Part shown: positions 1 through 64,000 of the stretch, in pieces
How the letters are laid out: every line of letters starts with the position of its first letter
Numbering within the stretch: the first letter of the stretch is position 1
Source: a virus
Virus genome (UHGV): UHGV-1351068
Direction: 5' to 3' (one strand)
Length of the DNA stretch: 64,000 bases
Program-made: the position numbers and the translations under genes
Notes under the pieces: model-generated
Database searches by the model: none
What the model saw: only the letters and a program-made list of their open reading frames with translations
Told to the model about the DNA's origin: nothing

Positions 1-965
1 CACAAATTAAGCGTGAATCTCAAATGCGTTGCGTGTCTAAAACTGACTATGAGTCATTCGTTAGCTCGCGATTTGGTTCTATTGTGCAAGCAGTACAATG
101 CTTTACCGACCAAGATAAGCCAGGGTATGCGTTTATTGCAATTAAGCCAAAATCTGGACTGCAGTTAACCGCTGTTCAAAGAGAAGACATCCAAGATTAT
201 CTTCGTCCATTCTGTCTTGCTCCGATTACTCCTTCGGTAATGAGCCCAGATTACTTATTCATTCGTCATAATATTAAAGCTTCTTATGCATTGAATAAGT
301 TGCAAGAATCAGAGCAGTGGTTACAGTCAAAAATTATAGACTCGATTAATAGATATTATGTTGATGAAGTTGAAATGTTTAACAAAAATTTCAGTAAATC
401 TAAGTTGTTGACTTACATTGATGACACTGACCACTCAATCATCGGTTCTTCTGTGGATATTCAGATGGTTCGTGAAATTGTCAACTATTTCACTCTTCCT
501 AGCGCAGGTATTAAATACTATAATACTATTACTCCGCGGACGTTACGTTCTGGTGATTTGGTCTTTACTGTTACCCCAACTGCTGAACCGTATTCAGTTA
601 ATATCGTTGGAACTGACCCAGATAAAAATGGCAAAGGAAATATGGTTATTGGACCATTTAAACCAGGCGATATTAAAGAGAATACTCATATCCAGCCATA
701 TACTGAAAACGATTTTGATAGAACTACCGTCGGCGAAAGAACTCGCTGGTATAAAATCGGTGAAGTAGATTATTATGGTGATAACATTTACTGGAGTCTT
801 GGAGCCATTGGAGCCGATCCTCTTCAGTTTGAAGACCAAAGTATTGAGCTTTATTCTACTCCTACCCAGGATATCGTCTTCGCCCGCGATGGAACACTTA
901 TCGTATTTGAGAATGACCTTCGTCCTCAATACACAACTATTAAATTGGAGCCTATTACTCAATGA
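1..965 (+). CDS. 6: baseplate wedge protein gp6, C-terminal part (5' end lies outside window)
   Basis: Open frame running from window edge; 4-nt overlap with a 1032-aa ORF the exact size of T4 gp7; T4 order 6-7-8. Confidence 0.6.
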   Translation, partial: QIKRESQMRCVSKTDYESFVSSRFGSIVQAVQCFTDQDKPGYAFIAIKPKSGLQLTAVQREDIQDYLRPFCLAPITPSVMSPDYLFIRHNIKASYALNKLQESEQWLQSKIIDSINRYYVDEVEMFNKNFSKSKLLTYIDDTDHSIIGSSVDIQMVREIVNYFTLPSAGIKYYNTITPRTLRSGDLVFTVTPTAEPYSVNIVGTDPDKNGKGNMVIGPFKPGDIKENTHIQPYTENDFDRTTVGERTRWYKIGEVDYYGDNIYWSLGAIGADPLQFEDQSIELYSTPTQDIVFARDGTLIVFENDLRPQYTTIKLEPITQ

Positions 966-3900
966 CAATTGCACCGTTCGTCACCAGCTTACGAATTCAT
1001 AAGCTATCTGCGAATCAGGTCAATATTCGTTGGGATGACGTTGGTGCAAACTTCTACTATTTTGTAGAACTGGCCGAAACTCGAAACAGAGCGGGGGAAG
1101 TTATCCCCGCTGATAACTTGAGTTGGTCTTCACTGGGTTATACCGCGGATAATGATTGGTTCGAACAAAATCGTATTGAACCGCTTACTTATTATAAAAT
1201 GCGTGTTCAAACTACGTCAGCAGGATTTGAACCGTCTGAATGGGTTGAAACAGAAGAGTTCCAAACTTTTGAAGAAAACGCATACACATTTGAGCACATG
1301 CAAGAATTCAGTTTAGTGAAAGAATTCATTAAGCAGAAGTTTTCTTTAAATAACATGTCGTATGTTAACTTCAACACATCTGCCATGATGGCATCTTTGA
1401 TGACTGAGTCTTTTCAATTTAGTCCTGAATATTCTCATTTGTCAGCTATTGAAAATTTCGTAGTAGGCGAATCTGGATATCATGAAATTCAGGGACCTAT
1501 TGAAGCAGTCTGTGTTGATAAAAATAGAACCATGCTAGGAGAAATAGACGGAATTTTGTATCTGTTTGAAAGATTCCAACATATGGTTAAAGTATCAAAC
1601 GATAAAGGACAGAACTGGCAATACGTTCAGTTATTTAATGACCGTGTAGGAAATCCTGTTTCACGAGTAGTCATTTATCAATCAAGTACCACATCATATG
1701 TTTTAGGCTATGATAAAATCTTTTACGGAAGAAAATCATCTGACGTACGCTGGTCATCAAATGAGGTTAAATTTAGCGATAACGAAGTCACGTTCGCTAA
1801 ATTGGGAGACCAGTTAAAACTGGGATTTGAAGTAGAGTTATTTGGTACATATGCATCACTACCTGCTGATGTTACCAAATATGCAGAAGCCTTTACATGC
1901 AATGATGACCACTTATATGTAGTTGCAAAGGATACAGTACGCAGAGTTAAATTAAAAGATGCTCCAATAGACACTGACCCTTTAAGCCCTACATTTGGTG
2001 AAAAAGTGTTCGAAAAAGAAGCATCTCATATAACAGGCAATCCTAAATCTGTATGCTTTAAAATGGATTCTGTCGGAGGCAAAATCTTCGCTCTTATTAC
2101 CGGAGAAGTTAAAACCTTAGGATTAGACCCAACAGACCCACGGAATGTTGTGGATTCTGCAACTAAAGGCGTCTATGTTTACCAGGAAGGCACAAATACT
2201 TGGAAGCGTGTATTTGGTAATACCGATGAAGAAAAACGTCGTATAGAGCATTTATGGACGTCTATGTCAACTGACGGAAAGGAAATATTCTTTTCATCAG
2301 CTAATTTTAAGACAACAGAGTACGCTCAGGATATTGAGCTTGAGACGAAATATCCAGAACTAATTTCTACTGCAGTTAAAAATGTTAATCCAATTCAGTA
2401 TCACTCTGATAAGCATTATCACATGATGAGTTTCAGAGCAGATGAATTTTCAAGATGGGAAACATTTGTTCCTGGACCTATGAGGTTTTATGCTGAACCT
2501 TGGTTTGTCTGGATGGCTCGTGAAGGTAACAGATGCTGGATAAGTACAGCTGACCATGCAGTTGTCATTTATAATGATATTCTTTATCAAAAAAGAGTAG
2601 ATGCAGCGGCACAGGGAACTACCGAGCGTGTTCTTTCGGAAGTGTGGGATAAAGGTGACGCAACGTTTTATTGCCCTCCAGTTTCATTTAATGGATTTTT
2701 GCAGTATGCTTCTGGTATCATGTTTCACGAGACAGACGGAAAACTGATAGGCTATTACGCATTTGATTACCGTGTTCGTGACCAGGTAACGCTTAACTGG
2801 AAACCAACTGATGTAATGTTTAAGGCGTTTCTGCAGAACCAAACCCGTGAAGAAGATTGGACACCTGAACATACTCCAGGCTTACGTGACCCAGATTTGC
2901 GTCCGTATCTTACTAAAATGATGCCGGATAGTTACTTGCTACAAGATAGTAATTTTGAGCACTTTTGTAAGTACTATCTCCAATTCCTTTCAGACGGAAA
3001 TGGAACGCATTACAACAGTCTCGTTAATCTTGTTAAGAACAAATATCCTCGTGAAGAAAATGCATGGGAATACCTGTGGTCAGAAGTTTATAAGCGCAAT
3101 ATTTATCTGAGTAAAGACGCTCGCGATGCTGTCGTCCGTTTCTTTGAAGCGCGCAAGAATGATTTCTATGCTACCAAAGGAATTGAAGACTCATACAAAT
3201 TCTTGTTTAAACTTCTTTATAATGAAGATGTTGAAATCGATATTGAGTCAAAGAACACTACCGAATATGACATTATTGTTGAAAGTACAAATATTTCTGA
3301 CGATTTAGTTGGTCGTACGATTTATACTGCTTCCGGTCGTAGTAATGTGACTTATATCGAGAGAGAATACCGGGATGGTCGTCTGTTATGGCGTATTACT
3401 ATTCATAACTTATCAGGACGGTTCATTGAAGGCCAGGAAATTAAATCAGAGCGTACGGACTTTGAGGGTATTATAGTTCAAGGTGTTCGTGGAAAGGATA
3501 TGCTGAGTAATAACATTGATTATATAAACCGCAGCCGTTCTTACTATGTTATGAAAATTAAGTCTCAGCTTCCTACTTCTCGTTTCCGCGACGATGTATT
3601 AAGGTTTGTTCATCCGGTAGGTTTCGGTTTCATTGGTATAACATTGCTGACAATGTTTATCAATAGTGGCTTAAATATGAAGCATGTTGAGACTATCATA
3701 AATAAACTCAAGAACTATAAATGGGATGCAGGACTGCCATCAGTTTATCCTGATAGAGTTGCTATTATCGCTTCAGATGATACAATAGAAAGAGACCCAA
3801 TAACCAATGAGCCTAGGTATTCTTCACGTGCTCAAGCTGGTGAACCTTTCCCGTTACCTGCTAACTATAATCAAGAAAATAACAATAGTGTTATCGCTGG

Positions 3901-4060
3901 ACAAAACCCTGGACAACGACGTAAACCGTTAAGTCCTACGTTTGACCAATCAGCAGTAACGTTTGCTAATTATCGCGATTTAGTTAACCAACGTCTTAAA
4001 GACGATGCAGGTAATCCTCGCGATCCTGAAAATCCGACACAGGTAAAAATTGATGAGTAA
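962..4060 (+). CDS. 7: baseplate wedge protein gp7
   Basis: 1032 aa, identical length to T4 gp7; position between gp6 and gp8 homologs. Confidence 0.8.
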   Translation: MTIAPFVTSLRIHKLSANQVNIRWDDVGANFYYFVELAETRNRAGEVIPADNLSWSSLGYTADNDWFEQNRIEPLTYYKMRVQTTSAGFEPSEWVETEEFQTFEENAYTFEHMQEFSLVKEFIKQKFSLNNMSYVNFNTSAMMASLMTESFQFSPEYSHLSAIENFVVGESGYHEIQGPIEAVCVDKNRTMLGEIDGILYLFERFQHMVKVSNDKGQNWQYVQLFNDRVGNPVSRVVIYQSSTTSYVLGYDKIFYGRKSSDVRWSSNEVKFSDNEVTFAKLGDQLKLGFEVELFGTYASLPADVTKYAEAFTCNDDHLYVVAKDTVRRVKLKDAPIDTDPLSPTFGEKVFEKEASHITGNPKSVCFKMDSVGGKIFALITGEVKTLGLDPTDPRNVVDSATKGVYVYQEGTNTWKRVFGNTDEEKRRIEHLWTSMSTDGKEIFFSSANFKTTEYAQDIELETKYPELISTAVKNVNPIQYHSDKHYHMMSFRADEFSRWETFVPGPMRFYAEPWFVWMAREGNRCWISTADHAVVIYNDILYQKRVDAAAQGTTERVLSEVWDKGDATFYCPPVSFNGFLQYASGIMFHETDGKLIGYYAFDYRVRDQVTLNWKPTDVMFKAFLQNQTREEDWTPEHTPGLRDPDLRPYLTKMMPDSYLLQDSNFEHFCKYYLQFLSDGNGTHYNSLVNLVKNKYPREENAWEYLWSEVYKRNIYLSKDARDAVVRFFEARKNDFYATKGIEDSYKFLFKLLYNEDVEIDIESKNTTEYDIIVESTNISDDLVGRTIYTASGRSNVTYIEREYRDGRLLWRITIHNLSGRFIEGQEIKSERTDFEGIIVQGVRGKDMLSNNIDYINRSRSYYVMKIKSQLPTSRFRDDVLRFVHPVGFGFIGITLLTMFINSGLNMKHVETIINKLKNYKWDAGLPSVYPDRVAIIASDDTIERDPITNEPRYSSRAQAGEPFPLPANYNQENNNSVIAGQNPGQRRKPLSPTFDQSAVTFANYRDLVNQRLKDDAGNPRDPENPTQVKIDE

Positions 4061-5078
4061 TTCAACAAGAGCAAGTTCAACGCGTAGCACGATTTATCGT
4101 GCTATCATTACATCTAAGTTTAGAACTGAAAAGATGTACACATTTTATAAATCGATTGGTCCGGGAACGGACCAAAACACACTGTATGTTTCATTTGGCA
4201 AAAGCACTCCGTGGTCAGATAACGAATCTGAACCCGGATTTGCACCTCCATATCCCGCTGATAATGGAGATGGGGTAGTTGATGTTTGGACAAATATGAT
4301 GGGCGCGGTCAAAATTGAATCATCAATGCTTGACTGTGTTGTTCCAAGAAGAGACTGGGGAGATACAAGATATCCTAACCCACGCACATTTCTAATTGGC
4401 GATATCGTTGTTGCTAACTCTGCGCCATATAACAGAACTGATGCTGGATTTGGATGGATGGTATATAGATGTATTGATGTTCCAAAGGATGGAATGTGTT
4501 CAATTGGCAATCTTACAAGCAAAGAAGAATGTATTAAGCTTGGGGGTAAATGGACACCATCCACTATTTCTGGTTCAGCTCCTCGAGGTCGTGGTGATGC
4601 AAATGGTACCGTCGATTTGGGCGATGGATATCTTTGGGAATATCTATATGAAATTCCAGCCGACGTATCAATTAACAGATGTACAAATGAATATATCGTA
4701 GTTCCTTGGCCAGAAGAGATTGAAGAATCTCCAGCCCGTTGGGGATTTCAAAACAACTTAACTTGGCAACAAAACGACTTTAATTTGATTTATCGCATGA
4801 AATGCAATACTATCAGGTTTAAAGCGTATCTTGATGCGGTTTATTTTCCGGAGTTCAGTCTTCCGGGAAATACTGGATTTAGACAGCTGTCAATTATAAC
4901 TAATCCGCTTGAAGTTAAGCCAATGCCAAATTCACCTAATGTTAAGGCTGAAAAAGGCTGGTATAGTGCTTCTGGTCTTGAAAGACAGTCAGGTGAAATG
5001 ATTTACATGGAAAATCGGCAACCTATTATTCGTTCAATGGACCAAACGGAAGAATTAAACTTAATTTTCGAGTTTTAA
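4053..5078 (+). CDS. 8: baseplate wedge protein gp8
   Basis: N-terminus IYRAIITSKFRTEKMYTFY.. and body closely match recalled T4 gp8 (IYRAIVTSKFRTEKM..); probable start ATG 4053 (track start 4050). Confidence 0.85.
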   Translation: MSNSTRASSTRSTIYRAIITSKFRTEKMYTFYKSIGPGTDQNTLYVSFGKSTPWSDNESEPGFAPPYPADNGDGVVDVWTNMMGAVKIESSMLDCVVPRRDWGDTRYPNPRTFLIGDIVVANSAPYNRTDAGFGWMVYRCIDVPKDGMCSIGNLTSKEECIKLGGKWTPSTISGSAPRGRGDANGTVDLGDGYLWEYLYEIPADVSINRCTNEYIVVPWPEEIEESPARWGFQNNLTWQQNDFNLIYRMKCNTIRFKAYLDAVYFPEFSLPGNTGFRQLSIITNPLEVKPMPNSPNVKAEKGWYSASGLERQSGEMIYMENRQPIIRSMDQTEELNLIFEF

Positions 5079-5082
5079 TTAT

Positions 5083-5108
5083 GGGGAGCCTTCGGCTCCC
5101 CATTTTTA
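5083..5108 (+). terminator. rho-independent terminator (UUCG-loop hairpin + T-run) after gene 8
   Basis: GGGGAGCC-TTCG-GCTCCCC followed by ATTTTTAT. Confidence 0.6.
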
Positions 5109-5116
5109 TATAAATA
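5109..5116 (+). promoter_or_regulatory. T4-type late promoter TATAAATA (gene 9)
   Basis: Exact TATAAATA 28 nt upstream of gp9 ATG, just after gp8 terminator. Confidence 0.6.
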
Positions 5117-5144
5117 AGACTATACTTTGATATGAGGTTAACCT

Positions 5145-6056
5145 ATGTATACAGATAAGGGTAAAAAAATAATTGACGTCGGTGAGATTGGTAATGCTTC
5201 TACCGGCGACATTCTGTATGATGGCGGTGTGAAAATTAATGATAACTTCGACGCCATTTACAACGCCTTCGCTGATCAACGATTATTTGCAGCTGGTGGC
5301 GGAGCATTGAACCAAAAAATTCATGCAACAAGCTATTACCAAAAGATAAAATTTGGAGATGCTAACTCTGCAGGGACAGTTCCAATGGGGTCATGCATAG
5401 ATGCTGATTGTTCAGAAGGTGCAGTTCAAATACGTCTTTCAAAAGGTAAAGCGGGAGAAGCTGTATTCGTTGTAAATAGTAATGGCTCAGCATCAAAAGC
5501 TAGATCCATAAAAATAACAACAAACGGCGAAGGTGTAGCAGATGCATTTAAAGATGGATCGCGAGAGTTGATTATCAACACGCCAAGATGTAGAATTGAA
5601 TTGTGGTGTGTTGAAGTCAAAGCTAACGGTGCTGCAGTTTGGGATTATTCAATTTCAAGTATGTTTGGCAGCACATATTCGCCGTTAGAAGCTACATATA
5701 ATTTAACGAGTTCTCCTATTAATATTCGGCTTGGATATAACGATGATTACTCTACTGTTAAATTGTTATTAAGCTTCAGCGCAAATCCAGGTGGTCAAAC
5801 CATCAAAAGGCAATCATCTGAAGTCATGCTTATGATTGACCCGACTATTACTTCATCAGCGCCAAACGGAAGAGTATTTGACACTGAATATGCAGTGTTA
5901 AGAAGCGGTGAATCATCTGAAAATGAAAAGATGTATTCTATTTCATACTCTATTAACGCGCAGAAAGATTTAATATGCACAGCTTCAACATCTTATGGAA
6001 ACGCCCGTTTGGCAGTTAAAGTTATTGCTACACAGACCGTAGGGGTATCTCAATAA
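5145..6056 (+). CDS. 9: baseplate wedge / long tail fiber attachment protein gp9
   Basis: 303 aa; KKIIDVGEIGNASTGDILYDGG matches T4 gp9 N-terminus; late promoter and terminator upstream. Confidence 0.85.
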   Translation: MYTDKGKKIIDVGEIGNASTGDILYDGGVKINDNFDAIYNAFADQRLFAAGGGALNQKIHATSYYQKIKFGDANSAGTVPMGSCIDADCSEGAVQIRLSKGKAGEAVFVVNSNGSASKARSIKITTNGEGVADAFKDGSRELIINTPRCRIELWCVEVKANGAAVWDYSISSMFGSTYSPLEATYNLTSSPINIRLGYNDDYSTVKLLLSFSANPGGQTIKRQSSEVMLMIDPTITSSAPNGRVFDTEYAVLRSGESSENEKMYSISYSINAQKDLICTASTSYGNARLAVKVIATQTVGVSQ

Positions 6057-7879
6057 TGAAACAAAATTTGATAGTAGGCCAATCAGTAGATGATGGGTCT
6101 GGTGATTACCTCCGTAAAGGTGGTCTTAAAATTAATAACAACTTTGATGATTTATATTCAGAGTTAGGTGATGGTTCAGTTCCATTCGCAGCAGGTGCAT
6201 GGAAAACTTTTAAAGCTAGCCCTACTGGAACTACTTTAAATGCTAAGTTTGGTCAGGCCTTTGCTATTAATACCCAGGCAGCAAGAGTTAACGTTCAGCT
6301 TCCAAAGGGTACAGCCAACGACTATAACAAAGTTATTAAACTTCGTGATGTTTGGTCAACCTGGCGATTAAGCCCAATCACAGTTATTCCTGCTCAAGGC
6401 GATACATTAAAGGGTTCAGCTTCTCCTAAAATTTTCAATACTAACTTCCAAGATTTGGAATTGGTTTATTGCGCCCCTGGCCGCTGGGAATATATTGAAA
6501 ATAAAACTGTAGATAAGCTAACTAATGGTAACTTAAGTACTGTAGCGAAAAAATCAATTATTGCTACTGCGGGTCAGACTGACTTTCTTAACATTTTTGA
6601 TGGCGTAGAATATAACGAAGACTCGCTTAATGTATATCGTCGTGGTAATATTTTATATTACGGTGAAACCAGCGTTATGGATAAAGCCAATGCTGATTAC
6701 GGTTCTCCTGGAACAGTAGCAGGTCAATTGGTAGAATTAAACGGTAAAGACATTCGTTTAAAAGTTCCATGTGTTGAAGGGGAAGTAATAACATTTGAAA
6801 CCTTCCTAGATGGAATTGGTGTTTATCGGTCTTCATACAACAAGTTGGCTATCCAGATACGAGATTCAGCCCAGACTACATCCCAGACGATTCCTGGGTC
6901 AATGATAGTAGATAACCTTGCTACTCTCCGCAGAATCACTCTGGATGACATGGGTGTACTTCCGGGCGTAGGGGTAAATCCTAACTCGCTTGAAATTTCG
7001 TTGAACGGAAAGGAATTACTCGAAGCTGGAACTGCAGGTCTTCCTTTATTTTATTGTGAAGGTGCGGAAGGTGGATACGCAGAAGACTGTATAAACAATG
7101 GTGGTCAATGGGTAAATTCTAACCAAGACTATAGACTGGAATTTGACTCAACTGGTACTAACGTCGAAGCTATTATTTTTGGTGAGGCGTTTGAAGATAA
7201 AGACCTTCTTACCGTCCGTTGGTTCAATAATAACATCGGTACTACTATGGATATTGACGATATCATGGCAGAAACCGACCAAGTGTATATGAATGCTGAG
7301 CAATTAGTAACTCTAAAAAATCGCATTGAATACACAAATTATGATGAACCTAATCAGAAAAATATGCGTCCGGTTGCTGACGATATTATGATTAAAGTCA
7401 ATAATATTGCAGCATTTTTTGACGTAATTTATCCGATTGGCACGATTTATGAAAACGCTCACAACCACGCAAACCCTGCTGACTATATGGGATTTGGGGT
7501 GTGGAAGCTTTATTCACAAGGCCGTGTTACTGCTGGTTGGAATAATGATTCATCTGATCCTTATTTTTCGCGTAACAACAATAACTTAAACGAAAATGGT
7601 CAGCCATCATTAACAGCAGGTGGAACGGTTGGAGATTTGACATTTACGTTAGGAAAAGAACACATTCCTGAACTAATGTCAAGAGATAAAGTTCTAATTT
7701 CAGACCCTGAACATGGAAGCGTAGTTATCGGTGGATGTCAATTAGACCCAGACGCGCAGGGACCAGGTTATTCTAAATACCGTGAAGACACTGTTGCGGT
7801 AAACAACGGTGTAGTTCCAAATGACATCACTAAAATTCAGCCAACAATCACCGTTTATCGTTGGATTAGGGTAGGTTAA
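6056..7879 (+). CDS. 10: baseplate wedge/pin protein gp10
   Basis: 607 aa (T4 602); ATGA overlap with gp9; synteny. Confidence 0.8.
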   Translation: MKQNLIVGQSVDDGSGDYLRKGGLKINNNFDDLYSELGDGSVPFAAGAWKTFKASPTGTTLNAKFGQAFAINTQAARVNVQLPKGTANDYNKVIKLRDVWSTWRLSPITVIPAQGDTLKGSASPKIFNTNFQDLELVYCAPGRWEYIENKTVDKLTNGNLSTVAKKSIIATAGQTDFLNIFDGVEYNEDSLNVYRRGNILYYGETSVMDKANADYGSPGTVAGQLVELNGKDIRLKVPCVEGEVITFETFLDGIGVYRSSYNKLAIQIRDSAQTTSQTIPGSMIVDNLATLRRITLDDMGVLPGVGVNPNSLEISLNGKELLEAGTAGLPLFYCEGAEGGYAEDCINNGGQWVNSNQDYRLEFDSTGTNVEAIIFGEAFEDKDLLTVRWFNNNIGTTMDIDDIMAETDQVYMNAEQLVTLKNRIEYTNYDEPNQKNMRPVADDIMIKVNNIAAFFDVIYPIGTIYENAHNHANPADYMGFGVWKLYSQGRVTAGWNNDSSDPYFSRNNNNLNENGQPSLTAGGTVGDLTFTLGKEHIPELMSRDKVLISDPEHGSVVIGGCQLDPDAQGPGYSKYREDTVAVNNGVVPNDITKIQPTITVYRWIRVG

Positions 7880-7880
7880 A

Positions 7881-8552
7881 ATGACGATTGAAACTAAAAC
7901 TCGTGAAGGAGCTAAAGTTAATTCAAGATTAGCTGCTTTTTCAGAATATCGCGTTGACCCGCAAAATATTGCGGTAGGAAATACGGCTCCTATAGGGAGC
8001 CTAACCTTTGAACAAATGGATTTAGGGGTTTGGTATCCAAATACTGAAGCTGCTATTAATGATTTGATGTCATTGCAGTCAGCAGAAATTGGAACTATTA
8101 TTTGCAATGACACTGGAATATCTCCACAGCCCGCACAGCAAATTACGCGTGCTACTTTTTCAGGTGTCGTTGCGTTAGAGCCAAAAGAAGACGGCTCTGT
8201 CGGTGACCCAGTAATAATTCATATTCTTGGCTTACCAATTAGAATTGCAAACGGTGATGACTTTGCAGCAGTAGCAACACGTTGGTATGATAAAGTAAAA
8301 GAATTAGAAGCTGTTGGAAAGGTTGTTCAACAGGTTACTCAATCGCCGGCAACACCACAGTATGTTGATATTATTCATTTAGATTATCAGAACCATAATT
8401 TTGAAACATATAAAAAGTATGGTTTAACTGTTGAATTTACTATTACTTCACCAGCTAAAGCAGGTTATGGGCAATGGGATGCTATCGGCAACGAATCTAA
8501 AACCTTCGGCGCGAACACATTTACTTTCCACTATTTTAGAAGGATGGGATAA
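7881..8552 (+). CDS. 11: baseplate wedge / short tail fiber attachment protein gp11
   Basis: 223 aa (T4 219); synteny between 10 and 12. Confidence 0.75.
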   Translation: MTIETKTREGAKVNSRLAAFSEYRVDPQNIAVGNTAPIGSLTFEQMDLGVWYPNTEAAINDLMSLQSAEIGTIICNDTGISPQPAQQITRATFSGVVALEPKEDGSVGDPVIIHILGLPIRIANGDDFAAVATRWYDKVKELEAVGKVVQQVTQSPATPQYVDIIHLDYQNHNFETYKKYGLTVEFTITSPAKAGYGQWDAIGNESKTFGANTFTFHYFRRMG

Positions 8553-9898
8553 TGGCCCAGAATAACTATAATCACTACAGTGATTTGGCCAAATATACGA
8601 TATTTGACCCAACAAATACACAATGGCCTGTTGCTATAAAAGACGTCCAATCAGCGTTAGAGCTGATTGGTAGCTGGGCAAGAACTGATACCGGATTACC
8701 TGTAGCATCTCCTACAGTAGCCGGTGTAATTCGCACAGCAACACAGGCTGAAGTTGATGCTGGAACTATTGGTAATGCTGCGGTAACTCCTGCTACATTA
8801 AAATCCACAGTTACCCGTCCTGAAGCAACTACAACAGTTCTTGGCTTAACACGGTATGCTACTAATACTGAAGCCGCAGCATTAACCGCAGGAAATAGAA
8901 CTATTACCGCGGCGGCTCTCGGTCATGTGTTTAAAACTGTGAAAGCCCAAGAAAACGTAGATGGAACTGTTAGGTTAACTACTGCGGCTCAAGCGCAAGC
9001 AGGAACTGACGAAACTACCGCAGTAACTCCTAAGCGTGTTGTAGAAATGATTGGAAAGTTCAGTGTCAGTCCTCCTAGTTATACCTCTGCGACAGAAAGC
9101 AACTTGGGATTAGTTCGTGTCGCAACCCAAGCCCAGGTAGCAGCAGGTGCTGTTCACGATGGATACGCAGTAACTCCAAAAACCTTCATGGCATCAAAAG
9201 CGTCTGACAGCGTATTTGGTATAGTAAAATTTGCTAAAGACTCAGATGTGGCTTCAGCTACTTCTAACAATTTGGCTGTTACTCCAAAAAGTCTTCAAGC
9301 GCTAAAATCCACCAAGGATAAATATGGATTAACCAGATTATCAGGTTCTCCAACTACTGATGCTTCATTGGCAGCGGCTGCAACAGATGCAGTCTTTAAA
9401 ACCCGTAGAATAAACGGAAAAACTCTTGACAATGACATAACGATTACTAACAATGATATTAATTGTTATACAAGACAAGAATCTGACGGGCGTTACATGC
9501 CAGCTGGAACCAGAGTAGGTAATGTTACTTGGGTTGAAGGTCAATCTTGGATTAGTCGAGGTGCAACGTTTACATGTAATGCACCATGGGAAGCTTCTAG
9601 TAGATTAGCTCTAAATGTTAATGTAAAATTTGAGCGTAACAACGACGGATATGACAATCGTATTTTCAGATTTGTTGTAATAGTTAACGGTTCCCAATGG
9701 GGCGGTGAACTTACTCTTAACATCGAAAATACTAAAGGCGGACGAAATGGTCATTCATGGAGATTTGAAGCTTACGCATCTAGCAACTTTTTCTTCAATA
9801 ACATTCCTCCAAATGCCACTGTTCAAATAAGACCAACAGAAGACAGTCGTATTATATTTTATGACTGCATGCTTACATTCTGTACAAATAGACCGTAA
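8552..9898 (+). CDS. 12: short tail fiber protein gp12 (divergent C-terminal domain)
   Basis: N-terminal two-thirds has gp12-like repeats (..TEA.AG...AVTP..); 448 aa vs 527 in T4; C-terminus unlike T4. Confidence 0.7.
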   Translation: MAQNNYNHYSDLAKYTIFDPTNTQWPVAIKDVQSALELIGSWARTDTGLPVASPTVAGVIRTATQAEVDAGTIGNAAVTPATLKSTVTRPEATTTVLGLTRYATNTEAAALTAGNRTITAAALGHVFKTVKAQENVDGTVRLTTAAQAQAGTDETTAVTPKRVVEMIGKFSVSPPSYTSATESNLGLVRVATQAQVAAGAVHDGYAVTPKTFMASKASDSVFGIVKFAKDSDVASATSNNLAVTPKSLQALKSTKDKYGLTRLSGSPTTDASLAAAATDAVFKTRRINGKTLDNDITITNNDINCYTRQESDGRYMPAGTRVGNVTWVEGQSWISRGATFTCNAPWEASSRLALNVNVKFERNNDGYDNRIFRFVVIVNGSQWGGELTLNIENTKGGRNGHSWRFEAYASSNFFFNNIPPNATVQIRPTEDSRIIFYDCMLTFCTNRP

Positions 9899-9906
9899 GG
9901 AACAAT

Positions 9907-11673
9907 ATGACCAAACTAGTAGATTCGCTTCCGTTCGTAGACGGAATTCCAGACGATTTTCAACAGAGAATTAACTGGATAAAAAATACAGAGCCTCTTA
10001 ATGGGGCTTCAACCCGCTATGGAAATGATGGAGAACTGAATAGAGCTTCTGTTCAAATCCAGAAAAACGTTGTTCAGGTACATAACGATTTGAACAACGT
10101 TGGAACTGCTGTAGAAAATATTCAAGTAGATGTAGACCAAATCAAAAAATCGTTAGAAATTACAGGTTCTTCTGACGCCATTGAGCAGGTTTATATCAAT
10201 AAAAAGAATATTGAAAAGCATGATGGACAAATTCTTAAATTAGAAGAAGACACCGAAAAACTTCGAACTGACCTTGATTTTCTCGAAGAGGATGTAGGTG
10301 TTTATGATTCTAGTAAAGATGACTATTACAGAACAGTTCGTGATAATATAGTTTGGGTTAAACGTGAAATTGGTGCGTATCCTGGGCAAGATATTAACGG
10401 ACAGCCGAAGCAAGACTCTCCGGGTTCTGGTATGAAATACCGAATCATCAATAATGCGTCAGCTATAGTAAAACATGACGAGCGTATTCAGGCGCTAGAG
10501 GATGCATACAATGATTCAGACGTAGGTTCTCTGACTATTGAAGTAAACGACCTGCGTAAAGAAGTTGGTCCTAAATCCGGAGCTACGTCAGCTTCAATTT
10601 ATGCAAGGCTTGTGAATAACGCTGATGCTATTTCCGCAGCTAATAATGAAATCTTTGCTATTAACCAAGCCATTGATTTTACCAATCCAGTAAAAATTGG
10701 AGCTCGTACTACTAGATTAGAAAACGATTATCGTATAGTTGACGTAACACTTAACTCTGCACAAACCGGGTTAGTTCCTCGTGTCAATAATATTGATGCT
10801 CGTTTAGGGTCTTCTGATAAGCCTGATACTATTGAAGGAAAAATTAGTTCTCTTTCAACTGACCAAGGGTACATTTCTGATGTTGTAGGACGTGATACTT
10901 CATCAGGGCTTCAGGGTCAAGTAGCATGGATAAACCAACAGGTTGGTATTGTTCCTAGCGAGCAGCCGATTCCTCCTGGGTCAATTTTAGCGAGAATGAC
11001 CAATGTTGAAGGTATGCAAAACTCTCAACAGTCTGCTATTCAGGACATTCAAGTAGAACTTGGCAATAACAATGAAGTGTTAAAGGGTTCTGTATTTACA
11101 TTACAGACTCAAATGAATGGTGACTTTTCGTCAGAAAACCCAGTTCAACGTGATGGTGTATACGCTACTGTAGTAGAATTGCAAGATAAATTCGTGACTG
11201 CAGTTACTGACGTAGAACAAGCTGGAGCATACCTCCGTAAACAGGGCGAATGGTTTAAAAAACCTTCATCAATAGGTGAATTCAGTAAAGAAGATTTCAC
11301 TGTTGATTTAAGTTCTGATGCATTGGTAAATCCTAACTCATTGGTCGCTGCTCCATTCAATGCTGGCATTCGTATTGTCGATGACATTGTTGTTGATGAC
11401 GATGGCGTATTTTGCGTAGAAACTGATACGGTTATCGAAGCTTCTGATTCAGATAAAGGCGTGAAAATTGTTATTCTCGTTAATAACATCGAGGTGTTTT
11501 CCTACGGGCTCGGTGTTAAGGCTGTAACGGGCGAACAGTTGATTAAAACCAAGAAACTCATTGAGTTTTCATCTGGTGATGCAATCAAAATCGTGTATAG
11601 AGCTGCTTCAGAAGAATCGCAGGTTCTTGTTAAAATTAAATCTTTGGATATTACTATTCATCCAGCTGTATAA
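9907..11673 (+). CDS. wac: fibritin (whisker/neck fibre) with C-terminal extension
   Basis: N-terminus LPFVDGIPDDFQQRINWIKN.. like T4 wac; coiled-coil body; foldon-like AYLRKQGEWF near aa 440 followed by about 137 extra residues; 588 aa vs 487. Confidence 0.8.
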   Translation: MTKLVDSLPFVDGIPDDFQQRINWIKNTEPLNGASTRYGNDGELNRASVQIQKNVVQVHNDLNNVGTAVENIQVDVDQIKKSLEITGSSDAIEQVYINKKNIEKHDGQILKLEEDTEKLRTDLDFLEEDVGVYDSSKDDYYRTVRDNIVWVKREIGAYPGQDINGQPKQDSPGSGMKYRIINNASAIVKHDERIQALEDAYNDSDVGSLTIEVNDLRKEVGPKSGATSASIYARLVNNADAISAANNEIFAINQAIDFTNPVKIGARTTRLENDYRIVDVTLNSAQTGLVPRVNNIDARLGSSDKPDTIEGKISSLSTDQGYISDVVGRDTSSGLQGQVAWINQQVGIVPSEQPIPPGSILARMTNVEGMQNSQQSAIQDIQVELGNNNEVLKGSVFTLQTQMNGDFSSENPVQRDGVYATVVELQDKFVTAVTDVEQAGAYLRKQGEWFKKPSSIGEFSKEDFTVDLSSDALVNPNSLVAAPFNAGIRIVDDIVVDDDGVFCVETDTVIEASDSDKGVKIVILVNNIEVFSYGLGVKAVTGEQLIKTKKLIEFSSGDAIKIVYRAASEESQVLVKIKSLDITIHPAV

Positions 11674-11678
11674 CAAAA

Positions 11679-11699
11679 GGGACCTTCGGGTCCCTTTTT
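11679..11699 (+). terminator. terminator after wac
   Basis: GGGACC-TTCG-GGTCCC + TTTTT. Confidence 0.6.
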
Positions 11700-11701
11700 C
11701 G

Positions 11702-11709
11702 TATAAATA
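11702..11709 (+). promoter_or_regulatory. late promoter TATAAATA (gene 13)
   Basis: Exact motif 21 nt upstream of ATG 11731. Confidence 0.6.
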
Positions 11710-11730
11710 GGAATATAAAGAGGAGTTCAT

Positions 11731-12672
11731 ATGTCATACAACACGTACAACCCAAAAACGCTTAAAGACGCTATACTTCGACGTCTAGGAGCGCCGGTAA
11801 TTAATGTAGAAGTAACTGAAGACCAAATTTATGATTGTATTCAACGAGCATTAGAGTTGTATGGTGAATACCACTTTAACGGATTGAATAAAGGTTATCA
11901 AGTTTTTTATATTGGAAAAGACGAAGCTGACAACGCAAGATTTTTGAACGGCGTATTTGATTTGCGCGGCCGTAATGTATTTGCTGTCACCCAAATTGTT
12001 AGAACAAATGTAGGTTCATTAACTTCAATGGATGGTAATGCGACATACCCATGGTTTACCGACTTTCTAATGGGAATGGCAGGAATTAATGGCGGAATGG
12101 GGTCAAGCTGTAATAAAAGCTATGGGCCAAATGCGTTTGGTGCTGACCTTGGCTATTTTACTCAATTGATGACTTACTGGTCAATGATGCAAGATTTACT
12201 TGCTCCTCTCCCGGATTATTGGTATAACTCTGATAATGAAATGCTTAAAGTAATGGGCAACTTCATGAAGGGTGACATCATTGTCTGTGAATGCTGGACC
12301 AAATCATTTATGAATACAGATGCGATGGTAGGCAATACAGCAGGATACGGATTTGCTGGGCCGCAAACTGCTGATCATTGGGGATTAGGAGATAGATATC
12401 AGAATCCTGACCTTCGTAATAATGGTCAATATGCTGGTGAAGGTAATACAAATAGAGAAGGCGCATATAATAATCGTTGGGTAAAAGATTATGCTACAGC
12501 ATTAACTAAAAAGCTGTGGGGTGAAATTCTTTTTAAACATCAGGGTCTGCAATTGGCAGGTGGAGTTACAGTTGATGGTCAAACACTTAAGGTAGAGGCC
12601 CAAGAAGAAATCGAGAGGCTCCGAGAGGAACTTGATTTACTTGACCCGGGTTGTCCTATTCTGTTGGGGTAA
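11731..12672 (+). CDS. 13: neck protein gp13
   Basis: 313 aa (T4 309); late promoter at 11702; SD AAGAGGAG. Confidence 0.8.
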
Positions 12673-12675
12673 AAG

Positions 12676-13452
12676 ATGTCTACATTTGATTCTAGGCTCT
12701 TCGCTAAACTCGAAGATTATCAAGGATATAATAAAACTAATGAGACTGAAATTCTCAATCCTTATGTGAATTTTTATAATCACAGAAATAGCCAAACGTT
12801 AGCAGATGCTTTATCGGCTGAGGCTATTCAAATGAGAGGAATTGAGTTTTATTTCCTTCCTCGTGAATATAACAATCCTGATTTGCTTTTTGGAGAAGAC
12901 CCATCAAGTAAATTCACCAAAGCTTGGAAATTTGCTGCTTATTTAGATTCATTTGAAGGATATTCTGGCGATAACACATTCTTTAGTAAATTTGGTATGA
13001 TGGTTAATGATGAAGTCAATTTGACTATTAATCCCAACCTATTCAAGCATCAAACTAATAATTCTGAACCAAAAGCCGGTGACCTAATTTATTTTCCTAT
13101 GGATAACTCATTATTCGAAATTAACTGGGTTCAGCCATACGATCCATTTTATCAGTTAGGTCAAAATGTTCAACGCAAGATTACTGCACAAAAATACATT
13201 TATTCTGGTGAGCAGCTTCAGCCAGAATTGCAACGTAATGAAGGCATTAATATTCCTGAATTTTCTGAGCTTGATTTAGAACCAATCAAAAATATAGATG
13301 CTCTTGCTGATATTTCTGATATACAATACGCAGAAAGTGATGAAATCAATAAAGAAGCCTCTGAATATGTTCATCCGTATTATGTTAATAACGGAAGAGG
13401 ACTTGAGTCCCCTCCTAAAGCAGATTCGTTTGATGACGGGTTCTTCGAATAA
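12676..13452 (+). CDS. 14: neck protein gp14
   Basis: 258 aa (T4 256); synteny. Confidence 0.8.
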
Positions 13453-13474
13453 ATAAAATAAAGATGGGACCTTT

Positions 13475-13490
13475 GGGTCCCTTAGGAGAA
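13475..13490 (+). terminator. intergenic hairpin between genes 14 and 15 (weak terminator/processing site)
   Basis: GGGACC-TTTG-GGTCCC, only TT follows. Confidence 0.35.
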
Positions 13491-13493
13491 ATC

Positions 13494-14314
13494 ATGTTTG
13501 GACATTGGTATAATTCGTCCTTACGCCGATACATTGTATTGCTTGGAGATTTATTTTCTCATGTACAAATTGCTCGTTGGCGTGAAGACACTGGACTAAA
13601 ATATATTAAAGTACCTATCACTTATGCTTCAAAGGAAAAGTTCCTTTCTCAACTCGGAAAATGGACTGCTATTCAGTCTACCGAGAATAAAGCAAAGATA
13701 GAAACTGTTTTGCCAAGAATGAATTTGCACTTGGTTGATATGCAATACAATGCGATGTATAAAACATCACAGTTGAATAGAACCAAATCATATAAAACCC
13801 CTTCAAAAATTACATCTCAGTATAATCCTACTCCGATTAAGATGATTTTTGAATTGGGAATTTATACACGCAATCAAGATGATATGTATCAAATCATCGA
13901 GCAAATCGTTCCTTATTTTCAGCCGCATTTTAACACGACTATAACTGAGCTTTACGACAAAGACACAAGCTTTAATCGTGATGTTAGAATTGTATTACAG
14001 TCATTTTCTCAGGATGAAGCTGTTGATGGAGATAATATCACTCGCCGTAGATTAGAATGGTCGCTGATGTTTGAAGTCAATGGCTGGTTGTATCCGCCTG
14101 TAGCTGAAATTGATGGCGAAATTAGAACCATTTATTTAGATTTCTTCGCTAACAGCAAGGAGTTAACTCCAGAAGGAAACTTTGAATCAGTAGATAGCGA
14201 AGTCACTCCACGAGATGTTCAACACGAAAATTGGGATGGTTCTAGTAAACAAACTTATTCTCACGATATTCCTATTCCGGTAAATCCGGAGGCTCCTGGA
14301 CCGAGAGGTGAAAA

Positions 14315-14318
<4 letters not shown>
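13494..14318 (+). CDS. 15: tail sheath stabiliser / tail terminator gp15
   Basis: [13 protein letters not shown].. matches T4 gp15 MFGYFYNSSFRRY..; start moved to ATG 13494 after intergenic hairpin and SD AGGAG (track start 13464 lies inside the hairpin). Confidence 0.85.
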
Positions 14319-16643
<2,325 letters not shown>

Positions 16644-16673
16644 ATAAAAAGCAAACAACATTGAGGATATATC

Positions 16674-18647
16674 ATGCCTTTAGTCTCTCCTGGAATTGAG
16701 CTCAAAGAAACGAGCGTACAGAGCACGGTAGTACTTAACGCTACAGGTCGTGCCGCAATTGTCGGGAAGTTCCAATGGGGTCCTGCATATCAAGTTACTC
16801 AAATCACTAATGAAGTTGAACTGGTTGATATGTTTGGCGGCCCTAATAACCAAACTGCTGATTACTTTATGTCAGCAATGAACTTTCTGCAATATGGTAA
16901 TGATCTACGCACCGTCCGTGTAGTTAACCGTGAAGCTGCTAAAAACGCATCTCCATTGGTTGATAATATTGAATGGACTATCACTACTGCTGGTAGTAAC
17001 TATGAAGTTGGTGATAAAATTACGGTTAAATATGCAGACCAAACCGTAGATGACACCGGTTCAGTTACTGAAGTAGATAGTGACGGAAAAATTAAGTCGG
17101 TGTTCATTCCGACATCGAAGATTATTGCATATGCAAAAAGCATTAATCAATATCCTGATTTAGGGTCTTCGTGGACAACTACCATTACTTCACAGAGTTC
17201 TGGTGTTTCTGCTGTCATTACTTTAGGTAAAATTATTTCTGAGTCTACAGTTCTACTGACTGAACATGAAACTGCCCATGAAGAAATGACAAAAACTGAA
17301 TTCCAGACTGCGCTTGCGCAATATAAAATGCCTGGAATTGTAGCTGCGTATCCGGGCGAGCTCGGAAACCAACTGGAAATTGAAATTGTATCAAAAGCCG
17401 CTTTTGATAAAGGCGAACAACTGACGATTTATCCGAGTGGTGGACAGCGTGCATCAACCGCAAAAGCCGTATTTGGATATGGTCCTCAGACCGATACTCA
17501 GTACGCTATCATTGTTCGTAGAGATGGTGCTGTAGTTGAATCAGCGGTGTTATCAACAAGCCGCCAAGATAAAGATATCTACGGAAACAACATCTTTATG
17601 GACGATTATTTCTCCAAGGGTTCTTCACGCTATGTATTTGCTACTGCGCAAGGATGGCCTGAAGGATTTTCCGGCGTTATTCGTCTGGGTGGTGGGGTTT
17701 CAGCTAATGAATCAGTTACGGCTGGCGATTTAATTCAAGGCTGGGATTTATTTGGTGACCGTGAAGCATTGCGTGTAAACCTTCTGATTGCTGGTGCTTG
17801 TGCCGGTGAAACCGATGAAATCGCAAGTACAGTACAAAAACACGTTTCGTCTATTGCAGATGAGCGTCAAGACTGCTTAGCACTCATTTCGCCTCCAAGG
17901 TCAACGATTGTAAATATTCCTCTGACTCGTGCTGTTGATAATTTAATCGACTGGCGCCAAGGCGATGGAACTTATGATTCTGCTAACATGAACATCAATA
18001 CTACGTACGCAGCAATTGATGGTAACTATAAATATCAGTATGATAAATATAACGACGTAAACCGTTGGGTTCCGTTAGCTGCTGATATTGCAGGCCTGTG
18101 TGCTCGTACTGATGATATTGCTCAGCCTTGGATGTCACCAGCTGGATATCGTCGTGGTCAGATTTTAAATTGCATCAAATTGGCAATTGAACCGCGTCAG
18201 GCACATCGTGACCGCATGTACCAAGCAGGTATTAACCCAGTGACTGGTCAAGGTACAGGTGAAGGTTTCATTCTGTTCGGTGATAAGACTGCAACCACTG
18301 TTCCAACACCGTTTGACCGAATTAACGTTCGTCGCTTGTTTAACATGCTGAAGAACAACATCGGTGATTCTTCTAAGTGGCAGCTGTTTGAATTAAACGA
18401 TAACTTTACCCGTAGTTCTTTCCGTATGGAAACCAGCCAATACCTCGCAGGTATTAAAGCTCTGGGTGGTGTATATGACTTCCGAGTTGTATGTGATACC
18501 ACGAATAACACTCCAGCAGTTATCGACCGCAACGAGTTTGTAGCGAGCTTCTACATCAAGCCGGCACGTTCAATTAACTATATCACTCTGAACTTCGTTG
18601 CTACGGCAACTGGTGCAGATTTCGATGAGTTAATCGGACCACAGTAA
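16674..18647 (+). CDS. 18: tail sheath protein gp18
   Basis: 657 aa (T4 659); late promoter 16636; synteny. Confidence 0.85.
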   Translation: MPLVSPGIELKETSVQSTVVLNATGRAAIVGKFQWGPAYQVTQITNEVELVDMFGGPNNQTADYFMSAMNFLQYGNDLRTVRVVNREAAKNASPLVDNIEWTITTAGSNYEVGDKITVKYADQTVDDTGSVTEVDSDGKIKSVFIPTSKIIAYAKSINQYPDLGSSWTTTITSQSSGVSAVITLGKIISESTVLLTEHETAHEEMTKTEFQTALAQYKMPGIVAAYPGELGNQLEIEIVSKAAFDKGEQLTIYPSGGQRASTAKAVFGYGPQTDTQYAIIVRRDGAVVESAVLSTSRQDKDIYGNNIFMDDYFSKGSSRYVFATAQGWPEGFSGVIRLGGGVSANESVTAGDLIQGWDLFGDREALRVNLLIAGACAGETDEIASTVQKHVSSIADERQDCLALISPPRSTIVNIPLTRAVDNLIDWRQGDGTYDSANMNINTTYAAIDGNYKYQYDKYNDVNRWVPLAADIAGLCARTDDIAQPWMSPAGYRRGQILNCIKLAIEPRQAHRDRMYQAGINPVTGQGTGEGFILFGDKTATTVPTPFDRINVRRLFNMLKNNIGDSSKWQLFELNDNFTRSSFRMETSQYLAGIKALGGVYDFRVVCDTTNNTPAVIDRNEFVASFYIKPARSINYITLNFVATATGADFDELIGPQ

Positions 18648-18750
18648 TATGAACCCCAGGACATTCTGGGGTCATCTAATCTTTAGATGATAAATTATAT
18701 TACCGCACACTTTAATAGCCTCTACGATGATGTAGTCAATCGAGAGGCTA

Positions 18751-18758
18751 TATAAATA
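18751..18758 (+). promoter_or_regulatory. late promoter TATAAATA (gene 19)
   Basis: Exact motif 16 nt upstream of ATG 18775. Confidence 0.6.
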
Positions 18759-18774
18759 TCTATAGGAAACAACG

Positions 18775-19266
18775 ATGGAATTAACAGACATCACTCGTGC
18801 GTTTGAATCTGGTGACTTTGCGCGTCCTAACCTGTTTGAGGTAGAAATTCCTTATCTGGGTCGTAACTTCAGTTTCAAATGTAAAGCAGCACCGATGCCG
18901 GCAGGTATCGTAGAAAAAGTTCCAGTCGGGTACATGAACCGTAAGATTAACGTCGCTGGTGACCGTACTTATGACGACTGGACTGTTACCATCTATAACG
19001 ATGATAAACACGAAGTACGTAAGGCAATTATTGCTTGGCAGGCTCAGGCCCACGCTCAAGGCAATGATATCTCTGGTATGACTCCAGCCGATTACAAAAA
19101 GGTTGCTACGGTACGCCAGTTTAGTCGTGATGGCAAAACTATCACAAATGAACACACCATTACTGGTCTGTGGCCAACTAACGTTGGTGAAGTACAGATG
19201 GACTGGGACAGTAATAATGAGGTAGAAACGTTCGAAACTACCTTTGCCATCGACTGGTGGGAATAA
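18775..19266 (+). CDS. 19: tail tube protein gp19
   Basis: 163 aa (T4 163); late promoter 18751. Confidence 0.85.
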   Translation: MELTDITRAFESGDFARPNLFEVEIPYLGRNFSFKCKAAPMPAGIVEKVPVGYMNRKINVAGDRTYDDWTVTIYNDDKHEVRKAIIAWQAQAHAQGNDISGMTPADYKKVATVRQFSRDGKTITNEHTITGLWPTNVGEVQMDWDSNNEVETFETTFAIDWWE

Positions 19267-19335
19267 TGCTATGGGGCTTCGGCCCCGTATCGAAGTTCTG
19301 TGAGTTATTTGCTTAAATATCTGACAAAACTTCGA

Positions 19336-19343
19336 TATAAATA
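19336..19343 (+). promoter_or_regulatory. late promoter TATAAATA (gene 20)
   Basis: Exact motif 27 nt upstream of ATG 19371. Confidence 0.6.
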
Positions 19344-19370
19344 TACTTATAGATAATTTCGGAGACTCCA

Positions 19371-20939
19371 ATGGCCTTTCATATTTTGGACTTATTCGCT
19401 CCGTGGGAAAAACGCGACGAAGCTGAATATAAGCAACAAATCAACAATGACCTAGAGTCAATCACTGCTCCAAAATTTGATGATGGAGCTCGTGAAGTTG
19501 AATCAAACGAAAACGAAATCCAGTACAATTCATTCAACCAAATGATGTTTGGTTCCAATGAACCTGGAATGAAAACAACTGCTGATTTAATCAACACTTA
19601 TCGTAGTTTAATGAATAACTACGAAGTTGACAATGCTGTTGAAGAAATAGTTTCTGACGCAGTTGTATACGAAGACGGTCATCCAGTAGTTTCTCTTGAT
19701 TTAGATTCTACCGACTTCAGCCAAGCAATTAAAGACCGCATTCTTGAAGAATTTAATACAGTTTTAACATGCCTTAATTTCGAGAGAAAGGGCGCTGACC
19801 ATTTCCGCCGTTGGTATGTTGACTCAAGAATATTCTTCCATAAAATCGTCAACACCAAGAAAATGAAAGACGGAATTCAGGAACTGAGACGTCTTGACCC
19901 GCGCAACTTACAATTCATCCGTGAAATCGTTACCGCTGATGACGCTGGTACTAAAATCGTTAAGGGGTACAAAGAGTATTTCATTTACGATACCGGCAAA
20001 GAAAGTTATTATGCAGATGGCAGATTATATTCCGCCGGAACGAAAATTAAAATTCCACGCGATGCTATCGTATATGCACATTCTGGGCTAGTTGATTGTT
20101 CAGGTCAAAACATCATCGGTTATTTACACCGAGCCGTTAAACCCGCCAACCAGTTAAAGCTATTAGAAGATGCGTTGGTAATTTATCGTATTACTCGTGC
20201 TCCTGACCGTCGTGTGTTTTACATTGACACTGGTAATATGCCTTCTCGTAAAGCGGCAGCTCATATGCAACATATTATGAACACGATGAAAAATCGCGTT
20301 GTATATGATGCATCAACCGGTAAGATTAAAAATCAGCAACATAATATGTCAATGACAGAAGACTATTGGTTGCAGCGTAGAGATGGTAAAGCAGTTACTG
20401 AAGTAGATACTCTTCCTGGTATGTCAGGTATGAGTGATATGGATGACGTCCGTTACTTTAGAACAGCGTTATACATGGCATTGCGAGTTCCTCTTTCGCG
20501 CATGCCAGATGCAAATAATCAAGGTGGTGTGCAGTTTGATGCTGGCACAGCAATTACTCGCGATGAGCTTGATTTTGCTAAATTTATTCGTAGATTACAG
20601 CATAAATTCGAAGAGATTATGCTTGATCCACTTCGCACTAATCTAATTCTTAAAAAAGTTTTGTCTAAAGATGAGTGGGAAGACGAAATAAATAATATTA
20701 AGATTGTGTTCCATAAAGATTCATATTTCACCGAGTTGAAAGATGCTGAAGTTATGGAGCGTAGAATCAATATGCTCACAATGGCTGAACCGTTTATCGG
20801 CAAGTATATTTCTCATAAGACAGCAATGAAAGATTTCCTTCAGATGTCAGATGAAGAAATTGAACAAGAAGCCAAGCAAATTGAATTAGAGTCTAAAGAG
20901 GCTCGCTTCCAAGACCAAGAAAATGAAGAGGATTTCTAA
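19371..20939 (+). CDS. 20: portal protein gp20
   Basis: 522 aa; long stretches matching T4 gp20 ([15 protein letters not shown].., [41 protein letters not shown]). Confidence 0.9.
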
Positions 20940-21157
20940 TGGAAAATTATATTTCCGCAATTGAATCCAGAGACCTCGTAGCAGCCAAAAAAGCTTTTGG
21001 TGCAATTATGGCTGAACGGACATCTGGTTTAATTGAAGAGCGCAAAAAATTTATCGCAGCGTCTGTCATGATTGAGGGTGAAGAGCCCGATGAAGACGAA
21101 GATGAAGACGACGAAGATAAGTCTGATAAAGACGAAGACGACGAAGAGGACGAGTAA
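20939..21157 (+). CDS. 67: prohead core protein gp67 with acidic tail
   Basis: 72 aa, poly-Asp/Glu C-terminus; position 20-67-68-21. Confidence 0.7.
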
Positions 21158-21582
21158 TGCTTATACTGCCTGAAAATCATGAATTAGTTATCGACAATGT
21201 CGAAGCTCTTCTTCCTGAAGCCCAGGCACGTTTTGATAAGTTGTCCGCAGCGCTCTCTAAAGATGATATAAATAAAATTGTAGAGAATCTTGTTGTTTCT
21301 GAGCCTGATTTAGCAGTTGCTTTAGGTTCAATCAATGAAGCTCTCCAATTGAATGAATTCATCGTTAAACATGTTGATTCTAAAGGTACTATTACACGTA
21401 CTAAGGATCGTAAAACACGTGAGCGTAACGCGTTCCAAACAACTGGACTTTCTAAAGCTAAACGCCGTCAAATCGCGCGTAAAGCAGTAAAATCAAAACG
21501 TGCTAATCCATCGGCTCAAACTCGTGGATTACGTAAACGTAAGAAAGCACTTAAACGCCGTCAGGCTCTGGGGCTAAGTTAA
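21157..21582 (+). CDS. 68: prohead core protein gp68
   Basis: 141 aa (T4 141); basic C-terminus; synteny. Confidence 0.7.
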
Positions 21583-22232
21583 TGGAAAACCTCAATGAAC
21601 AACTTTTAATTGAGCATTGGGGTCAACCGGGCGATGTAATTGATGGTAAACCCATGCTAGAATCTATTATCGTTGAAGGCGAAAATGAATCTGGCTTAAA
21701 ACCTGGTCTGTATATTGAAGGTGTTTTTATGCAGGCAGAAGTAGTAAACCGTAATAAACGTCTTTATCCAAAACGCATTCTTGAGACTGCGGTAAGCCGT
21801 TATATTAAAGAACAGGTTGCTACTCGTCAGGCTCTAGGAGAATTAAACCATCCACCTCGCGCAAATGTTGACCCGATGCAAGCCGCAATCATTATCGAAG
21901 ATATGTGGTGGAAAGGCAACGATGTTTATGGGCGTGCAAGAATCATCGAAGGAGACCACGGTCCAGGTGATAAATTAGCCGCTAACATCCGTGCTGGTTG
22001 GATTCCTGGTGTATCAAGCCGCGGGCTCGGTTCTTTAAAAGACTCAGGAAAAGGATATAACATCGTACAAGAAGGCTTTCGCCTGACTGTTGGTGTAGAC
22101 GCAGTTTGGGGTCCTAGTGCTCCGGATGCATGGGTACAACCGAAACAAATTTCGGAAAATACCTCGGCACAAGTTGCCAATAGTGCTGATGATGCTTTTA
22201 TGGCTCTCGCAGAGAAGTTAAAAGCGTTATAA
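21582..22232 (+). CDS. 21: prohead core protease gp21
   Basis: 216 aa (T4 212); synteny. Confidence 0.8.
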   Translation: MENLNEQLLIEHWGQPGDVIDGKPMLESIIVEGENESGLKPGLYIEGVFMQAEVVNRNKRLYPKRILETAVSRYIKEQVATRQALGELNHPPRANVDPMQAAIIIEDMWWKGNDVYGRARIIEGDHGPGDKLAANIRAGWIPGVSSRGLGSLKDSGKGYNIVQEGFRLTVGVDAVWGPSAPDAWVQPKQISENTSAQVANSADDAFMALAEKLKAL

Positions 22233-22235
22233 ATA
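22228..22235 (+). promoter_or_regulatory. late promoter TATAAATA (gene 22)
   Basis: Exact motif 29 nt upstream of ATG 22265. Confidence 0.6.
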
Positions 22236-22264
22236 ATTATGTAACTTAACACAGGACATCAAAA

Positions 22265-23077
22265 ATGCTTAAAGAACTTTTAATGACCGAAGCTAAAACT
22301 ATCGATGCTTCCGTCGCTCTTGACAGTATTTTCGAATCAGTTCAGCTTTCTCCGGAAGCTAAAGCTAACTTCAGCACTGTATTCGAAGCAACAGTCAAAA
22401 AACACGCCGTAGCTCTGGCAGAATCTCACATTGAAAAGATTGCTGAGAAAGCAGAAGAAAAAGTTGAAGAAGAAAAAGAAAAAGCTAAAGAAGAAGCTCG
22501 CGAAGAGCTGAAAGAAGCTGCTTCTAAATACTTTGACCATATCGCTGCAGAATGGATGGCAGAAAACCAGCTGGCGGTTGACCGCGGTATTAAAGCTGAC
22601 CTGTTTGAATCCATGTTTGTCGGTATGAAAGAGCTGTTTGTTGAGCACAACGTTGTAATTCCTGAAGAATCAGTAGACGTAGTAGCTGAGATGGAAGAAG
22701 AACTTGCTGAGCAAAAAGCAGAAACTGCTCGTTTATTTGAAGAAGTTTCTAAGCGCGATGAGTATATCAATTATGCCCAACGTGAGTATGCTATCCAAGA
22801 AGCAACCCGTGAACTGACTGATACTCAAAAAGAGAAAGTAGTTTCTCTGACAGAGGGTATGGATTATTCTGACTCGTTTTCAACTAAGCTTAAAGCTATT
22901 GTTGAAATGGTGCAGGGTTCTGTAGAGCAGTCTGTAACGGAATCTGCCGATATAAATACTATCGACAAAGAAGCAGACGGTTTAAACTTCACAACTGAAG
23001 CAGTCGAAGAAACTCCTGCGACTAAAACCCCATCCGTTATGGATGCTTATGTAGCCCAAGCGGCTCGTCTTTCTTAA
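22265..23077 (+). CDS. 22: prohead core scaffold protein gp22
   Basis: 270 aa, Glu/Lys-rich coiled coil; late promoter 22228. Confidence 0.8.
   Translation: MLKELLMTEAKTIDASVALDSIFESVQLSPEAKANFSTVFEATVKKHAVALAESHIEKIAEKAEEKVEEEKEKAKEEAREELKEAASKYFDHIAAEWMAENQLAVDRGIKADLFESMFVGMKELFVEHNVVIPEESVDVVAEMEEELAEQKAETARLFEEVSKRDEYINYAQREYAIQEATRELTDTQKEKVVSLTEGMDYSDSFSTKLKAIVEMVQGSVEQSVTESADINTIDKEADGLNFTTEAVEETPATKTPSVMDAYVAQAARLS
22951..22958 (+). promoter_or_regulatory. late promoter TATAAATA embedded in 3' end of gene 22 (candidate gene 23 promoter)
   Basis: Only TATAAATA within 200 nt upstream of gp23 ATG 23098; 22-23 intergenic gap is 20 nt. Confidence 0.4.
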
Positions 23078-23097
23078 TTTAAAAGGTTATACAACAC

Positions 23098-24657
23098 ATG
23101 AAAAAGAATAAACTTATCGAAAAATGGCAGCCGCTGCTTGAGAACGAAGCTCTGCCGGAAATTGTTGGCGCTAGCAAAAAAGCTCTGATCGCTAAGATTT
23201 TTGAAAACCAGGAAGCTGATATTAATCAGGCTCCGGAATATCGCGATGAAAAAATCGCTGAAGCATTTGGTTCTTTCCTGTCTGAAGCAGAAATTGGCGG
23301 TGACCACGGTTATGATGCACAGAACATCGCAGCTGGTCAAACCTCTGGTGCTGTAACCCAGATTGGCCCGGCAGTTATGGGTATGGTTCGTCGTGCTATC
23401 CCTAACCTGATTGCTTTCGATATCTGTGGTGTACAGCCGATGTCTAACCCAACCGGTCAGGTATTCGCTCTCCGCGCTGTTTACGGCAAAGACCCTCTGG
23501 CTGCTGGTGCTAAAGAAGCTTTCCATCCGATGTACGCTCCGGATGCAATGTTCTCTGGTCAGGGTGCAACCGAGAAGTTTGAAGCAGTTAAAGCTGGTGC
23601 TTCTCTGGATGTTGGTGATATCGTAGTTCATGATTTCGCACAGACTGGTCGTGCTCACCTGCAGGTTGTAACAGCCTTTACAGTTGATGCTGCTGCTACT
23701 GATGCTGCTAAACTGGATGCTGAAGTCACTAAGCGTCTGGAAGCTGGCGAAGTAGTTGAAATCGCCGAAGGTATGGCTACTTCCGTTGCTGAACTGCAAG
23801 AAGCATTTAACGGTTCTAAAGATAACCCGTGGAATGAAATGGGCTTCCGTATCGATAAACAAACTATCGAAGCGAAATCTCGTCAGCTGAAAGCACAGTA
23901 TTCCATCGAGCTGGCTCAGGACCTCCGTGCTGTTCACGGTATGGACGCTGATGCTGAACTGAGTTCAATCCTGGCTACCGAAATTATGCTGGAAATCAAC
24001 CGTGAAGTTGTTGATTGGATTAACTACTCCGCTCAGGTTGGTAAATCTGGTATGACCCAGACTGTTGGTTCTAAAGCCGGTGTATTCGACTTCCAAGACC
24101 CGATTGATATCCGCGGTGCTCGTTGGGCAGGTGAAAGCTTTAAAGCTCTGCTGTTCCAGATTGACAAAGAATCCGCTGAAATCGCTCGTCAGACCGGTCG
24201 CGGTGAAGGTAACTTCATTATCGCTTCCCGTAACGTAGTTAACGTACTGGCAGCTGTTGATACCAACGTATCTCCGGCAGCTCAGGGTCTGGGTCGTGGT
24301 TATAATACCGACACCACTAAAGCAGTATTTGCTGGTGTTCTGGGTGGTCGCTACCGTGTATACATCGACCAGTATGCTCGTCAGGATTACTTCACTATCG
24401 GTTATAAAGGTGCTAACGAAATGGATGCTGGTATCTACTATGCTCCGTATGTTGCACTGACCCCGCTGCGTGGTTCCGATCCGAAGAACTTCCAACCGGT
24501 CATGGGGTTCAAAACCCGTTACGGTATCGGTATTAACCCGTTCGCCGATTCTGCTGCTCAACAGCCGAAAGGTCGTATTACCTCTGGTATGCCTTCTATC
24601 GTCAACTCTGTTGGTAAGAATGCTTACTTCCGTCGTGTATGGGTTAAAGGTATCTAA
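23098..24657 (+). CDS. 23: major capsid protein gp23
   Basis: 519 aa; about 85% identical by eye to recalled T4 gp23 (e.g. AAGQTSGAVTQIGPAVMGMVRRAIPNLIAFDICGVQPM). Confidence 0.95.
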   Translation: MKKNKLIEKWQPLLENEALPEIVGASKKALIAKIFENQEADINQAPEYRDEKIAEAFGSFLSEAEIGGDHGYDAQNIAAGQTSGAVTQIGPAVMGMVRRAIPNLIAFDICGVQPMSNPTGQVFALRAVYGKDPLAAGAKEAFHPMYAPDAMFSGQGATEKFEAVKAGASLDVGDIVVHDFAQTGRAHLQVVTAFTVDAAATDAAKLDAEVTKRLEAGEVVEIAEGMATSVAELQEAFNGSKDNPWNEMGFRIDKQTIEAKSRQLKAQYSIELAQDLRAVHGMDADAELSSILATEIMLEINREVVDWINYSAQVGKSGMTQTVGSKAGVFDFQDPIDIRGARWAGESFKALLFQIDKESAEIARQTGRGEGNFIIASRNVVNVLAAVDTNVSPAAQGLGRGYNTDTTKAVFAGVLGGRYRVYIDQYARQDYFTIGYKGANEMDAGIYYAPYVALTPLRGSDPKNFQPVMGFKTRYGIGINPFADSAAQQPKGRITSGMPSIVNSVGKNAYFRRVWVKGI

Positions 24658-24666
24658 TACCAATAA

Positions 24667-24696
24667 GGGAGCCTTCGGGCTCCCTTTAGTTGTTTT
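24667..24696 (+). terminator. terminator after gene 23
   Basis: GGGAGCC-TTCG-GGCTCCC + TTTAGTTGTTTT. Confidence 0.55.
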
Positions 24697-24702
24697 AATG
24701 GA

Positions 24703-24710
24703 TATAAATA
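24703..24710 (+). promoter_or_regulatory. late promoter TATAAATA (gene 24)
   Basis: Exact motif 28 nt upstream of ATG 24739. Confidence 0.6.
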
Positions 24711-24738
24711 AACTTATAAATCCACAGAGGAAAGCGCA

Positions 24739-26019
24739 ATGGCTAAAATCAACGAACTTCTGCGCGAGTCAACTACAACGAGTAGCAACTTAATTGGTCG
24801 CCCTAATCTCGTTGCATTAACGCGCGCAACTACTAAATTAATCTATACCGATCTTGTTGCTACACAGCGTACTAAACAGCCTGTAGCAGCGCTATATGGT
24901 ATCAAATATCTTAACCCTAATGGTGACCTGACGTTTAATACGGGTGCAACTTATGCAGGTCAAATCGGGGCGCCAGAACGTGAGTCAATTGAAGAACTCA
25001 CTATGGCAAATAAAGACTCATTCAATAAAGACGATATGTTCAAATATCAGAATGTGGTCTTTAAAGTACTTAAAGATAGCCCGTTTACCGATACAGCAGA
25101 AACCGATGAATTTGGAATTGTGTCTGAAGCAGTAGCAGCTAATAATATTCGTATGTTGTCAGATGCTGCAGTCACTGAAAAATTTGAAGGACCCGATTCA
25201 GACCCAATCACCGAAGCCAGTTTTAAAATTGATAAATGGCAGACCCAGGTTAAATCACGTAAGCTTAAAACAGATTTAACGGTAGAATTAGCTCAAGATT
25301 TAGAAGCTAATGGGTTCGATGCTCCAGAACTTATTGATGATTTACTTGCTACTGAAATGGCAGAAGACATTAATAAAGACATCTTGCAATCATTGATTAC
25401 GGTTTCTTCTCGGTTTAAAGTAGCTGGTGTATCCGATAAGGGTGTATTAGATTTAACTAAACAAGATTCTGCTCCGGAACAAGGTCGTACTCTGTATCGT
25501 TTCATTTGTGAAATGAATTCAGCAGTTCAACGTAATACTTCTTATTCTGGTACTTATGCAGTAGCATCTACTCGTTGTGCTGCGGTGCTTGCAGCTTCCG
25601 GTTGGTTAACACAGAAGAATGATGGAAGTATTCCGGAAAACGCATACGGTATGCTGAATAACGGTTTACCTCTTTATTGTGATACTAACAGTCCGGTTGA
25701 TTACGTTATTGTTGGTGTTAAGGCAGAATTTGGTGGGAAGGAAACTGTAGGTTCTTTATTTTATGCGCCATATACCGAAGGCTTGGATTTAGACGACCCT
25801 GAGCATGTTGGTGCATTTAAAGTTATTGTTGACCCAGCTAGCTTGCAGCCTTCTGTTGCTTTACTGGTACGATATGCATTGTCAGTTAACCCATATACTG
25901 TAGGATTGGACGAGGACGAAGCTCGTGTGATTAATGCTGCGGATATGGATAAGATGGCAGGAAGAAGTAAGATGTCTGTACTGCTCGGTGTTAAGTTACC
26001 TAAGCTTATTGCGGACTAA
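24739..26019 (+). CDS. 24: capsid vertex protein gp24
   Basis: 426 aa (T4 427), gp23 paralog; late promoter 24703. Confidence 0.85.
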   Translation: MAKINELLRESTTTSSNLIGRPNLVALTRATTKLIYTDLVATQRTKQPVAALYGIKYLNPNGDLTFNTGATYAGQIGAPERESIEELTMANKDSFNKDDMFKYQNVVFKVLKDSPFTDTAETDEFGIVSEAVAANNIRMLSDAAVTEKFEGPDSDPITEASFKIDKWQTQVKSRKLKTDLTVELAQDLEANGFDAPELIDDLLATEMAEDINKDILQSLITVSSRFKVAGVSDKGVLDLTKQDSAPEQGRTLYRFICEMNSAVQRNTSYSGTYAVASTRCAAVLAASGWLTQKNDGSIPENAYGMLNNGLPLYCDTNSPVDYVIVGVKAEFGGKETVGSLFYAPYTEGLDLDDPEHVGAFKVIVDPASLQPSVALLVRYALSVNPYTVGLDEDEARVINAADMDKMAGRSKMSVLLGVKLPKLIAD

Positions 26020-26024
26020 TTTAT

Positions 26025-26048
26025 GGGGAGCTTCGGCTCCCCTTTTTG
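26025..26048 (+). terminator. terminator after gene 24
   Basis: GGGGAGC-TTCG-GCTCCCC + TTTTTGTT. Confidence 0.6.
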
Positions 26049-26597
26049 TTATAAACTAAATATGTCAAACCTCGGGGAGTATTCCTCCTCGAGGGATTTA
26101 AACACATTCTTATCATAGAGGTTGACGCATTCTATTCCATGTCTACGGGCTATATCAACAGCTACTCTCGTCCCTCCAGATACACTCCCACATCTTTTTT
26201 CAGGCGCCCAATATAATACCTTATCTACAGGCTCAGTGCATTCTAGGCCCAATACCTGCATAGAATTCCGTGCAAATAGTGTCTGTACTATCTTCGAGCA
26301 TTCATCCCAGTACGACGTAACTTCTCTCGCCTTAATGATGCTTTTGATTTTGGCTTCGTTTGATAATTCAGACCATACAACAACACCTGTATCAGGAACA
26401 TGGCCACAAAAGCCAGAATAAGGAATAATCCTACAAGAATTTGACCTATCGTATTTCGCCAACCACGCTTCATCTGAACCCGGAGCTCCACCTGAATATG
26501 AAAAATGCCCCTCTTCCGAGAGGCGTTGACCGATTATAGTCATTAGACTCAGAACTCTGCGTGGCGCTTCTCTTGAACCAATCAGCGCCAGCCTCAT
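26049..26597 (-). CDS. DprA/Smf-like (SLOG superfamily) Rossmann-fold protein
   Basis: 182 aa; LALIGSR..(27)..SGGAPGSDEAW and ..SGGTRVAVDIARRHGIECV match the DprA Rossmann pattern (hhhGoR...SGgAxGxDxxAH ... SGsxxTA..Al..g..v); start ATG overlaps rnlB stop (TAATG). Confidence 0.55.
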   Translation of the reverse strand: MRLALIGSREAPRRVLSLMTIIGQRLSEEGHFSYSGGAPGSDEAWLAKYDRSNSCRIIPYSGFCGHVPDTGVVVWSELSNEAKIKSIIKAREVTSYWDECSKIVQTLFARNSMQVLGLECTEPVDKVLYWAPEKRCGSVSGGTRVAVDIARRHGIECVNLYDKNVFKSLEEEYSPRFDIFSL

Positions 26598-27604
26598 TAT
26601 TCTAAAACCTCATGCCATTTGCTACGAATAGTGTTTTGAATTAAAGTAGTCAGTTCTTTCTTAACAGCAGAAGGATTATCAGCGAATAGCATGTCATGAC
26701 CTTCACGAGCTGCTTCGTTAATGATATCTTTCATAGTCAGTCCCATAACTCGACCAAAATCTTTGGCAGTTACAGTACCAATATGAGACAGAACGTTACT
26801 TACACGGTTCCAGGTTACATACTCGGAAAAGATTTCCAGAACACGCTTATCAGTATCAGTGAGTTCAACCTTAGCTTTAATAGGCTTATCAGATTTAGCT
26901 TTCTCGCTGAACTTAGAATTCTTACACTTAATAGCTACACGGGTACCGTTATTAAAGAATTTAGGATTAACCGGTTTAAGAACATAGCCTTCAGCTACAC
27001 CGGTTTCAGAAGAAGCCTGTGGACCGAACACATGTTTATTTGCATGTTCAAGGTCAGTCGTGTCAACAAGTTCATTATAGTAATTGACAATAGATTTAAA
27101 GTCATTTACATACTGAGATAGCTCAGCGAATGAACCACGACCAAGCAGTGGAGCTAATTTAAGACCAAGACCAGTAGCAAACGATTCTACTACATAATCG
27201 TCCCAATAAACTTTTTCGTTACCGGAATCCGACAGGATATCAAACACGTAGAAATCTTTATCACCATAATCTACGCCCTTCTGAATACCACCGCCAGCAA
27301 ATTCACCGAAGATTTGAACAGATACTAAATCCATGGTGTTCAGCATGTTCTGCATCTTAACGAAAGAATCCTTGTACTTCTTCATGATAATCTCATGACC
27401 AAAGAAGCTTTCACCTTCTAAAATAGGACCAGTACGCTTAGCCGGAACGATTTCGGTAGGGGTAATAATCACACTGAAGTTAGTGCCATGAATTTTCTCA
27501 CGAGCTACCCACTCAACAGTATGCATATCAAAACCAGCACCACGAATCTTCTCGATGAACTTATTGTTGTAATGGTTCTCGAGACTAGAATATTTTGCAA
27601 ACAT
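26597..27604 (-). CDS. rnlB: RNA ligase 2
   Basis: 335 aa (T4 Rnl2 334); nucleotidyltransferase motif I KIHGTNFS. Confidence 0.85.
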
Positions 27605-27614
27605 TATAATTTCC

Positions 27615-27872
27615 TTAGAATGTGATTTTCATAAAGTCAGTATCACCATTACGCTGGGCACTGGTATAATTTGTAACAAATCCTTCATCATGCAAATAAT
27701 TAAGAACGTTTGTGATATGTTTCTTAACTAAACTGCTAGGATACATAATTAACTCACGTTGACCCGCTAAAGCGGTTTTCTCAATCTGGGTTAATACTTC
27801 TTCTTTTGCTGCTGATAATTCTTCTGTAGCAACATTAATAGCTGTATTAGCCATTCTATCTGCAAGGTTCAT
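27615..27872 (-). CDS. hypothetical protein (about 85 aa)
   Basis: ORF 27615..27971 trimmed to ATG 27872 ([10 protein letters not shown]..) preceded by SD-like GAGAG; a MotA-box-like TGCTTTA plus TATAAT lie upstream on the same strand. Confidence 0.4.
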
Positions 27873-27986
27873 AATTTTTCTCTCAATAAATAATATAAAA
27901 CCAGGAGTACATCTATCTTGGGATAAGGATAATGGTATCAGAGGATTTCCCCTGAGCCCATTATACCACATCGATTTTTAAAGCAA

Positions 27987-28313
27987 TTAATAACCGCTCG
28001 GCACGAAGCGATACATGATATATCCGCTTTTAGTTAGCATGATTTCAAATTGACTTTTGCTTCCAACCTCAAGTACTAATGGAATATCTTTATCCATCAG
28101 CATCCAATCAATTTTTCCATACCGTTCATTAATCAAATCCGTTATTTTACGTGCACCACTTTTATAGTAGTAAGAACTCTGAACAGCCATCATTTTACTA
28201 ACAAATTTAGATGCAAACAACCAGACATTTACCCCATTAGCAGCTGGCGTAAATTTCTTAGAAAGCATTTCTTCAAATCGTTCTACTACAATTGGGTCTA
28301 CTTTAGACATCAT
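27987..28313 (-). CDS. hypothetical protein
   Basis: 108-aa ORF; start overlaps stop of upstream HTH ORF (ATGA). Confidence 0.45.
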   Translation of the reverse strand: MMSKVDPIVVERFEEMLSKKFTPAANGVNVWLFASKFVSKMMAVQSSYYYKSGARKITDLINERYGKIDWMLMDKDIPLVLEVGSKSQFEIMLTKSGYIMYRFVPSGY

Positions 28314-28537
28314 AAAGTCCTCATGTGTTTAACAAGTTTCTTATGACGAGATTTTATACCAACGTTTGTTAAGCGTTTCCGATATACGACTTTTTCTTTT
28401 TGCTTAAACCGTTCGTGTGCTTTCTCAACTGAGACCCACAATTTAGCAGCTTCCGCTGGAGTGATATCTAATGCTCTCGCAATTTCTTGAAAATCTTTAC
28501 CGCTTTCATGCATTAAGTGAGCTTGTAATGCTTTCAT
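28310..28537 (-). CDS. small HTH DNA-binding protein (sigma region-4-like helix-turn-helix)
   Basis: 75 aa; FQEIARALDITPAEAAKLW is an HTH pattern; basic C-terminus. Confidence 0.45.
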   Translation of the reverse strand: MKALQAHLMHESGKDFQEIARALDITPAEAAKLWVSVEKAHERFKQKEKVVYRKRLTNVGIKSRHKKLVKHMRTL

Positions 28538-28587
28538 AATAACCTCATCTATGTGACGAGGACATAATAAACCAATCCGTGAATAGC

Positions 28588-28610
28588 AAAAAGGGAGCCC
28601 GAAGGCTCCC
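28588..28610 (-). terminator. terminator after hoc (minus strand)
   Basis: Minus strand GGGAGCC-UUCG-GGCUCCC + UUUUUGCU. Confidence 0.55.
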
Positions 28611-28615
28611 GAATA

Positions 28616-29740
28616 TTACGGATAGATAATACCTGCTTCCAGCGCAGTACGATGAACAATGTATCCATTTCTAGATTCTTGTACATCGACTTCTGGATAA
28701 TCGTCTAGCATTTTAGCCAGAGTATATCGGTGTAGGTAATAATCGCTGTCAGGGTCGTCGAGTTTCCAATCTTTGCCCTCAACAGTCATTCGCTGGATTT
28801 CATCCATTACCCACCAACCGCACCAGATATAAGCTGTTTCACGGAACGGCAGAGGATGAATATACGGAAGCTCTCCGTTAGGAGTAGGAGCTACCCTTTT
28901 GGTAATAGTTACATTACCAGTTGTAGTTACTGTGACTGAGTTATAATCTTCTGCGGAAACCTCAACAGAAACCCCAATCACTTGAGACCCTATATCAGAC
29001 GTGTCAATCACTAAAGTACTAGTTGAACCTTCAACAGGGGAACCGTCTTTGGTCCATGAATAAGTTCCGGATGCACCTTCTGGAGAACCGATAACGTCGG
29101 CTTTAAAAGATGCATCAGACCCCTGCTCGACTGTAATAGATTCAGGAGTCAAAGTAACTGAAACACCACTCATTGTCTTTTTAGTGATGGTTACGCTAGC
29201 ACCTTTGCTTACAGTCACTGGATTGTAATCTGGTGCAGAAACTGTTGCTTCACAATTCAGAGTATAATTAGCCTCTGCTGACTCAGTTATGGTAATCGTT
29301 TTAGCAGTCTGACCTTCAATAACGACAGTACCACGCTTCCAGACATAAGCAATACTTGCCCCTTCTGGAGCACCAACAACGTTAGCCGTAACTACCTGAG
29401 ACTGGCCAATTTCTTTAGAAACAGAAGCTGGGCTCAAAGCTAAAGTAATCGCAGGCATAGTTTTGTTCTTAACTGTCAAAGTAGTTTCTGCTTCAGCGGT
29501 TTCTGCCTCACCCTCTGCTGGGGTAACAGTAGCAACTACTTTAACAGTCTTACTGCCGGCAGGTCCTGCAGCAACATAATTCATAGCTGCGGTAACAGAA
29601 GATTGTTTTACACCATTTACTGTCCATACAAATGTTTCTGTGCCTTCAGCTGTGGCTCCAGAAGTTGTTGCAGTAAAATTGGTTGTTGCTCCAATGACTG
29701 CCGAAGCAGCCAAAGGAGCAATAGATACGCTATAAGCCAT
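28616..29740 (-). CDS. hoc: highly immunogenic outer capsid protein Hoc
   Basis: 374 aa (T4 376); tandem Ig-like Thr/Val-rich repeats; position after inh. Confidence 0.75.
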   Translation of the reverse strand: MAYSVSIAPLAASAVIGATTNFTATTSGATAEGTETFVWTVNGVKQSSVTAAMNYVAAGPAGSKTVKVVATVTPAEGEAETAEAETTLTVKNKTMPAITLALSPASVSKEIGQSQVVTANVVGAPEGASIAYVWKRGTVVIEGQTAKTITITESAEANYTLNCEATVSAPDYNPVTVSKGASVTITKKTMSGVSVTLTPESITVEQGSDASFKADVIGSPEGASGTYSWTKDGSPVEGSTSTLVIDTSDIGSQVIGVSVEVSAEDYNSVTVTTTGNVTITKRVAPTPNGELPYIHPLPFRETAYIWCGWWVMDEIQRMTVEGKDWKLDDPDSDYYLHRYTLAKMLDDYPEVDVQESRNGYIVHRTALEAGIIYP

Positions 29741-29749
29741 AGGTGTTCC

Positions 29750-30544
29750 TTATTTTAAAGTTACAAATGAAGAATTACGTGTTTCACGAATCATAACAGA
29801 CCCGTTTCTTTTGATGTAATAGATTAAACTAAACAGTGTCTGGTGTGCTGATGGGTGTTCAAACGACGTTGGCCGAGATTTCCAGTCCGGGTTATCTTTA
29901 ATCCATTGGTAAATCCACCATGGAAGAGTAATATATCCTGGGTTCTTACCTAGCAATTGCATGTTTGGACTAAAGTTTTCAGGAAGCTCAATGATTTCGT
30001 CTGTTTTAATAATTTTAACTACTTTGTCCATTGCTTTGAAAAATTCTTCGGGGTCCGTGATATTAACCGGAATATTGGTAACTTGTCCTTCATTATCAAC
30101 ATGAATAACATTTTCACCAATAGGAGCTTCAGCATAAAATCCTTTATCATTGATAGAAGGAGTTTTTACTTCAAATCCAGGGTCATTTACCTTAGGGGTT
30201 TCTTTATAGAAACCTGGGTCAATATCATGAATTTTAATACCAACATTAACTGGAGCGTCAAACAGTAGTTTTGCCTCATCAGACGCTTCATCTTTAAATA
30301 CTGCTTTACCCTCAATTTCATCATCTGCTTGAATTAAATCAGCAATTGACAGCCCATCATTATCTTCTGGCATAGGCTCATCGGCCAATTTAGCCAGTTC
30401 TTTTTCTAAGTCAGCAACCATATTGTCAAATGAACGGGTCTTTTTCAGTTTAATACCGAAAGTTTGGGCATACTCGTCGAGCTTATCTTTAGCTTCTTTT
30501 TTATCGAGTGCCTGAATTTCTTTAATATAGTCTTTATCTAGCAT
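29750..30544 (-). CDS. inh: Inh, inhibitor of prohead protease gp21
   Basis: Position upstream of hoc; start taken as ATG 30544 (MLDKDY..) because the longer track ORF would run through the uvsW promoter; late promoter 30579-30586; 264 aa vs 226 in T4, so the identification rests mainly on synteny. Confidence 0.5.
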   Translation of the reverse strand: MLDKDYIKEIQALDKKEAKDKLDEYAQTFGIKLKKTRSFDNMVADLEKELAKLADEPMPEDNDGLSIADLIQADDEIEGKAVFKDEASDEAKLLFDAPVNVGIKIHDIDPGFYKETPKVNDPGFEVKTPSINDKGFYAEAPIGENVIHVDNEGQVTNIPVNITDPEEFFKAMDKVVKIIKTDEIIELPENFSPNMQLLGKNPGYITLPWWIYQWIKDNPDWKSRPTSFEHPSAHQTLFSLIYYIKRNGSVMIRETRNSSFVTLK

Positions 30545-30564
30545 TGGGTGTGCCTCATGTAATG

Positions 30565-30572
30565 TATAAATA
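30565..30572 (+). promoter_or_regulatory. late promoter TATAAATA (uvsW)
   Basis: Exact motif 28 nt upstream of GTG 30601. Confidence 0.5.
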
Positions 30573-30578
30573 TGATTG

Positions 30579-30586
30579 TATTTATA
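30579..30586 (-). promoter_or_regulatory. late promoter TATAAATA on minus strand (inh-hoc)
   Basis: TATTTATA on plus; 34 nt upstream of inh ATG 30544; divergent from the uvsW promoter 6 nt away. Confidence 0.5.
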
Positions 30587-30600
30587 ACTGAGGATAGTAC

Positions 30601-32104
30601 AGTGCACGACATCCAAGTCAAATTTAAAGATTTTAGTCATGTTCATATTGAGTGTGATGACTCGATTTTCTATGAACTCAGAGACTATTTTAGCTTCGAA
30701 GCCGATGGATACAGATTCAACCCGAAATATCGTTATGGACATTGGGATGGAAGAATTCGTCTGCTAGATTATAATCGTCTCTTACCGTTTGGTCTTGTTG
30801 GCCAAATTAGAAAATTCGCTGACCAATTCGGATATAAGGTTTATTTCGATCCAGTTATATTTGAGCAAGAAACTCTTTCACGGGAGGATTTTGACACGTG
30901 GTTAGCATCTAAAGAAATTTATTCAGGATTAACTAAGATTGAACCACATTGGTATCAGAAAGATGCTGTATATGAAGGACTAGTTAATAGGCGTAGAATT
31001 CTTAATCTTCCAACGTCTGCCGGTAAGTCTCTTATTCAGGCATTACTTGCTCGTTATTATGTAGAAAATTACGAAGGCAAAATTCTTATCATCGTTCCTA
31101 CCACAGCGTTAGTTGACCAGATGATTGATGATTTTTGTGATTATCGTTTATTTCCTCGCAATGCTATGCTGGGTATTCGAGGTGGTACTGCTCGTGATTC
31201 GAATGCATTAGTTTATGTATCTACATGGCAGACAGCAGTTAAGCAGCCTAAAGAATGGTTTTCTCAATTCGGCATGATGATGAACGATGAATGCCATCTT
31301 GCAACGGGTAAGTCAATTTCAACAATCATTGCGGGTCTCACCAATTGCATGTTTAAGTACGGACTGTCTGGTTCTCTTAAAGACGGCAAAGCTAATATCA
31401 TGCAATATGTTGGCATGTTTGGTGAAATCTTCCGTCCGGTATCAACTTCTAAGTTAATGGAAGACGGACAAGTAACTGAGCTTAAAATTAATACAATCTT
31501 CTTAAGATATCCAGATGCAGCCGCAAACGCTTTAAAAGGCAAAACGTATCAAGAAGAAATTAAATTCATCACCAATGTTAAGAAAAGAAATCGTTGGATT
31601 GCTAATCTTGCTACTAAACTTGCAGCGCGTGACGAAAATGCCTTTGTGATGTTTAAACATGTAGCTCATGGTAAAGAGCTATTCGAGATGATTAAAGCTG
31701 CTGGTCATGAGCATGTCTATTATGTATCAGGTGAAGTTAATACCGAAACACGTAATGCTTTAAAGGCTATGGCAGAAAACGGAAAAGGAATTATTATCGT
31801 CGCAAGTTACGGCGTATTTTCTACCGGTATTTCTGTTAAAAACCTGCATCATGTAATTTTAGCCCATCCAGTTAAATCGAAGATTATCGTACTCCAAACT
31901 ATTGGTCGTGTTCTTCGTAAGCATAAAGATAAATCTTTGGCTACAGTGTGGGATATCATTGATGACCTGGGTGTAAAGCCGAAGTCAGCCAATGCTAAAA
32001 AGAAATACACACATTTAAACTATTGCTTAAAACATGCATTAGAGCGTATTCAACGATATGCTGATGAAAAATTTAACTACGTAATGAAAACGGTAAATCT
32101 ATGA
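30601..32104 (+). CDS. uvsW: UvsW RNA-DNA and DNA-DNA helicase
   Basis: Roughly 70% identical by eye to recalled T4 UvsW across the whole length (SF2 helicase motifs LNLPTSAGKS, DECH); start assigned to GTG 30601 after SD GAGGA because ATG 30572 overlaps the late promoter. Confidence 0.85.
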
Positions 32105-32343
32105 TTAAATTTGAAGATATTTACGAAGCCACAATTCGTGAGGCTACTATCGATAACTTCATGAGTAAAATTAATGCTTGCCAAACCTTAGATGGTCTGA
32201 AAGAACTCGAGAAGTATTACGATAAGCGCTCTAAAGAAACTACTCTTGCTGATTCTGACGACATCATTGTGCGTGATGCTTTGGCGGGGCGTAGACAGGC
32301 TCTTGAAGCCGATTCTGAAGATGAAGATGACGAAGACTTCTAA
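32101..32343 (+). CDS. uvsW.1: UvsW.1 (UvsW-associated small acidic protein)
   Basis: 80 aa, acidic C-terminus; overlaps uvsW stop (ATGA); same arrangement as T4 uvsW/uvsW.1. Confidence 0.6.
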   Translation: MIKFEDIYEATIREATIDNFMSKINACQTLDGLKELEKYYDKRSKETTLADSDDIIVRDALAGRRQALEADSEDEDDEDF

Positions 32344-32345
32344 TA

Positions 32346-32374
32346 CAAAAAAGCCCCAACCGAAAGGAAGGGGC
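32346..32374 (-). terminator. terminator after uvsY operon (minus strand)
   Basis: Minus strand GCCCCUUCCUUUCGGUUGGGGC hairpin + UUUUUUGUA. Confidence 0.5.
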
Positions 32375-32402
32375 AAAGCCAATTGGCTACATCAACACTA
32401 GA

Positions 32403-32570
32403 CTAAATTAAAAGCTGCGTTTCTTGTAATTGCTCTTCTGTGTCTTCAGTGACAGGCAATTCAATCGCATAATTATAGCAAGCTCCGGGATGAACCGGGC
32501 CTTTGTCTGTTTGGACAACCAATGCTTCATCGATTGGTCCTTTACAGACGACACATACCGTATTCGACAT
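32403..32570 (-). CDS. small Cys-containing protein downstream of uvsY (uvsY.-1/-2-like)
   Basis: 55 aa (MSNTVCVVCKGPIDEALV..), strong SD AAGGAG 6 nt upstream; below ORF-track length cutoff. Confidence 0.45.
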   Translation of the reverse strand: MSNTVCVVCKGPIDEALVVQTDKGPVHPGACYNYAIELPVTEDTEEQLQETQLLI

Positions 32571-32600
32571 GATTGTCTCCTTAGTTTACAGGTTTATTTA

Positions 32601-33017
32601 TTACGCGCCAGCTTCAAACTGACGAAGGTCAATAATGTGCTTAATGCTAAAACCTCGTGACTTGATAGCATCCATTGCATCACTACAGAACTCCAAAAGA
32701 ATTCCCCAATATTGCAATTTAGTATCTACACCCAAGATTTCTTTATCAGCGCTTAAAACAGTTTTCATTTCTGATTTTTCGTATACATCCATGCATACTT
32801 CACCACCAACCTCGCCACGGCCAGTGTAATAATCCAATCGTGCTTTAAGATTTTGCTTTTTGAGGGCATCTAATCTTAACATTTCTTTTCGACAAGTCGA
32901 GTGCTTACGCACCCATTTACCATACAGAACAGGGTTATTAGCCGCTTCATACTGTAGTTTAGTCTGGTCGATAATCAAATCATTATCCAATTCATCCTGT
33001 AATTCTTCTAATCTCAT
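32601..33017 (-). CDS. uvsY: UvsY recombination mediator
   Basis: 138 aa (T4 137); synteny uvsW-uvsY-25. Confidence 0.75.
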   Translation of the reverse strand: MRLEELQDELDNDLIIDQTKLQYEAANNPVLYGKWVRKHSTCRKEMLRLDALKKQNLKARLDYYTGRGEVGGEVCMDVYEKSEMKTVLSADKEILGVDTKLQYWGILLEFCSDAMDAIKSRGFSIKHIIDLRQFEAGA

Positions 33018-33057
33018 TCTATCTCCACTCTACTGTTTCTTTGGAAGGACTAGTCCC

Positions 33058-33083
33058 ATTATACTCTACTGCTAGAGTTAGCA
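33058..33083 (-). promoter_or_regulatory. candidate MotA-dependent middle promoter for uvsY
   Basis: Minus strand reads aaTGCTAAc-N14-TATAAT then SD and uvsY ATG 33017; MotA-box-like element about 13-14 bp upstream of -10, overlapping gene 25 stop. Confidence 0.35.
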
Positions 33084-33469
33084 TTACTACGCATCTGTAT
33101 GCGTATACGCTCTAGCGTATCAGGGTCGTCTACTATAGAAAACTGCACCGTAACAATTATAGCATTATCGTCATATAACGGAAGCACATCAACCGATAGA
33201 CGATTAATCCTAGGCTCATAATTACGCACGGCAGAGACTATATTACGCTTTATCGTATCACCAGTTAATGGAGTCATGTTTTCAAATAATTCGTTTGTGA
33301 TATCACAACCAAACGCTGGGTCAAATGGCCGAGACCCCTTTCTGGTGGTTATTATTCCAAGAAGGCTATTTTTAACCGATCGTGCTCCTACCGTTTTTGA
33401 CACATCAGTATCCCAAGCAAGTCGCATTTCTGGGTCAAGGTCAGAATATAGTTTATCAATATTGCTCAT
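33059..33469 (-). CDS. 25: baseplate wedge protein gp25 (gpW/lysozyme-like fold)
   Basis: 136 aa (T4 132); synteny next to 26. Confidence 0.75.
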   Translation of the reverse strand: MSNIDKLYSDLDPEMRLAWDTDVSKTVGARSVKNSLLGIITTRKGSRPFDPAFGCDITNELFENMTPLTGDTIKRNIVSAVRNYEPRINRLSVDVLPLYDDNAIIVTVQFSIVDDPDTLERIRIQMRSNANSSSRV

Positions 33470-34095
33470 GACATAATCTTAAAGAATTCTTTAAGCCCCT
33501 TAATTACATGAATGTGAGAAATTCCGCATTCACAAGTAATGGGAACTGCTAATTGAACCTGTGGCTTCAATAGCATATTTTTGATGTTAACTACATCTTC
33601 GGTTGTAATAGCAGAATATAAATCATCGATTTCTGCATCGTTTAAATCATTAAAGTAAATCTGCTCATTTCCAACCACGATATAATCTATGCATTTTGAT
33701 ATCATCATTGGAATGTCTGAATCGTCAAAAAGACTCGGATACTTAAACTTTATCTTGAATCCCTTTAAGTCATACCAGAGGTCTTCTGGAGGATCGATTT
33801 GCGCATGTGTATAATTTAATGGCACAGGAATTTTACGCCCACAGGTGCAATTCCAGGTCACCTCATGATTAACCTCGCCTATACTATGCGCCCAAAGTAT
33901 AACTATAAGTAATTCCGATTCCTGTTTGTTTAATTCAGTGGCATTAGTGCATTCTCTGAGCAATGCTTTAATGCATTCATCGATTGTGCCGTTTTTCTTC
34001 GCTGCAATTAAATTAGCGTATTCTTCTAGTGTAAAAGCTCGGCACTGGATATTCTTGCCATTTATTCTTGTTTCAAATTTGTATGTGATGTTCAT
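33466..34095 (-). CDS. 26: baseplate hub protein gp26
   Basis: 209 aa (T4 208) using ATG 34095 preceded by SD AGAGGA (track used GTG 34101); late promoter 34116-34123. Confidence 0.7.
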   Translation of the reverse strand: MNITYKFETRINGKNIQCRAFTLEEYANLIAAKKNGTIDECIKALLRECTNATELNKQESELLIVILWAHSIGEVNHEVTWNCTCGRKIPVPLNYTHAQIDPPEDLWYDLKGFKIKFKYPSLFDDSDIPMMISKCIDYIVVGNEQIYFNDLNDAEIDDLYSAITTEDVVNIKNMLLKPQVQLAVPITCECGISHIHVIKGLKEFFKIMS

Positions 34096-34115
34096 ATCCA
34101 CTCCTCTTATTCAAA

Positions 34116-34123
34116 TATTTATA
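34116..34123 (-). promoter_or_regulatory. late promoter TATAAATA on minus strand (gene 26)
   Basis: Overlaps the gene 51 promoter in palindrome TATTTATAAATA; 20 nt upstream of gp26 ATG 34095. Confidence 0.5.
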
Positions 34124-34127
34124 AATA
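34120..34127 (+). promoter_or_regulatory. late promoter TATAAATA (gene 51)
   Basis: Exact motif 19 nt upstream of ATG 34147; part of palindrome TATTTATAAATA. Confidence 0.55.
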
Positions 34128-34146
34128 GTATAAAGAGGATTACCTT

Positions 34147-34905
34147 ATGGCCAATATAGTTAGATGCGAATTACCAGATGGTGTCCAACGTTTTAAGCCA
34201 TTTACAGTAGAAGATTATAGAGACCTTTTATTGGTTAGAAACGACATGAACACCAAGTCTGAAGAAGAACAAAAACAACTTATAGCAGAATTAATGGATG
34301 ATTATTTTCATGACCATCCTGCCGAGTATCGTCCTTATATATTTCTTAAGGTATTTCTTTCAAGTATTGGTAAAACTAAAATACCAGTCAGAATGAAGTG
34401 CCCAAAATGCGGAAAATATAAGCAGTATCTTTTTAATCTTAACCAACCTCCATTGGTAAATCCAAAAGTAGAGGTTGCTGGATTAACGCTCAAGTTCAAA
34501 AAACCCATAGAAATAATTGACGATACAGGTAAAATGATTTTAGACAACATTATATCTGTGAAGGATTCATCTGGGGAATACGCATGGAATGAATTGAGCG
34601 ATAGCAATAAATTGACCGTTATCGATGCTATAGATGTTGAAACCTTGGAAAAGATTTTATCACAGATGAAGCCCTTTAATTTTGAATTAAAAACATCATG
34701 CTGTGATACCACGACAATATTAAAATATGATAACATTGTCGATATTTTTAAGCTATTGCTACATCCTGACGAGATTTTCACATTTTATCAGATTAACCAT
34801 AGATTGGTTTCTCAGGGTAAATACGATTTGAATTCTATAATGAAAATGCTGCCTATAGAACGTGGCATAACCTTATCGCTTATTGAAAAGGACCTTAAAT
34901 CATGA
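34147..34905 (+). CDS. 51: baseplate hub assembly catalyst gp51
   Basis: 252 aa (T4 249); divergent from gene 26 with shared late promoter; paralogous to gp26 (see findings). Confidence 0.7.
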
Positions 34906-36044
34906 CAGCACAAAGATTAGGATATCCTAATATAAGCATAAAATTATATTCTGGATATGATGCGTGGCTAGCTAATAGATTCGTTGAATTAGCAGCTACA
35001 TTTATTACATTAACAATGAGAGATTCATTACGCGGGACTAATGAGGGTCTACTTCAGTTTTATGATTCGAAAAATATGCACACGCGTATGAACGGTGATG
35101 AACTAGTTCAAATATCTGTTGCAAACAGTAACACATCAAGAACGCAAACTCGAATTTACGGAATTAAACACTTTACAGTCGGTGTTGATGATAAAGGTGA
35201 TAGCATTATCACCCTTCAGCTTGGAACGCTGCATGACATAATGAATCTCAAGTTCAGTAGAGCGTTTTTTAGTTCTGCATATGAAACTATAAAAGAAATG
35301 ATAGGCGCGATATATGTTGACCAACCATTGATTGCTCCTCCTATCAACGGAATTAACGCCTACGTCCCACGAGTTCCATGGACTAGTACTCTCAAAGATT
35401 ACTTGCGATACGTTAGAAACGTAGGCATTTCTACTGATAACGACCAATTTATTTTTGCATGGGAAGATATCACTGGGATTAACATGATGGATTATGAATC
35501 AATGATATCCCAGAACCCAAATGTATTCATGTTTGGAGCTCCTCAAACAATAGGTCAGTTTGCAGCAGGATTAAAATATCCATTGGCATGGGATTTTGAA
35601 TGGCTTGTTAAATCAAACAGATATAATAGAAATCCCATGAAAAACGCAACATTTTATGCACACTCGTTTGTGGACAAAGATGTTACCCGAATTATTAATG
35701 GAGAAGGCCAAAACAGCGTATTCATTAATAGGTCAGGCGGATATTCTGACATGATTTTTAGAAATGGCTATGAAGAAGCACTACGCATTTCTACGATGGC
35801 TCAATATGACGGGTATGCTCAAACTAAATGTTACGGTAATTTTGAACTAACTCCTGGAATGAAAATCAATTTTGTTGATTTAAAGGACCAGTTCAGAACT
35901 GACTTTTATGTAGATGAAGTTATCCATGAAATATCAAATAACACATCTATAACTAACTTATATATGTTCACAAATGGCTCTGCCCTTGAACCTGTAGATT
36001 TGATTAAGGTGAAAAATGAACTTAAACGTGATTCTTCCTATTAA
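34902..36044 (+). CDS. 27: baseplate hub protein gp27
   Basis: 380 aa (T4 391); synteny 51-27-28-29. Confidence 0.75.
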
Positions 36045-36543
36045 GAAAATAGTAATAAACGAAAAGACGATATCAATTCCAAAACTTGGATTAAAGCACC
36101 ATAATCTGATGAAAGATGTTAAGGGACCAGACGAAAACATGAATCTTCTTTTAGATTCAATTTGCCCAGGATTAACGGCAGCCGAATCCGATATCGTTGT
36201 ACTACATTTATTAGCATTTAACAACCGAATAAAAGAAACGGTTGTTAAAGATGATTTTACCTACGATTTGAATAAAGTTTACATTTGCCAACGATTAACT
36301 CAGCGGTTAGATGGTAAAGAATTCAAATTCAGAGCTCCTCCTCGTTATTCCAAACTAGGTTCAGTAGATTCAATTTTAAGCGAATTTCTTGAATCAGTAG
36401 ATGGAAAACCAATGGATATAAACTTTATGAAGCTTCCAGCTTTTGTAACAAAGTGGGCTGATGACTTAGTAAACACTATAGCCATTGATGGACCTGAAGG
36501 ACCAATCAAAGGCATGCTTAACGTAATGGAAATATTTGAATGA
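36016..36543 (+). CDS. 28: baseplate hub distal protein gp28
   Basis: 175 aa (T4 177); synteny. Confidence 0.7.
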
Positions 36544-38273
36544 CTAAGAAATCAGAAATGAATTCAATGCGTAGAAGAGTTATTGCTGACTCGGCTCCAC
36601 AGAAAAAGGCTGAGTCTCAAGCTGATGCTCAGATTAATACGCTAGAAGATATTGGTCGTCGCTTAGACGACCAACAAGCGTCTACTGATTTGATTTCGGA
36701 TGTAATAGAAACTAAATCAAATGAAATTATCAAATCAGTAGAAGATGTTTCAGCTGGTGTTGAATTAACTGCTGAAGCTTCAGAACGCACAACAGATGCT
36801 GTCTCTAAACTAAATGATACAGCATCGTTAATTAATGATAAGCTCACGAAACTTGCCGACTTGTTATCTAAAAAGCATGATGTTCAGCAAGATGTCCAAA
36901 AGACTGGTACTGGAACATCGTTAGAAACAATAACGGAACAAGTACCTGATGCTCCGGTTCAGCAGCCGCTAGAGGAATTACTCGAAAGGCTTATTCCTCC
37001 ACAGGATGATAGACGTCCTGACGCGGATTTCTTTCCTAACACAGAAGAGCAAGAGGAAAGAAAAGAACCTAACAAAGAAACTGAGGATAAGAATAAAAAG
37101 TTTCTTGGCCTAAAATTTGGAGAATTAATTAAAAGTGTTAAATCTGGTTTTGGAAAAACTATTTCATTAACAGATAAAATTAGCAGCATGCTATTTAGCT
37201 ATACTGTTAGCGCTTTGGCTCAAATGGCGAAAACTGCCGCCATGGTTTTGGGCGTGATAATGCTTATAGATTTAATTAAAGTTCATTTTAATTATTGGAC
37301 TAAACTGTTCGAAAAGAACTTTGTTGAATTTAACAAGCAAGCCAAAGAATGGGGTCCGCTATTAACAGCAATAAGCGAGATGTCGAATGAAATAGTAAAA
37401 TCATTCGTCAAAGGGGATTGGGGCGGATTAGCTAAAGCCATAGGTTCTGGATTGGTTGATGTAATTGACAAGCTCGGAGAAACTATTATGCTCGGAATGA
37501 GTAAGCTTCTTGCTGGAATGTTACGCGCATTAGGATTTAACGATTCGGCAGATAACATTGAAGGTGCTGCTTTAGACAGATTTCAAACTGTTACTGGGGC
37601 AGAACTAGATGAAGAAGATGCTAAAATGAGAGCAAAATATGTTGACCGTCAGGAAAGAGAATATGACGAACAGCCTGAATGGAAAAGAAAGCTTTCTGCT
37701 AAATTCCAAAAATTCACCGGTCAGATTGATGACGATGAATATAATAAATTGCTGAGCGGAGAGAAAAAGCAGTCAGCGTATGCAGACTTGCCAGAAGACG
37801 AACGCCTCAAAATCATCACAGCTCGTAATAATGCTGAGGCAGAACTCAAGCGTACAAAAGCATATGTTGAAAAAACTGATGCATCTGATTCCACTCGATT
37901 AGACTCTGCTAAGGATGCAGTACAAAGCACAACAACCAGATATAAAGAATTGGAGAAATTATCTCCAGAAGTTGCAAAAGATTTAAAGGTTGAATTAGAC
38001 CAATTGCAAAAGCTTCTTGATTCTAAAATATCAGAACCTGCTCCAACTGCCGAAGCTATACCTGCAACAGAACAGCCTGAGGTTAAGCAGTCTGCTTCTA
38101 TTAAAGCCGCCGCAGATAGTCGTGAAGCAGCTCGTACACGTGAATCTAATACACAGTCGCAACCTATTCAGGTTAATACCGCTGTAAATAAGAATAGCAC
38201 ATACGTTTATAGAACGCCTCCACAGACTTCAACAGCTGCTCCTGGAATGCAAGGCGCTATGAAAACCTCTTAA
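36540..38273 (+). CDS. 29: baseplate hub / tail length tape-measure protein gp29
   Basis: 577 aa (T4 590); coiled-coil, low-complexity; synteny. Confidence 0.75.
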   Translation: MTKKSEMNSMRRRVIADSAPQKKAESQADAQINTLEDIGRRLDDQQASTDLISDVIETKSNEIIKSVEDVSAGVELTAEASERTTDAVSKLNDTASLINDKLTKLADLLSKKHDVQQDVQKTGTGTSLETITEQVPDAPVQQPLEELLERLIPPQDDRRPDADFFPNTEEQEERKEPNKETEDKNKKFLGLKFGELIKSVKSGFGKTISLTDKISSMLFSYTVSALAQMAKTAAMVLGVIMLIDLIKVHFNYWTKLFEKNFVEFNKQAKEWGPLLTAISEMSNEIVKSFVKGDWGGLAKAIGSGLVDVIDKLGETIMLGMSKLLAGMLRALGFNDSADNIEGAALDRFQTVTGAELDEEDAKMRAKYVDRQEREYDEQPEWKRKLSAKFQKFTGQIDDDEYNKLLSGEKKQSAYADLPEDERLKIITARNNAEAELKRTKAYVEKTDASDSTRLDSAKDAVQSTTTRYKELEKLSPEVAKDLKVELDQLQKLLDSKISEPAPTAEAIPATEQPEVKQSASIKAAADSREAARTRESNTQSQPIQVNTAVNKNSTYVYRTPPQTSTAAPGMQGAMKTS

Positions 38274-38282
38274 GGAAAAACA

Positions 38283-39335
38283 ATGATTTTTGAAGAACTG
38301 GCCGATGGCCTTGAAAACATCAAAAAATCAGGAACTCGAATTTCCCAAGGTAAATCTAAACTGACGAATGCGCCTACCACTAAGGTGGCGCAGTTTCCGG
38401 CCGAACGCTCAGCCGGAAACGATTCCGCACAAGATATGAGAGTACATGACTTGTATCGTAACGGATTATTATTCACAGCATATGATTTTAAAGGAAGAAC
38501 TACTCCTGATTTGCGTTCATTTAGACGAGATGTAATGTTATCGTCTGTATTCGATTCACCAATGTCAGCACTGGCTAATTCATCAAGTTCTACTACAAGT
38601 ACTGCGCCGGTAGCTAATATTCTATTACCACGGTCTAAGTCAGACGTTGATTCGGTTAGCCATAAATTTAATGATGTTGGCGATTCTCTTGTTACTCGCG
38701 GCAGCGGTACTGCTACTGGTGTATTAAGCAACGTGGCTTCTACTGCGGTGTTTGGGTCGATAGAGTCTTTAACACAAGGATTAATGGCTGATAATGGTGA
38801 ACAGATTTATAACACTGCTCGTAGTATGTATGCCGGGCCTGACAACAGAACGAAAGTGTTTACTTGGGATTTAACTCCTAGGTCTGCAGATGACCTCATA
38901 CAAATTATTCGCATCTATGAAATTTTTAACTACTATTCTTACGGTGTGACGGGGAATTCATCATATGCAAAAGAAGTTAAAGCTGCTATTGATGAATGGT
39001 ATAAAGGAACACTTAAATCGGCAGCACCGGATGGAGCTAAAGTAGAAAACACTGTGTTTGAGCAAATAACATCGTTTTTAAGCAATGTTATTGTAGTTTC
39101 TAACCCAACTATTTGGACTGTTCGTAATTTTGGATATTCTACATCAATGGATGGTAGAGAGGATATATTTGGTCCATGCCAAATTCAGAGCATCCGCTTT
39201 GATAAAACACCGAACGGTCATTTTAATGGGTTAGCAATCGCTCCTAATCTTCCAAGCACATTTACGCTTGAAATTACTATGCGTGAAATACTTACTCTTA
39301 ATAGAGGGAACGTTTATATCGGAGGTATTGAATAA
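38283..39335 (+). CDS. 48: baseplate-tail tube junction protein gp48
   Basis: 350 aa (T4 364); synteny. Confidence 0.75.
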   Translation: MIFEELADGLENIKKSGTRISQGKSKLTNAPTTKVAQFPAERSAGNDSAQDMRVHDLYRNGLLFTAYDFKGRTTPDLRSFRRDVMLSSVFDSPMSALANSSSSTTSTAPVANILLPRSKSDVDSVSHKFNDVGDSLVTRGSGTATGVLSNVASTAVFGSIESLTQGLMADNGEQIYNTARSMYAGPDNRTKVFTWDLTPRSADDLIQIIRIYEIFNYYSYGVTGNSSYAKEVKAAIDEWYKGTLKSAAPDGAKVENTVFEQITSFLSNVIVVSNPTIWTVRNFGYSTSMDGREDIFGPCQIQSIRFDKTPNGHFNGLAIAPNLPSTFTLEITMREILTLNRGNVYIGGIE

Positions 39336-40261
39336 TGTTTACTCTCGAAGAATTTAAGAGTCAAGCGGCTGACATCGATTTCCAGAGAACTAATATGTTC
39401 TCTGTTGTATTCGCTACTGTACCCTCTAGTAAAACCCAGGCTCTTCTAAACGACTTTGGCGGAGAGCTGTATAATAATATGGGTTTAGATGGAAATTGGC
39501 TTGGATTGACACCAGGTGAATTCAATCAGGGTATAACAACCATAGTAACACAAGGAACTCGACAGGTTGTTCGCAAATCAGGTGTGAATACATTTATGAT
39601 TGGCGCAATGACACAGCGTGTTGTACAGTCGTTGTTAGGTGAATTCACAGTAGGTACTTATCTGCTTGATTTCTTTAACATGGCATTTCCGACAGCAGGC
39701 TTGATGGTGTATTCTGCTAAAATACCAGAGAATAGACTGTCATATGAAATGGATAAGTTCCATAACGCTCCTAACATAAAAATCACTGGAAGAGATATGG
39801 AGCCGTTGGTTCTTTCATTTAGGATGGACCCAGAAGCAAGCAACTATAGAGCAATGCAAGATTGGGTAAATGCAGTTGAAGACCCGGTGACTGGTCTGCG
39901 AGGATTGCCACAAGACGTAGAATGTGATATCCAAGTTAACCTTCATGCTAGAAATGGATTACCACATACTGTATGCCTGTTCTCAGGGGCTATGCCTGTA
40001 GCATGTGGAGCTCCCGAATTTACTTACGATGGAGAAAACACAATAGCTGTGTTTGATGTCACGTTTGCTTACCGTAGCATGCAAACAGGTTCAGTTGGAA
40101 AACAAGCCGCAATGGATTGGTTAGAAGATAAAACTATTCAGAAAATTGAGACGATTAATCCAAATCAGGGCTTGAGTGCGTCTGCTTCAAGATTGTCTCG
40201 TTTAGGCGGGGCAGGTGGTGGAATTTCTAATATCACTACTTCAACAAGCAGAATAATTTAG
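39335..40261 (+). CDS. 54: baseplate-tail tube initiator gp54
   Basis: 308 aa (T4 320); followed by hairpin terminator. Confidence 0.75.
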   Translation: MFTLEEFKSQAADIDFQRTNMFSVVFATVPSSKTQALLNDFGGELYNNMGLDGNWLGLTPGEFNQGITTIVTQGTRQVVRKSGVNTFMIGAMTQRVVQSLLGEFTVGTYLLDFFNMAFPTAGLMVYSAKIPENRLSYEMDKFHNAPNIKITGRDMEPLVLSFRMDPEASNYRAMQDWVNAVEDPVTGLRGLPQDVECDIQVNLHARNGLPHTVCLFSGAMPVACGAPEFTYDGENTIAVFDVTFAYRSMQTGSVGKQAAMDWLEDKTIQKIETINPNQGLSASASRLSRLGGAGGGISNITTSTSRII

Positions 40262-40285
40262 GGGCCTTACGGCCCCTTTGTTTTA
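40261..40285 (+). terminator. terminator after gene 54
   Basis: GGGGCC-TTAC-GGCCCC + TTTGTTTTA. Confidence 0.55.
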
Positions 40286-40561
40286 TGCAATGCAGCCAAT
40301 AAACCCTGGCTCAGTACGAAGAAGTTTCATTTCTTCAGTAGTCCAAACTACTTTAACAGGAATAATACCTTCTGCTTTACCGTTTAGAACCGCTTCAACA
40401 AACGATGGTTCAGTTGGCTTACGGAAGATATCTTGAATAAGAACCGTCGGAGTACCTTCGTTAAACCCTTCAAGCATGATAAGCACTTCTTCGTTAAACT
40501 TCTCTGCATCTTTAACATCAGCAGACCATTCAATACCGTTAAAGCGGAATACGTGTTTCAT
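40283..40561 (-). CDS. hypothetical protein (92 aa) downstream of alt
   Basis: ORF 40283..40603 trimmed to ATG 40561 (MKHVF..) with SD GAGGA; early-promoter repeat unit directly upstream. Confidence 0.5.
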   Translation of the reverse strand: MKHVFRFNGIEWSADVKDAEKFNEEVLIMLEGFNEGTPTVLIQDIFRKPTEPSFVEAVLNGKAEGIIPVKVVWTTEEMKLLRTEPGFIGCIA

Positions 40562-40620
40562 ATCAATTTCCTCATTGGTTTGTGTAAGTCTATAGTACCA
40601 CATCCTTGTGATAAGTAAAC
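40562..40620 (-). promoter_or_regulatory. early-promoter-like unit (GTTTAC-N18-TACTATAGAC) for ORF 40283..40561
   Basis: GTTGTTTAC 40615-40620 and TACTATAGAC 40588-40597 on minus strand, then SD GAGGA and ATG. Confidence 0.4.
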
Positions 40621-40624
40621 AACT

Positions 40625-42751
40625 TTATGCAAGTTTTTCTGGGATACCATCCAGGTTGATAGCACCAGCCAGTAGCTCCATGGTACGTGTGTAGCTAACC
40701 TTATCTGTAGAACGGTCCGGTGAAAAGTAAATCTCATTTAAAAAGCCTTTGAACTTGCTTTCTTCAAGAGGTTCCACTTTGCCCTGTTCCATCAAGATGT
40801 CACCATCATAGAGATGAACGGATTCATCGATTTGCTCTGGAGGAACTACCGTCATTTCTACCATGAATGTCTTGTTATTCGCTACACCAACTCCATTTCT
40901 AAAAGGAGTTCCCCATACCTTGTTAACTTTCATTGCCAACCCGCGAGGAAGAATAACTTCAGCCTCATCGCTAAAGCTTGACAAGACACCCGGGATAACT
41001 ACCTTAACTTTATCGGCCCCATGAATAACGAATCCAAACTTAAACTCATCACCATAGGCAACTTCCTCGACTCTATCAACTCTTTCCAAGTTGTCTGTTC
41101 CAATAACGGAAGATACTGCATCAATAGCTGTTTCTTTGTTTTCTAAATCAGAACTAGGTGCGTCTGGCATTAATGAATCACCAGCATTTGAATAAGCACC
41201 AAAGATAATTGGACTTAACGAAGTAGAAACATAGTTCTGGAAATAAAACATTTTAGACTCAATGTTATCTTTAAAGTCTTCATATTTTCCTCGCTGACCA
41301 CGATACAAAAGAGTGCCTGGTTCAAGACGCAAACCTTTTTCAAAGGCAGAATCGAGCGGACGAATTTTCTTGTCAATAATCGGATCGCCTAAGCTTTCCA
41401 TACCAATAAGATAGTTATTAACAAATGAATAACCAGAACCACAGTAATGATGTATTGCATCTCTTTCTTCTTCGCTTAAACGAGATTGCATTTCACGGTT
41501 ATATTCAATTGCTTTGGATATAGAATCGCCAACAATTGACACATAAGCGGATATCATATAATTGACAAGATTTTGGTATTGACGCAAAGCTCCGAAATCG
41601 TCAGCTGGAGGCATATCAAATCCACGAGTAGCTACTTCAACGATTTTACGCATTGTTTCCATAGATGCAGGATTTTTAGCTTGAGCAATAACGTCAGCAA
41701 CGTCTGAAATTCGTTGTTCAGCGATTTTCATTTTGTCTGAACCTGAAGGAATGAAAACCTTCCAGTCGTCATGCATTCTCGACATTTGGCCTACAAATAA
41801 TCGCTCAACTGCATCACCAAAATTACTTCCATATCCGCCACGAACACGATAGTGCTTGATATCATCAACATAAAAAGGAATTGATTTTTCTAATCCGGCT
41901 TTGATATCTTTTTGAAGGTCTACCGTATCGCCTTCTGCGTTTAGTACTGGAGTGTTAGTAGTTAATTCGTACCAACGTTCGCGTTTATTTTCTGGCCAAT
42001 CTTCATCAACATATGAAACAAATTTGCCGTACTGTGCTCGGATTAAATCTTTTCGAGACACTTTCATTTTACTCATTACAGCGAGTTCAGATTTCTTGTC
42101 TTCTTTTTCGCCAATGGAATTAGCCAATGCTTCGGCTTTGGTAACGCTTTCGCCGGTTTCTTTAGACACATAAACTTCGCCTACTTTGGATTCAACCTTT
42201 GTGTATAACTCATCTGAAATTTCAGGAATTCCTTCAATCTCTTCAAGTTTCTTGCCCTTGCGAACCATAATGGAATAAGCATACTTACCTTTATAGTAAG
42301 CCATGTCTTTCATTAGATTGAAACGACCACCGGTGCGAGTAGTAATCAACCGAGCAAGAATGCGTTGAATAGCTTTATCCTGTCCTTGCATTTTCTTTGG
42401 ATTAAAGCGGAACATTACTGCATCGGCTTTAATTTGTTTAACTACTTTGTTGACAGTTTCAAAGATGGTATTGATAGCACCAATCGGGTCTTGGCCTAAA
42501 CCGCCTTTAAGCGCACCGATGTTACCTTTTTCGGATACAGAGAACACGTAGACCTGGATGAATTTATCACCCATCTTGATGTTCTTAACTGCATCGCCTT
42601 GACCTGACCCGTGTACTAAGCGAATCATTAAATTGTTATTACCCGGCACCTTAATCAAAAAGACCTGTGGCACCTTAAGTTTTGGTTTAACGTTCTCGAC
42701 AGGATAGATTTTGCTATTCTCTTCATCGAAAACTTCATTTAAAAGTTCCAT
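40625..42751 (-). CDS. alt: Alt ADP-ribosyltransferase (virion-packaged)
   Basis: 708 aa (T4 682); position between 54 and 30 on opposite strand; minus-strand late promoter 42775-42782. Confidence 0.7.
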   Translation of the reverse strand: MELLNEVFDEENSKIYPVENVKPKLKVPQVFLIKVPGNNNLMIRLVHGSGQGDAVKNIKMGDKFIQVYVFSVSEKGNIGALKGGLGQDPIGAINTIFETVNKVVKQIKADAVMFRFNPKKMQGQDKAIQRILARLITTRTGGRFNLMKDMAYYKGKYAYSIMVRKGKKLEEIEGIPEISDELYTKVESKVGEVYVSKETGESVTKAEALANSIGEKEDKKSELAVMSKMKVSRKDLIRAQYGKFVSYVDEDWPENKRERWYELTTNTPVLNAEGDTVDLQKDIKAGLEKSIPFYVDDIKHYRVRGGYGSNFGDAVERLFVGQMSRMHDDWKVFIPSGSDKMKIAEQRISDVADVIAQAKNPASMETMRKIVEVATRGFDMPPADDFGALRQYQNLVNYMISAYVSIVGDSISKAIEYNREMQSRLSEEERDAIHHYCGSGYSFVNNYLIGMESLGDPIIDKKIRPLDSAFEKGLRLEPGTLLYRGQRGKYEDFKDNIESKMFYFQNYVSTSLSPIIFGAYSNAGDSLMPDAPSSDLENKETAIDAVSSVIGTDNLERVDRVEEVAYGDEFKFGFVIHGADKVKVVIPGVLSSFSDEAEVILPRGLAMKVNKVWGTPFRNGVGVANNKTFMVEMTVVPPEQIDESVHLYDGDILMEQGKVEPLEESKFKGFLNEIYFSPDRSTDKVSYTRTMELLAGAINLDGIPEKLA

Positions 42752-42774
42752 GACATATCCTCGTTAGTTTATTC

Positions 42775-42782
42775 TATTTATA
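42775..42782 (-). promoter_or_regulatory. late promoter TATAAATA on minus strand (alt)
   Basis: Between terminator hairpin 42791-42802 and alt ATG 42751 (SD GAGGA). Confidence 0.55.
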
Positions 42783-42784
42783 CG

Positions 42785-42802
42785 AAAAAAGGCCCGAAGG
42801 CC
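42785..42802 (-). terminator. terminator after gene 30 operon (minus strand)
   Basis: Minus strand GGCC-UUCG-GGCC + UUUUUUCG, immediately upstream of the alt late promoter. Confidence 0.5.
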
Positions 42803-42982
42803 TTAATTAATTATTGTTACTGTGCGCCAAACCTGTAATCCATTTACTGATTCATACGCTTCGATGTTTTCTTTGAAATTTCTTAATGTATTAATGTTAT
42901 TAAACTCAAGAACTTCGGTGTGAACAGAAATACCTCCACGCCCATCATCAGTTTTAGCAATTACTTCGTATAATACTTTCAT
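42803..42982 (-). CDS. small hypothetical protein (59 aa), translationally coupled to ligase gene
   Basis: MKVLYEVIAKTDDGRGG..; ATG overlaps ligase stop (ATGA); followed by hairpin terminator. Confidence 0.45.
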   Translation of the reverse strand: MKVLYEVIAKTDDGRGGISVHTEVLEFNNINTLRNFKENIEAYESVNGLQVWRTVTIIN

Positions 42983-44451
42983 TTTATTCCTGTTGCCTCA
43001 GTAAAGTTAACACCAAACGCGGCTTCGAATGTATTAGCCACTTCTTTATCATATCTACGCTGTTTAATGATAGGTAAGAATAATCCTACTGTACCATCAT
43101 CACGGCCTTCAGCAGTTACCCAACCATTGCATTCAAGTTCCCAGATAGTTCCTGGAAGAGAATCTCTAATTTTCCATAGATGAGTACGGTCAAGCTCATG
43201 CAGTTCTTCGGGCTTATCTTTAAGACCTGACCCAGCGTTAACACGAATACGACCACATTCTGATACGAACATTAAGCCGCCCATTTTACCAGGTTGTTTC
43301 CTATGCTCGTATGAACCGACACATTTCAAATCTACGGTGATAACCTCTTTAAATTTAACGAGGTTCTTAGAACGCTTATCTTCCCAATAAGCACCGATAT
43401 TCTTAAGGATAATACCTTCGAGACCTTGGTCTACGTATGTCTTATAGATAGCCCGAGCTTCATGGATGTTATGTACGACATGGTTTTCAATTAGAATAAC
43501 CTTGTCATAGCCTTTGCTCATCATTTCCAGTGCACGGAAGCGTACATCATAAGCAAATCCAGGAACTTTACCTTCGGAATATACTACATCAAGCGGAACA
43601 TAATCCCAAACTTGGAATCTCATACCTTCTGCTTCTTCGGCAGAGATTGTTCCTTTAATGGCCTTATTAGCCAAGCCGTTTGATTCTGTACGAGCCGTCT
43701 GTTGGAATTCCTTAGCTTTACTTAGCTCAGGAAGCTCAGGCTCTTTAAACATATCAAACAGGTCGTTTTCTTCTTCTTTCACTTCGACATGATATACCAG
43801 CTCGCCGTCAATCATCACACCGTTAGGATGGCGTTCGCGGGCTTCTTTGGTCATCTCGATAAGTTGACGCTTAAGTTTATCTAGACCCAGGTATTCATTA
43901 CCGGAACGAGTAAGAAGAGTTACATCATCTAAATCATCTCCGCGGATTTCAGCGAAGCATCGAGCTCCATCGGCTTTAAGCTGAGCAAACGCAGGGAACT
44001 TAATATACGATAGCGCTTTCTCAGAATAAGCTGATGCTAACATCTGTGGCATCTCAGGAATTAACTTCTTCCATACCTTATTAGCAATAGAACCTGAAGC
44101 GCCGCAACGCATATCTTTAAGAAGAACCCGTACCAGTACACTAGCATCACCCTCATTCATCTTAGAGAGCAAATCTACTAGCCCCTGGATTGCCATATTA
44201 CCAGTAAGTACTCGTGCTGCCAGAATGTCTTGGAGGTAATCTAGACCATCAGAAAACGTCTTTGAAGGAACATTTGGATATTTAACGGGAGTATATTCTG
44301 GAACTTTCTTAATAAAGAATTTAAATCGCCCGGAATACGCCAGCAGATAAGCTCGTTTTAAATCAACGTTATCTTTATTGTCAATAAGAATTTGGGTTTT
44401 AGCTTTAGAACCCTTAGCATCTTCAATTGCTTTGATGATATCAAAAATCAT
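42979..44451 (-). CDS. 30: ATP-dependent DNA ligase gp30
   Basis: 490 aa (T4 487); adenylation motif KADGARC. Confidence 0.9.
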   Translation of the reverse strand: MIFDIIKAIEDAKGSKAKTQILIDNKDNVDLKRAYLLAYSGRFKFFIKKVPEYTPVKYPNVPSKTFSDGLDYLQDILAARVLTGNMAIQGLVDLLSKMNEGDASVLVRVLLKDMRCGASGSIANKVWKKLIPEMPQMLASAYSEKALSYIKFPAFAQLKADGARCFAEIRGDDLDDVTLLTRSGNEYLGLDKLKRQLIEMTKEARERHPNGVMIDGELVYHVEVKEEENDLFDMFKEPELPELSKAKEFQQTARTESNGLANKAIKGTISAEEAEGMRFQVWDYVPLDVVYSEGKVPGFAYDVRFRALEMMSKGYDKVILIENHVVHNIHEARAIYKTYVDQGLEGIILKNIGAYWEDKRSKNLVKFKEVITVDLKCVGSYEHRKQPGKMGGLMFVSECGRIRVNAGSGLKDKPEELHELDRTHLWKIRDSLPGTIWELECNGWVTAEGRDDGTVGLFLPIIKQRRYDKEVANTFEAAFGVNFTEATGIK

Positions 44452-44657
44452 TATTCACCTAATTCTTCTGAAAGTTCGCTTACGCTACGATGATAAGTTA
44501 ATCCATCGATATAAACAAACCCGTTATTGATGCATTCATTCCAAATCGGGCACGATTTTGCTTCACGCCAAATTGGATTCCAACGATAAAACTGATTAAC
44601 ATGGCCATAATCACATGATAACCAACGTTTACCCACCTTAGTATGAACTACAAACAT
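44451..44657 (-). CDS. hypothetical Cys-rich small protein (68 aa)
   Basis: Start ATG 44657 after SD AGGAGG (MFVVHTKVGKRWLSCDYGH..); stop overlaps ligase start. Confidence 0.5.
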   Translation of the reverse strand: MFVVHTKVGKRWLSCDYGHVNQFYRWNPIWREAKSCPIWNECINNGFVYIDGLTYHRSVSELSEELGE

Positions 44658-44698
44658 ATTTCCTCCTAGGGTATGGCTATTATACCATACCCAGATTG

Positions 44699-45541
44699 TT
44701 AGCAATTAATTTGGTGGTTATCACATGTAATACGACCGTTATTCCACCAGTCGTTTCCAGGAGGAACATGCGGACCAGGACTAAACGGAATGATAGGTTG
44801 TTTCCACCAATCTCCTGGAACTTGTCGTGGAGGCCAATTAAAAGGATGTTGCTCTTTACGAATTTGGTCTTTGATAGCTTCTTCCCACAATCCAGAAAGA
44901 GACTTCTGCGGTTTCTTAACGGATTTCAGAGATTCCAGGCAAGTTACAATTTGATGCCAATCTTCAACCATAATTCCAGGAGCAGTCACTGAACCTTCTC
45001 GCTCACCACGAGGCATATAAAACACACGAGTTTCAGTGTCTTCAAATACTTTGCTGGCCGCAGCAATATGTTTAGGCAAATCATCTACATAGCAGACGAT
45101 GCGATCGCCGTATTTTACTTTAGCCTTTTCCAGTAAAGCATCTTTAGATTCATCATAATCGCAGACCATGATTTCTGTAAATGCATCAGGGAACAAAGCA
45201 TTTAGATTGAAACGACGATTAAGGTTAGCATCTACTGAGTTACCAAGAGCCGTGATAGCGACAAAATCGTATTTTTCTTTGAGCTTATTAACTGTAGCTA
45301 AAGCATCAGCATACGGAGCAAGATAACGAATAAAATCGCTGTTGTTGTACTTCAGAAGCAGCTTAACAGCCAGTTCTTCTTCACAATCAAACAGCTCAGC
45401 GGGTTTAATGAATTTTTCAGTAGTCATCATATCAAGGATATGCTCTACCGGAAGATTATATTTTTGGGCAAAATAAGGCAGACCACTTTGCCACTTAACG
45501 ATGATTCCATCAACATCGGTTGCGATTACTGGCTTTGACAT
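44699..45541 (-). CDS. HAD-superfamily phosphatase/nucleotidase-like protein with Pro/Trp-rich C-terminal tail
   Basis: 280 aa; HAD motif I IATDVDGII (DxDG), downstream D-D motif VCYVDDLP; about 50-aa tail WPPRQVPGDWWKQPIIPFSPGPHVPPGNDWW. Confidence 0.5.
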   Translation of the reverse strand: MSKPVIATDVDGIIVKWQSGLPYFAQKYNLPVEHILDMMTTEKFIKPAELFDCEEELAVKLLLKYNNSDFIRYLAPYADALATVNKLKEKYDFVAITALGNSVDANLNRRFNLNALFPDAFTEIMVCDYDESKDALLEKAKVKYGDRIVCYVDDLPKHIAAASKVFEDTETRVFYMPRGEREGSVTAPGIMVEDWHQIVTCLESLKSVKKPQKSLSGLWEEAIKDQIRKEQHPFNWPPRQVPGDWWKQPIIPFSPGPHVPPGNDWWNNGRITCDNHQINC

Positions 45542-45735
45542 TCGGGGAAATTCCTCAATGCTTGTTTAAATTTGGCAACGCTATTTGCGGCACCGGTGAA
45601 ATTGAACCAGATTAACCCTGGAGTGTCCGAGGGTTCTATATCAATTAATTCTATATTATAATACTCAGCAGTCTTTAGCATTTCCCTGGTGATACGTCGG
45701 GCAACCATATGACCGAAATGAGGATTAATAGACAT
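45526..45735 (-). CDS. hypothetical protein (69 aa)
   Basis: ORF in tightly packed co-directional cluster, overlapping neighbours. Confidence 0.4.
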   Translation of the reverse strand: MSINPHFGHMVARRITREMLKTAEYYNIELIDIEPSDTPGLIWFNFTGAANSVAKFKQALRNFPECQSQ

Positions 45736-45925
45736 CGTCGTTAGCAGCCCTTAACTGAGTAATTGGATAAAGCTCGGATTCTGCATGGATTGAACGATTG
45801 CCATCAACCCAATTAACTTCATACCACGGTTCAACTGAGTAGGCTTTAATGGCTGGAGCCGTATCACACACAACTCCAGGAATTCCATTTGCTAATCTTA
45901 CTGTACTGAAGATATGATATTTCAT
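45725..45925 (-). CDS. hypothetical protein (66 aa)
   Basis: ORF; start overlaps stop of upstream small ORF (ATGA). Confidence 0.4.
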   Translation of the reverse strand: MKYHIFSTVRLANGIPGVVCDTAPAIKAYSVEPWYEVNWVDGNRSIHAESELYPITQLRAANDDVY

Positions 45926-46092
45926 GCATCAAGCCTCACTGCCCATTCAGGCAATTCAAAGAAATCCGGAGCATCAATTTCATACTCAACGGTGTGTTGT
46001 TTAACATCAGCTGACATGATATCAACCATTGGGTGGTTTTTCAAGCCGCAAGAAAAAATACCAGCTTTAGATTTAGGCACGGATACAATCAT
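45922..46092 (-). CDS. hypothetical protein (56 aa)
   Basis: MIVSVPKSKAGIFSCGLKNH..; SD GAGGA 7 nt upstream; below track cutoff. Confidence 0.4.
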   Translation of the reverse strand: MIVSVPKSKAGIFSCGLKNHPMVDIMSADVKQHTVEYEIDAPDFFELPEWAVRLDA

Positions 46093-46102
46093 GTTAATTT
46101 CC

Positions 46103-46381
46103 TCAAAATTTAGTTATGAATTTTTCTTTCGGCATTTTGGCATTTGAGCCATCACCGTCAGAATACCCAATTGGCATAGTTGCATTAATGAATTCAATCT
46201 TAGCATTTATAACATTAATGCTCAGAGAATCTACGCCATCAACCATACGAAATTCAGGAGGGCAATACTTATCAATGTATGCTTTCACGCCATTTTTATT
46301 AGCAGGTGTACCATCGCGGGTATCGCTGATAATGGTTTCAACTTTTTTCTTTCGTGAATCATAGAAAGCTGATACAATCAT
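46103..46381 (-). CDS. hypothetical protein (92 aa)
   Basis: ORF in cluster. Confidence 0.4.
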   Translation of the reverse strand: MIVSAFYDSRKKKVETIISDTRDGTPANKNGVKAYIDKYCPPEFRMVDGVDSLSINVINAKIEFINATMPIGYSDGDGSNAKMPKEKFITKF

Positions 46382-46393
46382 TTCAATTTCCTC

Positions 46394-46882
46394 TTAAAAC
46401 GGGCGAATATTAACGTGAACCACAGGGACAGCAAAAGGTTGCATGATTACAACTTTTGTGTCTTTAGTTGCATTCAGGCGTTGTACTTTTGCAAGATTAA
46501 CAGCTTCTTCCTTTGTCAATCCACCTTTGTAGGTATCATTTCCTTTATTTGAGGTCCAAACACCCCAATCATTGCTTCCATCGTCGGTCTTCGGTTCAAG
46601 TTCTTTGTAGATGGTTTCTTCAAAATAATGCTGAAATTCTTGATTAGTAATAATACACCACATGTGAGAAAAGCGAACTTCATCTACACTAACGCGTTTG
46701 CATTCTCCATCTGGCTTAATGATTTCAAATTCAACTAATCCGGTATTTTCCGCATATTTAAAGGTTCTGGTAATTTTAATCGGATTATTACCGATTTGCT
46801 CAAAAACACCCTTGATAAGAGCTCCTGGAGACAAGCTTGGAGTCTTTTTAAGCTTATAGAATTTACCTTTTTCCATTATCAT
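46394..46882 (-). CDS. hypothetical protein (162 aa)
   Basis: ORF preceded by UUCG hairpin 46896-46909. Confidence 0.5.
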   Translation of the reverse strand: MIMEKGKFYKLKKTPSLSPGALIKGVFEQIGNNPIKITRTFKYAENTGLVEFEIIKPDGECKRVSVDEVRFSHMWCIITNQEFQHYFEETIYKELEPKTDDGSNDWGVWTSNKGNDTYKGGLTKEEAVNLAKVQRLNATKDTKVVIMQPFAVPVVHVNIRPF

Positions 46883-46915
46883 TTCCTCAATAGTGGGGCC
46901 GAAGCCCCGAGTTAG

Positions 46916-47275
46916 TTAAAACTTGATTTCGTTTGAAACGATATCCCAGATTGCTTCACGTTGTTCTTCGGTTGTTTTACGACCGAGGATGTGGCGCAGA
47001 TAAATTTTAACAAGCAGCTGACGATTTGTGTTCCAAGACGGATGTGAAGATAAATCACGTTTACGAACTTCATCATGGAATCCAACTTTGATTTCAGAAC
47101 CGTTGAACTGAATATCCAGAGTAGGACCATTTTCAAAGCTGAAGAATACGTAGTTATCTTCCCAGTACATATCGATTTGAGCTACTGTGCCGTTGTTGTG
47201 TTCCCACAGCAAAGTAGTAGAAACGTCCCAAGCATTGTTCTGTACATATTTGCGGTTGAAGTTAGTGAAGTTCAT
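46916..47275 (-). CDS. hypothetical protein (119 aa)
   Basis: Start ATG 47275 (MNFTNFNRKY..) after SD GGAG; early-promoter repeat unit upstream. Confidence 0.5.
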   Translation of the reverse strand: MNFTNFNRKYVQNNAWDVSTTLLWEHNNGTVAQIDMYWEDNYVFFSFENGPTLDIQFNGSEIKVGFHDEVRKRDLSSHPSWNTNRQLLVKIYLRHILGRKTTEEQREAIWDIVSNEIKF

Positions 47276-47280
47276 TTTTA

Positions 47281-47350
47281 TTCTCCGTAGTTTGTTTATC
47301 TGTTTGGGTGGTACAGGTCTATAGTAACCCAGACCACCCAAGAAGTAAAC
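47281..47350 (-). repeat. early-promoter/5'-UTR repeat unit (GTTGTTTAC-N18-TACTATAGACCTGTACCACCCAAAC..GGAG-ATG)
   Basis: 28-mer gtttgggtggtacaggtctatagtaacc identical to copy at 48303-48330; sigma70-like -35 GTTTAC (47345-47350) and -10 TACTAT. Confidence 0.5.
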
Positions 47351-47368
47351 AACTTTTATTCAAAAACT

Positions 47369-47878
47369 TCAGACATTTTTCACCTCTACAGTTTTTACAG
47401 TTTTTACTTCTGCAAATCCGATGCTTTTAAACAGTTCATACTTGGTAGTTTCTGGAACGATATCGGTTAGCTCAAGGATGATTTCTTTTGCTTCTTCCAG
47501 AGTAAAGATGCTTCTTCCGTCCTTAACGACCGGTGCTGGTTTAATAGCAGCTGATACTTCAAAAACCACGTAGCGGTCAGTAGTACTTTGATTTTCAAAC
47601 GCTCCTATTTGCACAACCCGTCCTTCTTCTAACTCGTGAGAAGAAAATAAGCATGACAGAGACCGGTCATATTCATCTCCTATGGTTTTTGCCGAAATGA
47701 TTTTACCAGTTTCGGTTTTAATCTTAACAACCCGGCCCAGCGAATCAAGTTCTAATGGCGTCCAGCCTTGAACTCCAACAACGGTGGCAATGAGATAGTT
47801 AATTGTGTTCTTAGCGTCTTTCCATCTACGGTAAGTTTCTGGGGAAATGCAATATACTCGGTTTTTGCTGTAATTCAT
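47369..47878 (-). CDS. hypothetical protein (169 aa)
   Basis: ORF; UUCG hairpin 47891-47904 upstream. Confidence 0.5.
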   Translation of the reverse strand: MNYSKNRVYCISPETYRRWKDAKNTINYLIATVVGVQGWTPLELDSLGRVVKIKTETGKIISAKTIGDEYDRSLSCLFSSHELEEGRVVQIGAFENQSTTDRYVVFEVSAAIKPAPVVKDGRSIFTLEEAKEIILELTDIVPETTKYELFKSIGFAEVKTVKTVEVKNV

Positions 47879-47918
47879 TTTGATATCCTCAAAGATGGGG
47901 CCGAAGCCCCAGTCAAGA

Positions 47919-48287
47919 TTACTGTTTAGTCCAATTATCCATGTTTAATTTACCAACCTTTTTCATTTGTTCAATTAAAGCATCGGCACGATTACGACCA
48001 TTTTCATACCAGGTTACATCTTCTGAGTAACCGTCTTCTTCATCTGTGTAGGTTTCAGAACGAATACGACCAACAACTGGAGTGTTCAGAACATATACAG
48101 AACCTGTGAACCAGTTTGTTAAAGTGATATGCCAGCAGAAATCATCTGATGGACCGTCCGGTGTCATGCATGGAACGATATCACCTTGAACTTTAGACAA
48201 AATCCACATTTTCTCATGGACAGTTTGAGCTTTGTAACCGTCATGGTCTTTAGTCTTGATAGTTGCGTTCAGGTTGATGGTATTCAT
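47919..48287 (-). CDS. hypothetical protein (122 aa)
   Basis: SD GGAG; early-promoter repeat unit upstream. Confidence 0.5.
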   Translation of the reverse strand: MNTINLNATIKTKDHDGYKAQTVHEKMWILSKVQGDIVPCMTPDGPSDDFCWHITLTNWFTGSVYVLNTPVVGRIRSETYTDEEDGYSEDVTWYENGRNRADALIEQMKKVGKLNMDNWTKQ

Positions 48288-48353
48288 TTTATTCTCCGTT
48301 GTCCGTTTGGGTGGTACAGGTCTATAGTAACCTTGTTGAACTTAGAAGTAAAC
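48288..48353 (-). repeat. early-promoter/5'-UTR repeat unit, second copy
   Basis: Same architecture and identical 28-mer; directly downstream of terminator 48373-48403. Confidence 0.5.
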
Positions 48354-48372
48354 AACTTTTTTCATTCTGCGG

Positions 48373-48403
48373 AAAATAAAAAAGGGACTCCCGAAGGAGT
48401 CCC
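48373..48403 (-). terminator. terminator after small basic ORF (minus strand)
   Basis: Minus strand GGGACUCC-UUCG-GGAGUCCC + UUUUUAUUUU. Confidence 0.6.
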
Positions 48404-48408
48404 TGAAC

Positions 48409-48615
48409 TTATGCTTTCGGCTTACCAAAACGAGAAGCATCATCGCGAAGAACCGCACGAGCCCGACGCATGATTTTCTCAACCGTCTGATTGATACGCT
48501 TGTTCGACCCACGCTTGTAGCCAGCGCGTTTAGAGGTACCAACAACTTCTTTTACTGCAGTTTTTGCTTTAGCTTGTTTAGCCATTTTATCATCTTCCAT
48601 TTTGGAGAAATACAT
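48409..48615 (-). CDS. small highly basic (Lys/Arg-rich) protein
   Basis: 68-aa ORF MAKQAKAKTAVKEVVGTSKRAGYKRGSNKR..; strong rho-independent terminator immediately downstream; about 340-nt GC-rich leader upstream. Confidence 0.45.
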   Translation of the reverse strand: MYFSKMEDDKMAKQAKAKTAVKEVVGTSKRAGYKRGSNKRINQTVEKIMRRARAVLRDDASRFGKPKA

Positions 48616-48954
48616 GGGAGCACGTTCTTCCGAGGTTCAACTTCTTTCGACAGTTCTTTCGGTTGTAGCTCCCGCAAGCCCTCAAGGGGGTACGTTTAAA
48701 CTCTTATCTGTTGCACACCGTTAGCTTAAAGGTTCCGGGTCCGATTTATCGGGGATAAGATATACACCGATGGATGTATAGGCCTTGAGGCGTACTCCCG
48801 ATTGGCCATCGCCTCGGGGTAGCATGCACTTGCCGTTTATTTTCTAGCTGCACTTTGGTAGCAAATCACCGTTGGTTTCGGGTGTTTTACGTGGGGATAA
48901 CCAACAACGTCCACATCATACGTTACCCATGCGTACACATGGTGGGCGTACAAA

Positions 48955-49218
48955 TTACTTCAGCGTTACCACAAAGTGGCGAACAGCTTTGCGAGCAGCA
49001 GAACCAAGATGCTTAGCATACTTCAGTTCGTCCATCGCTTCTAAAGTATCACGAAATTCAGCTTGTGCTGGGTTCAGGTGTTTAAACCCTTTCAGAACTT
49101 CCAGTGTTTCTGCATAGATATCGATTGAAGCACCGTAGTTTTCGTGACCGGAATTCCATGCATTACGTTGGAGTTCCAGAGCTTTAGTAAGTTGTTTGTT
49201 CATTGAATCGTTCCTCAA
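48955..49218 (-). CDS. rIII: rIII lysis-inhibition accessory protein (by position and size)
   Basis: 87 aa (T4 rIII 82) immediately downstream of gene 31 on same strand as in T4. Confidence 0.5.
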   Translation of the reverse strand: MRNDSMNKQLTKALELQRNAWNSGHENYGASIDIYAETLEVLKGFKHLNPAQAEFRDTLEAMDELKYAKHLGSAARKAVRHFVVTLK

Positions 49219-49318
49219 ATGAGGTTAAAATTTGGTGGACGGTAACCGAGGTTTAGCTCGGGCATCCACCGCGTAGAATTGCTCGGGTAACTAATTGTCC
49301 GACGCCCAATTCATATTA

Positions 49319-49642
49319 TTATTTATATACGCATGCAAGGGACTTATAATGACAAGTCACAAACTTCTGCCGAATTTCTTTGGGTTTCTTCACACCTGCT
49401 GCTACTAACGGATGAGGTACGTTTCTGATATTACCAACAGGCAGTGGAGTCAAATCACCGACTTCAACAAATCCTTTCGGTACATCATCACCGATAGAAT
49501 AGATTTCACACATATCCGGCAGTTGTCCTTGTTCTTCTTTTCCAAGAATAATACCGGAAGGAGAAACAATTTCATCACCTTGCTGTGCAGGTTCAGATAC
49601 GAGAATTACATACTCGCCTAGAGCTTTAATTGGAAGTTCCAT
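49319..49642 (-). CDS. 31: co-chaperonin gp31 (GroES analogue)
   Basis: [22 protein letters not shown].. and C-terminus [10 protein letters not shown] closely match recalled T4 gp31. Confidence 0.85.
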
Positions 49643-49699
49643 GTGTTACCTTTATTGTTTGACCATGTAGTTATATTAACATGGTCAGTTTAAAGCAAA

Positions 49700-50008
49700 T
49701 TACTTACCGATCATCTGCTGCAGATGCTCAACTTTCATACCATTTACCGAGATCAGTTTATCAAAGGTAAATGAGCGCCAACCTTCTTTCTCAGTATCAT
49801 ATACAGGAAGTGAAGTAGTGCTTTCTGCTCGAGCAGATTTAGTAGTGCTTTCTACCAAATCAGATGGAATAATGTCTTTATCACGAGTACAGCGCAGAGT
49901 ACGAATAGTGCCATCAGCTTTTTCAAACACAATCTGGGATTCGCCCATGCTCAGCACAGCCTTCAGAGTTTCACGAATATGGATGTTTTGTTCAGTAGTC
50001 AGTTTCAT
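49700..50008 (-). CDS. hypothetical protein (102 aa)
   Basis: ORF between cd cluster and gene 31. Confidence 0.45.
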   Translation of the reverse strand: MKLTTEQNIHIRETLKAVLSMGESQIVFEKADGTIRTLRCTRDKDIIPSDLVESTTKSARAESTTSLPVYDTEKEGWRSFTFDKLISVNGMKVEHLQQMIGK

Positions 50009-50205
50009 TTTGATGTCTCTTTAATAGTTTTGATAATTACAGATTTGCGCTTGGATAATTCTTTTAATAATCGAACTGCTTGATCTTCAAATTTAAATGT
50101 TGCTAATGGTTTCCATTTAAACCAATACCGGCGTTCTACTGAGTATGATATAACAACATCACCACTTAGGTTAAGTTTATTAATTTCAACAATTCTAAGT
50201 TTCAT
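50005..50205 (-). CDS. hypothetical protein (66 aa)
   Basis: ORF, overlaps neighbours at both ends. Confidence 0.4.
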   Translation of the reverse strand: MKLRIVEINKLNLSGDVVISYSVERRYWFKWKPLATFKFEDQAVRLLKELSKRKSVIIKTIKETSK

Positions 50206-50774
50206 TATTCAATTCCACAGAATTCTTTAATGTTATACCAATTCAACTTATCCAAATTACGTTTTGGAACATTGAACACCTCGATTCCAGCAGAACGAAG
50301 AATATCGTCCCAACCGGGTTCGTTCTTGTCGTATGTTTCGCAGTATACTAATTTTTTAATACCAGACTGAGCGATGGCTTTTGCACAATCTGGACATGGA
50401 GACAGTGTGACATACATTGTTGCTCCATCAATACTACTGCCGTTCCGGGCAGCAAAAAGAATAGCATTAAGCTCAGCATGGATTTCATTGACTTTAGACC
50501 ATGCAGAGTGGGCTGCTCGATGTTCTTTGAGCAATCCGACTTTTTTGACTTGGAATCCGTCTTGACGCAATCCCGTAGATTTGTAAGGAATTTCACCAAT
50601 CCAACCTTGTTCTGCTGCATGGTCACAACAGTTCACACCACCAGAAGGTGAACCGTTATAGCCAGTAGAAATAATTCGTCCGTTCTTTTCAATTACTGCG
50701 CCGACTTTCCACGAGCAGCATTTTGACTCTTGAGATACGAGATACGCAATTTGTAGTACCGTCGACGCTTTCAT
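50205..50774 (-). CDS. cd: dCMP deaminase
   Basis: 189 aa (T4 193); zinc-binding cytidine/dCMP deaminase motifs HAELNAI and PCPDC. Confidence 0.85.
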   Translation of the reverse strand: MKASTVLQIAYLVSQESKCCSWKVGAVIEKNGRIISTGYNGSPSGGVNCCDHAAEQGWIGEIPYKSTGLRQDGFQVKKVGLLKEHRAAHSAWSKVNEIHAELNAILFAARNGSSIDGATMYVTLSPCPDCAKAIAQSGIKKLVYCETYDKNEPGWDDILRSAGIEVFNVPKRNLDKLNWYNIKEFCGIE

Positions 50775-51119
50775 TTAAATCACCAGATAAGTTGTGTTAT
50801 TTGTTTTAACCAATTTTAACTCGTCAGTAGGAGAAGCAAAACTCTCTACTCGAGAAGTACGAACACCAGTACCATCAGGAAATGGATGATTTCCTCGTTC
50901 AAGAACATCGGAAAAGACATAACCATAAAGAGGTTGGCCTTCCTTAACATCAACGTTACTGTACAAAATAGCATCATATTCTTCGCGTGGAATTGACCAA
51001 ACACCTTGGTCAGAACCAATAACAGCACTGATCAGCCGAATACCATTTGGGCTGATTTCTGCTTTAATGCCACGAGCATGTTCAATTAAAAGAGCTTCTA
51101 CCGCTTCACGTAAAGTCAT
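50775..51119 (-). CDS. hypothetical protein (114 aa)
   Basis: ORF in cd-pseT interval. Confidence 0.45.
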   Translation of the reverse strand: MTLREAVEALLIEHARGIKAEISPNGIRLISAVIGSDQGVWSIPREEYDAILYSNVDVKEGQPLYGYVFSDVLERGNHPFPDGTGVRTSRVESFASPTDELKLVKTNNTTYLVI

Positions 51120-51355
51120 TAGATATGTCCTAAAATGTTAGTCATTTCAACTTGGCCTGTTCCGGTTAAAGCCAATTGAGTGTGTTGATTGCTCTTTCCA
51201 TTATTAACTGTAATGATATAAGCATCAGCATAGTTAAAGGATGACTCTTCGACGAGAGTCACTTTACTTCCAGGAACCCGGTTTGCTACTTCCTGTGCGA
51301 AGATTTTAACCTTCGAAATAAATTCATCATGCGAAAATTTAGCGTCAGACAACAT
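51119..51355 (-). CDS. hypothetical protein (78 aa)
   Basis: Track ORF 51119..51505 trimmed to ATG 51355 whose ATG overlaps the stop of the upstream ORF (ATGTTGTCTGA). Confidence 0.4.
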   Translation of the reverse strand: MLSDAKFSHDEFISKVKIFAQEVANRVPGSKVTLVEESSFNYADAYIITVNNGKSNQHTQLALTGTGQVEMTNILGHI

Positions 51356-51629
51356 AAGTCTCAACCTGTTGGGTTTCAAAATTAGCAATAATTCCAACGA
51401 TAAACCAGTCGTGTTCACCTTCGCCACAAGAAATTTTAATTTCAGACGAACCGCCTGACCGGTCAATAGAAAATTTAATAACTTCGCCGTTTGGAATAAG
51501 TGCATTCATGGCAGATAAAAACTCTGCATGCATTTTGGCTACTTCAGATGGAGTAAACTCATCTGTTAAATGATTAGCAACAACTTGCGTAAATGATACT
51601 TTTACTACTTCGGAATACTTTGGAAACAT
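51345..51629 (-). CDS. hypothetical protein (94 aa)
   Basis: ORF immediately downstream of pseT. Confidence 0.45.
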   Translation of the reverse strand: MFPKYSEVVKVSFTQVVANHLTDEFTPSEVAKMHAEFLSAMNALIPNGEVIKFSIDRSGGSSEIKISCGEGEHDWFIVGIIANFETQQVETYVV

Positions 51630-51640
51630 TATACTTTCCT

Positions 51641-52534
51641 CTAAAAATCACCGTGGGCTACTTGCCAGCATTCAACACCGATACGACGCCACATTTCAAC
51701 TACCTGCGCCCTGTCATCTACTGCAAGTTTTACATTATAACGATCAGCAATTCGATCCCAGAAGATTTCTTCTTTTACCACATCGTCTTTGCGTGAATCG
51801 CCTTGCTTACGTTGGAAGTGTTCGCCTGTTTCGCCAACATGGTCCAACAACCATTTCTTCGTAATGCGTTGATAAACCGTAGGGTCTTCTTTAGTACCAG
51901 ACTCTCTACCAGAAACGGTAAGAATTTTATATCCTTTGTTACGAAGCATTTTAAGAAATTCAATTACCATTTCCTTTGGATGGTCTTTACCACATTTGGC
52001 CAAGTCATAAGGAGAACGATGATTGTTATCTGCTAACGTGCCGTCAAGGTCAAAGATAACTGCTTTTGGCAATGATTCATCTGGAATGTACAAATCATAT
52101 GGATGCATCTTGGAGTAGAAGCTACGAAGCACTTCAATAGGAACTGCATTCGCGCCACGATAGAGGTTACGCTTAATCAATTCAGTCCAAGGAACGTCAA
52201 AGCGTTTAATTTCCCACATTACATCGTCGAATTCACATGACAACTCTTGCCACTTCTTGATAGTCGTTGGATTAAGGTTAGTATCGGCAATGATTACACC
52301 TTTAGTTGTTTCCATCTCGAGTAAAGTCTTTGCCATAGAAAACTGGCATACAGATACAGACTTCTCACGAAGCTTAGAATATTTGTAATCATTACGTTTG
52401 TCAAGACCAAAGATGCCTTCACGCAAATCATCGCGAGACAAAACATACCAGCCTGGATTAGCTGCTACATATTCATTGGCCCAGGTTGTTTTGCCAGAGC
52501 CTGGAGCTCCTTGTGTCAAAACCAATTTTTTCAT
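51641..52534 (-). CDS. pseT: polynucleotide 5'-kinase / 3'-phosphatase
   Basis: 297 aa (T4 301); P-loop GAPGSGKTT (kinase) and HAD phosphatase motif DLDGTLADNNHR. Confidence 0.85.
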   Translation of the reverse strand: MKKLVLTQGAPGSGKTTWANEYVAANPGWYVLSRDDLREGIFGLDKRNDYKYSKLREKSVSVCQFSMAKTLLEMETTKGVIIADTNLNPTTIKKWQELSCEFDDVMWEIKRFDVPWTELIKRNLYRGANAVPIEVLRSFYSKMHPYDLYIPDESLPKAVIFDLDGTLADNNHRSPYDLAKCGKDHPKEMVIEFLKMLRNKGYKILTVSGRESGTKEDPTVYQRITKKWLLDHVGETGEHFQRKQGDSRKDDVVKEEIFWDRIADRYNVKLAVDDRAQVVEMWRRIGVECWQVAHGDF

Positions 52535-52746
52535 TATACATCCTTAAGAGTGTCAATAAAATCATGAAGAGCCTTAGACTTTTCACCCCAATTTGCACGA
52601 TATTTTTCTTTAATTGCTCGCAATGGCTTATTCATTGACAGTATATCATTTTTGTCATAATTTTCAGCTGCGCGTCCAAACACGATGCACGCCAATTCAT
52701 TTTCAGCAATTAATCCTTTAAGTGTTTCATACTGTTCTTGATTCAC
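52534..52746 (-). CDS. hypothetical protein (70 aa)
   Basis: ORF with ATGA overlap to pseT. Confidence 0.4.
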   Translation of the reverse strand: MNQEQYETLKGLIAENELACIVFGRAAENYDKNDILSMNKPLRAIKEKYRANWGEKSKALHDFIDTLKDV

Positions 52747-53231
52747 TACATCACCATTTTAGAAAGATTGCGATGCGCCAATGAGCGACGCTTTCCATGT
52801 TTCTTCAAAAAATTGTTAACTTCATCTTGCTCTACACCGCCACTTTCTACAAATTGGAGTGCCTTACCGAATTCAATTGAGGCATCTTCCAATTCAGAAA
52901 TTGCTTCCTTCAATGCCTCTTTACGCTGAACAAACTTCAAGAAATCAGGATACATGAATTCTACCATGAATAGTTTAAACCACACATCAAACGAAATTCG
53001 TGTTTGGTCATTAAGCTCAAACACTCTTTCTTTTAAAGCGCCAGGTACACTAACACGGACTGTATAAACATATCCATTAGAAATATTTTCTGGTATAACA
53101 GTAGCTTTCTTATCAAGAGGAGTTAACTGGCACGATCCAACAGCTAGCATATTTCTGAGCTGTGTATTTTTAATCGATAAAAGATGCGATGCGTCTTTTA
53201 CAAAGTAAGAATAAAAATGTGACGGTTCCAT
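52746..53231 (-). CDS. hypothetical protein (161 aa)
   Basis: ORF between spanin pair and pseT. Confidence 0.45.
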   Translation of the reverse strand: MEPSHFYSYFVKDASHLLSIKNTQLRNMLAVGSCQLTPLDKKATVIPENISNGYVYTVRVSVPGALKERVFELNDQTRISFDVWFKLFMVEFMYPDFLKFVQRKEALKEAISELEDASIEFGKALQFVESGGVEQDEVNNFLKKHGKRRSLAHRNLSKMVM

Positions 53232-53252
53232 AATATTTTTCTCTTATTTAAT

Positions 53253-53540
53253 TTACTTAACGCAACGAGGTTCCTTAAGGTCAGAACGATAATAACATAT
53301 CATTCCATTAGCATCTTTAGTATAACGTAAAATGTCATTCATCCAGATGCGATACTCTTGCGACTCTTCAAATGGCATACCTACCCAGGCTTTGCCATCA
53401 ATTACTTTTACTTCCCAATGTCCTTCCCATTTTTGTATTGGGTCTGGCCATTCAGGATGTAAAACCGGGACATCCGGTGCACTAGAAGAGCATCCAACAA
53501 GTAAGCTGATAATACCCATGGCTAATAGACTTCGTTTCAT
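53253..53540 (-). CDS. o-spanin (outer-membrane lipoprotein, Rz1-like; T4 pseT.2 equivalent)
   Basis: Signal peptide plus lipobox MKRSLLAMGIISLLVGC, Pro-rich mature region; follows i-spanin with ATGA overlap. Confidence 0.65.
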   Translation of the reverse strand: MKRSLLAMGIISLLVGCSSSAPDVPVLHPEWPDPIQKWEGHWEVKVIDGKAWVGMPFEESQEYRIWMNDILRYTKDANGMICYYRSDLKEPRCVK

Positions 53541-53890
53541 CTGGTAGCCTCCTGGATATCTTCTGCAAACTTATTGAAGCTTGCATTAATCTGTTTTTCA
53601 ACCAATCCAGGTTTAGCTGCAACTACATTTCCACGCTTAGAATCTTTATTCATCTTAGCATTAGAAGTATCACGCGCTGCTCGATTTTCCTGATAGCCTT
53701 TATATGTTGTCTGCAGATTTTTTATAGAAACACCAATATTTTCTATTTCTTTTGCTTGGCGATCAGATTCGTCTTGGACGACTTTGAGGTCAGCTTTAAG
53801 ATTTTCTACCCGCCACGAAAGATATTTCAATCCGCCGGCGGATAATGCTAACACTCCAATCATCAACCAAGTTGTGTTTATTTTGAGCAT
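53537..53890 (-). CDS. i-spanin (inner-membrane, Rz-like; T4 pseT.3 equivalent)
   Basis: N-terminal TMD TWLMIGVLALSAGGL then coiled-coil periplasmic domain; adjacent lipoprotein partner. Confidence 0.65.
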   Translation of the reverse strand: MLKINTTWLMIGVLALSAGGLKYLSWRVENLKADLKVVQDESDRQAKEIENIGVSIKNLQTTYKGYQENRAARDTSNAKMNKDSKRGNVVAAKPGLVEKQINASFNKFAEDIQEATR

Positions 53891-54387
53891 AGTTTAAGGA
53901 TAACCTCTACGATATCATCACGGGATAATCCCGAAATGAGGATGTGACGATCAGAACTTTCCGAAGGAGAACACTTGAAGCAAGCTTCTACATATTCTGC
54001 CATCTCGGAATAATTCAGCTCGCGATGCATAATGCCAAGACGATGTTTGCCATAAATCGGGTCAACGATTACATAGCATTTGCATCCGTTGGCATGAACG
54101 TTTGGTTGAGTGATGTTCTTGAACACCTCTGCACCATACTTCGCGAGATGATTATCTAGGAAATCAATCATTTCATCTACGGCTTCAGGCAAGGCTTCAG
54201 CACGCTGCTCGTTCACACGATTGGTGTACTCTTTTTGCTTCTTACGAGCAGCTTCCTTACGCGCCATATGCGTTCGTAGGTCAGTGACGAATCCCACTTT
54301 CTTGGTGCCATTCCACACAAAAATCCCGTCGGAATGAGTACCATATTTGTTAACAACCATATCTAAAGTAATTGCTTGCATATCCAT
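53878..54387 (-). CDS. alc: Alc-like transcription termination/host nucleoid protein (by position)
   Basis: 169 aa (T4 Alc 167) between spanins and rnlA as in T4; early-promoter repeat unit upstream. Confidence 0.5.
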   Translation of the reverse strand: MDMQAITLDMVVNKYGTHSDGIFVWNGTKKVGFVTDLRTHMARKEAARKKQKEYTNRVNEQRAEALPEAVDEMIDFLDNHLAKYGAEVFKNITQPNVHANGCKCYVIVDPIYGKHRLGIMHRELNYSEMAEYVEACFKCSPSESSDRHILISGLSRDDIVEVILKLCSK

Positions 54388-54447
54388 TTCATTATCCTCA
54401 TCAGTTGGTGTAAGTCTATAGTATCACACCTTGATGAGGATGTAAAC
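54388..54447 (-). promoter_or_regulatory. early-promoter-like unit (GTTTAC-N18-TACTATAGAC) for alc-like gene
   Basis: GCTGTTTAC 54442-54447, TACTATAGAC 54414-54423, SD GAGGA, ATG 54387. Confidence 0.4.
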
Positions 54448-54449
54448 AG

Positions 54450-55601
54450 CTATTCTTCAGAAATTTCAATTTCTTTTTCGTACTCTTTTGGAACATATCC
54501 AGCCCAGTACTTCAAGAACACTTTTTCAAGGTCTTTAAGCAGTTTATCTACATCTACTGTTCCTTCATACATGTTCATGATAACACCAAAAAGATGACGC
54601 TGATTAACCGTTGCTTTCTGTGCAGCAATGGCATAGTCTTTACGAGCACGACCTCTGTATTCATCATAGAATGACTGACACAGCTCAAGTGACTTTCCAA
54701 GGTAATCTAGATAAGCTTGCTCAAATGCAGAAATTTTCTTAATTGCATATTCGTCTCCAGCAAAAAGAGAACGCAAGTCATCAGAGTTTGCAGATACGAC
54801 AGACGCAAACAGTCTTTCATTTGACGTTATTGAGTCTTTGGTGTGATGAAGAGCTGAGTACCATTCTGTTTTAACCTTAAATCTCTGCCCAGTGTTTAGA
54901 ACTGCAATGTATCCTTCTACGCCTTCAAGTGCACGAACACCTTCAACCCAAGTACTAGGGTCAGAAATTCCATAAGCATTAATTAAATAAGGACGAATTT
55001 TAGCATTAGCGTACAAATCGTCATATTTAACATACTCGCCGGTTGCGTTATCACGGACGTTTAACACAAACAATTGTGGCTCCTGATATGCAAGAACAAC
55101 ACGATTATCAGGTGAAACAAATTCCATGTTTACCGTATAACCATCTAGCGTTAACTCAAGAACGACTTGATGAAGCGAAGAATACTCTTCACTATTAAGC
55201 AGGGCAGAAGACCTTCTCGCCTGGTCACTATAAAGAGAGGTTTTTGATTTAAGATATAGATACCCATCATCAACATAAGATGACACTAGAGAGCCATCAG
55301 CCTTATCCATAATGTATTCTACATCACTAATATCAATTCCCATTGTCATCGGGTTTTCATTCAAGTTAAAGAATTTTTCCATTGGACGAGAAGCAATACG
55401 AATTGGAGTATCACCATCCATTTCAAACATGATGCCACGGCACTCAAGAGCATCTGGTTTTAACCACTCGCTATAACTTGCGTAGTGATATGAAAACACT
55501 CTGAACTTACCATCCATAGGACCAGTAAAATCTTTATAAAAGAATTTTGCAACTTCTGAGCTTTCACACAGATTCATTAAATTTTTATATAGCTCTAACA
55601 T
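54450..55601 (-). CDS. rnlA: RNA ligase 1
   Basis: 383 aa (T4 374); ligase motif I KADGSL. Confidence 0.85.
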   Translation of the reverse strand: MLELYKNLMNLCESSEVAKFFYKDFTGPMDGKFRVFSYHYASYSEWLKPDALECRGIMFEMDGDTPIRIASRPMEKFFNLNENPMTMGIDISDVEYIMDKADGSLVSSYVDDGYLYLKSKTSLYSDQARRSSALLNSEEYSSLHQVVLELTLDGYTVNMEFVSPDNRVVLAYQEPQLFVLNVRDNATGEYVKYDDLYANAKIRPYLINAYGISDPSTWVEGVRALEGVEGYIAVLNTGQRFKVKTEWYSALHHTKDSITSNERLFASVVSANSDDLRSLFAGDEYAIKKISAFEQAYLDYLGKSLELCQSFYDEYRGRARKDYAIAAQKATVNQRHLFGVIMNMYEGTVDVDKLLKDLEKVFLKYWAGYVPKEYEKEIEISEE

Positions 55602-56011
55602 TTCTTTACCTTATGTTGTGTGTTCCATGGAGGATTGAACTTTTTAATAAACATCGGTTCTTCCAAGTCCATAGTGGATATTGACATCTCGCCAAGTTCA
55701 TTATTAATCAAAAGATTAAAACACTGACGAGCATAGAACTCTACTTTTTTACCAGCCATTAGTGCTTCAAAAATCTTGGCAGATTTAGCCGAATCAGAGG
55801 TTTGGTCTTTCCGATTAATAGCAGTTCTATAATAATTTATACGTTTACGAAGATTTTTAGTCTTACCAATGTAAACTAGTTCATCATCAACTGCGATGGC
55901 ATAAACTACGTTCAACTTGTTTGCTACCAAAACAGGTTTAATACTGAAATCTGGTTCTAACTCAAGTTGAACATATTTTATAAAAGAAAACTCGTTAGCA
56001 ATATCATTCAT
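55595..56011 (-). CDS. denA: endonuclease II (GIY-YIG)
   Basis: 138 aa (T4 136); GIY-YIG-like VVYAIAV..LVYIGKT..R; position rnlA-denA-nrdB. Confidence 0.65.
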   Translation of the reverse strand: MNDIANEFSFIKYVQLELEPDFSIKPVLVANKLNVVYAIAVDDELVYIGKTKNLRKRINYYRTAINRKDQTSDSAKSAKIFEALMAGKKVEFYARQCFNLLINNELGEMSISTMDLEEPMFIKKFNPPWNTQHKVKKC

Positions 56012-56038
56012 AATAAAGAGGGGCCGAAGCCCCTTTCC

Positions 56039-57181
56039 TTATAAGTACTTTTTAAATCCAATTAAAACATCATCAGTGACATCATTGTCAATCTGAGCTA
56101 CCAGATAAGAACTTATCTCAACTTCCTGAGGAGCAGATTGGACTGCATCAGAGTTAAGATATTCGCGAATCCAAGGAATAGGATGTCGAGTTGGTGCATC
56201 AGTAATCGGACAAGGAAGACCACAACTACGCATGCGAGACACAGTCAGATAGTCAATGAAGTCATGAAGAATTTTAACATTCAGACCCGGAAGACCACCG
56301 TTACGGAAAAGATGAATAGCCCAATCTTTTTCTTGGCGGTTAACTTCCATGAAGATTTTAATTGCTTCTTGTTCACACTCTTTAGCAATCTCAACCCATT
56401 CTTCGCCATCAGTGCCAGTTTGAAGTTGACGCAGAATGTACTGTGTGCCCTTCAAATGAAGTTGTTCATCACGAGCAATGAACTTCATGATTTTAGCATT
56501 ACCTTCCATGATTTCCATATTTTTATGGAAGTTGAAGGTACATGCAAAACTAACATAGAAACGAATAGCTTCTAGCGCGTTAATAACATGTAAGCAAAGA
56601 TAAAGAGATTTCATTAAATCACGTTTAGCTTCTTTAATTTCGATATTATCTTGATTAAAGCAGCGATTTTTGGCATTTTCCCATGCGCGAGTCTTCGCTA
56701 TAACATCATCATAGTAAACACCAATTGACTCAGCGCGTTTCATGATTGCTTCGTCAAGAACGATTTCATCAAAGATTTTAGCTGGGTCTACATATAGGTT
56801 ACGCATGATATGCGTGTACGAACGGCTGTGAATAGTTTCACTGAACGTCCAAGTCTGGTTCCAAGTATCTAGGCTTGGGTCAGAAATAAGTGCAGATAAA
56901 ACTGCTGCAGGAGCACGTCCTTGAATTGAATCAAGAAGAGATTGATACTTCAAGTTATCAGTAAAGATATTCCGCTGGTGCTCTGGGAGTTTTTCAAACT
57001 GACCACGGTCCATCATAACGTTAACTTCTTCAGGACGCCAAAAGAAACTCAATTGCTTCTCAATGAGTTCCTCGAATACTTTATGACGCTGAATATCATA
57101 GCGTGCAATTCCTAGGCCAGAACCAAAGAACATCGGTTCGGTCATGATATCTACTTGCTTGGTATTAAAAACTGTACTCAT
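56039..57181 (-). CDS. nrdB: ribonucleotide reductase beta subunit, intronless
   Basis: 380 aa continuous (T4 388 with group I intron); di-iron RNR small-subunit helices. Confidence 0.85.
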   Translation of the reverse strand: MSTVFNTKQVDIMTEPMFFGSGLGIARYDIQRHKVFEELIEKQLSFFWRPEEVNVMMDRGQFEKLPEHQRNIFTDNLKYQSLLDSIQGRAPAAVLSALISDPSLDTWNQTWTFSETIHSRSYTHIMRNLYVDPAKIFDEIVLDEAIMKRAESIGVYYDDVIAKTRAWENAKNRCFNQDNIEIKEAKRDLMKSLYLCLHVINALEAIRFYVSFACTFNFHKNMEIMEGNAKIMKFIARDEQLHLKGTQYILRQLQTGTDGEEWVEIAKECEQEAIKIFMEVNRQEKDWAIHLFRNGGLPGLNVKILHDFIDYLTVSRMRSCGLPCPITDAPTRHPIPWIREYLNSDAVQSAPQEVEISSYLVAQIDNDVTDDVLIGFKKYL

Positions 57182-57237
57182 TCTATTTCCTATTCTGTGG
57201 TGTTAACCATCCGTGGTCTAATTATAATTCCCTTTTA

Positions 57238-59484
57238 TTAAAGCTTACAGGCCGCGCAGTCAGCAGAGTCTTGAATCATATCATCGTTACCGGAACCATC
57301 ACGGGTGTTATGATAGTAAAGAGTCTTACCACCAAAGTACCAGAAATAAAGCAAGTCGTCCATCATTACCGACATTTCAACTTTTCCTTTAGGGAAATTA
57401 GCCGGGTCGTAATAAGTATTAGCAGAGATGCTTTGGTCTACAAATTTCTGCATAATCAGAACCTGGTTCAGATAAGGCTTATTACCCTGTTTCGCGAGCT
57501 GCCAGGCATAATCATAAAGGGAAGCATTGTGTTCAACATTTGGAACGACTTGGTTGAAGCTTCCTTCTTTTGATTCTTTAACTGACACTGGTCCACGTGG
57601 TGGTTCAATACCGTTGGTAGAGTTTGATACCTGGCTTGACGATTCGCATGGCATAAGCGCAGATAGCGTTGAATTTCGGATACCGTATCGCTTGAGGTCT
57701 TCTCGCAGGAGTTCCCAGTCACAGACATAGTTTGGAGCTGCGAGTTGGTCAATCCTTTCATTGTACCAGTCAATAGGCAGTTCACCACGTCCGTATCGAG
57801 TTTCTTTGTAAAGCGCGCACGGACCTTTTTCGCTAGCAAGTTTAACTGAGGCTTTGATGAGTGCATATTGAATACGTTCCATCATTTCGTGAGTAATATC
57901 ATTAGCATCTGTGTATGAAGCAAAGTTGCTTGCTAACCAAGCTGCATAGTTAGTAATGCCAACACCTAATGCTCGACGGTCTTTAGCTTTTAATGCTTTG
58001 TCTACAGGATAGTCTTGGTAATCCAAAAGGTTATCCAAAGCCCTTACCATTACTTCTGCGATTTCGTTAACTTCTTCTTGGTCTTGCCAGTTGAAGTTGT
58101 CGAGCACGAATGCTGCGAGTGTACACAGCGCGATTTCGCCATCTTCTTGGCCAACATCCGAAGTTGGTAACGCAATTTCGAGGCAGAGGTTTGATTGCTT
58201 AACCGTAGCCACATCACGAATAAAAGGACCATATTCACCAACGTTATCTACCATGTACGGGTAAATTCGAGCAGTACCAGCACGTTCAGTAAGGAACAAC
58301 TCAAACAGTTCACGAGCTTTAATACGTTTCTTTCTTATATCTGGATTCTTTTCCAGTTCTTCATATAATGTACGGAACGCTTGTGCATCACGGAAGTATT
58401 CTGTGTACAGCGTGCCAAGACACACATCTGGACTAAACAGAGTGATGTAATCATTCTTAATCAAACGTTCAATCATCAGGTTATTAATCTGAACACCATA
58501 ATCTAAATGACGAATACGGTTTTCATCTACACCTTTGTTGTTCTTAAGTACGAGGAGGTTTTCAACTTCCAAGTGCCAGATTGGATAGTACAGTGTCGCC
58601 GCACCGCCACGAACTCCACCTTGGGAGCAGGATTTAACTGCTGTCTGGAAGTGTTTCCAGAAAGGAATAACTCCAGTATGTTTGACTTCACCAAATCCAA
58701 TTTTTGAACCCTCTGCGCGAATCATGCCTGCATTAATACCAATACCTGCACGCTTACTGATGTATTTCGTAATTGACGCAGCAGCTTCGTTAATTGAATT
58801 AAGACTGTCACCACCTTCAATAACCACGCATGAACTGAACTGGCGTGTCGGAGTACGAACACCAGACATAATTGGTGTTGGCAATGAAATCTTTTTAGTA
58901 GAAACTGCATCATAGAAACGAATAACGTTTGCTAAACGATTTTCGCCATCATCTTGGTGCAAGCACATACCGATCAGCATAAAGGCAAACTGTGGAGTTT
59001 CATACAATTCACCAGTATGACGGTCTTTTACGAGATACTTCTCGATAAGCTGCATTGTTCCAGCATAAGTCATAGTGAAATCACGCTCATGCTTAATATA
59101 AGAATCAAGCAAAGTAATTTCTTCTGCAGACCACTTACTTAGAATTTCTTTATCGTACTTATTTGCGTTAACACAACGTGAAATGTGGTCAATAAATGCA
59201 GGCGGTTCAAACTGTCCATAAACACGTTTACGGATTTCAAACATTGCTGCATTGGATGCTACATATTGATAATCTGGCTCATCAATAGAAATGCTATTCG
59301 CCGCTACCTTAACGATAGTCTTCTGGATATCTGCAGTGCTCATGCCATCACGCAGATGAGATTTAATAATTTCATACAACTCGTATGGGTCTACTTTAGT
59401 TCCTTCGCACGCCCATTCGAGGACTTTAATGATTTTCTGCATGTCAAATTCTTGACTAACACCTGAGCTCTTAATTACTTGCAT
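57238..59484 (-). CDS. nrdA: ribonucleotide reductase alpha subunit
   Basis: 748 aa from ATG 59484 (MQVIKSSG..; track ORF extends 29 codons further 5'); ATP-cone N-terminus, class Ia active-site region. Confidence 0.85.
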   Translation of the reverse strand: MQVIKSSGVSQEFDMQKIIKVLEWACEGTKVDPYELYEIIKSHLRDGMSTADIQKTIVKVAANSISIDEPDYQYVASNAAMFEIRKRVYGQFEPPAFIDHISRCVNANKYDKEILSKWSAEEITLLDSYIKHERDFTMTYAGTMQLIEKYLVKDRHTGELYETPQFAFMLIGMCLHQDDGENRLANVIRFYDAVSTKKISLPTPIMSGVRTPTRQFSSCVVIEGGDSLNSINEAAASITKYISKRAGIGINAGMIRAEGSKIGFGEVKHTGVIPFWKHFQTAVKSCSQGGVRGGAATLYYPIWHLEVENLLVLKNNKGVDENRIRHLDYGVQINNLMIERLIKNDYITLFSPDVCLGTLYTEYFRDAQAFRTLYEELEKNPDIRKKRIKARELFELFLTERAGTARIYPYMVDNVGEYGPFIRDVATVKQSNLCLEIALPTSDVGQEDGEIALCTLAAFVLDNFNWQDQEEVNEIAEVMVRALDNLLDYQDYPVDKALKAKDRRALGVGITNYAAWLASNFASYTDANDITHEMMERIQYALIKASVKLASEKGPCALYKETRYGRGELPIDWYNERIDQLAAPNYVCDWELLREDLKRYGIRNSTLSALMPCESSSQVSNSTNGIEPPRGPVSVKESKEGSFNQVVPNVEHNASLYDYAWQLAKQGNKPYLNQVLIMQKFVDQSISANTYYDPANFPKGKVEMSVMMDDLLYFWYFGGKTLYYHNTRDGSGNDDMIQDSADCAACKL

Positions 59485-59509
59485 AAGTCCTCTATAGTAA
59501 GTTACCCCA

Positions 59510-59517
59510 TATAAATA
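59510..59517 (+). promoter_or_regulatory. late promoter TATAAATA (I-TevI-like endonuclease gene)
   Basis: Exact motif 22 nt upstream of ATG 59540; SD AGGAG. Confidence 0.55.
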
Positions 59518-59539
59518 TAATTTTATATAGGAGAATATA

Positions 59540-60271
59540 ATGGAATCTGGAATATATGTTATTATAAACACTAAAACTAATAAGCACTATGTAGGAAGTG
59601 CTGTTAATTTTGAAGAACGCTGGAAAAGACATTTTAAAGAATTAGAAGGTGGAAATCATCATTCTATAAAGCTGCAACGTTCTTATAATAAGCATGGGAA
59701 AGATGCTTTCGTATGTAAAATCGTTGAAGAACTTCCATACGAAAAATCTATCATTGTTGAGCGTGAAAATTATTGGATGAATGAATATAACTCAAAGGAA
59801 AACGGGTATAACATAGCAGATGCATCGTTCGGAGATACTTTATCTCATCATCCAAGAAAGCAAGAAATTTTTGATAAAATTTCAAATACAATTAAAAATA
59901 ATAATTCAAAATTATCACCAGAAGAACTTAAACAAAAACATGGTAGACCTAGAGATATCAAAGGTAAAACTATAGAAGAACACTACGGTTTAAACCGGGC
60001 CATAGAAATAAGTAAAAAGTTTCAAGAAAGAAATTCAGTAATGAACATGAAAGGAAGCAATAATCCATATTATGGACAGAAACATACCGATGATGTAAGA
60101 AAAAGAATTTCTGACTCTCAACGTGGTAAAAAGAAACCCCATCTAAAAGTAAGTATAGATGGGGTTGAATATTCAACAATAGCAGAAGCTGTGCGTCAAA
60201 CAGGAATAAGCAGAAAACTTATAACTAAAAGATGCGCTCTGGATTGTTGGGAAACATATTTATACTGCTAA
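59540..60271 (+). mobile_element. free-standing GIY-YIG homing endonuclease, close homolog of I-TevI (GIY-YIG + NUMOD3 + NUMOD1/HTH)
   Basis: 243 aa; N-terminal about 95 aa roughly 70% identical to recalled I-TevI (SGIY.I.NT.N..YVGSA..FE.RWKRHFK.LE.G.H.SIKLQRS.NKHG...ERE..W..E.NSK.NGYNIADA.FGDT); NNPYYGQKHTDDVRKRIS and GVEYSTIAEAVRQTGIS DNA-binding modules; own late promoter 59510-59517. Confidence 0.8.
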
Positions 60272-61143
60272 ACTGCCATCTTTCCTTTAATTGCTGGGTG
60301 AGATTCATATCCTTTAAGAACAAAGTCAGATGGTTTCATCATTCCTGTAACCCAGGCTAATTGTTCTTCTGTTGCTAATTCATGAAATTCTTTATCTTTT
60401 ACTGGAGGCCAATAATTAATTTCAAGTTCACACAGCTCTTTTGGCTCTCGACGCAAGATTTCTTTACACTGTTCAATATGGTTCAGATAAATGTGAGTGT
60501 TACCACCAGTGAATACCAAATGCCCAGGTTTAAGATTGGTCATTTTAGCAATGATATGAACCAATGCTGCATATGACGCAATATTGAAGGGGAGGCCAAG
60601 GAATACATCTACAGAACGCTGATACCATTGGAGGTCAAGATGCCCCTGACGAACGTTAAATTGATACAGCAAATGACATGGTGGCAATGCCATCTTATCC
60701 AAATCAACCGGGTTCCAAGCAGTCACAATCTGACGACGGTCATATGGAAGTTGCTTGATACGATCAATGATCAATTTCAGTTGGTCAACACCCATGAAAT
60801 CACGCCATTGCTTACCATACACAGGACCTAGCTCACCACCGGAATACCCCATGTCTTTTGCCTGGTTTTCATAGTTGTCGTCCCAGACAGTTTTACCTTC
60901 TAGTAATGAGTCATGCTGAATAAGACGTAATTCATGCACATTAGTAGACCCACGCATGAACCAAATCAGCTCCGCAATGCACGCTTTCCACGCAAGACGC
61001 TTGGTAGTTACTGCCGGAAATCCTTCTTGTAAATCAAACCGGTGTAGAGTACCAAACTTTGCAATAGTACCGGTACCAGTACGGTCATCCGTCTCATAGC
61101 CGTTTTCAAAAATGTCTTTAATTAATTCTTGGTATTCACGCAT
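60268..61143 (-). CDS. td: thymidylate synthase, intronless
   Basis: 291 aa from ATG 61143 (MREYQELIKDIFENGYETDDRTGTGT..) very close to T4 Td; continuous ORF, no intron. Confidence 0.9.
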   Translation of the reverse strand: MREYQELIKDIFENGYETDDRTGTGTIAKFGTLHRFDLQEGFPAVTTKRLAWKACIAELIWFMRGSTNVHELRLIQHDSLLEGKTVWDDNYENQAKDMGYSGGELGPVYGKQWRDFMGVDQLKLIIDRIKQLPYDRRQIVTAWNPVDLDKMALPPCHLLYQFNVRQGHLDLQWYQRSVDVFLGLPFNIASYAALVHIIAKMTNLKPGHLVFTGGNTHIYLNHIEQCKEILRREPKELCELEINYWPPVKDKEFHELATEEQLAWVTGMMKPSDFVLKGYESHPAIKGKMAV

Positions 61144-61453
61144 TAAATTTTTCCTGAAGAGGTGTAAAGAAAAGCTGATCACCACGCTTTTCAAATCGCC
61201 CAATAATAGACACTACATCATCATTAACCGTCACATTACCGTGTGACATTCCGATGAACATCTTCTTATAATCACGTTCAATTTCAATAGGTATATTTCC
61301 ATTTCGGTTATATACTGTAGTTGAACCGTTATAAGTGCTAAGACCATTATAACTGAAAACTAGAAGATGAATACCATGCTTAAATGGAAATCTTTTCCAC
61401 CTCTTTTGGACTTTGTCTTCTGATAGCTGAGTGATATCATAGTTTGCGCTCAT
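61136..61453 (-). CDS. hypothetical protein (105 aa) inserted between frd and td
   Basis: ORF overlapping frd stop by 17 nt and td start by 8 nt. Confidence 0.45.
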   Translation of the reverse strand: MSANYDITQLSEDKVQKRWKRFPFKHGIHLLVFSYNGLSTYNGSTTVYNRNGNIPIEIERDYKKMFIGMSHGNVTVNDDVVSIIGRFEKRGDQLFFTPLQEKFNA

Positions 61454-62036
61454 AGACCACCTCTGAAATGTTAGTCACTTCATCAATATGATACCAGTGA
61501 TTTTCTTTAGTAATGAATCCTGATTCTGGCCAAGTAGGAGCTGTTACAAATTCAGCAGGTAGAGTGACATCAGAATTCACTCTATGACTTTTTCTAATGA
61601 TTGTTTGGATAACCCTATCCGCGTATGGATATGCCTTCTGGATGATTCCGGCACCACCTATGATAGAATAATTAAGGTCTCTATTAAAAGTGATAGTACT
61701 GTTGTAAGAAGTATGAGCGGCCATAATGTCACCACCCAAGAAACCGATAAATTCTAATTCACTTACATAAGCATCTGCAAAGAAGCCATTTTTAGCAGTT
61801 GCCAACGCACGACTCATGTCTTGGACAACGATTGTCTTACGCCCAGGAAGAGGTTCAGGAAAACTCATAAAAGTCTTTGCTCCGCAAATCAAGATAGTAT
61901 CTCGAGTACGATTAGCAAAGTTTTTCATGTCCTGGGAAATATGTTTCCATGGAAGACCATCGCCTAAACCGAAAGCATTTTCATTTTTGCCGTCTACAGT
62001 TTTTGTAGGAGCAAAGGCATAAACTATTTGAATCAT
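61437..62036 (-). CDS. frd: dihydrofolate reductase
   Basis: 199 aa (T4 193); PTKTVDG.NE.AFGLGDGLPW and HRVNS..L matches recalled T4 Frd. Confidence 0.85.
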   Translation of the reverse strand: MIQIVYAFAPTKTVDGKNENAFGLGDGLPWKHISQDMKNFANRTRDTILICGAKTFMSFPEPLPGRKTIVVQDMSRALATAKNGFFADAYVSELEFIGFLGGDIMAAHTSYNSTITFNRDLNYSIIGGAGIIQKAYPYADRVIQTIIRKSHRVNSDVTLPAEFVTAPTWPESGFITKENHWYHIDEVTNISEVVYERKL

Positions 62037-62043
62037 TTAAACC

Positions 62044-62208
62044 TCAATAAAATTCAACCCGTTCAACATTACCGTCTTCCCACTTCTGTTGAAGCTCTTG
62101 GAGACGTTTGATAGCGCTATCGATATTGGACATTGCGCAGATAGTTACCCATTCACGGCCGTCCCACCAAATCAAATCATCGTAATCATCTACTGCGAAA
62201 TTTTCCAT
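62044..62208 (-). CDS. hypothetical protein (54 aa)
   Basis: Track ORF (GTG start) trimmed to ATG 62208 (MENFAVDDYDDL..), TAATG overlap with upstream mini-ORF. Confidence 0.4.
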   Translation of the reverse strand: MENFAVDDYDDLIWWDGREWVTICAMSNIDSAIKRLQELQQKWEDGNVERVEFY

Positions 62209-62290
62209 TAACCTTGCCTCATTCCACACTTAAAACACCGGCCACCTAATTGCCATAAGCTACCGCCACAGTACTTACAATCCCAGTCAG

Positions 62291-62611
62291 TTAAAATCCA
62301 CATGACTTGTACTCACTAGCTTTAATCATGCTCTGAAGAGTTTTAAACCCTTCTTTTATGGCTTCTGAAATTTCCTCAAATACTTCCCTTTTCAGAATAT
62401 ACAACGAACCTGCTTGTTCACCAGAAATAGCTGAAACCACAACTTGGTCATTAATTAAAAATTCGCCATACGCTGAATCAATTTTACCTGAAACCTGATT
62501 GCATCGCGAATGAGGGTCAAATACGAGCTCAATATGAGTTACTCCAGGAATTTCATCAAACTGGCAGCGAATATTAACGCGAGGATATCCCGTTACACTA
62601 AATTTAGACAT
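62291..62611 (-). CDS. hypothetical protein (106 aa)
   Basis: ORF; start ATG overlaps end of a 29-codon hydrophobic mini-ORF. Confidence 0.45.
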   Translation of the reverse strand: MSKFSVTGYPRVNIRCQFDEIPGVTHIELVFDPHSRCNQVSGKIDSAYGEFLINDQVVVSAISGEQAGSLYILKREVFEEISEAIKEGFKTLQSMIKASEYKSCGF

Positions 62612-62689
62612 ATAAAAATAATCCTAATATAACGCCGCTAATAAAAGCGACAGTAACAGAAATTAACAAAACTACTAATTCAGCCTCAA

Positions 62690-62968
62690 TCATTTCTTGG
62701 CCTTAGCAAGTTTAAATGCTTTTTTGAATTCTTCAACATCTTCAACGGGAATCCAGAAGCCTGAGCCATACCCATCTTCATAGCATGGGCAGTTATCACA
62801 GTAATCATTCCAATAGACAGTTTCACCACCCATAGTGAATGGAGCTTCCATTTGGCACAGTACTTCTTCAACACGCTCTAATTCTTCTGGGTTTTTGTCG
62901 CAAATGCAGAAATTCCATTTACCACGATATTCAGAACCAAGTTTGATGCTTTGACGTTGAAGTTTCAT
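62690..62968 (-). CDS. hypothetical Cys-rich protein (92 aa)
   Basis: ORF with 7 Cys (CIC, CQ, CDNCPC), possible metal binding. Confidence 0.45.
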   Translation of the reverse strand: MKLQRQSIKLGSEYRGKWNFCICDKNPEELERVEEVLCQMEAPFTMGGETVYWNDYCDNCPCYEDGYGSGFWIPVEDVEEFKKAFKLAKAKK

Positions 62969-63024
62969 TTTTATTCTCCAGTAGATTACGGAGCTATACT
63001 ATCACAAGCATAGCTCCGTGTAAA

Positions 63025-63390
63025 CTACTTTTTGAAAACTTTTTTGATCAAGTCAATCATTTCTTCTGCATTTTCTGGGGTAACGATCAAGTCCAAGCGA
63101 GTAGGACCAGGTTGGATTGCACTACCAATTTCATATACTGGTTCGAAGTATTTGAATTCATAATCAGATATTTCAAAGTATGCATCTCCAAATCCTTCAG
63201 CGTCAGCAGTTGTTCCATCTTTAAATTTTACTTCTGTGATGAAACTATTATCTTCGTCGAGCATTTTAGTAGGAAAGAACGAACCACCATGTTCTTCAAT
63301 CATCAAGCGCATCCGGCGATTTCCGCTAGATGAAAGGTCCCACTCGGCAGCAAGACTTGGGATAATGCGATATTCTGTGTTCAGTTTCAT
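63025..63390 (-). CDS. hypothetical protein (121 aa)
   Basis: ORF. Confidence 0.45.
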   Translation of the reverse strand: MKLNTEYRIIPSLAAEWDLSSSGNRRMRLMIEEHGGSFFPTKMLDEDNSFITEVKFKDGTTADAEGFGDAYFEISDYEFKYFEPVYEIGSAIQPGPTRLDLIVTPENAEEMIDLIKKVFKK

Positions 63391-63393
63391 AAT

Positions 63394-63621
63394 TTACCCG
63401 CTAAAAGTCGTTAATGTATCTTCACGGCATTCATCATCCATGCCAGGAAAATATTCTTGTTCAAGCCATAACCATAGGGTAGGAGTATCACCTTCTACAG
63501 TGATTTCGTTTCCTCCCCATGGTGCAGACTTGTTACTAACTTCAATCAAACCGTATTTTTCAATGGTTTCAATGAAGTGTTCATAATCATATATTTCTAC
63601 AGTAACCTGTGCCATTATCAT
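63394..63621 (-). CDS. hypothetical protein (75 aa)
   Basis: ORF; SD GAGGAAATGATAATG. Confidence 0.45.
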   Translation of the reverse strand: MIMAQVTVEIYDYEHFIETIEKYGLIEVSNKSAPWGGNEITVEGDTPTLWLWLEQEYFPGMDDECREDTLTTFSG

Positions 63622-63662
63622 TTCCTCAAAGTGGGGACCGAAGCCCCCCCCCCCAAAGGTAA

Positions 63663-63920
63663 TTACTCTTTCCAGTCTTCCATCATTTGGTCAATATCTT
63701 CCCAATCGTTTGCTTCTAACCAAGCACGAACTGCTTCTTTAGAACCACGGAGGTCAATATTTGGCCAACCACCACCAGGGCCTTCTTTAATAACTAAATC
63801 AAAATCAATACCATGGTCAGTGTCATAAAAACGTGAACCATCTTCAAAAATCAAATCAGTACAAAATCCTGATTTATTGATGTAAGGTTCTGCCACGATA
63901 TCAATGTTTAATTTACCCAT
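63663..63920 (-). CDS. hypothetical protein (85 aa)
   Basis: ORF. Confidence 0.45.
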   Translation of the reverse strand: MGKLNIDIVAEPYINKSGFCTDLIFEDGSRFYDTDHGIDFDLVIKEGPGGGWPNIDLRGSKEAVRAWLEANDWEDIDQMMEDWKE

Positions 63921-64000
63921 GATGTTTTCCTCTACTCGTTTTGTTTCGATGTAGATATAGTATCACTCATCAACTGGCTTGTAAACAATTTTGTGAAAAT

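What the first reader, a model, noticed from the sequence alone, without database searches (positions are those of the whole stretch)
48616..48954. 340-bp GC-rich ORF-free island between rIII and a small basic ORF
This stretch is about 50% G+C by my count of a 120-nt sample, against an AT-rich background elsewhere. No frame on either strand is open longer than about 40 codons. It is full of short inverted repeats: GAGGCG..17nt..CGCCTC, CCGATttATCGG, and GGGGATAA twice. It lies on the transcribed (minus) strand between the rIII stop and a 68-aa Lys/Arg-rich ORF, which is followed by a strong terminator. Candidate explanations are a structured ncRNA, a long autoregulatory leader bound by the basic protein, or a horizontally acquired remnant. 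I could not fit a tRNA cloverleaf or recognise any known RNA family by eye.
Basis: seen in the sequence. Interest (0 to 1): 0.65.

Follow-up and report, generated by a model that had tools for sequence, protein, structure and literature searches.

The report
Structured RNA spacer with antitoxin mimic
The GC-rich gap between two genes of this T4-like Klebsiella phage is neither junk nor a dead gene: it is a transcribed chain of conserved RNA folds, one of which copies the RNA antitoxin of the bacterial ToxIN suicide-defence system, and another is a 135-nt RNA of a kind not yet described.

Summary
Window 48616-48954 is 49.9% G+C against 39.6% overall, has no real ORF, and its inverted repeats are genuine. 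It is the rIII-to-gp30.9 spacer (48586-48954, minus strand) of a Klebsiella T4-like phage (Jiaodavirus). It probably lies in a late transcription unit, inferred from a promoter motif and a terminator. The spacer is a mosaic of RNA modules, shuffled among Tevenvirinae.

- **B (48870-48921):** an H-type pseudoknot found in all 42 distinct spacers examined.
- **E (48839-48871):** a single unit homologous to the toxI antitoxin repeat of type III ToxIN loci carried on enterobacterial plasmids, including Klebsiella. It keeps the ToxI pseudoknot pairs and five of six ToxN-contact bases. Related phages, including T4, keep the fold through compensatory changes.
- **A (48701-48835):** a 135-nt RNA with seven helices including a 6-bp kissing loop. 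17 of 41 pairs show compensatory changes, and 32 G·U cells against 0 A·C fix the strand. It has no Rfam match and was found only in T4-like phages.
- **C and a Shine-Dalgarno-masking hairpin:** these precede gp30.9.

Best reading: a structured RNA leader carrying an anti-ToxIN decoy plus an undescribed RNA. ToxN inhibition and A's function are inferred, not shown.

The parts
49320..49327 (-). T4-type late promoter motif TATAAATA upstream of rIII. It is the probable start of the rIII-spacer-gp30.9 late transcript.
   Evidence: 18 matches in the window against 5.6 expected. That this motif is the T4 late -10 element is established T4 knowledge. Its use here is inferred.
48955..49218 (-). rIII (lysis inhibition accessory protein), the upstream cistron.
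   Evidence: phrog_1457, E=3e-40; annotation of near-identical phages.
48927..48942 (-). Hairpin F (CCAUGU-GUAC-GCAUGG). Erwinia phage Cronus has a longer version.
   Evidence: Only two lineages were compared, so support is weak.
48870..48921 (-). Module B: an H-type pseudoknot. Stem 1 is AUGUGG/CCACGU, stem 2 is GUUGGUU/AACCAAC, and the last loop is A-rich. It is present in every rIII-30.9 spacer examined, including T4.
   Evidence: 42 of 42 distinct spacers; cognate versus non-cognate helix length: stem 2 6.1 vs 4.7, stem 1 5.9 vs 4.9; single copy in the window.
48839..48871 (-). Module E: a single ToxI-like (pseudo-ToxI) unit, CGGUGAUUUGCUACCAAAGUGCAGCUAGAAAAU, homologous to the antitoxin repeat of type III ToxIN systems.
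   Evidence: (matches toxI arrays upstream of toxN on 69 plasmids). ToxI structural facts come from PMC8860590 and PMC3475682.
48697..48839 (-). Module A: a 135-nt core (48701-48835) closed by helix P0 (UAAA 48836-48839 / UUUA 48697-48700). The helices are P1, P2, P3, P4, P5 (GNRA-like loop) and P6, plus a 6-bp kissing loop between the P2 and P3 loops. It belongs to no known family.
   Evidence: (99.1% of cells paired; 17 of 41 pairs with compensatory changes; 0 of 500 shuffles reach the observed value).
48679..48689 (-). Hairpin C1 (CCC-UUGA-GGG) followed by conserved CUUGCG. It is present in nearly all spacers, with variable loops.
   Evidence: sequences read directly; not formally tested.
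48616..48673 (-). Long hairpin C2, closed by GGGAGC/GCUCCC. The closing stem covaries between lineages: T4 GCAGG/CCUGC, Cronus GGCGA/UCGCC, Serratia 4S GGAGCU/AGCUCC.
   Evidence: read by eye.
48593..48608 (-). Weak hairpin pairing UCUCC with the gp30.9 Shine-Dalgarno sequence GGAAGA (SD-masking).
   Evidence: Conserved in non-T4-type spacers. Its function is inferred.
48409..48585 (-). gp30.9, a 58-aa Lys/Arg-rich protein of unknown function (phrog_1427). The true start is the ATG at 48585.
48383..48404 (-). Intrinsic terminator ending the rIII-spacer-gp30.9 unit.

Best explanation
The island is the transcribed spacer between rIII and gp30.9 of a T4-like Klebsiella phage. It is made into RNA on the minus strand, probably as part of the transcript that starts at the late promoter upstream of rIII and ends at the terminator after gp30.9. 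It is a chain of self-contained RNA folds that T4-like phages shuffle among themselves. A core of pseudoknot B, hairpins C and an SD-masking hairpin always accompanies gp30.9 and probably sets the stability or translation of that mRNA (inferred). Inserted into this core are accessory modules. Module E is a single copy of the ToxI antitoxin RNA of the ToxIN abortive-infection system, which sits on small plasmids of Klebsiella, E. coli, Salmonella and relatives. Proposed mechanism (inferred): phage shutoff of host transcription lets the unstable host ToxI decay. The phage transcript then supplies a ToxI look-alike. ToxN binds its pseudoknot and 3' overhang, cuts at the GAAAAU site and stays bound to the product, so its active site is blocked and phage mRNAs are spared. 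With one unit and no 5' cleavage site, a 1:1 complex is expected rather than the closed 3:3 ring. Module A is a 135-nt RNA with a closed multi-helix fold and invariant junction strands. It is specific to T4-like phages, patchily distributed and horizontally exchanged. Its function is unknown. My best guess is a second trans-acting accessory RNA (a decoy or inhibitor of a host factor), and next best is an RNA-processing element.
For: **Shown.**
- Identity and context: 99.9% identical to Klebsiella Jiaodavirus phages, with gene order 31-rIII-spacer-30.9-30.8 as in T4.
- Transcription signals: TATAAATA upstream of rIII, one terminator after 30.9, and no sigma-70-like site on the minus strand inside the spacer.
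- Module E origin: it hits toxI tandem arrays of 3-10 units per record, immediately upstream of ToxN/AbiQ genes, on 69 plasmids, in the sense orientation.
- Reciprocal search: ToxI finds exactly this site in 160+ Klebsiella T4-like phages and only this site in the window.
- Module E fold: against the published ToxI structure, E keeps G2-C15, G3-C14, U4-A13, all of stem 2, U12/U22/G21, G5, A19/A20, and contact bases A6, U7, U8, C27, U28.
- Selection on the fold: across 10 phage variants plus 3 plasmid repeats, stem 2 is 100% paired with 2 of 3 pairs covarying. These are U9-A25 to C-G in Mosigvirus, Karamvirus and L041, and G10-C24 to A-U in T4. G2-C15 becomes A-U in Karamvirus.
- Precedent: phiTE pseudo-ToxI suppresses ToxIN once expanded, and its extra 3' A and shortened U-run were harmless.
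- Host and phage background: ToxIN plasmids occur in K. pneumoniae. TifA, the known protein anti-ToxIN factor of T-even phages, was not detected at scale in Klebsiella phages.
- Module A: 99.1% of cells paired, 17 of 41 pairs compensatory, a kissing loop 100% paired with 3 of 6 pairs covarying, and 32 G·U against 0 A·C. P0 covaries, and L041 adds covariation in P1 and P6.
- Module A distribution: its position relative to B differs between genera, yet it is about 94% identical between Klebsiella and E. coli phages.
- Module B: present in 42 of 42 spacers.
Against: - No experiment shows that E binds or inhibits ToxN.
- E is a single unit. In phiTE, 1.5 repeats were inactive and expansion to 4.5-5.5 was needed.
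- Position 1 is C rather than the ToxN-contact base A.
- Loop 2 is 1-2 nt shorter than any plasmid repeat seen.
- The 3' site is GAAAAU, not GAAAU.
- There is no AAAU site on the 5' side, where pseudoknot B abuts, so the closed heterohexamer cannot form in the canonical way.
- T4 carries a degenerate unit and is still restricted by ToxIN in the laboratory (PMC9391042), so at least that version is insufficient.
- No expanded arrays were seen in any T4-like phage.
- For A, nothing links it to defence except its neighbourhood and patchiness.
- A and E occur independently of each other.
- The transcription unit is inferred from motifs, not from RNA data.
Confidence: 0.6

Rival explanations
1. A purely cis-acting leader. 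The whole spacer only controls stability and translation of gp30.9 mRNA, for example through autoregulation by the basic gp30.9 protein binding pseudoknot B. The ToxI-like unit is a recombination relic with no anti-defence role, and A is a stabilising fold.
For: B, C and the SD-masking hairpin are universal partners of gp30.9. gp30.9 is small and very basic. phiTE wild-type pseudo-ToxI was inactive. T4, with its degenerate unit, is ToxIN-sensitive.
Against: E keeps the ToxI fold through independent compensatory changes in at least three phage lineages, and it keeps the ToxN-contact bases, which a relic would lose. A and E are optional and change position relative to B, which is not expected of parts of one operator. 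In the window B lies about 280 nt from the start codon. A's invariant unpaired strands and kissing loop go beyond what a stabiliser needs.
Confidence: 0.22
2. Module A is a small self-cleaving or RNA-processing ribozyme, or a mobile RNA cassette. It cuts the polycistronic transcript, separating rIII from gp30.9 and, in Klebsiella phages, trimming the 3' side of the ToxI-like unit.
For: A is a self-contained closed fold with paired ends (P0). It has invariant junction nucleotides, acts independently of position, and looks like a cassette inserted at different sites. In Jiaodavirus, Karamvirus and L041 it lies immediately 3' of E.
Against: No match to any ribozyme family in Rfam, even at E<=10. 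A occurs without E in many phages, and module D separates E from A in Mosigvirus. No target-site duplication or associated endonuclease was seen. The idea was not tested.
Confidence: 0.1
3. Decayed or very small protein-coding gene, as some GenBank records annotate 'hypothetical proteins' here.
For: Several deposited genomes call short ORFs over the spacer.
Against: No frame is open for more than 55 codons. The small ORFs have no credible PHROG match. Homologues of module A differ by +1, -3 and +9 nt indels. Substitutions are compensatory in helices rather than third-codon-position.
Confidence: 0.02
4. A DNA-level element such as a replication origin, recombination hotspot or protein-binding repeats, rather than RNA.
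For: Inverted repeats and raised G+C, with mosaic exchange between phages.
Against: Pairing is strand-asymmetric: 32 G·U cells and 0 A·C on the gene-sense strand, with 811 of 818 cells canonical there against 779 on the other strand. Pseudoknot and kissing-loop covariation has no DNA-duplex rationale. The ToxI-like unit is in the sense orientation.
Confidence: 0.03

Closest known systems
ToxI, the RNA antitoxin of type III toxin-antitoxin/abortive-infection system ToxIN (Pectobacterium pECA1039; E. coli and Klebsiella ColE1-type plasmids)
   Same: Module E is homologous in sequence: GGUGAUUUGCUACC and GUGCAGCUAGAAA are identical to the K. pneumoniae plasmid repeats. It keeps the H-type pseudoknot (stem 1 core, all of stem 2, the U·U·G triple, the A-minor adenines), the 3' overhang, and 5 of 6 bases that contact ToxN. 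It is transcribed in the sense orientation.
   Different: It is a single unit rather than a tandem array of 3-6. It has no own promoter or terminator and no adjacent toxN. It sits inside a phage mRNA between other folds. Position 1 is C, loop 2 is shortened (AAA instead of UU(U/C)AA), there is an extra A at the 3' cleavage motif, and there is no 5' cleavage motif.
pseudo-ToxI of Pectobacterium phage phiTE (Blower et al. 2012, PMC3475682)
   Same: A phage-encoded, intergenic, sense-transcribed ToxI look-alike. Both have an extra 3' A and a shortened U-run. The compensatory U9C/A25G pair of phiTE also occurs in the Mosigvirus, Karamvirus and L041 versions of module E.
   Different: phiTE is an rV5-like phage and carries 1.5 repeats that must expand to work. 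Its units have C27G/U28A, which cripple ToxN binding. The window's unit keeps C27 and U28 but is a lone copy fixed across 160+ T4-like Klebsiella phages. A degenerate relative sits in T4 itself. No literature report of this locus was found.
TifA (T4 gp61.4), the protein inhibitor of ToxN in T-even phages
   Same: Same proposed target (ToxN) and the same phage group, so it would be a functional analogue.
   Different: TifA is a protein at a different locus, and gp30.9 is unrelated to it. TifA homologues were found in 675 phage records, and Klebsiella was not among the listed host names.
H-type pseudoknot operators and antitoxins (T4 gene 32 mRNA pseudoknot, from my own knowledge; TenpI antitoxins as described in PMC12283969)
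   Same: Module B is an H-type pseudoknot with two covarying stems and an A-rich final loop, in an mRNA leader.
   Different: No sequence similarity to any plasmid or E. coli RNA. There are no tandem repeats, and no binding partner is known.
Kissing-loop RNAs (purine and lysine riboswitches, VS ribozyme, phi29 pRNA; from my own knowledge)
   Same: Module A shares only general architecture: a multi-helix junction locked by a loop-loop interaction, and a GNRA-type tetraloop.
   Different: No Rfam model matches. A has no fixed relation to an expression platform. Its helix order and conserved nucleotides differ. Membership in any of these families is not claimed.

Membership tests
ToxI antitoxin RNA (type III TA, ToxIN) | A unit of about 35-36 nt with sequence similarity to toxI repeats. 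| tested here: met
   29 of 31 aligned positions (93.5%, one gap) are identical to plasmid toxI. There were 69 plasmid records, each with 3-10 tandem hits next to toxN. The reciprocal hit was unique in the window.
ToxI antitoxin RNA (type III TA, ToxIN) | An H-type pseudoknot. Stem 1 is 1-4/13-16, and stem 2 is 9-11/23-25 plus U12·U22·G21. A19/A20 make A-minor contacts and G5 makes the turn. | tested here: met
   Window unit: stem 1 has 3 of 4 pairs (C1·A16 is lost). Stem 2, U12, U22, G21, G5 and two adenines before G21 are all present. Across 13 sequences stem 2 is 100% paired with 2 of 3 pairs covarying, and stem 1 is 78.8% paired. Structure from PMC8860590.
ToxI antitoxin RNA (type III TA, ToxIN) | Base-specific ToxN contacts A1, A6, U7, U8, C27, U28. 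| tested here: met
   Five of six are present; position 1 is C. C27 and U28, whose mutation abolishes antitoxicity, are intact.
ToxI antitoxin RNA (type III TA, ToxIN) | ToxN cleavage motifs (GAA^AU / AA^AU) on both flanks, so that a 36-nt unit with 5' and 3' overhangs is released. | tested here: not met
   The 3' side has GAAAAU, one extra A as in phiTE. The 5' side has no AAAU, because pseudoknot B abuts directly.
ToxI antitoxin RNA (type III TA, ToxIN) | A tandem array of repeats with its own promoter and terminator, immediately upstream of toxN. | tested here: not met
   There is one unit only in the window and in all T4-like records, and no toxN. This is expected for a mimic, so the unit is filed as a homologue or mimic and not as a TA locus.
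ToxI antitoxin RNA (type III TA, ToxIN) | Neutralises ToxN and assembles into a ToxI-ToxN complex. | not testable with these tools
   Needs a toxicity-rescue assay, a binding assay or phage genetics.
Phage pseudo-ToxI counter-defence (phiTE type) | A phage-encoded ToxI-like RNA expressed during infection that suppresses ToxIN abortive infection. | tested here: inconclusive
   The phage-encoded and sense-strand parts are met, and location inside a probable late transcription unit is inferred. Expression and suppression were not tested. T4's degenerate version does not protect T4 in the laboratory.
Any Rfam family (riboswitches, ribozymes, sRNAs, leaders), tRNA, tmRNA | A covariance-model match at gathering score, or at least a plausible sub-threshold match; a cloverleaf fold. 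| tested here: not met
   cmscan found no hit at gathering score in 64 kb. In 48200-49400 only three chance-level hits appeared at E 0.3-6.6. ARAGORN found none.
Riboswitch (for module A) | An aptamer in fixed register with an expression platform of the downstream gene. | tested here: not met
   A lies before B in Merlin, Cronus, EnC15 and SP18 but after B in the window, AS6 and Serratia 4S, with different sequences following it.
Protein-coding gene or pseudogene | An open frame, a codon-like substitution pattern and homologous proteins. | tested here: not met

The most novel reading that the evidence does not exclude
The rIII-30.9 spacer of T4-like phages is an 'RNA anti-defence island', a hotspot where phages collect and swap small structured RNAs that act in trans against host immunity. 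Module E would be a natural single-unit antitoxin mimic that disarms ToxN without forming the canonical ring. Module A would be a new class of structured RNA: either a decoy or inhibitor of another RNA-dependent host defence, or a new ribozyme. Modules D and X of E. coli phages would be further such cassettes.
Probability: 0.3. Interest if true: 0.85.

Novelty: new variant of a known kind. Interest (0 to 1): 0.72.

Why it matters
RNA mimicry of an antitoxin has one studied example (phiTE), and there it worked only after laboratory expansion. Here a ToxI-like unit is fixed, with its fold under selection, in 160+ Klebsiella T4-like phages, a group much used for therapy. Relatives sit at the same locus in E. 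coli Mosigvirus phages and, in degenerate form, in T4 itself. If active, it is a natural RNA counter-defence and a determinant of host range on strains carrying ToxIN plasmids. It also makes a question about ToxN directly testable: can one pseudoknot embedded in an mRNA block the enzyme without the closed 3:3 assembly? Module A has strong comparative support (seven helices, a kissing loop, invariant junctions) and no known family. That makes it a clean candidate for structural and functional study in a genetically tractable phage group. Practically, the 'hypothetical protein' calls over this spacer in many GenBank records look spurious.

Tried and rejected
- **Rfam and ARAGORN.** cmscan at gathering score on 64 kb and at E<=10 on 1.2 kb, plus ARAGORN, found nothing relevant.
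- **Thermodynamic folding.** Folding of the whole stretch on either strand is not exceptional (z -1.35 and -0.75), so MFE alone would have missed the structures.
- **Modules A and B as mimics of bacterial RNAs.** blastn with word 11 against 72,556 plasmids and 5,426 E. coli genomes gave no match, or only chance 20-25-nt hits.
- **Module A in bacteria or archaea.** An exact-pattern scan of 185,579 species genomes gave 0 hits.
- **Module A in new contexts.** The metagenome scan gave 52 pattern hits, of which only 13 are real, and all are close relatives on T4-like contigs.
- **Module A as a mimic of 16S rRNA helix 27.** A 16 of 18 identity that I noticed is not significant; 17 of 300 shuffles score as high.
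- **Module B as a TenpI mimic.** The Klebsiella plasmid named in PMC12283969 (L060) showed no recognisable tenpI repeats or PADLOC hit, so the idea stays untested.
- **Module A as an AvcI-like antitoxin mimic.** No sequence or structure data were available.
- **gp30.9 as a TifA relative.** No similarity. Pfam gave nothing for gp30.9.
- **GAGGCG/CGCCTC as a helix.** It conflicts with the better-supported P2 plus kissing loop.
- **Similarity of A's 5' end to the 3' half of ToxI.** CAAGUGCAUGCUAC resembles UAAGUGCAGCUAG, but the local score is at chance level, so I only note it.
- **Literature.** Searches found no report of a ToxI-like unit or structured RNA at the rIII-30.9 spacer. A 2003 Biologija paper on rIII/30.9 expression and Guegler & Laub 2021 are not held.
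Full report
**Where we are.** The window is from a T4-like Klebsiella phage of the genus Jiaodavirus. Bases 48300-49300 are 99.9% identical to vB_Kte_K65PH164 and about 99% identical to KpV477, PKO111 and KPV15. On the minus strand the genes run cd, 31.2, 31.1, 31, rIII, [spacer], 30.9, terminator, 30.8, as in T4. The 'small basic ORF' is gp30.9. Comparison with T4 and others puts its start at the ATG at 48585 (MAKQAKAK..., 58 aa), so the spacer is 48586-48954. A T4-type late promoter motif (TATAAATA) lies at 49320-49327 upstream of rIII. The only terminator-like site is at 48383-48404, after 30.9, and no sigma-70-like site lies on the minus strand inside the spacer. I infer that the spacer is transcribed as part of an rIII-30.9 RNA. 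There are no RNA data.

**Check of the observation.** G+C of 48616-48954 is 0.499 against 0.396 for the window, which puts it in the top 0.7% of 339-nt windows. No frame is open for more than 55 codons. The small ORFs have no credible PHROG match. No tRNA, tmRNA or Rfam family matches, even at E<=10. Single-sequence folding is unremarkable. The case for structure is therefore comparative.

**The spacer is a mosaic.** I extracted the rIII-30.9 spacer from 55 loci, which gave 42 distinct sequences. The loci cover Jiaodavirus, Karamvirus, Moonvirus, Roskildevirus, Gaprivervirus, Mosigvirus, Tequatrovirus (including T4), Gelderlandvirus, Muldoonvirus and uncultured contigs. The spacers are 120-416 nt long and are built from a limited set of modules in different orders. 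In the window the order is hairpin F, pseudoknot B, unit E, module A, hairpins C1 and C2, and a hairpin that pairs with the gp30.9 Shine-Dalgarno sequence. In SP18 and some Mosigvirus phages the order is E, D, A, B, C. T4 has E(degenerate), D, B, C. Merlin has A, B, C.

**Module B (48870-48921).** A profile of B finds it in 42 of 42 distinct spacers and once in the window. It reads as an H-type pseudoknot.
- Stem 1 variants include AUGUGG/CCACGU in the window, GAUGAC/GUCGUU in T4 and GAUGGCG/UGCCGUU in L023.
- Stem 2 variants include UUGUUGGUU/AACCAACGG in the window, UUCAAGGUU/AACCUUGGG in the Proteus phage, UUAGUAGUU/AACUACUAA in L045 and UUGUGAG/CUCACAA in Merlin.
- Cognate strands form longer helices than non-cognate ones: stem 2 6.1 vs 4.7 and stem 1 5.9 vs 4.9. 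This supports the fold, though less stringently than for module A.
- B, the C hairpins and gp30.9 always travel together, so a cis role in gp30.9 expression or mRNA stability is the natural inference. Binding by gp30.9 is possible but untested.

**Module E (48839-48871).** This is the one part that connects to known biology.
- *Match to toxI.* The minus-strand sequence CGGUGAUUUGCUACCAAAGUGCAGCUAGAAAAU matches tandem repeats on 69 small plasmids of E. coli, Salmonella, Klebsiella, Yersinia, Pectobacterium and Serratia, with 3-10 hits per plasmid.
- *A Klebsiella example.* On K. pneumoniae plasmid CP044396 these are 5.5 repeats of AGGTGATTTGCTACCTT(C/T)AAGTGCAGCTAGAAATTT. A terminator and a ToxN/AbiQ-family toxin gene follow, which makes a canonical type III toxIN locus.
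- *Reciprocal search.* The same search from ToxI finds this site, in the sense orientation, in 160+ Klebsiella T4-like phages and only this site in the window.
- *Published structure.* In E. coli ToxI the core pseudoknot is positions 1-25 and the 3' overhang is 26-32. Stem 1 has four pairs buttressed by A19/A20. Stem 2 includes the U12·U22·G21 triple. G5 makes the turn. ToxN reads A1, A6, U7, U8, C27 and U28 and cuts GAA^AU (PMC8860590).
- *What the window's unit keeps.* It keeps G2-C15, G3-C14, U4-A13, all of loop 1, all of stem 2, G21, two adenines before G21, C27, U28 and the whole GCUAGAA overhang.
- *Where it differs.* Position 1 is C, the loop is shorter (AAA for UU(U/C)AA), there is one extra A before the U of the cleavage motif, and no cleavage motif lies on the 5' side.
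- *Precedent for two of these differences.* An extra 3' A and a shortened U-run also occur in phiTE pseudo-ToxI, where they were harmless. C27G/U28A were the crippling changes there (PMC3475682).

**Selection on the ToxI fold in phages.**
- Mosigvirus phages p000y and ChristianSchoenbein carry, directly after the rIII stop codon, AGGUGAUUCGCUACCUUAAGUGCGGCUAGAAAAU. It differs from plasmid ToxI by the compensatory pair U9C/A25G.
- Karamvirus units have U9C/A25G and also G2A/C15U.
- L041 has U9C/A25G.
- T4 itself has GGAGAUUCACUGCCUUAGUGUGAGCUAAAU, with C9-G25 and A10-U24. It has lost one stem-1 pair and one adenine.
- On an alignment of 3 plasmid repeats and 10 phage units, stem 2 is 100% paired with 2 of 3 pairs covarying. 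The covariation score exceeds all 500 shuffles and all slid controls.
- This is what selection for the ToxI fold would produce, not decay of a relic.

**Ecological context for E.** Perfect ToxI units also sit in unrelated phages. There are two units right after tRNA-Ile in the tRNA cluster of the T5-like Klebsiella phage PWKp9S, and one unit between terminase and portal in Kuravirus XT32. ToxI mimicry therefore looks widespread: 261 of 50,697 phage records have a match. TifA, the protein anti-ToxN factor of T-even phages (PMC10853763), has tblastn matches in 675 records, and Klebsiella was not among the listed host names. Jiaodavirus may rely on the RNA instead, with the caveat that a small, fast-evolving protein can be missed.

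**Proposed mechanism for E (inferred).** ToxIN is triggered when phage shutoff of host transcription lets unstable ToxI decay. A phage transcript carrying E would replace it. ToxN binds the ToxI 3' end first, as a 1:1 intermediate. It would then cut in GAAA^AU and stay on the product with its active site occupied. Because B abuts the 5' side, the closed 3:3 ring is unlikely. The counter-arguments are listed under evidence against. The most important are the single copy, the fact that phiTE needed expansion, and the ToxIN-sensitivity of T4.

**Module A (core 48701-48835).**
- *Distribution.* A 135-nt core is about 94% identical between Klebsiella and E. coli/Shigella phages, while its flanks do not align. 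It is absent from T4, VP8 and Proteus-type phages.
- *Pair counts.* Twenty distinct sequences gave an RNAalifold structure with 16 of 39 pairs compensatory. With a kissing loop I found by eye, 99.1% of 818 cells are paired and 17 of 41 pairs have changes on both sides. No shuffle reached the observed values for pairing, compensatory changes or covariation score, and the slid controls reach only 30-44% pairing.
- *Kissing loop.* It joins the P2 and P3 loops and is 100% paired with 3 of 6 pairs covarying. The pairs are CGAUGG/CCAUCG in the window, UGAUGG/CCAUCA in SP18, CUAUGG/CCAUAG in Serratia 4S and CAAUGA/UCAUUG in Cronus and L024.
- *Strand.* 32 G·U cells against 0 A·C put the RNA on the gene-sense strand.
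- *Further covariation.* A divergent copy in L041 (101.8 bits) adds compensatory changes in P1 (GGC/GCC to GGU/ACC) and in P6. A closing helix P0 outside the core covaries too: cognate 5.9 vs non-cognate 2.6 pairs, with only UAAA/UUUA in the window.
- *Invariant strands.* The unpaired strands CGGCAAG.GCAUG, ACCCGGA.CC and GCUAACGGUG.GCAACAGAU do not vary.
- *Copy number and range.* There is one copy in the window, none in 185,579 bacterial and archaeal species genomes, and only close relatives in viral and metagenome collections.
- *What it is not.* Its position relative to B differs between genera, which argues against a riboswitch with a fixed expression platform and for a self-contained cassette.
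- *Function.* I could not determine it. Patchy distribution, horizontal exchange and its neighbourhood next to E make a trans-acting accessory or anti-defence RNA my first guess, and an RNA-processing element my second.

**Verdict.** The island is a composite structured RNA. One module is a new, naturally fixed variant of the known phage pseudo-ToxI strategy at a locus shared with T4. Another is a well-supported structured RNA that fits no described family. Shown: the homology of E to toxI, the conservation of its fold, the structures of A and B, and the mosaic distribution. Inferred: the transcription unit, ToxN inhibition, the roles of A and B, and the absence of prior description. That last point rests on the limited library I could search.

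Noticed in passing
L006 (T4 NC_000866) 4749-4780 minus strand, which is spacer positions 6-37 just after the rIII stop: T4 itself carries a degenerate ToxI-like unit, GGAGAUUCACUGCCUUAGUGUGAGCUAAAU. Stem 2 is kept by two compensatory changes (C9-G25, A10-U24). It is followed by a long irregular hairpin ('module D'). I found no mention of this in the T4/ToxIN papers I could read.
   Followed up: partly
L115 401-473 (Klebsiella phage PWKp9S, T5-like) and L116 401-440 (Escherichia phage XT32, Kuravirus): Perfect ToxI units occur in unrelated phage families. PWKp9S has two tandem units immediately after tRNA-Ile inside its tRNA cluster. XT32 has one unit, with a GAAAUUC 5' site, between the terminase and portal genes. 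In all, 261 of 50,697 phage records match ToxI.
   Followed up: partly
L058 810-870, L059 and L047/L043 spacers: Some Mosigvirus and Tequatrovirus phages have a different ~50-nt insert ('module X', ...ACUAUCACGCGUCAGAAAAAGGUUAUCUGUCUAAGUCGUGG...) in the slot where SP18 and L015 carry module A. L036/L030 has an extra ~50-nt insert after A. The spacer behaves as a cassette hotspot.
   Followed up: no
window 48305-48332 and 47302-47329 (also 48344-48360 and 47341-47357): Exact 28-nt and 17-nt repeats lie in the two intergenic regions upstream of gp30.8 and of the next gene downstream. They probably reflect a shared promoter or leader. They explain the 'second place' and the two-piece matches that blastn reported in several phage records.
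   Followed up: partly
window about 23200-24600: This is the only other part of the window whose 339-nt G+C reaches that of the island, at or above 0.50. I did not examine it.
   Followed up: no
window 48586-48954, as annotated in GenBank records such as PQ569696, PQ537370, PP738764: Several deposited genomes annotate two to six 'hypothetical proteins' under the matched stretch, some of them in this spacer. Given the covariation and frame-breaking indels, the calls that fall within the spacer are probably spurious.
   Followed up: partly
window 48822-48835 (5' end of module A): The invariant CAAGUGCAUGCUAC at the start of module A resembles the 3' half of ToxI (UAAGUGCAGCUAG, including C27 and U28). 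The local alignment score is at chance level, so this may be coincidence or a trace of common origin.
   Followed up: partly
That ATG lies just 3' of hairpin C2, and the SD-masking hairpin falls inside the extension. Homologues, including T4, start at MAKQAK, which gives 58 aa.
   Followed up: yes

Follow-up and report, generated by a model that had tools for sequence, protein, structure and literature searches.

An intact GIY-YIG endonuclease gene lies between nrdA and td in the stretch of 64,000 nucleotides analysed here (the window), which comes from a Klebsiella T4-like phage. It is encoded on the strand opposite to both of its neighbours (Table 1), and sequence comparison confirms its product as a stand-alone relative of I-TevI. 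The reading that we favour, with a probability of roughly 0.6, is that the locus represents a free-standing homing-endonuclease cassette that belongs to the I-TevI lineage and is still active. Behind it stand homology to I-TevI, a catalytic set with no residue lost, purifying selection, polymorphic presence among relatives and transfer of the cassette between genera as a discrete unit.

Gene layout and intron status

The endonuclease and td genes are convergent and their stop codons overlap, while the left end of the cassette adjoins the Shine-Dalgarno sequence and start codon of nrdA. The td product matches the Pfam Thymidylat_synt profile in a single stretch (profile positions 2-266 of 266, E = 1.5e-94), with no break in the ORF, and nrdB is one ORF of 380 aa that matches Ribonuc_red_sm, again in one stretch. 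Both genes are thus intronless, as originally predicted from the DNA, and the further prediction of a free-standing I-TevI relative is borne out by a gene that is intergenic, on the opposite strand and adjoining an intronless td. The alternative that the endonuclease ORF sits within an unrecognised intron, and hence is not free-standing, has a negligible probability and is already refuted by the gene layout: td is full-length and unbroken, and the ORF runs on the opposite strand in the interval from the td stop to the nrdA start. An Rfam search of positions 58500-62000 gave no match at E <= 1, which would also speak against an intron but is uninformative, since the same search misses the real T4 td intron. 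Residence in a group I td intron, a trait of the I-TevI subfamily, is not seen for the window endonuclease.

Table 1. Features of the nrdA-td region of the window
Feature	Position	Strand	Remarks
nrdA	57238..59484	-	start codon 59482-59484
Mobile cassette (promoter, Shine-Dalgarno and endonuclease ORF)	59495..60271	+	from carrier versus endonuclease-less alignment
T4-type late-promoter motif TATAAATA	59510-59517	+	22 nt before ATG; motif-level match
Shine-Dalgarno AGGAG	59529..59533	+	6 nt before ATG; read from sequence
Endonuclease ORF	59540-60271	+	243 aa, intact
GIY-YIG catalytic domain, aa 1-98	59540..59833	+	1MK0 match
Linker, aa 99-170, without Cys4 zinc finger	59834..60049	+	
DNA-binding domain (NUMOD3 minor-groove helix and helix-turn-helix), then stop codon	60050..60271	+	1I3J match
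td segment homologous to T4 I-TevI homing site	60583..60621	-	candidate target
td (thymidylate synthase)	61143-60268	-	291 aa, uninterrupted

Protein domains and kinship to I-TevI

Identity to T4 I-TevI is 48% over the whole protein, but differs between its parts: 70% (68/97 residues) in the catalytic domain, 31% in the linker and 36% in the DNA-binding domain. The close kinship that had been claimed for the N-terminal domain is therefore real, while 'nearly identical' overstates it. Residues 1-98 match the structure of the I-TevI catalytic domain (1MK0) with E = 1.8e-39, and Pfam GIY-YIG is matched with E = 5e-15. Residues Y6, Y17, R27, H31, H40, E76 and N91 are invariant in the alignment of endonuclease proteins, and the domain has the conserved Tyr, Tyr, Arg, His, Glu and Asn that characterise the I-TevI subfamily. 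At the other end of the protein, residues 152-240 match the structure of the I-TevI DNA-binding domain (1I3J, E = 1.5e-10). The Pfam NUMOD3 match to residues 171-191 scores 29.2 bits, over its cut-off, and that of I-TevI_DNA-bd to residues 201-238 scores 22.7 bits, under its cut-off of 27. A C-terminal half with NUMOD3 and helix-turn-helix elements had been proposed and is corroborated by the 1I3J and NUMOD3 matches; this modular domain is homologous to I-TevI residues 130-245, as expected of a subfamily member. When the window endonuclease was used to search the whole T4 genome, I-TevI was the sole match at E <= 1e-5, so that the protein is indeed far closer to I-TevI than to the Seg proteins.

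The two enzymes share the same three-part architecture (I-TevI, of the T4 td group I intron, is represented by 1MK0, 1LN0 and 1I3J) and are of similar length, 243 versus 245 aa. The window enzyme keeps all the catalytic residues, the start of the linker (DT.S.HP.K.EI), the NUMOD3 helix and the helix-turn-helix, and its gene shares with that of I-TevI a late-promoter motif upstream and a physical tie to td. The differences are that I-TevI is intron-encoded, whereas the window gene lies outside an intron on the opposite strand; that a td-like operator lies upstream of I-TevI but was not found upstream of the window gene; and that I-TevI has a Cys4 zinc finger, which serves it as distance ruler and operator safeguard, in place of which the linker of the window enzyme holds a second, weaker NUMOD3-like stretch. 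As predicted, the C-x-C...C-x-x-C motif is missing from the window protein; a Cys4 zinc finger is likewise found in none of ten convergent free-standing copies, compared with five of five intronic ones. I-BmoI, encoded in the thyA intron of Bacillus mojavensis and likened here by description, is likewise a member of the I-TevI family of GIY-YIG enzymes that has no zinc finger. It too is associated with a thymidylate synthase gene, which it cuts but, unlike the window gene, it is intron-encoded.

Expression signals

Copies of the late-promoter motif number 18 in the window against 5.6 expected, and this enrichment, together with the copy upstream of the endonuclease ATG, supports the prediction of a late promoter of its own at the level of a motif match. 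In the EcS1, phiR1-RT, Gravdalen, AbTZA1 and Kimel cassettes the late-promoter motif is found at -33 to -35 from the ATG.

Two regulatory features of I-TevI were looked for. In I-TevI the Shine-Dalgarno sequence is sequestered by a hairpin, and an operator that resembles the homing site overlaps its own late promoter, allowing autorepression. A hairpin predicted here pairs the Shine-Dalgarno sequence with CCCC at 59505-59508 (weak in the window, at -8.7 kcal/mol and z = -0.4) and is stronger in the KPN6 variant (z = -2.7); since the predicted folds are significant in KPN6 only, sequestration as in I-TevI was rejected. For a td-like operator the best matches upstream of the endonuclease gene were 10-13/20 (p 0.2-0.98), nonsignificant, whereas the controls from T4 and Melville were positive (14/20, p~0.02), and an I-TevI-style operator over the late promoter was likewise set aside.

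The cassette as a mobile unit

Carriers make up 18 of the 166 matching records (15 phages), or about 10% of the approximately 150 Jiaodavirus genomes; the other Jiaodavirus genomes have nrdA.2 and nrdA.1 (DUF4326) where the cassette would be. When carrier and endonuclease-less genomes are aligned, divergence begins right after CATAAGTCCTCTA and the sequences rejoin at the last td codon. The gene thus has an intergenic site and is present or absent among close relatives, in the manner of free-standing endonucleases. For the window phage itself the database holds no near-isogenic pair of carrier and non-carrier, the best match being 96.5-97.5% identical.

E. coli Tequatroviruses also carry the cassette. 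Between KP179 and the E. coli phage Ozark the cassette is 92.8% identical but its flanks only 71-72%, and dS is 0.30 for the endonuclease as against 1.98 for td and 1.79 for nrdA (that is, 1.8-2.0 for the neighbours). These comparisons indicate horizontal movement as a unit and confirm the cassette as a discrete mobile element transferred between genera. Its surroundings vary: in the window it replaces both nrdA.1 and nrdA.2, in KP179 and PKO111 it lies beside an orphan ORF without database match, and in Ozark nrdA.2 is kept alongside it. The endonuclease copies are under purifying selection, being intact in all 12 sampled, with dN/dS of 0.05-0.18 across all three domains. A split, decaying copy is seen in the Erwinia phage Gravdalen.

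In the mechanism that we envisage, a late promoter of its own would drive the endonuclease, whose strand is opposite to that of its neighbours. With its GIY-YIG nuclease head, flexible linker and DNA-binding tail of NUMOD3 and helix-turn-helix, it would most likely cut both DNA strands somewhere in the td-nrdA region when a co-infecting relative lacks the cassette; both the cleavage event and its site are what we infer. Repair by recombination with the carrier genome would then place a copy of the 0.78-kb cassette between td and nrdA, at the expense of nrdA.1 and, in the window phage, of nrdA.2. Such spread would amount to the 'intronless homing' described for the T4 Seg enzymes, and conforms to the general model of free-standing endonucleases (PMC2988022).

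The td gene and the homing site

Our tentative choice of target gene is td, the likeliest candidate though short of an even chance, because every close relative, intronic or free-standing, is physically tied to it. I-TevI cuts at a CNNNG motif 23-25 nt from its binding site, which spans the td intron insertion site. In the window td, a CNNNG (CAGCG) is retained at the right distance (60621-60617), and the equivalent of the intron insertion site lies between 60595 and 60594. The original prediction quoted this td stretch correctly (60621-60589, minus strand), and the T4 homing site that it gave agrees with the T4 record. It went on to propose td cleavage at the I-TevI homing site, with the carrier shielded by synonymous substitutions. 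The homology of its DNA-binding domain to that of I-TevI and the preserved CNNNG are in keeping with that idea, and in a sample of four carriers and three non-carriers the alleles split perfectly at positions -1 and +3 of the insertion-site equivalent. With wider sampling, however, the split vanishes. Database-wide 32-mer searches found the window allele, GGC^CTCCCC, in 95 phage records, of which about 80 are endonuclease-less although the allele should be the 'protected' one, and the T4-like allele, GGT^CTACCC, in 33 records, among them those of Merci and Nispero, which do carry the endonuclease; allele and endonuclease presence are not significantly associated (Fisher p = 0.24). The enzyme of KLB2 is 99.6% identical to that of the window, yet 13 differences separate the two phages within the 65 nt of td nt 511-575, a stretch over which pzk-kv4 and ATCCa, both endonuclease-less, do not differ from the window at all. 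Ozark, a carrier, is identical to RB14 over td nt 351-861, and the homing-site homologue is the same in carriers and non-carriers of two genera. Immunity through synonymous td changes is thus already contradicted by these alleles, and we regard it as very improbable.

A wider search of the flanks, comparing 10 endonuclease-bearing with 8 endonuclease-less genomes, revealed no endonuclease-specific nucleotide over some 2 kb to each side, covering td, the 1350 nt beyond it and nrdA up to nt 1680, and a column-wise association scan of about 4.8 kb of flanks gave no column above 0.57. Nor could a co-conversion tract linked to the endonuclease gene be detected in natural genomes: endonuclease allele type does not track the td 3' haplotype, so that no such tract points to td. 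Two candidates were discarded. The divergent last ~150 nt of td, present in 5 of 10 carriers, is an allele common in endonuclease-less phages, and the 46-mer of an apparently carrier-linked nrdA haplotype (nt 99-366; Ozark and LH2 versus T4, RB14 and R5505) occurs in 15 records, mostly endonuclease-less.

Alternative targets and roles

The sole sequence that differs consistently between carriers and non-carriers is the nrdA.1/nrdA.2 segment, which makes it the main rival to td as target. The mechanism would be the same but the recognition or cleavage site would lie inside the displaced segment, most likely in the conserved DUF4326 gene nrdA.1, and carriers would be immune since their target is gone. 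We consider this rather unlikely on balance, while acknowledging what commends it: nrdA.1 is absent at 19 of 21 loci with a free-standing gene, as against 12 of 41 without; copies at least 87% identical to that of the window, in Jiaodavirus and Tequatrovirus, are all without nrdA.1; it has blocks, TGGGGAAATTACGTCGGTAAAGAT and CATGGTGATATAATAGCT among them, that are conserved between genera even at synonymous sites; and a break in a non-homologous region fits the absence of flanking co-conversion. Yet phage 133 and L060 have both the endonuclease gene and nrdA.1, and the wider clade is tied to td rather than nrdA.1, with co-directional copies that have no nrdA nearby. Known free-standing enzymes of T4, moreover, cut flanking conserved genes (PMC2988022). 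Sequence resembling the I-TevI site does not exceed chance in the displaced segment in any of six strand/site combinations; the best match, 15/20, lies at the 3' end of td, is equalled in 5 of 100 shuffles and is present in carriers too. A similarity to ATTGCG.CAT in the nrdA.1 of Jiaodavirus was dismissed as it is not kept in Tequatrovirus.

It is improbable that the gene is no longer a drive element and is instead kept for the benefit of the phage, either through marker exclusion, should the enzyme cut td-region DNA of rivals that belong to other genera, or as a DNA-binding regulator. Strong purifying selection despite there being no discriminating target visible nearby would suit such a role, as would the coexistence of free-standing and intronic enzymes in LH2, RPN226, sutha and TB004 and the double life of I-TevI as a repressor (PMC2988022). 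Against this, the low frequency (~10%), patchiness within the genus, recent transfer between genera and decaying copy are what selfish elements usually go through, and no operator-like site was found.

Relation to other homing systems

SegA-G of T4 are free-standing GIY-YIG enzymes that spread by intronless homing. Like the window gene they are intergenic between conserved genes, variably present and possessed of their own promoter, and their spread by double-strand-break repair is presumed for the window cassette as well. However, they have no sequence similarity to the window enzyme at E <= 1e-5. The known Seg targets are in flanking genes that are polymorphic, whereas the window flanks are without endonuclease-specific polymorphism. 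Collaborative or trans homing is exemplified by F-CphI at psbA, the T3/PhiI DNA polymerase pair and MobE at nrdB. There likewise a free-standing endonuclease adjoins a gene that bears an intron in other phages, and coliphages of the LH2 type have the endonuclease beside an intron-containing td itself. The window differs in that td is intronless and there is no endonuclease-less intron to mobilise.

I-TevI and the td intron form a textbook model of intron homing. The finding is incremental and no great surprise: about 27 GenBank records already annotate the gene, under labels such as 'endonuclease I-TevI' or 'homing endonuclease'. In a comparative paper on the ZZ1 genome, the Acinetobacter phages 133 and Ac42 are credited with an 'I-TevI-like' gene (PMC4177764). 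The first entry of an endonuclease gene into the intron is still argued from other systems under the names 'endonuclease-gene invasion' and 'collaborative homing' (PMC3984707, PMC2988022). What emerges here is a free-standing sister lineage, widespread and maintained by selection, that adjoins td in at least eight genera and is sometimes found in the same genome as the intronic enzyme. Being consistently without the zinc finger, it allows a natural comparison of how the choice of target, the control of distance and autoregulation changed with intron residence, and its I-TevI-type nuclease/linker modules are of interest for the engineering of Tev-based nucleases.

Linkage to td across the clade and ancestry

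The nrdA/endonuclease/td layout occurs in at least eight genera of Straboviridae, having been seen in Jiaodavirus, Tequatrovirus, Kagamiyamavirus, Tegunavirus, Winklervirus, Lazarusvirus, Hadassahvirus and phage 133. In L059, L067 and L068 endonuclease copies that are co-directional with td lie just 3' of it, with nrdA not nearby, and intronic copies are found in T4, Melville and L055-57. An alignment-based search of IMG/VR (a single-protein query found nothing) gave eight closest matches, all td-linked, and 68 more distant ones that are not.

A neighbour-joining tree gives good support to the intronic clade and to the free-standing one, but its deeper branching is weak (55%) and does not settle which form is ancestral. 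One reading, which we consider doubtful, is that the free-standing clade both recognises the conserved td site of I-TevI and represents the free-living ancestor lineage of the intron-borne enzyme. Because the td sites of carriers and non-carriers are identical, recognition of the same site would need unconventional biased inheritance or self-protection. On this view capture by the intron would have come first, with the zinc-finger ruler and the operator as later gains, and the clade would be the free-standing partner that the td/I-TevI paradigm of mobile intron origin has lacked. In the LH2-type coliphages two enzymes would act on one gene; in LH2 the neighbouring td intron encodes its own I-TevI.

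Locus organisation and protein identity

The phage is a T4-like Klebsiella virus belonging to Jiaodavirus, its closest database match being KPN6 (96.5% over 14 kb). The minus-strand gene order is frd, a 105-aa ORF, td, nrdA, nrdB and a denA-like gene, and the stop codons of td and of the opposite-strand endonuclease ORF overlap (see table). As originally noted, td and nrdB are both intronless: td gives one unbroken Pfam match and nrdB is also uninterrupted. With an unbroken td, and with the ORF placed between genes on the opposite strand, the endonuclease gene is free-standing, and this layout excludes an intron-like setting for it. The Rfam intron search gave no matches at E<=1, a result to which we attach no weight because the search also misses the genuine T4 td intron at gathering thresholds; ORF-containing group I introns can evidently escape it. 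No mobE-like gene lies between nrdA and nrdB of the window. The 138-aa GIY-YIG protein encoded directly after nrdB is probably a denA (endonuclease II) homologue rather than a homing endonuclease.

Residues 1-98 of the endonuclease match the structure of the I-TevI catalytic domain (1MK0, E=1.8e-39) and residues 152-240 that of its DNA-binding domain (1I3J, E=1.5e-10). Pfam recognises GIY-YIG and NUMOD3 above thresholds, and the I-TevI DNA-binding family narrowly misses its own. Overall, 48% of residues are identical to those of T4 I-TevI (catalytic domain 70%, linker 31%, DNA-binding domain 36%), so that the earlier description of the N-terminal part as 'nearly identical' was overstated. The catalytic Tyr, Tyr, Arg, His, His, Glu and Asn are invariant in an alignment of its relatives, and the Cys4 zinc finger is indeed absent. 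As to the Seg proteins, I-TevI is the only match to the protein in the complete T4 genome at E<=1e-5, which identifies it as an I-TevI relative and not a generic Seg protein.

Coordinates of features in the window and in compared loci
Feature	Locus	Position	Strand	Description
td	window	61143-60268	-	single 291-aa ORF; full Pfam thymidylate synthase profile in one match
Endonuclease ORF	window	59540-60271	+	243 aa, between td stop codon and nrdA start codon
138-aa GIY-YIG protein	window	55595-56011	-	directly after nrdB
TTACCCC	window	59503-59509		7-mer before late promoter
Terminator-like hairpin and T-rich run	window	59583-59602	both	within endonuclease codons 15-21
Second TATAAATA	window	60257-60264	-	inside last endonuclease codons (ETYLYC)
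Orphan ORF	L003 (KP179)	1697-1927	-	between nrdA and endonuclease gene
Orphan ORF	L004 (PKO111)	1697-1942	-	between nrdA and endonuclease gene
Broken endonuclease gene	L147 (Gravdalen)	2501-3228		two ORFs
nrdA.1	L139 (relative lacking the endonuclease)	1676-1981	-	displaced gene; well conserved DUF4326 protein, Pfam E=1.4e-19
nrdA.1	L052 (T4)	3172-3498	-	as above

Mobility of the cassette and selection

The endonuclease gene is present in 18 of the 166 phage records matching the region, representing 15 distinct phages. The other records have at this position two small co-directional ORFs, homologues of T4 nrdA.2 (phrog_2458) and nrdA.1 (phrog_464; Pfam DUF4326). The cassette of promoter, Shine-Dalgarno sequence and ORF has sharp borders, the left directly after the nrdA Shine-Dalgarno and the right within the last td codon, and was found in three contexts. 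In the window it stands in place of both small ORFs; in E. coli Tequatroviruses, Ozark among them, nrdA.1 alone is replaced; and in KP179 and PKO111 its neighbour is an unrelated orphan ORF (76-81 aa) that has no PHROG matches and does not resemble NrdA.1.

Between KP179 and Ozark the cassettes are 92.8% identical in nucleotide sequence, compared with 71-72% for nrdA and td. Synonymous sites have diverged by 0.30 in the endonuclease gene, by 1.98 in td and by 1.79 in nrdA. This indicates that the cassette crossed between genera long after these had split. None of the 12 sampled copies is disrupted, and dN/dS is 0.05-0.18 in every one of the protein's three domains. The gene of Erwinia phage Gravdalen, broken into ORFs of 156 and 74 aa, looks like a decaying copy. 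Taken together, the patchy presence, sharp borders, varied contexts, transfer, selection and decay are what characterises a selfish endonuclease gene that is still active.

td alleles and flanking polymorphism

It had been proposed that synonymous td differences at the equivalent of the I-TevI homing site make carriers of the gene immune. In a first sample, the insertion-site equivalent read GGC^CTCCCC in four carriers and the T4-like GGT^CTACCC in three non-carriers, but this split vanished in database-wide 32-mer searches and the idea is rejected. The 'carrier' allele occurs in 95 records, of which about 80 lack the gene, and the 33 records with the T4-like allele include the carriers Merci and Nispero (Fisher p=0.24 for allele against gene presence). 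Over td nt 511-575 the window is matched exactly by the non-carriers pzk-kv4 and ATCCa, and shows 13 differences from KLB2, with its 99.6% identical enzyme; in Tequatrovirus, the carrier Ozark and the non-carrier RB14 are identical over td nt 351-861.

A column-by-column scan of 10 carriers against 8 non-carriers revealed no nucleotide specific to the endonuclease in td, in 1350 nt beyond it or in 1680 nt of nrdA. Two candidate linked blocks, the divergent td 3' end and a haplotype at nrdA nt 99-366, lost their link on wider sampling. The td-nrdA region is intensely mosaic, the cassette behaving as a unit recombining right at its own borders.

Wider distribution

The same layout of nrdA, opposite-strand endonuclease gene and td recurs across Jiaodavirus, Tequatrovirus (Ozark, N2, LH2 and others), Kagamiyamavirus (EcS1), Tegunavirus (phiR1-RT), Winklervirus (Gravdalen), Lazarusvirus (Kimel), Hadassahvirus (AbTZA1) and phage 133. 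Metagenomic contigs L059, L067 and L068 have a co-directional copy directly after td, and intronic copies occur in T4, Melville, CGG4-1 and loci L057 and L065/L066. Among the best 80 IMG/VR loci, the closest eight are all td-linked, as are 12 altogether; the 68 more distant are not. The zinc finger is present in all five intronic copies, in one of three co-directional copies and in none of ten convergent free-standing ones. A neighbour-joining tree groups the intronic T4-type copies (99%) and the enterobacterial free-standing copies (99.5%), without separating an intronic from a free-standing ancestor.

LH2 contains both a free-standing gene and intronic I-TevI, about 0.7 kb apart, and matches in two places indicate the same coexistence in RPN226, sutha and TB004. 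When LH2 is compared with Ozark and T4, its td becomes Ozark-like directly after the insertion site, which looks like a natural footprint of I-TevI homing into a genome where the free-standing gene was already present. In a 6.2-kb IMG/VR contig (L035), td exon 1 is followed by a T4-like intron start and, about 165 nt on, by a jump to td residue 258; the contig either represents a td/intron allele with a deletion or was misassembled.

The protein itself has already been deposited, 100% identical, from KPN6, Mexia and Roth16/17/21, as 'endonuclease I-TevI', 'homing endonuclease' or 'intron-associated endonuclease 1', and a genome comparison centred on Acinetobacter phage ZZ1 mentions that its relatives 133 and Ac42 have an 'I-TevI-like' gene (PMC4177764). 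In the library searched we found no paper characterising the free-standing lineage or treating its relation to the td intron. The gene is an uncharacterised representative of a known endonuclease type, and of moderate interest; most useful here is that the immunity idea could be rejected and the arrangement shown to be widespread, under selection and laterally mobile.

Mechanism and candidate target

The best-supported reading is of a homing endonuclease that would be expressed late, as a stand-alone enzyme, and whose cassette would spread according to the intronless homing model for free-standing endonucleases (PMC2988022); a role other than drive is possible, if improbable. As its target, td is the leading candidate, tentatively and with a probability of roughly 0.4, since residence beside or inside td is the one feature common to the whole clade and the enzyme has a DNA-binding domain homologous to I-TevI's. 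Counting against td are the homing-site homologue, identical in carriers and non-carriers, and the lack of a co-conversion signal. The main rival, that the target lies inside the displaced nrdA.1/nrdA.2 segment, is rather less likely. That segment is the only sequence always differing between carriers and non-carriers; nrdA.1, in which some blocks are conserved across genera down to their synonymous sites, is lacking at 19 of 21 free-standing loci compared with 12 of 41 others. Against the rival, phage 133 and L060 retain both nrdA.1 and the endonuclease gene.

The blocks in nrdA.1 that are identical between Jiaodavirus and Tequatrovirus include, for example, TGGGGAAATTACGTCGGTAAAGAT; synonymous divergence between these genera is about 1.8-2.0 in neighbouring td and nrdA.

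Regulatory elements

The T4-type late-promoter motif TATAAATA lies 22 nt upstream of the endonuclease ATG and is kept at -33 to -35 in the otherwise dissimilar cassettes of five other genera. An operator resembling the I-TevI homing site was detected in the T4 and Melville controls (14/20, p~0.02) and not in the free-standing cassettes. This fits their lack of a zinc finger, the element that in I-TevI prevents operator cleavage (PMC2988022). A hairpin is predicted in which the Shine-Dalgarno pairs with a CCCC upstream of the promoter; it reaches significance in the KPN6 variant alone.

The 7-mer TTACCCC lies at -38, before the late promoter, in Jiaodavirus and Tequatrovirus cassettes and at -9, between Shine-Dalgarno and ATG, in EcS1, phiR1-RT and Gravdalen; it is conserved yet shifted in position. 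Within the endonuclease gene, a terminator-like hairpin precedes a T-rich run, recalling the internal terminator described for T4 mobE. A second TATAAATA, directed towards nrdA, could drive late nrdA transcription antisense to the endonuclease gene. The whole window has 18 copies of the motif against 5.6 expected, ten of them on the plus strand at 11.7-30.6 kb, consistent with a late-gene block there.
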